Positions 1 through 34,056 of a stretch of DNA of 34,056 nucleotides are shown here, piece by piece. The translations under genes and the position numbers were made by a program. The stretch lies in IMG/VR virus record IMGVR_UViG_2703718832_000004. One strand, given 5' to 3'. The notes under the pieces are model-generated. The model was given only the letters and a program-made list of their open reading frames with translations. It did not search any database and was not told the DNA's origin. Position 1 is the first letter of the stretch; every line of letters begins with the position of its first letter. Source of the stretch: a virus. Its lineage: Duplodnaviria > Heunggongvirae > Uroviricota > Caudoviricetes.

Positions 1-741
1 TTATTTTGCCTCGGGGAGCGTGTAGTTTGATGCCAGTTGTGGCTGCACCACTTCGTGGCTTAACGGCTTGCTGACCACGTAACGGCCATTGACCACAGAA
101 ACGGTCGGTGGCTTACGGGTTTGCTCAAAGTAGTCGTAGCCCGGCTTCAGCTGCTCCCAGAAGTCCTTAAAGTTGGAATATTTATGGCGCTTCATATTGG
201 CGTCGGTCATGCGGAATGGGTAAATACTCACCTGCACGCTCGGCTGACCAAACACCAGCGCACCAGTAACGAACTGGAAGATCTCATCAATACCCTGATT
301 GGTCATCGCGTAGCAGCCGATGGAAACACAATCGCCGTGGATCATCAGATATTTCCCTTCATAACCATGCGCACGGTCATAGGCATTGGGGAAACCAATA
401 TTAATCGCTTTGTAGTAACGGCTGTCTGGTTTTAACTGATTACGCTGGACGCTATAAAACCCTTCCGGGCTTTTGAAATCGCCCTGACGCTGTTTTGGCC
501 CTAAGCCGCCGGAATATTTACAGATTTTATAGCTGTCGAGCAGTTGATATTGCTCGCCCATTTTGACGTAGAGATCGAGCGTACGTTCTTCCTTGAAGAT
601 CTGGATGTAGACAGGGGATCCCATCAACTGCTGCTTATACTCTTTGCTCACTGGCGTGGTCGAGCTACTGCTGCCCAGCAAACCGGCAAACGAAACGCAC
701 GGGATCAACAACATCGCAAGAATTAATGCGATTTTACGCAT
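1..741 (-). CDS. yafK: L,D-transpeptidase family protein (YkuD domain), YafK-like; complete, host gene
   Basis: 246 aa ORF with N-terminal signal peptide and the YkuD catalytic motif HGDCVSIGCYAM; sequence matches my recollection of enterobacterial YafK; ATG at 741..739, stop at 3..1. Confidence 0.75.
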   Translation of the reverse strand: MRKIALILAMLLIPCVSFAGLLGSSSSTTPVSKEYKQQLMGSPVYIQIFKEERTLDLYVKMGEQYQLLDSYKICKYSGGLGPKQRQGDFKSPEGFYSVQRNQLKPDSRYYKAINIGFPNAYDRAHGYEGKYLMIHGDCVSIGCYAMTNQGIDEIFQFVTGALVFGQPSVQVSIYPFRMTDANMKRHKYSNFKDFWEQLKPGYDYFEQTRKPPTVSVVNGRYVVSKPLSHEVVQPQLASNYTLPEAK

Positions 742-1032
742 ACTGCTTATTCCTTGATAAAACGGTTACACACGCCAGGACGGCAAAATGGATCCCAAAT
801 CGGAATAGTCTGGATTTGGAAGGCTCACATTATCACCAAAAGAGTTTTACGCAAGCCTGTCGGCGCAGGGTTTACAAATTTAGCACAGGGGCAGTTTTCA
901 ATAGTCCGAAAAGCGCATGTATCATTTATTTCCTAAGATTATGAAACCTCAATAGTAATATGCAAATAAGCAATTAATAATCCCGTTTACTCCTCCGGTC
1001 TTTTAAAATTCTCACCTTCATTCAGCCGGTTT

Positions 1033-1382
<350 letters not shown>

Positions 1383-1384
1383 AT

Positions 1385-1424
1385 TATGGGAAGAACTGGG
1401 TCAACATGGGAAGAGACTGGATGG
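1385..1424. repeat. tandem direct repeat, two approx 20-bp units each containing ATGGGAAGA followed by ACTGG
   Basis: Seen directly: ATGGGAAGA at 1385..1393 and again at 1405..1413, each followed by ACTGG one base apart in phase; lies between the host-like ORF and the first prophage gene. Confidence 0.5.
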
Positions 1425-1438
1425 AATATGCAATAACG

Positions 1439-1475
<37 letters not shown>

Positions 1476-1504
1476 CAGAACTCGCGCCAGCCTGATTGCA
1501 GATG

Positions 1505-1894
1505 TTACTCCTTTTTCCCCGTATCGGCATCGGGTTCACCATCAAACAGTTTGCCCTGCATCCGATCCAGTTCTTCTTTTCTGACCCGCTTCACTACGCT
1601 GTAGACCCACTGTAGCGAAACACCAAATTTGCGGGCCAGTTCGTGATGGTTGCGTCCGTCAAACTCCAGGAAGATTTCCCGGTCGCGCTGGCTAACCTTC
1701 CAGACCATGCCCATCGGAAAATAGACGTTTTGCCCACCCCAGACCTGCATCATGCGGTTCGCAACAGCCTGACCAATCTGGTCGGCAACTGCGGGTTCGA
1801 TATCAATAATCTCTCGGACGGTCTCAGAAGTGTGCTGTGCCAGTTCTACCAACAGTTCCGGCCCTTTACTACGAAACTGATTCAGGTCGCTCAT
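1505..1894 (-). CDS. Mor/C-family transcriptional activator (Mu middle/late operon regulator-like)
   Basis: ORF 1505..1924 trimmed to ATG at 1894 preceded by GGGAG RBS; C-terminal region (NVYFP...FDGRNHHELARKFGVSLQWVYSVVKR) resembles the Mor/C HTH region of phage Mu; last gene of the minus-strand early arm. Confidence 0.7.
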   Translation of the reverse strand: MSDLNQFRSKGPELLVELAQHTSETVREIIDIEPAVADQIGQAVANRMMQVWGGQNVYFPMGMVWKVSQRDREIFLEFDGRNHHELARKFGVSLQWVYSVVKRVRKEELDRMQGKLFDGEPDADTGKKE

Positions 1895-2319
1895 TGCTTC
1901 ACTCCCGCAGCTCTGCGCTGCCACTTCTTCAGTTTCTCAATAACGCTACTTGCCTGCTCATTGCTGAGCCAGCGTAACGCGCTGATGCCCGTTTCCCGTT
2001 TAACCCACAACGCCAGCGCCTGCTCTGAACAGTCACGGACGGTACCCGCCGCTGCCATTTCAAGCCAAAGCGCACGGATTTTCTTTGACTGGGGATGGTT
2101 ATCCAGCGGTAAGCCGGACCTGGCTTTTCCGGCAGGCTTAATGCGAAAGCCTTTCTTTTTCATGGATTCCAGCACGCGGTTGAGCTGCGGGGTATCCATC
2201 CCTTTGGTTGAGGCTTTGCCGGTCAGACCCTGTAGCATCTGGCGGTAGGTGTCCTCATCCATCTGGAGGTCATTGCGGGCAATATGGATGAGTTGAATAA
2301 GACGCTGCTTAGTCATCAT
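1891..2319 (-). CDS. GemA-like regulatory protein (Mu gp16 family, DUF1018)
   Basis: N-terminus MMTKQRLIQLIHIARNDLQMDEDTYRQMLQ matches the characteristic GemA start; ATG at 2319 preceded by AAGGAG; stop overlaps the Mor start region. Confidence 0.7.
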   Translation of the reverse strand: MMTKQRLIQLIHIARNDLQMDEDTYRQMLQGLTGKASTKGMDTPQLNRVLESMKKKGFRIKPAGKARSGLPLDNHPQSKKIRALWLEMAAAGTVRDCSEQALALWVKRETGISALRWLSNEQASSVIEKLKKWQRRAAGVKQ

Positions 2320-2524
2320 CGTCGCTCCTTTTACCTGCGCCACCGATATAATCGACATATAAAGGAAGCGCTACAGGCCAGCACAGGAACATAACAGCCC
2401 AACTGATCCAGTGTGCGGCACCGTTGTAACGTGAGTAAAAACCTGAGCGGCGGTGCAGTTCAGCAGTACACCACCCCACGAGACCATACCAGAACAGGGC
2501 ACATACAATAGATTCAGCCATCAT
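2309..2524 (-). CDS. small membrane protein (two predicted hydrophobic helices), function unknown
   Basis: 71 aa, hydrophobic segments CALFWYGLVGWC and WAVMFLCWPVALPLYV; ATGA start/stop overlap with the upstream gene suggests translational coupling. Confidence 0.5.
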   Translation of the reverse strand: MMAESIVCALFWYGLVGWCTAELHRRSGFYSRYNGAAHWISWAVMFLCWPVALPLYVDYIGGAGKRSDDDD

Positions 2525-3210
2525 AAGCCACTCCCCAGCTTCCGCTGTTCCTGCCCGCTGACAGGCTGATGCAGGCGGACGTTTTCCCCTTCTCTGTAAC
2601 CGATGTGGCGGGACATGTCCGCGTCACGTGATTTCCCGGCCCCACGGCCCGTGGTTGTGCCTGAGTCAGGGTATTTTTGTTCAAGCCAGAGGCTTGCCAG
2701 CTCCCGTTCTTCGCGGGACATAGCAAATAAATGAACCTCGCTGCGCACGGCCAGAACCCAGCCTTCGGCAAACTTGTCACCACGACTGGTCTTGGTCGTG
2801 TTTTTGATTCTTTTATTCTGCTGTCGAATATAGTTTTTACGGGCCACGATTAATTGTCTGGCCAGTACCTCCCATGTATATGAGGCCAGTTCAACCCGGT
2901 CTTTATTACCGTAAAAACCAACGCTGGGTTTAAAGCCGGAGTGAATAATAGACTTAACGCCAAATGCTACCTGGATAATATCCAGCAGACCCAGCATGTA
3001 TCGCGGCGGGTTAACGCTACCTGCTGCCCAGTAGTTACTGACGCTTTCATCAATATCACTGAGTGCGAGGTCAGCCTGGGTGATGTTATAGGCCTGCATC
3101 AGTTTCTGGGCGCGTTGCAGGGCCAGTGCAGCTTCATGAGGGTTGTCGGATTTCGCCAGCGCCAGCAACTTTTTTAACTTCTCCAGCAGCTTTTCATTAT
3201 TCTGCGGCAT
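2521..3210 (-). CDS. DUF2786-type phage early protein
   Basis: 229 aa; N-terminal motif LLEKLKKLLALAKSDNPHEAALALQRAQKLM is the signature I associate with DUF2786 prophage proteins. Confidence 0.55.
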   Translation of the reverse strand: MPQNNEKLLEKLKKLLALAKSDNPHEAALALQRAQKLMQAYNITQADLALSDIDESVSNYWAAGSVNPPRYMLGLLDIIQVAFGVKSIIHSGFKPSVGFYGNKDRVELASYTWEVLARQLIVARKNYIRQQNKRIKNTTKTSRGDKFAEGWVLAVRSEVHLFAMSREERELASLWLEQKYPDSGTTTGRGAGKSRDADMSRHIGYREGENVRLHQPVSGQEQRKLGSGL

Positions 3211-3493
3211 AAGTCACCCCCAGACGTTCGGCAAGGCGTTCCAGCTTTTTCTGCTTATGAAAGTCAATCATCAGGCCCATCCCGTTGAGGCGGAACTGTT
3301 CAATCATGATTTCAACGTCAGCCAGCTCCCCAGCCAGATCAACTTCATTGCCCAGTCCGTTCATGTTGCGGGCAGCGGCAGCGGCCAGTTCGGCGGCTTC
3401 TTCCATTAGCTTCAGCGCCTGTGCTTCAGGGCCAAAGGTTTTCAGGGCCAGATTGTAGATCGTCGAACGGTTATATAATTTCATGCCTTTCAT
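3197..3493 (-). CDS. MazG-like nucleotide pyrophosphohydrolase family protein (small all-alpha NTP-PPase)
   Basis: Start moved to internal ATG at 3493 (ATGA overlap with the stop of the upstream zinc-ribbon gene). Motifs LMEEAAELAAA and LAGELADVEIMIEQ fit the EExxE ... ExxD helix pair of MazG/HisE-like NTP-PPases. Confidence 0.5.
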   Translation of the reverse strand: MKGMKLYNRSTIYNLALKTFGPEAQALKLMEEAAELAAAAARNMNGLGNEVDLAGELADVEIMIEQFRLNGMGLMIDFHKQKKLERLAERLGVTYAAE

Positions 3494-3678
3494 TGTTTTG
3501 CCTCGCAGGGGATGAACTCCATGGCCGGGACTTCGGTGTAGTAATGCTGGCTGCAGTGCGGGCATACCAGCGTGATGAGGACGGCTGGAACATGGTATTT
3601 GCCAGAGGTAATGACGCTGGCGTCGCTGAACTTCAGAGTGGTGATACCTTTCTTACAGTTGGAACATTTTATGGACAT
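3490..3678 (-). CDS. small zinc-ribbon protein
   Basis: 62 aa with CSNCKKG ... CPHCSQ (two CxxC pairs); GAGGA RBS 7 nt upstream of ATG 3678. Confidence 0.6.
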   Translation of the reverse strand: MSIKCSNCKKGITTLKFSDASVITSGKYHVPAVLITLVCPHCSQHYYTEVPAMEFIPCEAKQ

Positions 3679-3757
3679 GATTTATTCCTCAATGCTGTTT
3701 TCGGCGTGCAGAAGCCCACGGCGCTGACGCCGAAATAAAAAAGAAATTGAATTAAAA

Positions 3758-4369
3758 TTAAATGGCAGCGATATCTAACGGAATATTAATTAGCTTCCCG
3801 TGTTTATCTTTCTCCCGGAAATTAATATAGGTTTTGGACATGGCCACCTGCAGTGATTCCGATATGGCCTCCATTGCCCGGTTCCAGCGCTCATCCTGAA
3901 TCTTGACGCGACGCAGGGAAAGAATGCGTCCGGTGTTAAGCTGGCCCTCTTTGTCCACCTGAAAAGCATCGCTGATGATGGCCCGCAGGTTGGCGTTCGC
4001 GCCTTCCGACCACTCGGTGACGCACTCGTCTATCAGGTCTTTGGCAATCTGCAGCTCTGGCCCGAACGTCAGGGTTTCCTGAACGCGGATGGTGATCTGC
4101 TGAGCACCGTCGAAGCTGCTGAAGGTCACGTTGCCTTTGGCACCGCCGCGCGTTCTGCCGTACTTCTCGGCCACAAGGTCAAGCCAGGCATAGCACTCGT
4201 CAAAGGCACGACGCTTGAAGTCACTGAGTTCATCGCGTCTAACCTTCGCGGCGGCAACCTGTTCTTTAACGAAAGAATCCATTGCAAGGTCATAGTCAGA
4301 CACCTGGTCAACCGGCACCAGACGCCCCTTACGGTCTTTCATGTAGTCTTCTTTATTTACTTCGCTCAT
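3758..4369 (-). CDS. conserved Mu-like phage early protein (possibly DUF3164 family)
   Basis: 203 aa ORF with AAGGTG RBS; size and position match the approx 200-aa uncharacterised early proteins of Mu-like prophages; family name is a recollection, not verified. Confidence 0.45.
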   Translation of the reverse strand: MSEVNKEDYMKDRKGRLVPVDQVSDYDLAMDSFVKEQVAAAKVRRDELSDFKRRAFDECYAWLDLVAEKYGRTRGGAKGNVTFSSFDGAQQITIRVQETLTFGPELQIAKDLIDECVTEWSEGANANLRAIISDAFQVDKEGQLNTGRILSLRRVKIQDERWNRAMEAISESLQVAMSKTYINFREKDKHGKLINIPLDIAAI

Positions 4370-4386
4370 CTCTGTTCACCTTATGG

Positions 4387-4656
4387 TTAATGTAATGACT
4401 CTGACCAGGTAATACGGCAGCCATGCAGTTCAAAGACGCCCTGACGAAAGCGCCCTGAGCCGTCATGACCAACATGGGTATAACTCGCTTTGCCCTGCTC
4501 CAGCAGGCGGGCACAGTGCCCGTTACGGGCGATACGGATAACCGGCTTACTGCCAGCAATCATGACGCTCTGCACGGTAGTGTTCATGGCGTTGAGCGCC
4601 ATAATGGCGGACTGGACCTTACTCATCTGCTGATTGATATCGGCGATGGATTTCAT
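4387..4656 (-). CDS. hypothetical small early protein
   Basis: 89 aa ORF directly downstream of the transposition ATPase, AGGGGG RBS before ATG 4656. Confidence 0.5.
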   Translation of the reverse strand: MKSIADINQQMSKVQSAIMALNAMNTTVQSVMIAGSKPVIRIARNGHCARLLEQGKASYTHVGHDGSGRFRQGVFELHGCRITWSESLH

Positions 4657-4658
4657 GG

Positions 4659-5825
4659 TTAAACCCCCTTGACGACGTCGGCGTTGACCTGCGGAACCCC
4701 GATTTCAGCGGCCAGATTCATGGCGGCTATCACCAGGTTACTGACGGCCAGCGGATACAGCAGGCTGACCATGCTTTTACGGTTGCTGCCCAGATTGCTC
4801 AGGCGGGCACGGATGGCTTCCACAGCGCTGGCGTCCATGATGTCGGCCAGCTGCTTACCGGCGCGTTGCAGTTTGAACGCCAGAAATTCTTCGAGACTGT
4901 TATCCAGTGGCAGCAGCTCAACCACCTCGCAGCGCTGGACGACTTCACGCACTTCCATATTGCGTTCGGACAGCTTGTCCGCCAGTTCAGGCTGGCCAAT
5001 CAAGACGATGGACAGCAGTTTTTTGAAGCCGGACTCCAGCTCGAAAAAGCGTTTGAGGTGCTTCAGCGTCGGAATAGGCAGACTGTGGGCCTCCTCAATG
5101 ACCAGAACGTGGCTGAAACCTGCCTGACTGCTGTCCTTCAGGACGCGGTGCAGCTGGCGGAAACGGGCGTCCTGACTGCGTTTGATACCTTCAAGTGGCG
5201 CGATGGTGCTGATGATGGCCTCGGCGATAGCTGCCGCCTTCAGGGTTTTGCCCTTTACGTCGTTGTCCTCCATGGCAATGATGTACGGTTCGATGACAAT
5301 CACTGGCGCGTTCTCGCGGTTGACGCGTTCAATCAGGTCGCGGCGCAGCGTGGATTTACCCGCGCCGGACTCGCCAATAACCGCTAGAAAGCCACCGTGA
5401 CGGGCTGTCTGGAATAGTGCCTCACGCACGTAGCGGATATCTGGCGTGGTAAACACATCGTCCGCGCCCTGCATGGATTCATCGGCGAACGGGTCACGGA
5501 AAAGGCCAAACGCTTTTTTAGTTGCTGGAAATAACACCTGCTTTTTGAGTAACATGTTCTCTTCCTCACTGAGGTTGGTTTTATCGGTAGTACCCGCTGT
5601 ACAGGGCGTGACAGCGCCCTGTGCAGCATCAAAACTCTTCGCTGTATCAATTCCCTGACTTTCCAGCCAGGACGCCAGACGCTGACGCACCGCCTCCGGG
5701 CTGGTGCGGGGCCACTCGTTGTGGTTCACAATCTGGGCCAGCGTGGCCTCGGAAACGGCGACGGCTCTTGCCACCACCGCCTGCGGGATGCGGGCCTCTT
5801 TCAGTTGTTGCTTCAGTACCAGCAT
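4659..5825 (-). CDS. AAA+ ATPase, transposition target-DNA activator (Mu B-like / TniB-like)
   Basis: 388 aa; N-terminal HTH-like region, Walker A GESGAGKST and Walker B-like VLVIEEAH; sits immediately downstream of the transposase as in transposable phages; GAGGAGG RBS. Confidence 0.8.
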   Translation of the reverse strand: MLVLKQQLKEARIPQAVVARAVAVSEATLAQIVNHNEWPRTSPEAVRQRLASWLESQGIDTAKSFDAAQGAVTPCTAGTTDKTNLSEEENMLLKKQVLFPATKKAFGLFRDPFADESMQGADDVFTTPDIRYVREALFQTARHGGFLAVIGESGAGKSTLRRDLIERVNRENAPVIVIEPYIIAMEDNDVKGKTLKAAAIAEAIISTIAPLEGIKRSQDARFRQLHRVLKDSSQAGFSHVLVIEEAHSLPIPTLKHLKRFFELESGFKKLLSIVLIGQPELADKLSERNMEVREVVQRCEVVELLPLDNSLEEFLAFKLQRAGKQLADIMDASAVEAIRARLSNLGSNRKSMVSLLYPLAVSNLVIAAMNLAAEIGVPQVNADVVKGV

Positions 5826-5836
5826 GTTTTTCCTCC

Positions 5837-7606
5837 TCAGTTGCCGTTAACGATGCTGATAACGCTGCTGCGGGCCGGAGTGGTCAGGGTGACCATCACC
5901 TCATCCAGTGCGGCTTCCGGTACGCCGTCCGGGTACCGTGCCGTTAACTGGCGGTAACATTCCGGCGTCCAGGTATGGCCGTTCGCGCTGAACTTCTCGC
6001 GCAGGACTTTTGCAGCCTCCACATGGGTCAGCGGACGCTGCTCAATACGCGGCCCGCGCACATCTGAAGCCTGACCGCGCTTCGGCATATAGGCCGGAAG
6101 CGTGGTGTCGTCGATATGTTTATACGGGTCAAGCCGTCCGCCAAACGGCAGCGCCTTCGCCTTGCGTGCAGCTGCTGCATCGGCGGCGTTGTCGGTGCCG
6201 GTGACCAGCTCTTCGATTTCTTTTTCCGCCGTTTGCGCCGGGGTCTCCGGCAGGGCTTTGTAGTTTTCGCCAAATACCGCCGCGCTTTCGGCAAAGCCAA
6301 ACTCGTTCTTTCTGACCTCTTCGACCAGGAAGAACGTCTCGTGCCCGTCTTCGCCGGTCAGTACCACCTGCGCCACATCGCTGCGCCATGGGTTGCGGGT
6401 AATCATCAGCTTTTCGCCAACCATCACGCCCGGCACCGTCGAAACATCAAACTCTGCGCCCCGGAACGGTACACGCAGTTTTGATGTGACCTTGCGACTT
6501 TCCGGCGCAGCCACCGCCAGTTCGCGGCATACCTCAACGGATGGCGCTTTCTTCAGCTGCTCAGCGGTAATTTTCAGCCAGATATCCGTGCGGGTTTTAC
6601 CGTGGCGACTGTGAACTGCAGTGGCGTTAAAGTGGCAGCGCCATTTCACGGCCAGCGCGTTCAGTTCTTCCAGGCTGTGAACCGGCTGGAACTTGAGACC
6701 CGGCTCCAGCTTGCGTTCGATAATGTCACGGGCCTTTTCCACCTGCCCGGTAGCGCGGGCGTTATGCGGCTTGTGCGCTATCAGGTCGATGCCAAGCGAG
6801 CGGCACATGTTTTTCGTCATGCCAGCGGTGTTCGCCGAGCCGGGGTCGAGATAGAGTATTTTCGGCACACCGTGCAGTACGTCTGCGCCGCCGCGCTCCT
6901 GCATGGCGTTGATAAGCACAGAGCAAAGGTTTTCACCCGACTCCGCGCCCATCACGTACTCAACGTAAATCCAGCCGCTGGTATGGTCGGTAATCTCGTA
7001 ACTCCACACGCGGTCACTGGCGATGCGTGCGATGTTGGCAGGCTTGTTCTTGTAGAACTTCGCGCTGTCCATCACCTGCAGCCCTTTATGGCCGTTGCTC
7101 AGGTAGTAAAGCGTACAGAGTGAGGCATCAATCTCCCAGACGTGGTTGGGATGCAGGCTGGCCATCTCAGACGACGGAGCCGGTGCGTCAAGCTGCTCCG
7201 GGTGCAGGCCATAGTTACGCAGGGCGCGGCTGATGGTGTCCTCGGACAGCGGGAAAAACTCGCCTGTGGCCTCGTCCGTTCTGCCTGCAGTGATAAAGCC
7301 GTTTGAACGCAGTGTCTCCACCGCATCCGCGATGGAATACAGGCGCTTACCGTTCTTACGGGTGGCCTCGCGTAGCGTGGCAGATATCAGCGCGGCTTCG
7401 TCGCGGCTCAGGGCGCTGCGCCCGGCATCGGCGCGTTTTTTACGTTTGTCAGTCACTGATACCTCCTTCAGCTTGCGCAGCAGGGTGGCGCGGGACATGC
7501 CCAGTTCAGCGCAGGCGGCGTCGTATATCGCACCGCGCTTACCATGCCCCGCGTCACGTGCCGCGCGGGCAACATAAACCAGTCGTTCAGTCAGGGCGGC
7601 ACTCAT
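5837..7606 (-). CDS. DDE-type transposase (rve/integrase-core superfamily; phage transposase A equivalent)
   Basis: 589 aa; N-terminal HTH (MSRATLLRKLKE), then candidate acidic catalytic residues (WEIDAS, LYLDPGSANTAG); AGGAGG RBS; followed by the AAA+ ATPase. Not obviously alignable to Mu A by eye; resembles the Tn552-type transposases recalled for BcepMu-type phages. Confidence 0.75.
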   Translation of the reverse strand: MSAALTERLVYVARAARDAGHGKRGAIYDAACAELGMSRATLLRKLKEVSVTDKRKKRADAGRSALSRDEAALISATLREATRKNGKRLYSIADAVETLRSNGFITAGRTDEATGEFFPLSEDTISRALRNYGLHPEQLDAPAPSSEMASLHPNHVWEIDASLCTLYYLSNGHKGLQVMDSAKFYKNKPANIARIASDRVWSYEITDHTSGWIYVEYVMGAESGENLCSVLINAMQERGGADVLHGVPKILYLDPGSANTAGMTKNMCRSLGIDLIAHKPHNARATGQVEKARDIIERKLEPGLKFQPVHSLEELNALAVKWRCHFNATAVHSRHGKTRTDIWLKITAEQLKKAPSVEVCRELAVAAPESRKVTSKLRVPFRGAEFDVSTVPGVMVGEKLMITRNPWRSDVAQVVLTGEDGHETFFLVEEVRKNEFGFAESAAVFGENYKALPETPAQTAEKEIEELVTGTDNAADAAAARKAKALPFGGRLDPYKHIDDTTLPAYMPKRGQASDVRGPRIEQRPLTHVEAAKVLREKFSANGHTWTPECYRQLTARYPDGVPEAALDEVMVTLTTPARSSVISIVNGN

Positions 7607-7609
7607 GGG

Positions 7610-8521
7610 TTATGCCTCCTGCCCGTTAATCTGTGGCGTCGGGTCAGTCAGCCATGAAGGGGCGGAGTTGCCTGTCGGCTCGTCCGGCAGGTCAAATGTG
7701 GAGCGCAGGCTACGCGCGGTGCTTTCCAGCTGGCAGACCAGACCGGCCATAAAGTCTCTGGGGGTATCAATCATGTTTTCAGCGCAGTATACGCACAGGG
7801 TCTCAAAGGCACTGGACAGTCGAACGGCGATGGCAGATTCCGCCTCAACCGCTAACGCCGTCACTTCTGCCCGCAGCTTCTTCACCTCTTCGTCAGGCTT
7901 AGGCGGCTGGATACGGGATTTCTTTTCCAGCTTTGTGGAGAGCGAGTCGATTTTTTCGTTTTTGTCGGCGAGTACGCGCTGTTGTGCTGCGTTGGTTTCA
8001 CGCGCTTCACGTAGGGCTGCCTTCAGTTCGCGGCTGGTCATGCGATCAATATCATCAAGCGTTGCCCCGGCGACGGTTCCACCATCAGCCAATGCGTCGA
8101 GTTCTTCGTCATCCAGAACCATCAGTTCATACAACTTGGTCTTACCTAAAACGGTCAGCGCTGTCCGTTTTGAATTTTGATCGCCATTACCCAAAAATTT
8201 CACGCTGGCCTGCATCATGCGGCGTGCGACGCGCGGCTCAAGGCCGAGGTCATTTTCGAGAATATTTATAAAATCGCCGTGAGGTTCATTCTCCTTGAGA
8301 ATTACCAGCCGCTTACCCGCCTCCAGCATGGCTTCAGCACTCTGAGCCATATAAAACCGTGTTTCGTGAACGATACGATCACGTTCATACGGCAGACCAT
8401 CACCGAACTGCTGCATGATTTCGAGGCGATGTTCTGTCATGGCATTAAGACTAACATTGAGGCCATCACTCAGCGATGCGTCTTCCACTAGTTCAACTGG
8501 TTGTGATTTTGTGCGTCCCAT
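7610..8521 (-). CDS. hypothetical early protein (coiled-coil rich), function unknown
   Basis: 303 aa ORF with AAGGAG RBS, between the winged-helix gene and the transposase; central region predicted coiled coil (LKAALREARETNAAQQRVLADKNEKIDSLSTKLEKK). Confidence 0.6.
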   Translation of the reverse strand: MGRTKSQPVELVEDASLSDGLNVSLNAMTEHRLEIMQQFGDGLPYERDRIVHETRFYMAQSAEAMLEAGKRLVILKENEPHGDFINILENDLGLEPRVARRMMQASVKFLGNGDQNSKRTALTVLGKTKLYELMVLDDEELDALADGGTVAGATLDDIDRMTSRELKAALREARETNAAQQRVLADKNEKIDSLSTKLEKKSRIQPPKPDEEVKKLRAEVTALAVEAESAIAVRLSSAFETLCVYCAENMIDTPRDFMAGLVCQLESTARSLRSTFDLPDEPTGNSAPSWLTDPTPQINGQEA

Positions 8522-8530
8522 TTCAACTCC

Positions 8531-8836
8531 TTAGCGACCGCCAGCCATAACACGCTGGTTGATTTCATTAATACGATCCTGCGCCCGCGCCATCTCGGTG
8601 CTATGCGCCATGGCAATTTGTAAGAGCTGGACTCCAGGGGCAAAACGCCCGTTATCCAGTTTGAGGGCCAGTCCCTCTTCGATAAGGGTATTGAGTGCCC
8701 GATTGATATTCGCCGGGGACTCGCCCAGGGCTGATGCCAGTTCACCGTTAGAAACCCCATTCAGAGCGTGACCACGCAGTGCTTTAAGAACGCGAAGAAT
8801 GCGAGATCCAGAACTGGATACATTTGCTTTGCTCAT
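8531..8836 (-). CDS. winged-helix DNA-binding protein (putative early regulator)
   Basis: 101 aa; HTH-like segment NGVSNGELASALGESPANINRALNTLIEEGLA; AGGAGG RBS; ATGA overlap with the Ner-like gene stop. Confidence 0.55.
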   Translation of the reverse strand: MSKANVSSSGSRILRVLKALRGHALNGVSNGELASALGESPANINRALNTLIEEGLALKLDNGRFAPGVQLLQIAMAHSTEMARAQDRINEINQRVMAGGR

Positions 8837-9057
8837 GACGCCTCCTGAAGAATGCCTGGTGTAACTTCTTTGCCGATCACGACTGATAAATCACGCAGAA
8901 TGCGATAGGTCAGACGTCCGCGAGGAAGTTCATTTTTGCCAGCCCAGCGGCTTACCGCTTGAGTGACTGTTCGTGGCTCATAGCCCGCGTTAAGCGCGAA
9001 CTGACGTAGGCTGCTGCCCCGTTCAACCAGTCGTGCTCGAACTTGCTGTTTGTTCAT
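8833..9057 (-). CDS. ner: Ner-like DNA-binding protein (early operon regulator)
   Basis: ORF 8833..9063 starts on GTG; ATG at 9057 preferred. SLRQFALNAGYEPRTVTQAV resembles the Ner HTH (Mu Ner has SRQFGYAPTTLANAL); first gene of the minus-strand early arm, divergent from the repressor. Confidence 0.65.
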   Translation of the reverse strand: MNKQQVRARLVERGSSLRQFALNAGYEPRTVTQAVSRWAGKNELPRGRLTYRILRDLSVVIGKEVTPGILQEAS

Positions 9058-9096
9058 ATGCACCGTGTTCCTATTGGGTTATGATGTACTCAATAT

Positions 9097-9114
9097 GAAT
9101 AAGTGTACTTATTC
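9097..9114. promoter_or_regulatory. operator-like inverted repeat GAATAAGT-GT-ACTTATTC in the repressor/early-operon divergent region
   Basis: Seen directly: 8-bp arms with 2-bp spacer at 9097..9114, flanked by two copies of ATGAATAA (9094..9101 and 9118..9125) inside the 89-bp AT-rich intergenic region 9058..9146. Confidence 0.5.
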
Positions 9115-9146
9115 AAAATGAATAACTCAAGTGAGATTTATTTGAA

Positions 9147-16453: not shown

Positions 16454-17949
16454 TGGCCCGTGGACTCTGGGTTTCACCCAATGAGTTTGTCTCTTTTGCC
16501 GAACCCAATAAAACGCTGACGGAGCAGATCGCCTCGCGTAGCCGCTCCATCGACTTCTTCGGGCTGGGAATGTACCTGCCTAACCCTGACCCCATTCTGA
16601 AATCTCAGGGCCGGGATATCCGCATCTATCGTGAACTGCGTACCGACCCGCTGGTTGGTGGCTGCATCCGCAGGCGTAAGGCGGCGGTCAAGTCGCTGGA
16701 GCGTGGTCTTGAGCGCGGTCATGCCCCGGCGCGGGTATTCGGCTTCATCCGGGATATGCTCGACGATCTGGATTTGTCCCGCATCATTGGCGAGATGACC
16801 GACGCCGTTCTCTACGGGTATCAGCCTTGCGAGATCATGTGGGGGCGTTCTGTTAAATCCTGGGGCATCACCGATATCGTGGGTAAGCCGCCAGAGTGGT
16901 TCCAGTTCGACAATGACAACCTGCTGCGCTTTCGGGCAAAAGACGCCGGGCTGGAGGGCGAGCCGGTCCCGCTGAACAAGTTCGTGGTACCGCGTCAGGA
17001 CGCGACCTACGACAACCCGTATGGTTTCCCTGACCTGTCGATGTGCTTCTGGCCCGTGACATTCAAAAAAGGCGGCATGAAATTCTGGGTGCGCTTTGCC
17101 GAGAAGTACGGCTCACCGTGGGTTATCGGCAAGCATCCGCGCGGGACGGCCCAGGGTGAGATTGACCTGCTGCTGGACTCCATGGAGGCAATGGTGGAAG
17201 ACGCGGTGGCCGCTATCCCTGACGATTCCTCCATTGAAATTAAGGAGGCCGCAGGCAAGGCCGACAGCAGCGATATTTATCAGAACCTGATCACGCTTGC
17301 CCGCAGTGAAATCTCCATCGCTCTGCTGGGGCAGAACCAAACCACCGAGGCCAACAGTAACCGCGCCTCCGCGCAGGCCGGACTGGAGGTCACCGATGAT
17401 ATCCGTGACGCTGACGCTGATATCGTGGAAAGCGCGGTGAATCAGGCCATCAGGATGGCGGTATCGATGAACTTTGGCGATGTGGCCAGCCCCGTCTGGA
17501 AGATGTGGGAACAGGGAACGGTCGATGATACCCAGGCGACCCGCGACGAGAAACTCAGCCGCGCCGGTGTGGTCTTCACCCCGCAATACTTCAAGCGTGA
17601 GTACCAGCTGCAGGACGGCGATATTGACGAGACACCACCGTCAGAGCGCCAGAAGAACACGCTGCCGCTGTCGTTCGCCGAGGCCATAGATGCTGATATT
17701 CAGGCCCAGCAGGACCTCGATGATGCGCTGGATATTCTGATGAACGGTGGCACCTTAAACGGCGTACTTGCGCCGGTGCTGGAGCCGCTCTTTAACCAGG
17801 TGAAAGACGGCGTTGACCCGTCTGAGCTGCTGGGAGCGCTGGCTGAACTGTACCCGCAGATGAATGCGGATGACCTGCAGGAACGGCTGGCCCGTATCAT
17901 GTTTGTTGCAACTGTCTGGGGGCGTCTGCATGAGCGTGACAACGGCTGA
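16453..17949 (+). CDS. portal protein (Mu gp29-like, DUF935)
   Basis: 498 aa immediately after TerL; size and order match the Mu-type portal. Confidence 0.7.
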   Translation: MARGLWVSPNEFVSFAEPNKTLTEQIASRSRSIDFFGLGMYLPNPDPILKSQGRDIRIYRELRTDPLVGGCIRRRKAAVKSLERGLERGHAPARVFGFIRDMLDDLDLSRIIGEMTDAVLYGYQPCEIMWGRSVKSWGITDIVGKPPEWFQFDNDNLLRFRAKDAGLEGEPVPLNKFVVPRQDATYDNPYGFPDLSMCFWPVTFKKGGMKFWVRFAEKYGSPWVIGKHPRGTAQGEIDLLLDSMEAMVEDAVAAIPDDSSIEIKEAAGKADSSDIYQNLITLARSEISIALLGQNQTTEANSNRASAQAGLEVTDDIRDADADIVESAVNQAIRMAVSMNFGDVASPVWKMWEQGTVDDTQATRDEKLSRAGVVFTPQYFKREYQLQDGDIDETPPSERQKNTLPLSFAEAIDADIQAQQDLDDALDILMNGGTLNGVLAPVLEPLFNQVKDGVDPSELLGALAELYPQMNADDLQERLARIMFVATVWGRLHERDNG

Positions 17950-18751
17950 ACTGGCGTACTGCATGACGCTTCCCCCGAAGCGGGCTATCAGTTACCTGAA
18001 GTCCAAAGGGTATAGCTTCACATGGGACTGGGAGGAGATGTGGCAGGATGCCCATGCCCGCGCCTTTACCGTCGCCAAAGTGACCCGGCTGGATATTCTG
18101 GAAGATATCAGGAGCGCCCTGCAGCAGGCACTGGATGAGGGCAAGACTGACCGCTGGTTCCGCCAGCAGCTGGAGCCGGAGCTGCAGCGCAAGGGATGGT
18201 GGGGGCCACGTGACACCACCGACCCGGTAACGGGCGAGCCGGTCACCATCCAGCAGGGCAGCCCGTGGCGGCTCGACACCATCTTTCGTACCAATATGTC
18301 CGTACTCTACAGTGCCGGTCGCTGGGCGGAGCAGATGGAGAACGTCGACGACAGGCCGTACTGGATGTATACCGGCATCAACGACAGCCATACCCGCAAG
18401 AGCCATCTGGCGCTGCATGGTCTGGTACTGCGCTATGATGACCCGTTCTGGCAGGCGTTCTACCCGCCGAACGGCTGGCGCTGCCGCTGTGGCGTCATTG
18501 CCCTGAGCGCGGCGGATGTGCGTGCCCGTGGCCTCAAGGTGTCAGATTCTGGCACAGCCATGGGATGGGAGTTGAAGCTGGTCTCAGAGAAAACAGGCGA
18601 GATGCAGAACGTCGCCACCTTCAATACCGGCACCACGAAGGTAGCCACCGACGTCGGCTGGTCTTACGCGCCGGGGGCAGCATACCGTCCCGACCTTGCC
18701 CGCTATCAGGGTACGCTTCAACCGCTGGCACAGCAGGAACTGAGAGGATAA
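17930..18751 (+). CDS. head morphogenesis protein (Mu F-like / SPP1 gp7 family)
   Basis: 273 aa from ATG 17930 (listed ORF starts upstream inside the portal gene); follows portal as in Mu. Confidence 0.6.
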   Translation: MSVTTAELAYCMTLPPKRAISYLKSKGYSFTWDWEEMWQDAHARAFTVAKVTRLDILEDIRSALQQALDEGKTDRWFRQQLEPELQRKGWWGPRDTTDPVTGEPVTIQQGSPWRLDTIFRTNMSVLYSAGRWAEQMENVDDRPYWMYTGINDSHTRKSHLALHGLVLRYDDPFWQAFYPPNGWRCRCGVIALSAADVRARGLKVSDSGTAMGWELKLVSEKTGEMQNVATFNTGTTKVATDVGWSYAPGAAYRPDLARYQGTLQPLAQQELRG

Positions 18752-18753
18752 CG

Positions 18754-19212
18754 ATGGCTTCCGATAACCTGGTCAATATCACCATTAACGATGAATCCCT
18801 GCGCCGGAGCCTCCGTGCGCTGGACCTGGCTGCCACAGACCTGGAACCCGCAATGCGCAAAATCGCCGGAACCCTGCTGACAGAGACGCAGTTTAACTTT
18901 CTCGATGAGGGACGTCCGGGGTGGACTCCCTCGCTGGCAGCAGATGAGCGCGACGGGCAAACACTGCAGGATACCGGGCGTCTGATGGGGTCAGTATCAA
19001 CCGACCATGACGACCGGCAGGCAGCGGTTGGCACTAATGTCGTTTATGCGCCGATTCACCAGTTCGGTGGTAAAACGGGGCGTAATGAGTCCGTTGAACT
19101 TCCAGCCCGTCCGTTCCTGCCGCTGACAGGGGACGGTGAGCTGCAGCCTGAAGTGGTTGTCCCCATCCTCGATACGATTGTCCGCCATCTTGAAGCAGCG
19201 GCCCGTCGCTGA
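18754..19212 (+). CDS. virion morphogenesis protein (Mu G-like)
   Basis: 152 aa from ATG 18754 with GAGAGGA RBS; position after F-like gene. Confidence 0.55.
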   Translation: MASDNLVNITINDESLRRSLRALDLAATDLEPAMRKIAGTLLTETQFNFLDEGRPGWTPSLAADERDGQTLQDTGRLMGSVSTDHDDRQAAVGTNVVYAPIHQFGGKTGRNESVELPARPFLPLTGDGELQPEVVVPILDTIVRHLEAAARR

Positions 19213-19255
19213 GTTTTGTCTCTACAGGCGGGGATTTATCATTGCCAGCCGCTGA

Positions 19256-19291
19256 GGGGCTGTATTACCTTTATAAAGGCTTTACAGCCCC
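19256..19291. promoter_or_regulatory. 36-bp near-perfect palindrome between G-like and I-like genes
   Basis: GGGGCTGTA-tta-CCTTTATAAAGG-ctt-TACAGCCCC; only two 3-nt bubbles break the symmetry; centre CCTTTATAAAGG resembles the late-operon motif half CCTTTAA. Confidence 0.5.
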
Positions 19292-19425
19292 CGCTTTGCA
19301 CCACTATTTGCCCGCAGCGTGACATTCCCCGTACTGATACCCCCGATTTTTTCTAAAGCAGATTAAAAGCGCTGCTGATGCTTTTTCCACAGACTGTCCC
19401 CGACAACGTAACGCGGGACAGCAAA

Positions 19426-20523
19426 ATGCCAGCCATTCACATTTTTAAAGCCGGTACTCATACCGATATGCACGGCACGAAACTGCCGTTCACGCAAAGC
19501 GATCTTGCCGCCTGCGTGAAATCCTATGACCCGTCCGTCCATGAAGCACCACTCGTTATTGGCCACCCCAAAACGGAAGACCCGGCGTGGGGCTGGGTGA
19601 AATCCCTGTCGCTTAACGGCGGCGATCTGCTGGCAGAGCCTGACCAGCTCGACCCGCAGTTTGCCGAACTGGTGGGCAACGGACGATTCAAGAAGGTCTC
19701 CGCCTCGTTCTATCTCCCTGACTCACCGAACAACCCGAAGCCCGGCACGCTTTACCTGCGTCATGTCGGTTTTCTGGGCGCACAGCCACCTTCCATTAAG
19801 GGGCTGAAGCAGGTCTCGTTTGGTGAGAAAGAAGAAGGCGTCGTGGAGTTTGCCGACTGGAGTGATATCACCAATGCCTCTTTATGGGGCCGTCTGCGCG
19901 ATTTTCTGATCGCCCAGTTCGGGCTGGACGAGACCGACAAGGTGCTTCCTTCATGGCAGGTTGATTCCCTGCGCGAAGAGGCTTACCGCGACACCGGGAA
20001 GTCTGAACCGGACTTCAGTGAACACAATCCCAACCCTCAACAAGAGAACAGCACCATGACTGAAGAAGAAATCAAAGCCCTTCAGGCGGAAAACACGCGT
20101 CTGAAAGCGGAAGCCACCCAGCGGGCGGAACAGGAAGCAAAGACCAGGCAGGACAAGCTGCACGCGGACAACGTCTCCTTTGCCGAGAAGCTGGTTGGCG
20201 ATGGCCGACTGGCCCCCAAAGCGAAGTCGGTTGTCGTGGCCATTCTTGACGCTGTCTCTGCAGGTGACAAGCCGGTTGAGTTTGCCGAAGGCGATACCCG
20301 CACCCCGCTGGCCACGGCGTTTAAGACGCTGCTGAACAGCACTGATCCGGTACTGAATTTCAGTGAACACGCGACCAAAGACCGCGTGAGCACTGATATC
20401 AAAACGACGACAGCGGAGTTTGCTGAAGCCGACCCGGAACGTCTGGCGCTGCATCAGAAAGCGCTGGAACTGTCGAAAAAAGAAGGCATCAGCTACGACG
20501 CTGCTGTCTCCCGCTGCCTGTAA
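19426..20523 (+). CDS. head protease/scaffold protein (Mu I-like)
   Basis: 365 aa from internal ATG 19426; directly upstream of the major head subunit as in Mu (I then T). Confidence 0.6.
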   Translation: MPAIHIFKAGTHTDMHGTKLPFTQSDLAACVKSYDPSVHEAPLVIGHPKTEDPAWGWVKSLSLNGGDLLAEPDQLDPQFAELVGNGRFKKVSASFYLPDSPNNPKPGTLYLRHVGFLGAQPPSIKGLKQVSFGEKEEGVVEFADWSDITNASLWGRLRDFLIAQFGLDETDKVLPSWQVDSLREEAYRDTGKSEPDFSEHNPNPQQENSTMTEEEIKALQAENTRLKAEATQRAEQEAKTRQDKLHADNVSFAEKLVGDGRLAPKAKSVVVAILDAVSAGDKPVEFAEGDTRTPLATAFKTLLNSTDPVLNFSEHATKDRVSTDIKTTTAEFAEADPERLALHQKALELSKKEGISYDAAVSRCL

Positions 20524-20536
20524 TTAAGGAGAGAAC

Positions 20537-21490
20537 ATGTCTGACTATTTAAAGGGTAAGCGCGTCGTTGACCCGGTGCTGACCAGCATCGCTCGCGGTT
20601 ATAAAAATGCCGCGTTCATCGGCGAGCGCATTTTCCCCATTGTCCTTACCGATAAGGAAGGTGTGACCGTACCGACCTTCGGTAAATCCGCTTTTGTGGA
20701 GTATGACACCGAGCGTGCCGTGGGGGCTGACAGTAACGTTCTGGTGCGTGAGAAAACCGGCAAACTGGATCTAGTACTCAACGAGCACGATCTGGCCGCA
20801 CCGGTGGACTATCGCGAGCAGGCGGAGTCGATGTTCAACGAAGAAGCCAAAGCCATTCGCCGTGTAACCAGCGGCGTCAACCTGAAACGCGAACTGTATG
20901 CGGCCCGTCTGGCCCAGGACAAGAACGTCTATCGCGCGGCTAACGTCAAAGCGCTGGCTGCGGCTGACCGCTGGGTTGGTGGTAAAGGTGACCCGATTGG
21001 CATCATTGAAGGCGGGATTGAAGCGGTGCGTAACGTCACCGGCCTGCGTCCGAACCTGATGACCATGGGGGCAAGCGTCATGTCACTGCTGAAGTTCCAC
21101 CCGGCGATTCAGGCAGCGATTGGTGCTAACGAGCGCAAGCGTATCACCATCGAAATTCTGAAAGACCTTTTCCAGCTGGAAGATGTGGTGGTCGGCGAGC
21201 CGGTCTCCATGGCCTCCATGAAAGCCGCGCAGAACAAGGACAAAGTCCCGACCGATATCTGGGGCGACAACCTGATGCTGCATTACGTCGGCAAACCCCA
21301 GCCGGGCACCGACAGCGCCGACGAAAACGAGCCGTCCTTCGGTTACACCCTGCGCCGTAAAGGGATGCCGGTGGCGGATAAATATGACGGCGTCGGCGGC
21401 AAGGTGAAGTACTGCCGTTATACCGATATCTACAAAGTCGCCGTGGTCGGTGGCGATGCCGGGTATCTCGTCACCAACATTGTGAAATAA
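20537..21490 (+). CDS. major head subunit (Mu T-like)
   Basis: 317 aa, strong RBS AAGGAGAG, position after the protease/scaffold gene. Confidence 0.7.
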   Translation: MSDYLKGKRVVDPVLTSIARGYKNAAFIGERIFPIVLTDKEGVTVPTFGKSAFVEYDTERAVGADSNVLVREKTGKLDLVLNEHDLAAPVDYREQAESMFNEEAKAIRRVTSGVNLKRELYAARLAQDKNVYRAANVKALAAADRWVGGKGDPIGIIEGGIEAVRNVTGLRPNLMTMGASVMSLLKFHPAIQAAIGANERKRITIEILKDLFQLEDVVVGEPVSMASMKAAQNKDKVPTDIWGDNLMLHYVGKPQPGTDSADENEPSFGYTLRRKGMPVADKYDGVGGKVKYCRYTDIYKVAVVGGDAGYLVTNIVK

Positions 21491-21500
21491 GGAGACGGTC

Positions 21501-21857
21501 ATGGGTACAACTCAGCAGGTCATTCTGACCACTACCGTGACGGCCAGCGCGACGCTAACGCAACAGCGCTTTGTCGGTGCCGATAATGCGCCCTGTCAGG
21601 CCGGAGCCGTCGCGCTCGGCGTGGCAGAGGTGGATGCCGCTGCCGGTGATGTAACCCCGGTCAACGTACTGGGTATTGTTGCCGTCGAGGCCGGTGCGGC
21701 AGTCTCCAGAGGGCAGATCGTTCAGTCGGATGCGAACGCCTGCGCCGTTCCTCAGGTCCCCGCAGCCGGTGAGACCCCGGCGGGCATTTCTGCCGGGATT
21801 GCGCTGGATGATGCACTGGCCGAAGGCGACGTTATCCGCATCCTGCGCGGGGTGTGA
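21501..21857 (+). CDS. small Ala/Val-rich head-associated protein (possibly DUF2190-type)
   Basis: 118 aa with AAGGAGA RBS directly after the major head gene. Confidence 0.5.
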   Translation: MGTTQQVILTTTVTASATLTQQRFVGADNAPCQAGAVALGVAEVDAAAGDVTPVNVLGIVAVEAGAAVSRGQIVQSDANACAVPQVPAAGETPAGISAGIALDDALAEGDVIRILRGV

Positions 21858-21858
21858 T

Positions 21859-22305
21859 ATGTACTGCACCCTCGCGGATTTGCTTGAACAGGTTCCTGAG
21901 CGGACGCTTATCCAGCTCACCAACGAGGAGCTGGACTTCGACTCGCCCGCGACGGTGAAAACTGAGGTGGTGGACAGCTGTATTCGCTATGCCGATGAAC
22001 TGATTGATGCCCATCTGCGCGGACGCTATACCCTGCCGCTGGCGGAGATACCGACCGTTCTGCGCGACATTGCCATCACGCTGGTGCGTTACCGGCTCTA
22101 CACCCGCCGCCCAGAAGGGGCTGTCCCGGATACCGTGAAGGATGACCACAAAGAGGCCCGGCGACAGTTGGAGGGGTTGCGTGACAACAAGCTGACGCTG
22201 GGGCTGCAGTCCACTCAGAAGGACGTGCCCGAGTCCGGTGAAATCCGGGCACGGGCACGCCGCCCCACCTTTGGCGGGCGCGACGGCTTACTGGAGAAAT
22301 ACTGA
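21859..22305 (+). CDS. head-tail connector region protein (Mu gp36-like, DUF1320)
   Basis: 148 aa from ATG 21859; position matches Mu gp36. Confidence 0.5.
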   Translation: MYCTLADLLEQVPERTLIQLTNEELDFDSPATVKTEVVDSCIRYADELIDAHLRGRYTLPLAEIPTVLRDIAITLVRYRLYTRRPEGAVPDTVKDDHKEARRQLEGLRDNKLTLGLQSTQKDVPESGEIRARARRPTFGGRDGLLEKY

Positions 22306-22769
22306 TGAACGTTCTGCCCGTCCTCGATGCAGTACTGACCCGGTTACGGGAGAAGCTGCCGCAGCTGCAGGTGGAGTACTTCCCGGAGAAACCGGCTGAG
22401 TATCGCCTGAATCATCCGGTTGGGGCGCTGCTGGTGAGCTATGCCGGGTCGCGCTTCGATAAGCCGAATGATATCGGTGCGGTACTCCAGCCTCAGACTA
22501 TCCAGCTCTGCGTGACTGTGGTCTTTCGCCAGCTCAACGGTAAAAGAGGCGCGATTGACGTTCTGGATGCAGTCCGTCGCATCCTCGGTGGCTACACCCC
22601 GCCGAACTGCCGCCGTCGCATCTGGCTGACCCGCGAGGTGTTTATCGGTGAGGTCAAGGGGCTGTGGCAGTACGCCCTCGACTTTGCCACTGAAAGCGTC
22701 TTTATCGAAGACAGCGATTTACCGTCCGGCCCGCTGTTAACCGAAGTGAACTATGAGGAAAGCGAGTGA
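22305..22769 (+). CDS. phage protein (Mu gp37-like, DUF1834)
   Basis: 154 aa, ATGA coupling to upstream gene, conserved order. Confidence 0.5.
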   Translation: MNVLPVLDAVLTRLREKLPQLQVEYFPEKPAEYRLNHPVGALLVSYAGSRFDKPNDIGAVLQPQTIQLCVTVVFRQLNGKRGAIDVLDAVRRILGGYTPPNCRRRIWLTREVFIGEVKGLWQYALDFATESVFIEDSDLPSGPLLTEVNYEESE

Positions 22770-23020
22770 TGAAAGAATACCGCTATTCCGGCCCGGCCAG
22801 CGGCGTCACGCTGTCGGACGGAACCGAAATACTGCTCTGGCCGGGGAAGAACGTTTCCCTGCCTGAGGAGCATGACTATGTGACGGTACTGGTGGCGCTG
22901 AAGCATCTGACGCCGGTACCTGAAGAAGCCAAACCCGCCAGCACACCGGCTGTGCAGTTACCAAAGCGTAAGAACGGTGGCGACAACGATGTGAAACCGG
23001 AGGACTCCAATGTCAGCTAA
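22766..23020 (+). CDS. small phage protein preceding tail sheath (Mu gp38-like position)
   Basis: 84 aa ORF, overlapping start/stop with neighbours. Confidence 0.45.
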   Translation: MMKEYRYSGPASGVTLSDGTEILLWPGKNVSLPEEHDYVTVLVALKHLTPVPEEAKPASTPAVQLPKRKNGGDNDVKPEDSNVS

Positions 23021-24437
23021 CTATCTGCACGGCGTCGAAACCATTGAAGTGGAAAACGGTGCCCGCCCGGTTAAGACGGTGAAATCTGCCGTTATTGGCC
23101 TGATTGGTACCGCCCCGATGGGGAACGTCAATACGCTGGTTCAGTGCCTGTCTGAGAAAGATGCCGCCGCGTTTGGTAGCCAGCTCACCGGTTTTACCAT
23201 TCCGCAGGCGCTGGATGCGATCTACGACCATGGTGCAGGCACCGTTCTGGTCATTAACGTTCTTGATCCGGCAGTGCATAAAACCGCTGTGGCCGATGAA
23301 GACGTAACGTTCGACAAGGCAACAGGTAAAGCCAGACTGGCCAACCCGGTGGTCGCGCAGCTGGTACTGAAACCGGACAGCGATGGTCAGCCTTATGTGG
23401 AGGGTCAGGACTACTCGCTTGATGCACAGACCGGGGTGATTACCAACCTTGGTAAGAGCATTGCCGCAGATGCAACGGTGAAGGCCAGCTATAACTATGC
23501 TGATCCAACCAAAGTCACCCCGGCTGATATCATTGGTGCCGTTAACACCGCAGGCAACCGAATCGGCATGAAGCTGCTTAACGACAGCTTCAACCTGTTT
23601 GGCTACTTCGCCAAAATTCTGATTTCCCCGGTATTCTGCACCCAGAACAGCGTCTCGGTTGAGCTTATCGCCATGGCTGAGAAGCTGGGCGCGGTGACTT
23701 ACATCGACGCGCCGATTGGTACCACTTTTGCGCAGGCTCTGGCGGGGCGTGGCCCGGAAGGCACCATTAACTTCAATACCAGCTCCGATCGCGTCCGTCT
23801 GTGCTACCCGCACGTCAAAGTATACGACGCGGCTACCAACAGCGAACGGCTGGAGCCACTGAGCCAGCGTGCTGCAGGTCTGCGTGCCAAGGTCGACCTG
23901 GACAAGGGCTACTGGTGGTCGTCCTCCAACCAGGAGATTCTCGGCATCACCGGTGTGGAGCGCCAGCTGTCGGCCATGATTGACGACCCGCAGAGTGAGG
24001 TGAACCTGCTCAACGAACAGGGCATCACTACGGTCTTCAGCAGCTACGGCAGCGGCCTGCGTCTGTGGGGCAACCGTATGGCGGCATGGCCAACGGTCAC
24101 CCATATGCGCAACTTTGAGAACGTTCGCCGTACCGGTGATGTGATCAACGAGTCCCTGCGTTACTTCAGCCAGCAGTACATCGACATGCCGATTACCCAG
24201 GCGCTGATTGATGCGCTGACGGAGTCGGTCAACGCCTACGGTCGCAAGCTGATTGGCGACGGTGCGCTGCTGGGCTTCAGCTGCTGGTTTGATCCGGCCC
24301 GCAACGAAGAGACGGAGCTTGCCGCCGGTCACCTGTTGCTGAGCTACAAATACACGCCACCACCACCGCTGGAGCGACTGACGTTTGAGACCGAGATCAC
24401 CTCGGAATACCTGTTAACCCTGAAGGGGAATAGCTGA
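23010..24437 (+). CDS. contractile tail sheath protein
   Basis: 475 aa, immediately upstream of the tube protein; size and order typical of Mu L / P2 FI. Confidence 0.75.
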   Translation: MSANYLHGVETIEVENGARPVKTVKSAVIGLIGTAPMGNVNTLVQCLSEKDAAAFGSQLTGFTIPQALDAIYDHGAGTVLVINVLDPAVHKTAVADEDVTFDKATGKARLANPVVAQLVLKPDSDGQPYVEGQDYSLDAQTGVITNLGKSIAADATVKASYNYADPTKVTPADIIGAVNTAGNRIGMKLLNDSFNLFGYFAKILISPVFCTQNSVSVELIAMAEKLGAVTYIDAPIGTTFAQALAGRGPEGTINFNTSSDRVRLCYPHVKVYDAATNSERLEPLSQRAAGLRAKVDLDKGYWWSSSNQEILGITGVERQLSAMIDDPQSEVNLLNEQGITTVFSSYGSGLRLWGNRMAAWPTVTHMRNFENVRRTGDVINESLRYFSQQYIDMPITQALIDALTESVNAYGRKLIGDGALLGFSCWFDPARNEETELAAGHLLLSYKYTPPPPLERLTFETEITSEYLLTLKGNS

Positions 24438-24958
24438 TGGCAAAGATTGAGATCAACCGCATCACGAATGCCAACATCTACCTGGATGGCGCTAACCTGC
24501 TGGGCCGGGCCGAGGAGGTCAAACTCCCGGACGTCTCCATGACAATGCAGGAGCATAAGGCGCTGGGGATGGTGGGCAAGGTGGAACTCCCGGCAGGCTT
24601 CGACAAGCTTGAGGGCGAGATCAAGTGGAACAGCTTTTACCGCGACGCGATGCTGTCTGCTGCGAACCCGTATAAGTCGCTGGCGCTGCAGTGTCGCTCC
24701 AGCGTCCAGCGCTACAGTTCGCAGGGGCTGATTGACGAAATCCCGCTGGTCACTTTCCTGACGATCATGTTCAAGAAGAACCCGCTGGGGACGTTCAAAC
24801 AGCACGAGAACGCCGAGTTCTCCAGTAGCTTCACCTGCACGTACATCAAGCAGGTACTGGATGGTGAAGAACTGCTGGAGCTGGACTATCTGGCCAACAT
24901 TTTCCGCGTCGGCGGCGTTGACCAGTTGACTGACTATCGGATTAATATCGGAGGGTAA
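24437..24958 (+). CDS. tail tube protein
   Basis: 173 aa immediately after the sheath; size and order typical of Mu M / P2 FII. Confidence 0.7.
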   Translation: MAKIEINRITNANIYLDGANLLGRAEEVKLPDVSMTMQEHKALGMVGKVELPAGFDKLEGEIKWNSFYRDAMLSAANPYKSLALQCRSSVQRYSSQGLIDEIPLVTFLTIMFKKNPLGTFKQHENAEFSSSFTCTYIKQVLDGEELLELDYLANIFRVGGVDQLTDYRINIGG

Positions 24959-24960
24959 TT

Positions 24961-25254
24961 ATGGTGGTACCCAAAGTTGAGCGCAAAACGATAGACGACC
25001 TGGTGGCGTCGCTGAGTTATCAGACCCACCACTTTCCGGGCACCACGCTGACAATTGCTGTCGCGCTGATGCCAGATGGCTTTATGGTCAGCAGTGGATT
25101 CAGCGCCACGGCGCATCCGGGTTTGTTCGATGAAGAGACCGGCAGGAAGGTGGCCATCGCTAAAGCGCAGCACAATGCGACTGAAGCGCTGTGGCAGTTT
25201 GAGGGGTACAGGCTGAAGTCCCAGCTGGCATCAGGGAACCACGATGACCGTTGA
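24961..25254 (+). CDS. hypothetical small protein between tube and tail chaperone
   Basis: 97 aa with GGAGGG RBS. Confidence 0.5.
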   Translation: MVVPKVERKTIDDLVASLSYQTHHFPGTTLTIAVALMPDGFMVSSGFSATAHPGLFDEETGRKVAIAKAQHNATEALWQFEGYRLKSQLASGNHDDR

Positions 25255-25525
25255 GATCGAAGATAAAGTCGGGAACTGTGGTTCGATTGGCATGGGGAAT
25301 GGCACCTGGTTTACCATCCTCGATATTCCGGGGGTGGAAAACCTTTTTAATACCCGTAAAACCAATGACCCGATTGACTGCACACGCTCTAAAGCACGAA
25401 AGCTCGCTGACCTGATTGAGGCATGGGAGCCACCTGACCACTGGTTCACCGGCATCGGCAAATCTGAAGGAAAGGCACTTCTTATCGCCTTCCTGCGTAA
25501 CTGCAAAGGCTTTCGCACTCGCTGA
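25244..25525 (+). CDS. hypothetical small protein between tube and tail chaperone
   Basis: 93 aa ORF, overlaps the upstream gene by 11 nt. Confidence 0.45.
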   Translation: MTVEIEDKVGNCGSIGMGNGTWFTILDIPGVENLFNTRKTNDPIDCTRSKARKLADLIEAWEPPDHWFTGIGKSEGKALLIAFLRNCKGFRTR

Positions 25526-25527
25526 CT

Positions 25528-25558
25528 CACAGGGGCTTCGGCCCCTTTCTTCTTAATC
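25528..25558 (+). terminator. intrinsic terminator-like hairpin (CACAGGGGC-TTCG-GCCCC followed by TTTCTTCTT)
   Basis: Seen directly: GC stem with TTCG tetraloop and T-rich tail, right after the stop of the 93-aa gene. Confidence 0.55.
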
Positions 25559-25582
25559 CCCTTTAATATCCGTCACGCTCAC
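25557..25582 (+). promoter_or_regulatory. conserved late-operon motif copy 2 (CCCCTTTAATATCCGTCACGCTCACC) upstream of tail chaperone
   Basis: Core CTTTAATATCCG starts 62 nt before the chaperone ATG, the same spacing as copy 1 before the holin ATG (61 nt). Confidence 0.5.
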
Positions 25583-25622
25583 CTCCAGACATACTGCTCT
25601 GAACTTACAAAGGAGCACGATC

Positions 25623-25937
25623 ATGTCACAGACCCAATCCGATACTTTTAAGCTGTCTTACCCCTTCACCACCGCAGCAGGCACCAGAGTTGAGCAGGTT
25701 GAACTGAAACGCCTAACGGTCAAAGACCTGAAGCAGGTGCGCAAAATCAGTAAAGACCCGGCGGACTGGGACGAGCCGCTGATTGCCCGTAGCACCGGTA
25801 TTCTCTCCGAAGACCTCGACAATATGGATCTTGCCGATTACATGGAGCTGCAGAAACGATTTCAGCAAGTCACTGGGCTGGGCAAAAGCGACGAAAACGC
25901 TGATGCAGGCGCAGGGTCTGCTGGCGAGGTGGTTTAG
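25623..25937 (+). CDS. tail assembly chaperone (P2 gpE / lambda G-like)
   Basis: 104 aa, acidic, between tube and tape measure; a +1-frame ORF extension overlaps its 3' end. Confidence 0.6.
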   Translation: MSQTQSDTFKLSYPFTTAAGTRVEQVELKRLTVKDLKQVRKISKDPADWDEPLIARSTGILSEDLDNMDLADYMELQKRFQQVTGLGKSDENADAGAGSAGEVV

Positions 25938-26040
25938 ATTTCAGCCGGGGGAGATTGATGCCCTCGATACTGACGATCTGGAGATGTGGCTGGAGCAGGC
26001 TGAAGAGCAAATCAAAAGCGAGTTCGGCGACAATCAGTAA
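25879..26040 (+). other. +1-frame extension of the tail chaperone (candidate programmed frameshift product)
   Basis: Frame +1 is open from inside the chaperone gene to 26040 and encodes ...FQPGEIDALDTDDLEMWLEQAEEQIKSEFGDNQ. The listed ORF begins on TTG and has no plausible independent start. Candidate shift site at the chaperone terminal GTT TAG (25932..25937). Confidence 0.45.
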
Positions 26041-26132
26041 CAACTCATCACTTAACAGCCGCCACTCGCGGCTGTTCTGCATGGCTCTCAGACATTTTCC
26101 TTCCGTTTTTCCGCTTTCAGAGGATAACCACC

Positions 26133-34056: not shown

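Follow-up and report, generated by a model that had tools for sequence, protein, structure and literature searches.

A single-domain MazG-like pyrophosphohydrolase gene and a neighbouring zinc-ribbon gene as probably independent early-operon accessory genes of a BcepMu-like Escherichia coli prophage

Two overlapping genes in a packed early operon

The window analysed here is the whole 34,056-nt stretch of viral DNA in the IMG/VR record IMGVR_UViG_2703718832_000004, in which two small overlapping genes on the minus strand encode a 62-aa protein with four conserved cysteines and a 98-aa protein with the acidic motifs of MazG-type enzymes. We favour, and hold to be probable, the reading that each of them is an accessory gene in its own right, carried in the compact early operon of a BcepMu-like transposable prophage. 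The 98-aa product belongs to the all-alpha NTP pyrophosphohydrolase (MazG/HisE) superfamily as a minimal form with a single domain. In related loci the two genes often occur close together within a variable accessory slot, but the gene order across these loci shows that they are not an obligate module.

The element that carries them is a BcepMu-like (Mu-like) transposable prophage in E. coli. Positions 1-1342 of the window are E. coli chromosome (the dpaA/yafL region, 100% identity), and a leftward operon follows on the minus strand at about 1505-8836. In the order of transcription, the operon starts with genes for a Ner-like HTH protein, a DUF3102 protein, a MuA-like DDE transposase and a MuB-like AAA+ protein, continues with an 89-aa HI_1482-family protein, a DUF3164 protein, the zinc ribbon, the MazG-like protein and a DUF2786/DUF7168 protein, and ends with a 71-aa protein, GemA and Mor. 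Divergent from the operon is a CI-type repressor gene at 9147, and late genes then lie on the plus strand. The first-pass annotation had placed the two genes in the early arm, which is right because of the synteny with Mu: the leftward operon contains the Ner-like, MuA-like, MuB-like, GemA and Mor genes, with the CI gene divergent from it. Its nearest relatives among named phages are Escherichia phage PhiKM, which is classified as Bcepmuvirus, Phi06_2974 B and Klebsiella phage KP12.

The immediate neighbours are the DUF3164 gene upstream (3758..4369, minus strand; Pfam E 3.3e-80), whose slot is taken by Gam in PhiKM-type related loci, and the DUF2786/DUF7168 gene downstream (2521..3210, minus strand; Pfam E 1.4e-24 and 2.2e-13), which is downstream of the enzyme gene in most relatives and here overlaps it by 14 nt. 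Searches around the two genes gave no promoter, terminator or Rfam element beyond chance. An inverted repeat lies in the 79-bp gap 5' of the zinc-ribbon gene, and this region folds no better than its shuffles (z -1.15).

Both ORFs are present on the minus strand where the first-pass annotation had located them, with the CxxC...CxxC and EExxE / ExxD motifs that it described. The zinc-ribbon gene occupies 3490..3678, with a Shine-Dalgarno sequence GAGGA (3686..3690, minus strand) 7 nt 5' of its ATG. The MazG-like gene occupies 3197..3493, and its Shine-Dalgarno sequence GAGG (3501..3504, minus strand), also 7 nt 5' of the ATG, lies within the zinc-ribbon coding sequence. In near-identical E. coli prophages, PGAP calls the same arrangement, namely a 297-nt gene and a 189-nt gene with a 4-nt overlap. 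A longer 122-aa reading of the MazG-like ORF, starting from an ATG at 3565, was rejected, as it is used neither by homologues nor by PGAP.

For relatives of 80-97% identity, the MazG-like gene has a dN/dS of 0.03-0.08 in the comparison with five of the six intact relatives and of 0.28 in that with relative L061, while the value for the zinc-ribbon gene is 0.10-0.18; the comparison is ungapped and is broken by two loci with decayed or length-altered copies. Because the dN/dS values are low and the cysteines and acidic residues are conserved, both ORFs are real genes and did not arise by chance.

Family and fold of the 98-aa protein

The 98-aa protein (MKGMKLYNRS...LMEEAAELAAAAARNMNGLGNEVDLAGELADVEIMIEQF...) contains the motif E31-E32-A-A-E35 and, 20 residues further on, E56-L-A-D59. 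The acidic metal-binding motif of MazG/HisE enzymes is defined as E-E-x-x-E, then 12-28 residues, then E-x-x-D, and the protein carries it. In the PHROG collection it matches phrog_2245 (nucleoside triphosphate pyrophosphohydrolase) over the full length of its domain, with an E-value of 4.7e-31. The profile of this family has 218 positions, of which the protein spans 116-210 only; many phrog_2245 members carry assorted N-terminal extensions, which are absent from the 98-aa protein.

The curated models place it just under their cut-offs. Against Pfam, PRA-PH scored 19.6 bits (cut-off 21.3) and MazG 13.5 bits (cut-off 22), and against NCBIfam, HisE scored 15.8 bits (cut-off 42.7). These scores are near misses and do not contradict the PHROG match. 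The names given by current pipelines agree with it: WP_032438819.1, which is 99% identical, is called "nucleoside triphosphate pyrophosphohydrolase family protein" by the newest PGAP, and close relatives bear the JGI name "NTP pyrophosphatase (non-canonical NTP hydrolase)". The enzyme is therefore a member of a very large family already named by PGAP and JGI.

To describe the extent of this family, we searched a 50%-identity library with the family profile, and 16,073 clusters were matched at E <= 1e-3. Among 100 relatives of the enzyme, the Pfam families that recur are MazG (16) and PRA-PH (5), and none else. One family member, P0167, is matched by the family profile at E 4e-28 and itself reaches the Pfam MazG model with 33.8 bits against a cut-off of 22. 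It turned out that the 98-aa protein belongs to the superfamily both by its phrog_2245 match and by transitive homology through P0167.

The putative catalytic residues are well kept. All the acidic residues are at least 90% conserved among 39 homologues, and the five of them are retained in homologues as distant as about 30-37% identity. In a set of 100 diverse relatives (22-51% identity), G21, Q25, E31, A58 and D59 are invariant, while E32, E35, E56, K83 and R86 are at least 90% conserved.

Each of the two proteins was predicted singly with AF2, and both models are confident (pLDDT 93.7 for the enzyme and 93 for the zinc ribbon). In the enzyme model, built with 39 homologues, the predicted helices are 9-44, 50-70 and 73-90, which corresponds to the helical-bundle fold of MazG/HisE proteins. 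Foldseek with this model returned a top ten that are all MazG-type, although with weak statistics (E about 0.1, TM about 0.5). The solved single-domain MazG proteins include SSO3215 of Sulfolobus (1VMG), the integron iMazG (2Q5Z/2Q73), Bacillus MazG (5IE9), B. subtilis YpjD (2GTA) and mouse RS21-C6 (2A3Q); the model differs from solved MazG structures in that helices 1 and 2 are predicted as one continuous helix, 9-44. When the solved structures were searched with the profile, 5IE9 and 2Q73 were sub-significant (best E 0.054). A single-sequence search of the same kind gave just a designed helical repeat and an unrelated hydrolase, which were set aside.

Since a MazG-family match and a MazG-type fold were both found, and the acidic residues are conserved in homologues, the assignment as a MazG-like protein made in the first-pass annotation stands.

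The 62-aa protein as a predicted zinc ribbon

The 62-aa protein (MSIKCSNCKK...LVCPHCSQHYY...) contains two CxxC motifs, C5xxC8 and C39xxC42. It matches phrog_3401, a family of unknown function, at E 5.4e-32, end to end for the domain. No curated zinc-ribbon model of Pfam or NCBIfam matched it above threshold, and no match was obtained among solved zinc-ribbon structures.

The four cysteines are invariant in 10 homologues of 29-75% identity and at least 90% conserved among 44 sequences, and they are kept in homologues as distant as about 30-37% identity. A further cysteine, C58, is not conserved. The AF2 model is all-beta with two predicted knuckles; its strands are 16-25, 30-38 and 45-51, together with an N-terminal hairpin (3-4, 11-12) around the first CxxC, while the second CxxC forms the turn 39-44. 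The knuckles and the three-stranded antiparallel sheet expected of a Cys4 zinc ribbon are thus present in the model. The call of a zinc-ribbon protein was borne out by the invariant cysteines and the confident model, and the 62-aa product is a predicted Cys4 zinc ribbon, separate from the enzyme.

A word-indexed search with the single sequence retrieved close relatives only. Remote homologues (29-58% identity) were collected from upstream of the enzyme genes in related loci and then used in an alignment search, which gave 75 clusters, and all named sources among them are Enterobacterales genomes. The zinc-ribbon family was found only in Mu-like prophages of this order.

Distribution of the two genes in related loci

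To summarize how the two genes occur together, 114 loci with an enzyme relative were fetched, four annotated records were added, and all were classified. Among 104 enterobacterial loci, the zinc-ribbon gene is directly upstream of the enzyme gene in 41, mostly with an ATGA overlap; in another 47 it is upstream with a gene of 90-95 aa (phrog_3691) between them, and this insert was confirmed. The remaining 16 gave no zinc-ribbon match, and about 14 of these truly lack the gene. Where it is missing, the enzyme gene comes after DUF3164 or overlaps Gam by ATGA. No zinc-ribbon homologue was found in 13 distant non-enterobacterial loci.

The reverse situation also exists. In Mu-like prophages of Salmonella (24 contigs were read and 3 of them shown), as also in Photorhabdus, the zinc ribbon is present and the enzyme is not, and the enzyme HMM gave no match in these zinc-ribbon loci even at E 10. 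A 193-aa Salmonella protein, which we had at first presumed from a motif to be a nucleotide pyrophosphatase, was rejected as a replacement for the enzyme, as it has no Pfam match and its PHROG matches are only to families of unknown function.

Part of the gene pair is matched in 603 of 5,426 complete E. coli genomes, and at least 80% of the query is matched in only 28 of these 603. One weakly matching genome was sampled and is of the inserted type, with the enzyme start after a 9-nt gap; from this one sampled representative, the inserted type is the commonest E. coli variant.

These results bear on the explanation in which the zinc ribbon and the enzyme form a true two-component module, the zinc ribbon serving as a regulator, specificity or targeting subunit and the ATGA overlap enforcing stoichiometry. 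In its favour is the order of the genes: of the 104 enterobacterial loci, 88 have the zinc ribbon and then the enzyme, close together, and these include loci whose zinc ribbons are only 30-40% identical, so that some functional link between them may exist. Besides, two distant homologues of the enzyme from gut phages, P0082 and P0084, carry an N-terminal Cys-rich domain that is Lar-like at a sub-threshold score (Pfam 22.8 bits, cut-off 28.6), and other homologues of the same distant lineage are located downstream of an overlapping zinc-ribbon ORF.

Several observations speak against such a module. A 90-aa gene intervenes in the 47 inserted loci and in the sampled common E. coli type, the enzyme keeps all its catalytic residues in the loci where the zinc ribbon is missing, and other prophages carry the zinc ribbon but not the enzyme. 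The distant gut-phage cases may be coincidence, given how often small zinc-ribbon ORFs turn up in phage accessory regions. Moreover, the N-terminal extensions of 41 representatives of the extended enzyme family are heterogeneous, with at least two CxxC motifs in just 2 of the 41, which rules out the zinc ribbon as a general partner of the family. Two apparent fusions, P0018 and P0024, were also discarded: they are rare frameshift products (1 and 7 member sequences) and were not taken as programmed fusions, because the frame shifts about nine codons ahead of the stop.

An obligate module would have each gene only with the other and adjacent to it, and this is not what is seen in the 104 enterobacterial loci or in Salmonella and Photorhabdus. 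The description of the two genes as a functional pair or module is therefore not supported, with the insert in 47 of 104 loci, about 14 enzymes alone and the zinc ribbon alone elsewhere, and we regard a two-component module as unlikely.

Overlap and translational coupling

The stop and start codons of the two genes share the sequence ATGA at 3490..3493 on the minus strand, where the ATG of the enzyme gene is 3493-3491 and the TGA of the zinc-ribbon gene 3492-3490. The same overlap is found in most of the relatives with adjacent genes, while in other relatives the MazG-like gene overlaps Gam by ATGA or begins past a 9-nt gap. In the window itself, overlap is the rule across the operon: from the zinc ribbon down to Mor, all five successive gene junctions overlap, by 4, 14, 4, 11 and 4 nt.

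The RNA around the ATGA is poorly structured. Its minimum free energy is -13.4, compared with a mean of -20.0 for the shuffles (z +2.13), and 199 of the 200 shuffles are more strongly structured. Such unstructured junction RNA fits plain coupling or re-initiation. The translational coupling claimed for the pair is thus supported only as a fact of the sequence, by the ATGA, the Shine-Dalgarno sequence and the unstructured RNA. Nothing in it sets this pair apart, since all five junctions down to Mor overlap.

Com of phage Mu, a 62-aa Cys4 zinc-finger protein, is the translational activator of mom, and a zinc ribbon of the same length in a Mu-like phage naturally raises the idea of a Com-like activator that, once bound to the mRNA, would unfold a hairpin over the overlapping downstream start. 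The resemblance lies in the size, the Cys4 design and the Mu-type phage, and also in the gene overlap, as the zinc-ribbon gene always overlaps the next gene, whatever gene follows. The two proteins differ in their cysteine spacing and in their position, which is the early operon here and the late com-mom region in Mu. Besides, the Pfam Com family gave no match to the zinc ribbon at E up to 1, and the low structure of the start RNA leaves no sequestering hairpin for a Com-like protein to open, which excludes a Com-like hairpin switch. With neither a Com-family match nor a junction hairpin, this candidate was rejected, and we give it almost no credence.

Putative function of the enzyme

If the 98-aa protein behaves as its family does, it would form a dimer or tetramer and bind Mg2+ through E31/E32/E35 on the helix 9-44 and E56/D59 on the helix 50-70. 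It would then cleave the alpha-beta phosphoanhydride bond, converting a nucleoside triphosphate into NMP and PPi, and the phosphates may be held in part by K83, R86 and R90, which are conserved residues of the last helix. (d)NTPs are the substrates of most characterised single-domain MazG relatives, and by analogy the substrate here would be one or more (d)NTPs, so that the enzyme may house-clean or shape the nucleotide pool during phage replication by transposition. The ATGA overlap would then reflect operon compaction and ordinary translational coupling, with no dedicated two-protein system.

The first-pass annotation had proposed another role, in which the enzyme acts early on host alarmones or signalling nucleotides. 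Its closest precedent is Atd1 of Pectobacterium phage PcCB7V, a single-domain MazG-like phage protein for which ppGpp hydrolysis has been proven experimentally (Km about 50 uM) and which counters the toxicity of TIR-STING and retron-TIR (bioRxiv 10.1101/2022.06.09.495361). Like Atd1, the enzyme described here is phage-encoded and MazG-like, consists of the catalytic domain only and comes from a phage of Enterobacterales. By analogy, it could hydrolyse (p)ppGpp or a signalling nucleotide early and so block stringent-response-linked or abortive-infection death, which would make it a counter-defence or host-takeover factor as originally suggested. It also fits this idea that the variable early region holds Gam, an inhibitor of host nucleases, in relatives.

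However, the two proteins are likened by description, and their settings differ: Atd1 stands beside nucleotidyltransferase genes in a lytic phage, whereas the gene described here lies among the early-operon genes of a transposable prophage. Its neighbours are DUF3164, DUF2786/DUF7168, GemA, Mor and MuB-like genes, with no nucleotidyltransferase and no recognised anti-defence gene among them, and a PADLOC search for defence systems gave no match. The other published phage case also points the opposite way. The MazG of cyanophage S-PM2, for which an alarmone role was long proposed, is likewise a phage pyrophosphohydrolase of the MazG family, although larger and of the bacterial MazG type; its preferred substrates are dGTP and dCTP, and it shows neither binding nor hydrolysis of (p)ppGpp (PMC6850273).

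For the enzyme of this prophage, we consider the Atd1-like mode of action a minority alternative, possible yet rather doubtful, and the same holds for a role in counter-defence or host takeover built on it. The nucleotide-pool role is favoured because the published phage cases conflict and most characterised single-domain relatives act on (d)NTPs.

The most far-reaching reading joins both ideas, in that the zinc ribbon and the enzyme together would be an early counter-defence device in Mu-like phages of Enterobacterales, in which the zinc ribbon regulates or targets the enzyme and the enzyme destroys (p)ppGpp or an immune signalling nucleotide. We find such a joint device quite improbable, and no less so the division of labour it assumes. 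If it were true, the Cys-rich domains beside or fused to the distant homologues would represent the same partnership.

Conclusion

As a discovery, the MazG-like gene carries little weight, since it adds one more member to a huge family (about 16,000 clusters at 50% identity) that current pipelines already name. The zinc ribbon falls into an existing PHROG, phrog_3401. This PHROG can now be flagged as a conserved Cys4 predicted zinc protein, which is missed in some records. The case also warns against taking an ATGA overlap as evidence for a functional pair where a phage operon is compact. If the enzyme does degrade alarmones or immune nucleotides, the Atd1 idea would also take in a kind of transposable prophage that abounds in clinical E. 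coli. In any case, the analysis offers a cleaner annotation for the early region of BcepMu-like E. coli prophages, a gene set of which some version is carried by about a tenth of complete E. coli genomes.

Gene replacement and apparent insertion around the zinc-ribbon gene

In the slot upstream of the zinc-ribbon gene, this prophage carries DUF3164 (window 3758-4369, minus strand), while related prophages carry the Gam host-nuclease inhibitor in the equivalent slot (L003 4767-5297, minus strand, and also the loci L017, L018 and L129), an either/or replacement at one position. The 79-bp gap that separates DUF3164 from the zinc-ribbon gene is the only sizeable intergenic gap in that part of the operon, and it contains a perfect 9-bp inverted repeat (window 3699-3735; TTTCGGCGT ... 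ACGCCGAAA, with a loop of 19 nt). This repeat has no terminator-like character, and the region folds no better than its shuffles (z -1.15).

On the other side of the zinc-ribbon gene, a phrog_3691 gene (90-95 aa) separates it from the MazG-like gene in the representative sampled for the common E. coli type. This gene is present in 47 of the fetched loci, including L003 4206-4478 and L129 3206-3478 (both minus strand), and its protein starts with MITPQEARQRTR... at the N-terminus. It shares 4 nt with the zinc-ribbon stop and so has the look of a self-contained cassette that was inserted here.

The L003 locus belongs to Escherichia phage PhiKM (PQ738613.1), in which we found a 64-aa zinc-ribbon homologue with 56% identity (L003 4505-4669, minus strand) that is absent from the record's annotation. 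What PQ738613.1 lists in its stead is a “hypothetical protein” on the other strand (locus 4535-4756, plus strand), which is probably spurious.

Apparent decay, absence, fusion and additional domains of the MazG-like enzyme

The MazG-like gene appears decayed or altered in length in Erwinia tracheiphila (L014) and Candidatus Erwinia dacicola (L016/L066), where the predicted products are shorter and ungapped comparison fails; the upstream zinc-ribbon gene is intact in these loci. A Salmonella Mu-like prophage (L119) is without the MazG-like gene, and a 193-aa protein (L119 3385-3966, plus strand) fills the position ahead of DUF2786. Its family matches are phrog_16519 and phrog_4838, and it has none in Pfam.

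In two rare database proteins, P0018 (153 aa) and P0024 (166 aa), zinc ribbon and enzyme are fused by a frame change that lies close to a CCCC run, about 9 codons ahead of the stop of the zinc ribbon. Since they have just 1 and 7 member sequences respectively, sequencing errors or sporadic mutations are more likely than programmed frameshifts. Some close relatives of the enzyme (P0022, P0025 and P0026; 169 aa; loci L061 and L062) are extended at the C-terminus by an additional domain, about 70 aa long (LPRRELLEDWCGAVP...), for which no family match was obtained except weak HTH hits.

Among the distant MazG-like homologues, P0082 and P0084 (168-171 aa) contain an N-terminal Cys-rich domain that is Lar-like (restriction alleviation), with a Pfam score of 22.8 bits, below the cut-off of 28.6. 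They come from phage contigs of gut metagenomes (L125/L126 5001-5507). In the locus L127, an unfused MazG-like homologue follows an overlapping 84-aa ORF, the end of which is a CxxC...CxxC zinc ribbon.

Prophage end and chromosomal sites

Window 1-1342 matches the E. coli chromosome (dpaA/yafL region) with 100% identity, and as the match stops at 1342, the prophage end lies between this position and Mor (1505-1924). Other copies are located at different chromosomal sites, adjoining dsdX and ycaL, which is the pattern one would expect if the phage is transposable.

Follow-up and report, generated by a model that had tools for sequence, protein, structure and literature searches.

Phage Mu requires a central strong gyrase site (SGS) for fast replicative transposition via synapsis of the prophage ends (PMC10052514, PMC2628397, PMC3820752). 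In both Mu and FluMu, the strong gyrase site lies between genes G and I (PMC2628397), and of the substitute gyrase sites that were tried, just the site of an E. coli O157 prophage could replace the Mu SGS (PMC10052514). The Mor/C-dependent promoters of Mu lack a -35 element and combine a -10 element with a 16-bp dyad whose two short half-sites are centred at -43.5, and the phage has four late promoters (PMC2582627, PMC4390567). Mu Pm can do without the sequence upstream of -57 (PMC4390567). The GenBank record of Mu places three features in the G-I gap: a gyrase cut at 17879^17880, 20 bp past G, a terminator predicted by TransTermHP (17908-17953), and PI, a late promoter, at 17977-18043.

A different point of comparison is provided by the REP/BIME elements of E. 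coli, which are imperfect palindromes of ~35-40 bp with conserved mismatches, positioned past operon ends. REPs stabilise mRNA 3' ends or serve as weak terminators, and IHF binds to some of them. Some REPs also bind gyrase, which cleaves REP palindromes in loops and mismatched regions (PMC6379681). Here, we describe a palindrome in the G-I gap of a BcepMu-like prophage that can be compared with both systems.

Genomic context of the G-I gap

The window is the whole stretch of DNA that was analysed, the 34,056 nt of IMG/VR virus record IMGVR_UViG_2703718832_000004, and it represents a BcepMu-like (Mu-type) transposable prophage of Enterobacteriaceae. Its DNA shares 97% identity with Klebsiella phage KP12 and 81% with Escherichia phage PhiKM (genus Bcepmuvirus), and matching prophages were found in 637 of 5,426 complete E. 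coli genomes (~12%). A near-identical annotated prophage (locus L004 2797-37124) is 34,328 bp long. The Mu-type genes near the palindrome encode a small terminase (Mu gp27), portal, F, a G-type virion morphogenesis protein, gp36 and gp37, and the window also encodes a DDE transposase, a MuB-like ATPase, GemA and a Mor-family activator. The activator gene (1505..1924, minus strand; PF08765, E 1.3e-42), the single Mor-family gene in the PGAP annotation of the L004 prophage, is the presumed activator of four late promoters.

The first late operon contains the lysis, terminase, portal, F and G genes, and the second contains I, the major head gene and the genes that follow. The operon upstream of the palindrome is 7 kb long and co-directional, and its last member is the G-like virion morphogenesis gene (18754..19212, plus strand; Pfam Phage_tail_S). 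Beyond the gap, the I-like head protease/scaffold gene (19426..20523, plus strand) encodes a product with ~49% identity to gp32, the head protease of BcepMu and its 'Mu I equivalent'. The sizeable intergenic gap claimed in the original prediction is real, with G ending at 19212 and the ATG of the I-like gene at 19426. A 41-aa 'hypothetical protein' annotated in this gap in phage KP12 (L001 3668-3793, approximately window 19232-19356) was rejected as non-coding on the basis of indels and 90% variable columns.

The left end of the prophage, at ~1344-1420 (TGATTAGACTTGAGATAAATG...), carries repeated GAGATAAATG-type motifs, of which inverted copies are found at the right end; the two ends correspond to L004 2797 and 37124, and the right one falls outside the window. 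These end motifs are probably transposase binding sites. The gap itself resembles them in just the 7-mer GATAAAT at 19234-19245, which could be a chance match, and a relationship to the transposase end repeats was rejected.

Structure and folding of the palindrome

The palindrome occupies 19256-19291, begins 44 nt past the G stop codon and reads GGGGCTGTA-TTA-CCTTTATAAAGG-CTT-TACAGCCCC, in exact agreement with the 36-bp element with two 3-nt bubbles that had been proposed. A repeat search returned two abutting 18 nt arms (19256-19273 and 19274-19291; spacer 0 nt) that are complementary at 15/18 positions (83%), the three mismatches per arm being the TTA/CTT bubbles. The imperfect, unstranded dyad consists of a 9-bp outer stem, a 3x3 bubble, a 4-bp inner stem and a 4-nt loop. 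Symmetry of 15/18 pairs was reached at only two centres in the 34-kb window, and arose anywhere in 0.5% of 200 composition-preserving shuffles of the window. The folding energy calculation that had been suggested as a check indicated a stable hairpin: the plus-strand RNA folds at -20.9 kcal/mol (z -3.7), a value equalled by 0/200 shuffles, and the minus-strand RNA folds at -24.2 kcal/mol. The locus thus presents a stable G+C-rich stem-loop on the transcribed strand just 3' of a gene, as expected of an intrinsic terminator.

Two further palindromic regions were observed in the window. A strong operator-like dyad with three AATGAATAA repeats lies at 9088-9123 in the early control region, and a strong palindrome at 10956-10991 forms a hairpin with a 17-bp stem (-32.8 kcal/mol), followed by GTTCTTTC.

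Conservation of the palindrome and its core

Relatives were retrieved via the G protein (80 IMG/VR loci) and the I protein (80 genomes, one per species). Conservation in related prophages, which had been named as a check, was pronounced. Among 44 unique close relatives with the long palindrome, 4/36 columns vary (19262, 19268, 19288 and 19290), all of them outside the loop and the two bubbles, compared to 46/51 columns in the neighbouring segment 19292-19342 and 26/43 in 19213-19255. The palindrome is accordingly the most conserved stretch of the G-I gap, and its loop and bubbles are as conserved as its stems. The invariance of the loop and bubble columns leads us to regard a plain terminator as an insufficient explanation. 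In E. coli, the element was found at 716 places in 637 genomes, with a median of one per genome and always in a prophage context.

Across greater distances, conservation is concentrated in the invariant core TTTATAAA (19270..19277, unstranded), which lies within CTTTATAAAG (19269-19278). The core was present in the gap of every IMG/VR relative for which gap sequence was available, and in 42 of 80 species-level relatives, against ~0.4 expected by chance. In these 42 relatives it sits 135-255 nt before the I start, and 135-180 nt before it in all but one locus. It was also found in BcepMu, phiE255, Ralstonia YO107_2, Pseudomonas Komp_PAO1_1 and B3. Relatives that keep the core range from those of Enterobacteriaceae to those of Burkholderia, Pseudomonas and Dechloromonas, and BcepMu (63% G+C) has a single copy in its 36.7 kb. 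The only other copy in the window, at 8265-8272, lies in a gene matching an L004 DUF3102-domain protein, has non-palindromic flanks and is probably due to chance. A search of IMG/VR with the pattern TTTATAAAG-N1-2-TTTACNG returned mostly chance matches in AT-rich contigs and was not used. In the literature consulted, which does not extend to the BcepMu genome paper, we know of no description of the sequence family of this element; the kind of element is known.

The flanks of the core differ wholly between lineages, with dyad symmetry kept in the same register. In a set of 26 non-redundant relatives (Enterobacterales, Pseudomonas, Burkholderia, Dechloromonas and others), 64.5% of symmetric cells were paired, compared to 55.4+/-2.1% in shuffles (0/500 as high) and 34-47% when the register was slid. 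The symmetry is compensated, with GC<->CG swaps at several pairs (columns 8/37, GC:10 and CG:8; columns 17/28, CG:7 and GC:7). Cells of G-U type were no commoner than those of A-C type (28 vs 21, as composition predicts), revealing no RNA-wobble signature, and this points to Watson-Crick symmetry maintained at the DNA level. The core is present in all 26 lineages, and a long stable hairpin in ~10; half of the lineages retain a mere 4-5 bp mini-hairpin.

A separate promoter for the head genes

Four late-arm gaps of the window share a promoter architecture, nTAA-N6-TTAA followed after 23 nt by the hexamer nAnnnT. As a strict pattern, this architecture has exactly four matches in the 68 kb of two-strand sequence, all on the plus strand and all ahead of late operons. 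The four promoters are located before the holin gene (activator site 11971-11984, -10 12008-12013), before I (19353-19366, -10 19390-19395), and at a third (25553-25566, -10 25590-25595) and a fourth position (31369-31382, -10 31406-31411). Their family consensus is nTTTtTAAAcCcGATTAAAAGcC...CAnaCTG. The suggestion that the centre of the palindrome resembles a doubled half of the late-operon motif held in a limited sense, in that CCTTTA starts CCTTTAATATC in two late promoters.

The promoter before I combines an activator site (CTAA-AGCAGA-TTAA, centre ~ -43) with the -10 hexamer CAGACT. Site and hexamer are kept in the same register in 24/26 non-redundant relatives, with A2 and T6 of the hexamer invariant and the spacing fixed at 23 nt. 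A T-run just 5' of the activator site (19346..19352, plus strand) matches the consensus and occupies the position of a proximal UP subsite (~ -56..-50), as in Mu Pm (PMC4390567). Like the Mu middle and late promoters, 19353-19395 has two short inverted half-sites with a 6-bp G+C-rich spacer, a centre near -43 and a -10 without a -35, and it belongs to a set of four late promoters. Because of this Mor/C-type architecture, and because a Mor-family gene is present in the window, we assign the head-gene promoter to 19353-19395. Transcription of the I operon would start near 19402.

The reading of the hexamer as a -10 element is supported by the I start codon lying 6-7 nt past it in beta-proteobacterial relatives, where the arrangement upstream of I is GATCAT-GGCGGC-ATG (loci L244, L263, L264, L291 and L088). 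The same spacing is seen at another site in the window, AATACT-GCCCCC-ATG, with the ATG at 31418. A distance of 6-7 nt between the -10 and the start codon would imply that the late mRNAs are leaderless.

An inverted repeat, CTGTCCCCG...CGGGACAG, runs from within the -10 hexamer upstream of I as far as the ribosome-binding region of that gene (19394-19420), and counterparts that differ in sequence are retained in Photorhabdus, Dickeya, Pseudomonas and Glaesserella. Since its 5' arm lies ahead of the position where transcription is predicted to start, only read-through RNA can contain the whole hairpin, which may block translation of I from read-through transcripts.

A candidate transcript-end hairpin

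The palindrome is a real and conserved boundary element after the first late operon, near the midpoint of the prophage. Its best reading is as a REP-like boundary element, in which a transcript-end hairpin would be combined with a sequence-specific DNA site. We estimate a probability of roughly 40% that the palindrome ends the upstream transcript or protects its 3' end. The roles considered in this study are not mutually exclusive, and the confidences attached to them do not sum to 1.

We propose that BcepMu-like transposable phages share a conserved, single-copy extragenic palindrome that would mark the boundary of the first and second late operons, and that the element described here is its form in enterobacteria. 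Upon transcription of the upstream operon, the RNA would fold into a hairpin of -21 kcal/mol 44 nt past the G stop codon. This hairpin would either stop the transcript, leakily in this lineage and more efficiently where it is followed by a T-run, or shield the 3' end, leaving the head genes reliant on their own Mor-activated promoter 86 bp downstream. The same DNA would also be read sequence-specifically by a protein, as the AT-rich centre and the mismatched bubbles are invariant. A protein site of this kind and a role as an RNA hairpin can go together, as REP elements illustrate and the Mu gap suggests.

The location of the palindrome, directly after the last gene of an operon and ahead of a promoter, favours this reading. 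As in intrinsic terminators, a GC-clamped stem-loop follows the stop codon in the sense orientation. The T-tract of the window (19292..19299, plus strand; CCGCTTTGC) is weak; it amounts to CGCTTTGC, failed the terminator criterion, and the terminator scan does not call the palindrome. Sister lineages carry more terminator-like forms, with the tails TGTTTTAT (PhiKM type), TGTTTTCC (L064 type) or GGGTTTGGTT after the hairpin. In E. coli the common form is the PhiKM type (~614 genomes), which reads ...CAGCCTCTGTTTTATAA and has a 10-bp stem followed by GUUUUAUAA. The BcepMu version, with a 13-bp stem and TTTGGTTCGA, was called terminator-like by the scan, and both the PhiKM type and BcepMu (TTTGGTT) have the U-run expected of intrinsic terminators. 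Across the 26 lineages the tail is directional, with T at 34-50% in +19..+24 compared to 0-34% for A at the mirror positions. The idea of a strong RNA hairpin separating head transcripts is therefore compatible with the stability of the element, its position 44 nt past G and the T-run of sister lineages, with the reservation that the T-tract of the window itself is degenerate.

Another late-operon boundary in the window offers a supporting parallel, as a canonical terminator is followed there directly by the next promoter. This terminator (25531-25546; GGGGCTTCGGCCCC + TTTCTTCTT) abuts the activator site of the third late promoter (to 25566). The G-I gap of Mu, in which PI comes after a predicted terminator, likewise has its parts arranged in this order.

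Several observations weigh against a purely structural hairpin. The unpaired bases are invariant, which such a hairpin does not need and which sets the element apart from intrinsic terminators; the long hairpin is restricted to ~10/26 lineages although the core occurs in all; the T-tract of the window is weak, and there is no wobble signature. In addition, a second, smaller terminator-like hairpin already covers the last codons and stop of G (19196..19221, plus strand; CAGCGGCCCGTCGCTG + AGTTTTGTCT), as called by the terminator scan and also present in PhiKM. Between the two hairpins, a weak dyad, CAGGCGG...CCGCTG (19225..19254, plus strand), is what is left of a 'hairpin 1' that other lineages have in a strong form, with unrelated sequences. 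The first hairpin after G in Pectobacterium and Brenneria relatives (L227/L231; GCGGCACA...TGTGCCGC) looks like the GGCACATTGTGCC repeats of Pseudomonas phage Ab30, in which a published candidate central gyrase region (L297 860-900) contains two inverted copies of GGCACATTGTGCC.

The comparison to REP/BIME elements concerns the kind of element and not its ancestry. The palindrome shares with them its size, its imperfect symmetry with conserved mismatches and its place after an operon end. It is not a member of the REP family: it is single-copy and prophage-confined, with an unrelated sequence and an AT-rich centre, unlike the dispersed multi-copy family that is defined by the REP consensus.

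Alternative roles of the palindrome

The original prediction also envisaged a dyad-symmetric activator site for a head-gene promoter, and the palindrome might accordingly be an upstream Mor activator site or enhancer of the I promoter. We consider this very unlikely. The minus strand of the palindrome (GTAAAGCCTTTATAAAG) has a weak likeness to the BcepMu site GTAAAGCCGATTAAAAG, and with a position matrix built from 27 activator sites the palindrome ranks ~55 of 68,070 positions; however, its best position scores ~0 bits, compared to 18-33 bits for the four real sites of the window. The half-sites of the palindrome abut where Mor/C sites have a 6-bp spacer within a 16-bp dyad, the second half-site is TATA and not the invariant TTAA, and inspection of both strands downstream of the palindrome revealed no conserved -10 in the Mor register, 23-24 nt away. 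The palindrome is 86 bp from the promoter, with its centre at ~ -128 from the predicted start and not near -43.5, and Mu Pm makes no use of sequence upstream of -57 (PMC4390567). Among relatives, 66 to 107 bp separate the centre of the palindrome from that of the activator site, and these distances show no helical phasing. The ~0-bit score and this variable distance lead us to conclude that the palindrome is not an activator site; that function belongs to the separate Mor/C-type promoter at 19353-19395. A further alternative places the signal in the RNA, with the bubbles and the UAUA loop forming an RNase III/RNase E-type site, or a site for a phage RNA-binding protein, that separates the upstream and head messages. 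Such a signal would be in keeping with a hairpin that is irregular, has an internal loop and lies between two cistrons, with the invariance of its unpaired bases, and with the inverted repeat between the -10 and the ribosome-binding site of I, which suggests read-through. It is nonetheless improbable, given the lack of a wobble signature, a stem shorter than that of typical RNase III substrates, the reduction to a 4-5 bp mini-hairpin in half of the lineages and the lack of any Rfam match for the whole window at the gathering threshold. That the palindrome is a chance structure or a neutral relic without function is effectively refuted by the conservation data; the weak T-tract of this lineage is all that speaks for it, against symmetry found in 0.5% of shuffles, the most conserved segment of the gap and a core kept across distant hosts.

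Another possible role is in DNA topology. We consider it possible, with some doubt, that in the BcepMu family the palindrome corresponds to the Mu SGS, or that it is a site for an IHF/HU-type architectural protein. Once bound, this site in the middle of the 34-kb prophage would sit at the apex of a supercoiled loop and pair the transposon ends for transpososome assembly. As in Mu, the element falls in the G-I gap and close to the middle of a transposable phage of ~35 kb; expressed as a fraction of the prophage, it is at 0.506 (L004 2797-37124), compared to 0.487 for Mu and 0.510 for BcepMu. The two gaps also share their flanking genes and their order of parts, namely G end, dyad/AT-rich element, T-run, activator-dependent late promoter and I. 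The site is unique in the BcepMu genome, and its invariant centre and bubbles, together with Watson-Crick symmetry lacking any wobble preference, suggest that the DNA itself is recognized. A Mu-type SGS has an extended arm with phased anisotropic bending signals; here, the lineages show AT/GC blocks with a phase of ~10 bp between -40 and +16, the signal being weak to the right. Two distant, unrelated lineages (L241-L243 and L290; CCTTTATAAACCTTTATAAAGG and CGTTTATAAACGTTTATAAATA) carry the core as a tandem pair with 10-bp spacing. The core and right arm, TATAAAGGCTTTA (19272-19284), differ from the IHF consensus WATCAANNNNTTR by one mismatch, and the consensus is matched with <=1 mismatch in 15/26 lineages; on the other hand, this sole mismatch places an A at the consensus C. 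That C is the best-conserved base of the IHF consensus. A search for the Fis consensus gave no match. The gyrase cleavage of REPs in loops and mismatches (PMC6379681) would suit a palindrome of this form.

Sequence comparison was less favourable. Smith-Waterman alignment of the Mu G-I gap with 26 relatives revealed no consistent or significant similarity, and the Mu arrangement, a cut site 20 bp past G and a dyad with a 26-nt AT-rich loop, differs from the compact 36-bp palindrome with its invariant TTTATAAA centre; a gyrase role here is putative. A scan with a 133-bp gyrase consensus string from the Topo-Seq supplement, too crude to rank the Mu control above 246/36,585, gave a best local score at 19287 of z ~2.1-2.3 (Mu control z 2.5), which is not a good motif match; with the same string, no consistent gyrase cleavage core common to the 26 lineages was found. 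Gyrase reads DNA indirectly and degenerately, making an invariant 8-mer unexpected, and its consensus cleavage centre is GC-rich, not TTTATAAA. Static curvature predicted at the palindrome is low, in a wedge model in which even Mu was no outlier. The site of a BcepMu-like Salmonella Typhi prophage is reportedly among the substitutes that failed to replace the Mu SGS. The O157 prophage site, alone among those tried, did replace it (PMC10052514), which also counts against this reading. We consider it rather unlikely that the palindrome with its invariant TTTATAAA centre is the central SGS equivalent of the BcepMu family, a sequence-recognizable dyad that would organize topology at the prophage midpoint through gyrase, and possibly IHF/HU.

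Biological significance

Our analysis defines one short, unique and strongly conserved element at the position equivalent to the Mu SGS, in a phage family that is carried by ~12% of complete E. coli genomes and by many beta- and gamma-proteobacteria. If the palindrome is merely an operon-end hairpin, the transcription map of the late arm is still fixed, with four Mor-type promoters, their consensus and the operon boundaries, and this map is useful for annotating these common prophages. If the element is a topological organizer, central organizers would be general in transposable phages, and in the BcepMu-like prophages the organizer would be fused to the hairpin at the end of an operon.

Follow-up and report, generated by a model that had tools for sequence, protein, structure and literature searches.

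Introduction

Frameshifts in tail chaperone genes are -1, -2 or +1 in different phages (PMC5009743). Among the described systems, those closest to the locus analysed here are phages P2 and Mu, in which frameshifting is verified at the corresponding point of the gene and whose chaperones both fall in or near the Phage_TAC_7 family. The P2 pair, gpE and gpE+E' (91 and 142 amino acid residues), combines a TAC_7 domain with an E' domain (PF06528) and uses a -1 shift on the tandem-slippery heptamer T_TTT_TTG; in the GenBank annotation, P2 E' appears only as a -1 frameshift fusion to gpE. For Mu gp41, the Mu GenBank record and PMC2628397 describe a verified -2 frameshift. The phage lambda pair gpG/gpGT follows a shared logic, in which the short chaperone is abundant and a form extended at its C terminus is rare, both encoded just upstream of the tape measure gene, and is produced by a -1 shift at G_GGA_AAG.

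A separate body of work concerns UUU_Y, a known +1 shift-prone site (Atkins et al. 2016, PMC5009743). In influenza PA-X the +1 shift takes place within UCC_UUU_CGU and the 5' codon contributes to its efficiency; more generally, the strength of E-site pairing modulates +1 shifting, and weak pairing favours +1 in RF2 (PMC5009743). The bacterial UUU_Y cases covered by the same review are error-type or uncertain events and none of them is a conserved phage programme (PMC5009743); in one of these, YopN-TyeA, mutagenesis gave no confirmation.

Here we analyse a tail chaperone gene in a viral DNA stretch of 34,056 nucleotides (IMGVR_UViG_2703718832_000004), which as a whole is referred to as the window. 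An original prediction, made from the sequence of the window, held that this gene is overlapped by a conserved-looking extension in the +1 frame, reached by a +1 or -2 shift at the end of the chaperone gene.

Results

Gene context of the tail chaperone

The window carries a BcepMu-like (Bcepmuvirus-type) prophage with a P2-type contractile tail set in a transposable-phage backbone, in which it resembles Mu, and the locus under study lies in its late-gene, tail-module region. This region is 96% identical to Klebsiella phage KP12 and 96-97% identical to E. coli prophages, and matching prophages are present in 642 of 5426 complete E. coli genomes. PhiKM, a relative of the window prophage, is classified in Bcepmuvirus. 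The tail genes follow the order sheath, tube, two small inserted genes, chaperone, tape measure and homologues of gpU, X and gpD, which places the chaperone between the tube and tape measure genes, as in the P2-type chaperone pair. The features used below are as follows.

23010-24437, plus strand: tail sheath gene (PF04984/PF17482)
24437-24958, plus strand: tail tube gene (PF04985), whose product the E' domain presumably targets
25623-25937, plus strand: tail assembly chaperone gene, ORF of 104 amino acid residues (PF10109, Phage_TAC_7), the analogue of P2 gpE, Mu gp41 and lambda gpG
25857-25863, plus strand: proposed +1 shift cassette CGA_UUU_C (conservation in +1 loci, bracketing stops)
25864-26040, plus strand: E' extension, 58 residues in the +1 frame (translation, phrog_8286, P2 E' profile match)
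25879-25881, plus strand: near-invariant +1-frame TGG (Trp) (codon-position entropy)
25903-25905, plus strand: +1-frame ATG, the start of a 45-residue protein in PGAP annotation, probably no real start
25918-25959, plus strand: E' core motif LLARWFRFQPGEID in the +1 frame, straddling the frame-0 stop codon
26133-28598, plus strand: tape measure protein gene, ORF of 821 amino acid residues (PF10145, PhageMin_Tail); presumed partner of the chaperone

The two small genes between tube and chaperone are a member of the Gp49 / N4-Sf6 gene 66 family (PF13876) at 24961-25254 and a gene for a 93-residue hypothetical protein with a weak DUF7739 match at 25244-25525. The Gp49-like gene is missing in most close relatives: among the 20 best E. 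coli matches its region is covered by two only (H4 and H5), for which alone a Gp49 gene is listed, and the other 18 begin at query base 42 (window 25241). A strong terminator-like hairpin at 25531-25546, with a tail to 25556 (AGGGGCTTCGGCCCCT then TTCTTCTT), lies inside the late tail operon, between the 93-residue hypothetical gene and the chaperone gene, which suggests that the genes directly upstream are an inserted cassette with its own terminator. Another hairpin, of 9 bp, is found at 26054-26076 (AACAGCCGC-CACUC-GCGGCUGUU), 3' of the E' stop and 5' of the tape measure gene; it lacks a T-tract, and the fold z-score for the entire 105-nt spacer is -1.9.

Frame 0 of the chaperone gene runs from ATG 25623 to TAG 25935-25937 and gives a product of 104 residues. 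The +1 frame is open from 25783, following a TGA at 25780-25782, to TAA 26038-26040, and the C-terminal end of this ORF reads ...MWLEQAEEQIKSEFGDNQ. The -1 frame is stopped at 25899-25901 and thus has no extension to offer. The geometry described in the original prediction, an extension that overlaps the chaperone in the +1 frame and continues to 26040, is therefore borne out by the window sequence.

The extension is a relative of P2 E'

The chaperone matches Phage_TAC_7 (PF10109) over residues 8-84 with E=6e-22 and 77.8 bits against a cut-off of 25, and carries the PGAP name 'phage tail assembly protein' in E. coli prophages of 96-97% identity. The +1-frame extension peptide (...LLARWFRFQPGEIDALDTDDLEMWLEQAEEQIKSEFGDNQ) ends in what would be the post-shift E' part, the 58 residues SKSLGWAKATKTLMQAQGLLARWFRFQPGEIDALDTDDLEMWLEQAEEQIKSEFGDNQ followed by TAA 26038-26040. 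This extension matches phrog_8286 with E=5e-32, a family that in PHROGs consists of stand-alone E' calls. In a profile-profile comparison with hhalign, P2 E' matched the profile of the extension family with a probability of 91% and E=1e-6. Of 17 family members, 8 are hit by the PF06528 model (best E=6e-6); with the window extension alone it gives E=0.009, below the gathering score. The E' core motif LLARWFRFQPGEID (25918-25959) aligns with P2 E' residues AVIFHWPPSELYPM. NCBIfam returned no match for either the fusion or E', and a sequence search of the PDB returned no relative. Judged by these profile comparisons, the +1-frame extension is homologous to the E' part of P2 gpE+E'; what had looked like a conserved tail in the window sequence is a conserved protein domain.

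The window pair resembles the P2 pair in its domains, in its gene position with respect to tube and tape measure and in its size class (104/138 versus 91/142 residues). The P2 shift and the proposed window shift both fall at the end of the TAC_7 domain, no more than about 3-4 residues from the equivalent position. We considered exact equivalence of the P2 and window Phe codons and rejected it, as by Pfam coordinates they are about 3 residues apart and share only the same region. The two systems differ in mechanism: P2 uses a -1 shift on a tandem-slippery heptamer, whereas the window would use a +1 shift on CGA_UUU_C with re-pairing of one tRNA. Mu gp41 is similar to the window in having its chaperone gene upstream of the tape measure gene and its extension in the +1 frame, but its slip is a -2 on the G-run CGG_GGG_CGA, and the window family has no conserved G-run. 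Moreover, the Mu chaperone belongs to PF23746 with a weak TAC_7 match only, and the Mu extension is not E'-like. The Mu -2 frameshift was reportedly verified by Xu, Hendrix and Duda in 2004. Lambda G/T has no sequence similarity to the window pair, and its heptamer G_GGA_AAG is present here only in Pasteurellaceae relatives.

Conservation of the +1 arrangement

Homologous loci were gathered with search patterns derived from both the chaperone and E', which makes the search blind to the frame relation between them. In the first set of 67 loci (58 genome loci, 8 phage records and the window), the frame of E' with respect to the chaperone is +1 in 62 cases, -1 in three and 0 in two. The +1 relation was also seen in 54 of 56 distinct sequences from a hold-out IMG/VR viral set and in all 31 distinct sequences from a GC-rich Burkholderia/Pseudomonas clade. 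Altogether, approximately 145 distinct loci, whose chaperones are as little as about 30% identical, keep the +1 geometry, and they range from Enterobacterales to phages of Burkholderia, Pseudomonas and Ralstonia. Isolated phages with the +1 relation and both ORFs intact include KP12, PhiKM, BcepMu, Komp_PAO1_1 and Bise, and the same holds for prophages of many genera. The original prediction had called for +1 or -2 recoding in place of the usual -1, and this is upheld by the maintenance of the +1 frame, the homology of the E' domain and the lack of a conserved start.

The three -1 loci (L008, L066 and L067) all come from Pasteurellaceae; they carry the heptamer G_GGA_AAG near the frame-0 stop and are without TTT_C. 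Since this heptamer is common to all three, the comparison with their +1 relatives indicates that the direction of frameshifting is switched within one protein family. Conventional -1 homologues had been named as a possible sign of a sequencing indel in the window. Such homologues exist in these three loci, but they form a separate lineage with a heptamer of its own and give no sign of an indel in the window.

The remaining frame exceptions are indels, a single-base one in L010, L011 and L069 and several in L139. In L010 (Apirhabdus apintestini CP138906.1, ~1715), one base is deleted 15 nt upstream of CGATTTC, turning CTGGAGCTGCAG into CTGGGCTGCAG and putting the chaperone in frame with E' as a fusion-only gene; either a mutation in a defective prophage or a misassembly may account for this. 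L011 and L069 each lack one base at CAGCCGGGGGAG. Variants shorter by one base recur at window 25947-25951, the G5 run in CCGGGGGAG, as in L011 (Erwinia tracheiphila), L069, L139 and database proteins P0003-P0007. They have the distal half of E' in frame 0 and thereby form an in-frame ORF of 138 residues that lacks LLARWFRFQP, and could represent homopolymer sequencing errors or a genuine sub-lineage. Natural in-frame fusions were considered as evidence for the junction and set aside as uninformative, their junctions lying at scattered homopolymer indels in database ORFs.

The annotation of phage BcepMu (AY539836, L004, 24602-25363) can be reread in this light. Here gp41 is the chaperone and gp42 the +1-frame E' ORF, with TCC_TTT_CGC at the site. 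In the GenBank record the part of the lambda G analogue is given to gp42 and that of its slippage product to gp43, a frame-0 ORF in GC-rich sequence; gp41 and gp42 are left unjoined. Our comparison supports gp41+gp42 as the probable frameshift pair, a fusion that is favoured because of its homology to P2 E/E'.

Position of the shift

Codon-position entropy was analysed in an ungapped set of 83 distinct sequences, and its pattern changes from frame 0 to +1 directly after the conserved Phe codon. The fifth and sixth codons after the site encode a conserved +1-frame Gly-Trp. The Trp residue of the +1-frame TGG at 25879-25881 has an entropy of 0.28, and the frame-0 residues over it vary (L/M/V/F/P/G, then G/A/D/V/S/R), always spelt NTG Gnn; in terms of the alignment, this TGG is the earliest clear sign of +1-frame translation. 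The pattern conserved in 47 aligned extension peptides is F-x4-G-W-..P..L..AQ.LLARWFRFQPSEID, and protein conservation in the +1 frame (G-W...P..L..AQ.LLARWF) starts at 25876-25881, about 55 nt upstream of the TAG.

The frame-0 stop itself is variable in position. Counted from the conserved Phe codon it falls anywhere between +13 and +121 nt downstream, and in no case does it adjoin TTT. Most lineages have GTT CCG or GTT TCG where the window has GTT TAG, the codon in question being CCG or TCG in PhiKM, in Salmonella, Ralstonia and Pectobacterium prophages and in others. The E' core comes only after the frame-0 stop in Bise, L048-51 and L157-166. Stops in the two frames delimit the shift from both sides: the Ralstonia, Komp, Pandoraea and L159 groups have a +1-frame TGA 13 nt before the Phe codon ends, and in L157-L166 the frame-0 stop starts 19 nt downstream. 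In L159, L161 and L164 the bracket between the stops is 30 nt long (CCGACACCTTTCGCAGCATGGTGGACAAC), and within it TTT_C is the sole sequence that allows a tRNA to re-pair one base forward.

The CGA_UUU_C motif

In the window, the motif is composed of CGA 25857-25859 (Arg79), UUU 25860-25862 (Phe80) and C 25863, the first base of the Gln81 codon CAG, and lies 72 nt upstream of the frame-0 TAG. TTT followed by C occupies the conserved Phe position in 59 of 60 loci of the first set, 54 of 54 of the hold-out set and 31 of 31 of the GC-rich clade, that is in 144 of 145 distinct +1 loci. The third-position entropy of TTT is 0 among the 83 sequences. The residue that follows Phe varies (Gln, His, Arg, Leu) and its codon always begins with C; the residue before Phe varies too. 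TTT_C is kept even in hosts with 56-65% G+C. TTT is rare in GC-rich hosts (0/12, 1/31, 3/22), and the background of TTT_C in the same loci is 6.3% of Phe contexts. When sequences were clustered at 70% identity, TTT_C was found in 13 of 14 clusters (binomial P ~3e-15), and at 50% identity in 6 of 7 (P ~4e-7). Where Arg precedes Phe, it is encoded by CGA in 52 of 53 cases (first set) and 53 of 54 (hold-out), compared with a background of 7-13%. In the GC-rich clade the codon before TTT is UCC, ACC, GCC, GUG or another; CGA is not universal and its role is therefore uncertain. Comparison of the overlap in related prophages, which had been proposed as a check for a conserved slippery sequence, thus points to CGA_UUU_C. 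Conservation of the TTT_C sequence could in principle serve some other purpose.

The single +1 locus without TTT_C is L064, from a Gallionellaceae MAG (~1712-1735), which reads TGT_CTT_CGG_GGG_CTT_ACC_TGA. Its CUU_C can slip +1, as CUU_U does in prfB, and adjoins CGG_GGG, the run of the Mu -2 shift.

No stimulatory RNA structure is conserved 3' of the site (-1.4 kcal/mol and no covariation in an alignment of 16 sequences); the window sequence alone folds into a modest hairpin there. Similarly, no SD-like stimulator 5' of the site is conserved among the relatives, and no X_XXY_YYZ heptamer is conserved among the +1 loci. A pausing element is not evident at the site, where the A-site codon CAG is common and there is no stop, SD-like sequence or conserved structure, and the efficiency of the slip may consequently be low. 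Transcriptional slippage was rejected as the run of three T is too short.

Weighing the alternative explanations

We consider it quite likely that a +1 programmed frameshift at CGA_UUU_C is the best explanation of these observations, and the other explanations fare less well. One would dispense with recoding and have E' made as a separate small protein from ATG 25903: in near-identical E. coli prophages the region corresponding to 25903-26040 is annotated by PGAP as a 45-residue 'GpE family phage tail protein', and phrog_8286 is built of such stand-alone calls. Yet this ATG has no SD-like sequence, is shared by only 25 of 84 distinct relatives (others have ACG, ATA, TGG or CGT) and stands 24 nt downstream of the point where +1-frame conservation begins. 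In 16 of the 84 loci that stretch of the +1 frame has no ATG, GTG or TTG at all, and an SD-like tetramer of any kind is present in only 4. The homologous E' of P2 is made only as a frameshift fusion, and a separate start would leave both the invariant TTT_C and the CGA unexplained. Independent initiation at ATG 25903 was rejected on the grounds that it has no SD-like sequence and that the start is not conserved, and a separate E' protein is in our opinion distinctly unlikely. The original prediction that the +1 frame has no credible start is right insofar as no start is conserved or backed by an SD-like sequence, and needs correction in that ATG 25903 exists and is used by PGAP. The notion that the arrangement is an artefact or a product of decay, through a sequencing indel or a pseudogenised chaperone in a defective prophage, draws on the frame-changing indels in the few loci described above (L010, L011, L069 and L139) and on about 10 database ORFs 'fused' via scattered homopolymer indels; given the +1 relation with both ORFs intact in approximately 145 distinct sequences, from isolated phages and prophages alike, it is extremely improbable.

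Other explanations accept recoding and place it elsewhere. A stop-dependent +1 shift at GTT_TAG (25932-25937), similar to those of RF2 and antizyme, would add 34 residues to the 104-residue chaperone, and this was the site put forward in the original prediction, which had the stop codon occupying the A site. Stop codons so placed are classical stimulators of +1 shifts, and the window and its closest relatives do have a frame-0 stop inside the overlap. However, comparison of relatives refutes this site: the stop is absent from this position in most lineages and precedes the E' core in Bise, L048-51 and L157-166, the shift would leave out the conserved upstream E' residues GW...L..AQ.LLARWF, and tRNA-Val on GUU has no first-position re-pairing with UUU. 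We find a shift there hardly credible. The same frame might also be reached by a Mu-like -2 slip or by a +1 slip at AAA_A (25884-25887) or GAA_AAC (25893-25898). In support of such a route, Mu gp41 has a verified -2 shift on CGG_GGG_CGA, a tRNA-Lys could slip +1 on AAA_AGC in the window, and L064 has CGG_GGG adjoining its CTT_C. On the other hand, a conserved G-run or any other conserved -2-competent sequence is lacking, with CGG_GGG seen only in L064, and a -2 shift is unlikely because no codon in 25853-25878 is able to re-pair 2 nt upstream. Both specific +1 candidates were rejected: AAA_A is AAG_A in the nearest relatives, is absent elsewhere and lies downstream of the conserved +1-frame Trp, and GAA_AAC is not conserved as either a -2 or a +1 site. 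We hold all these routes to be very unlikely.

Proposed mechanism

According to the preferred explanation, a +1 shift at CGA_UUU_C, most ribosomes would translate frame 0 to TAG 25935 and release the 104-residue chaperone. A minority would slip by +1 with peptidyl-tRNA-Phe on UUU 25860-25862 and C 25863 as the next base, the tRNA-Phe being able to re-pair perfectly with UUC (25861-25863). Decoding would then resume at AGC 25864 in the +1 frame and proceed to TAA 26038. The predicted fusion, join(25623..25862,25864..26040), has 138 residues, in which chaperone residues 1-80 are followed by 58 E' residues, so that the last 24 chaperone residues are exchanged for 58 from the +1 frame. Its predicted junction is ...LQKRF/SKSLGW... 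(the slash marks the shift) and the predicted Glu-C peptide across this junction is LQKRFSKSLGWAKATKTLMQAQGLLARWFRFQPGE.

CGA is read only via an inosine-adenosine (I:A) wobble pair. The 5' CGA probably raises slippage, by weaker E-site pairing or by perturbed translocation. If the pair works like lambda gpG/gpGT and P2 gpE/gpE+E', the tape measure protein would be bound by both products and the tail tube protein recruited by the rare fusion through its E' part, and the rate of slippage would set the ratio of the two products that tail assembly needs. That slippage occurs, how efficient it is, what CGA contributes and what each product does are inferences.

Discussion

The proposed site has much in common with influenza PA-X and with UUU_Y sites in general: tRNA-Phe would move from UUU to UUC, a pyrimidine follows on the 3' side, neither a stop codon nor an RNA structure is needed, and the codon 5' of UUU would bear on efficiency. 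The BcepMu clade has UCC_UUU_CGC and UCU_UUU_CGU, which recall the PA-X cassette. A difference is that PA-X needs the host-rare codon CGU, whereas in the window family CAG, a common codon, mostly occupies the A site and the conservation lies on the 5' flank, in CGA. Tail chaperone frameshifts of -1, -2 (Mu) and +1 are on record, and a +1 extension is thus unusual and not new in kind. In the literature searched we found no description of the shift site of this chaperone/E' family, and an earlier description may exist.

Homologous chaperones appear to obtain their two products at essentially the same point of the gene in several ways: by -1 shifts in P2 (T_TTT_TTG) and Pasteurellaceae (G_GGA_AAG), by a -2 shift in Mu and by the proposed +1 shift. 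Selection appears to preserve the ratio of products and not the mechanism.

There is also a consequence for annotation. The locus is present in the 642 of 5426 complete E. coli genomes mentioned above and in many other Enterobacterales, where it is split into two genes, 'phage tail assembly protein' and 'GpE family phage tail protein', or its E' part is missed. A join at TTT_C would give the correct sequence of an essential tail protein.

On a broader proposition our judgement is evenly balanced: that evolution has maintained CGA_UUU_C (in GC-rich hosts, NNN_UUU_CGN) as a cassette dedicated to +1 programmed frameshifting, which works without a stop codon, SD-like sequence or RNA structure, with CGA acting as an E-site stimulator, and that it sets the chaperone ratio throughout a clade of BcepMu-like and P2-tailed phages and prophages of Gamma- and Betaproteobacteria. 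If the proposed shift is real, it would be a broadly conserved bacterial instance of minimal +1 programmed frameshifting on UUU_C, with no stop codon and no structure, and the conserved 5' CGA would make the contribution of the E site or of I:A wobble to +1 slippage, a matter of long discussion, testable by synonymous mutations in E. coli. Under the broader proposition, CGA_UUU_C would be the bacterial equivalent of the PA-X cassette of influenza and provide a natural model of minimal +1 frameshifting in E. coli.
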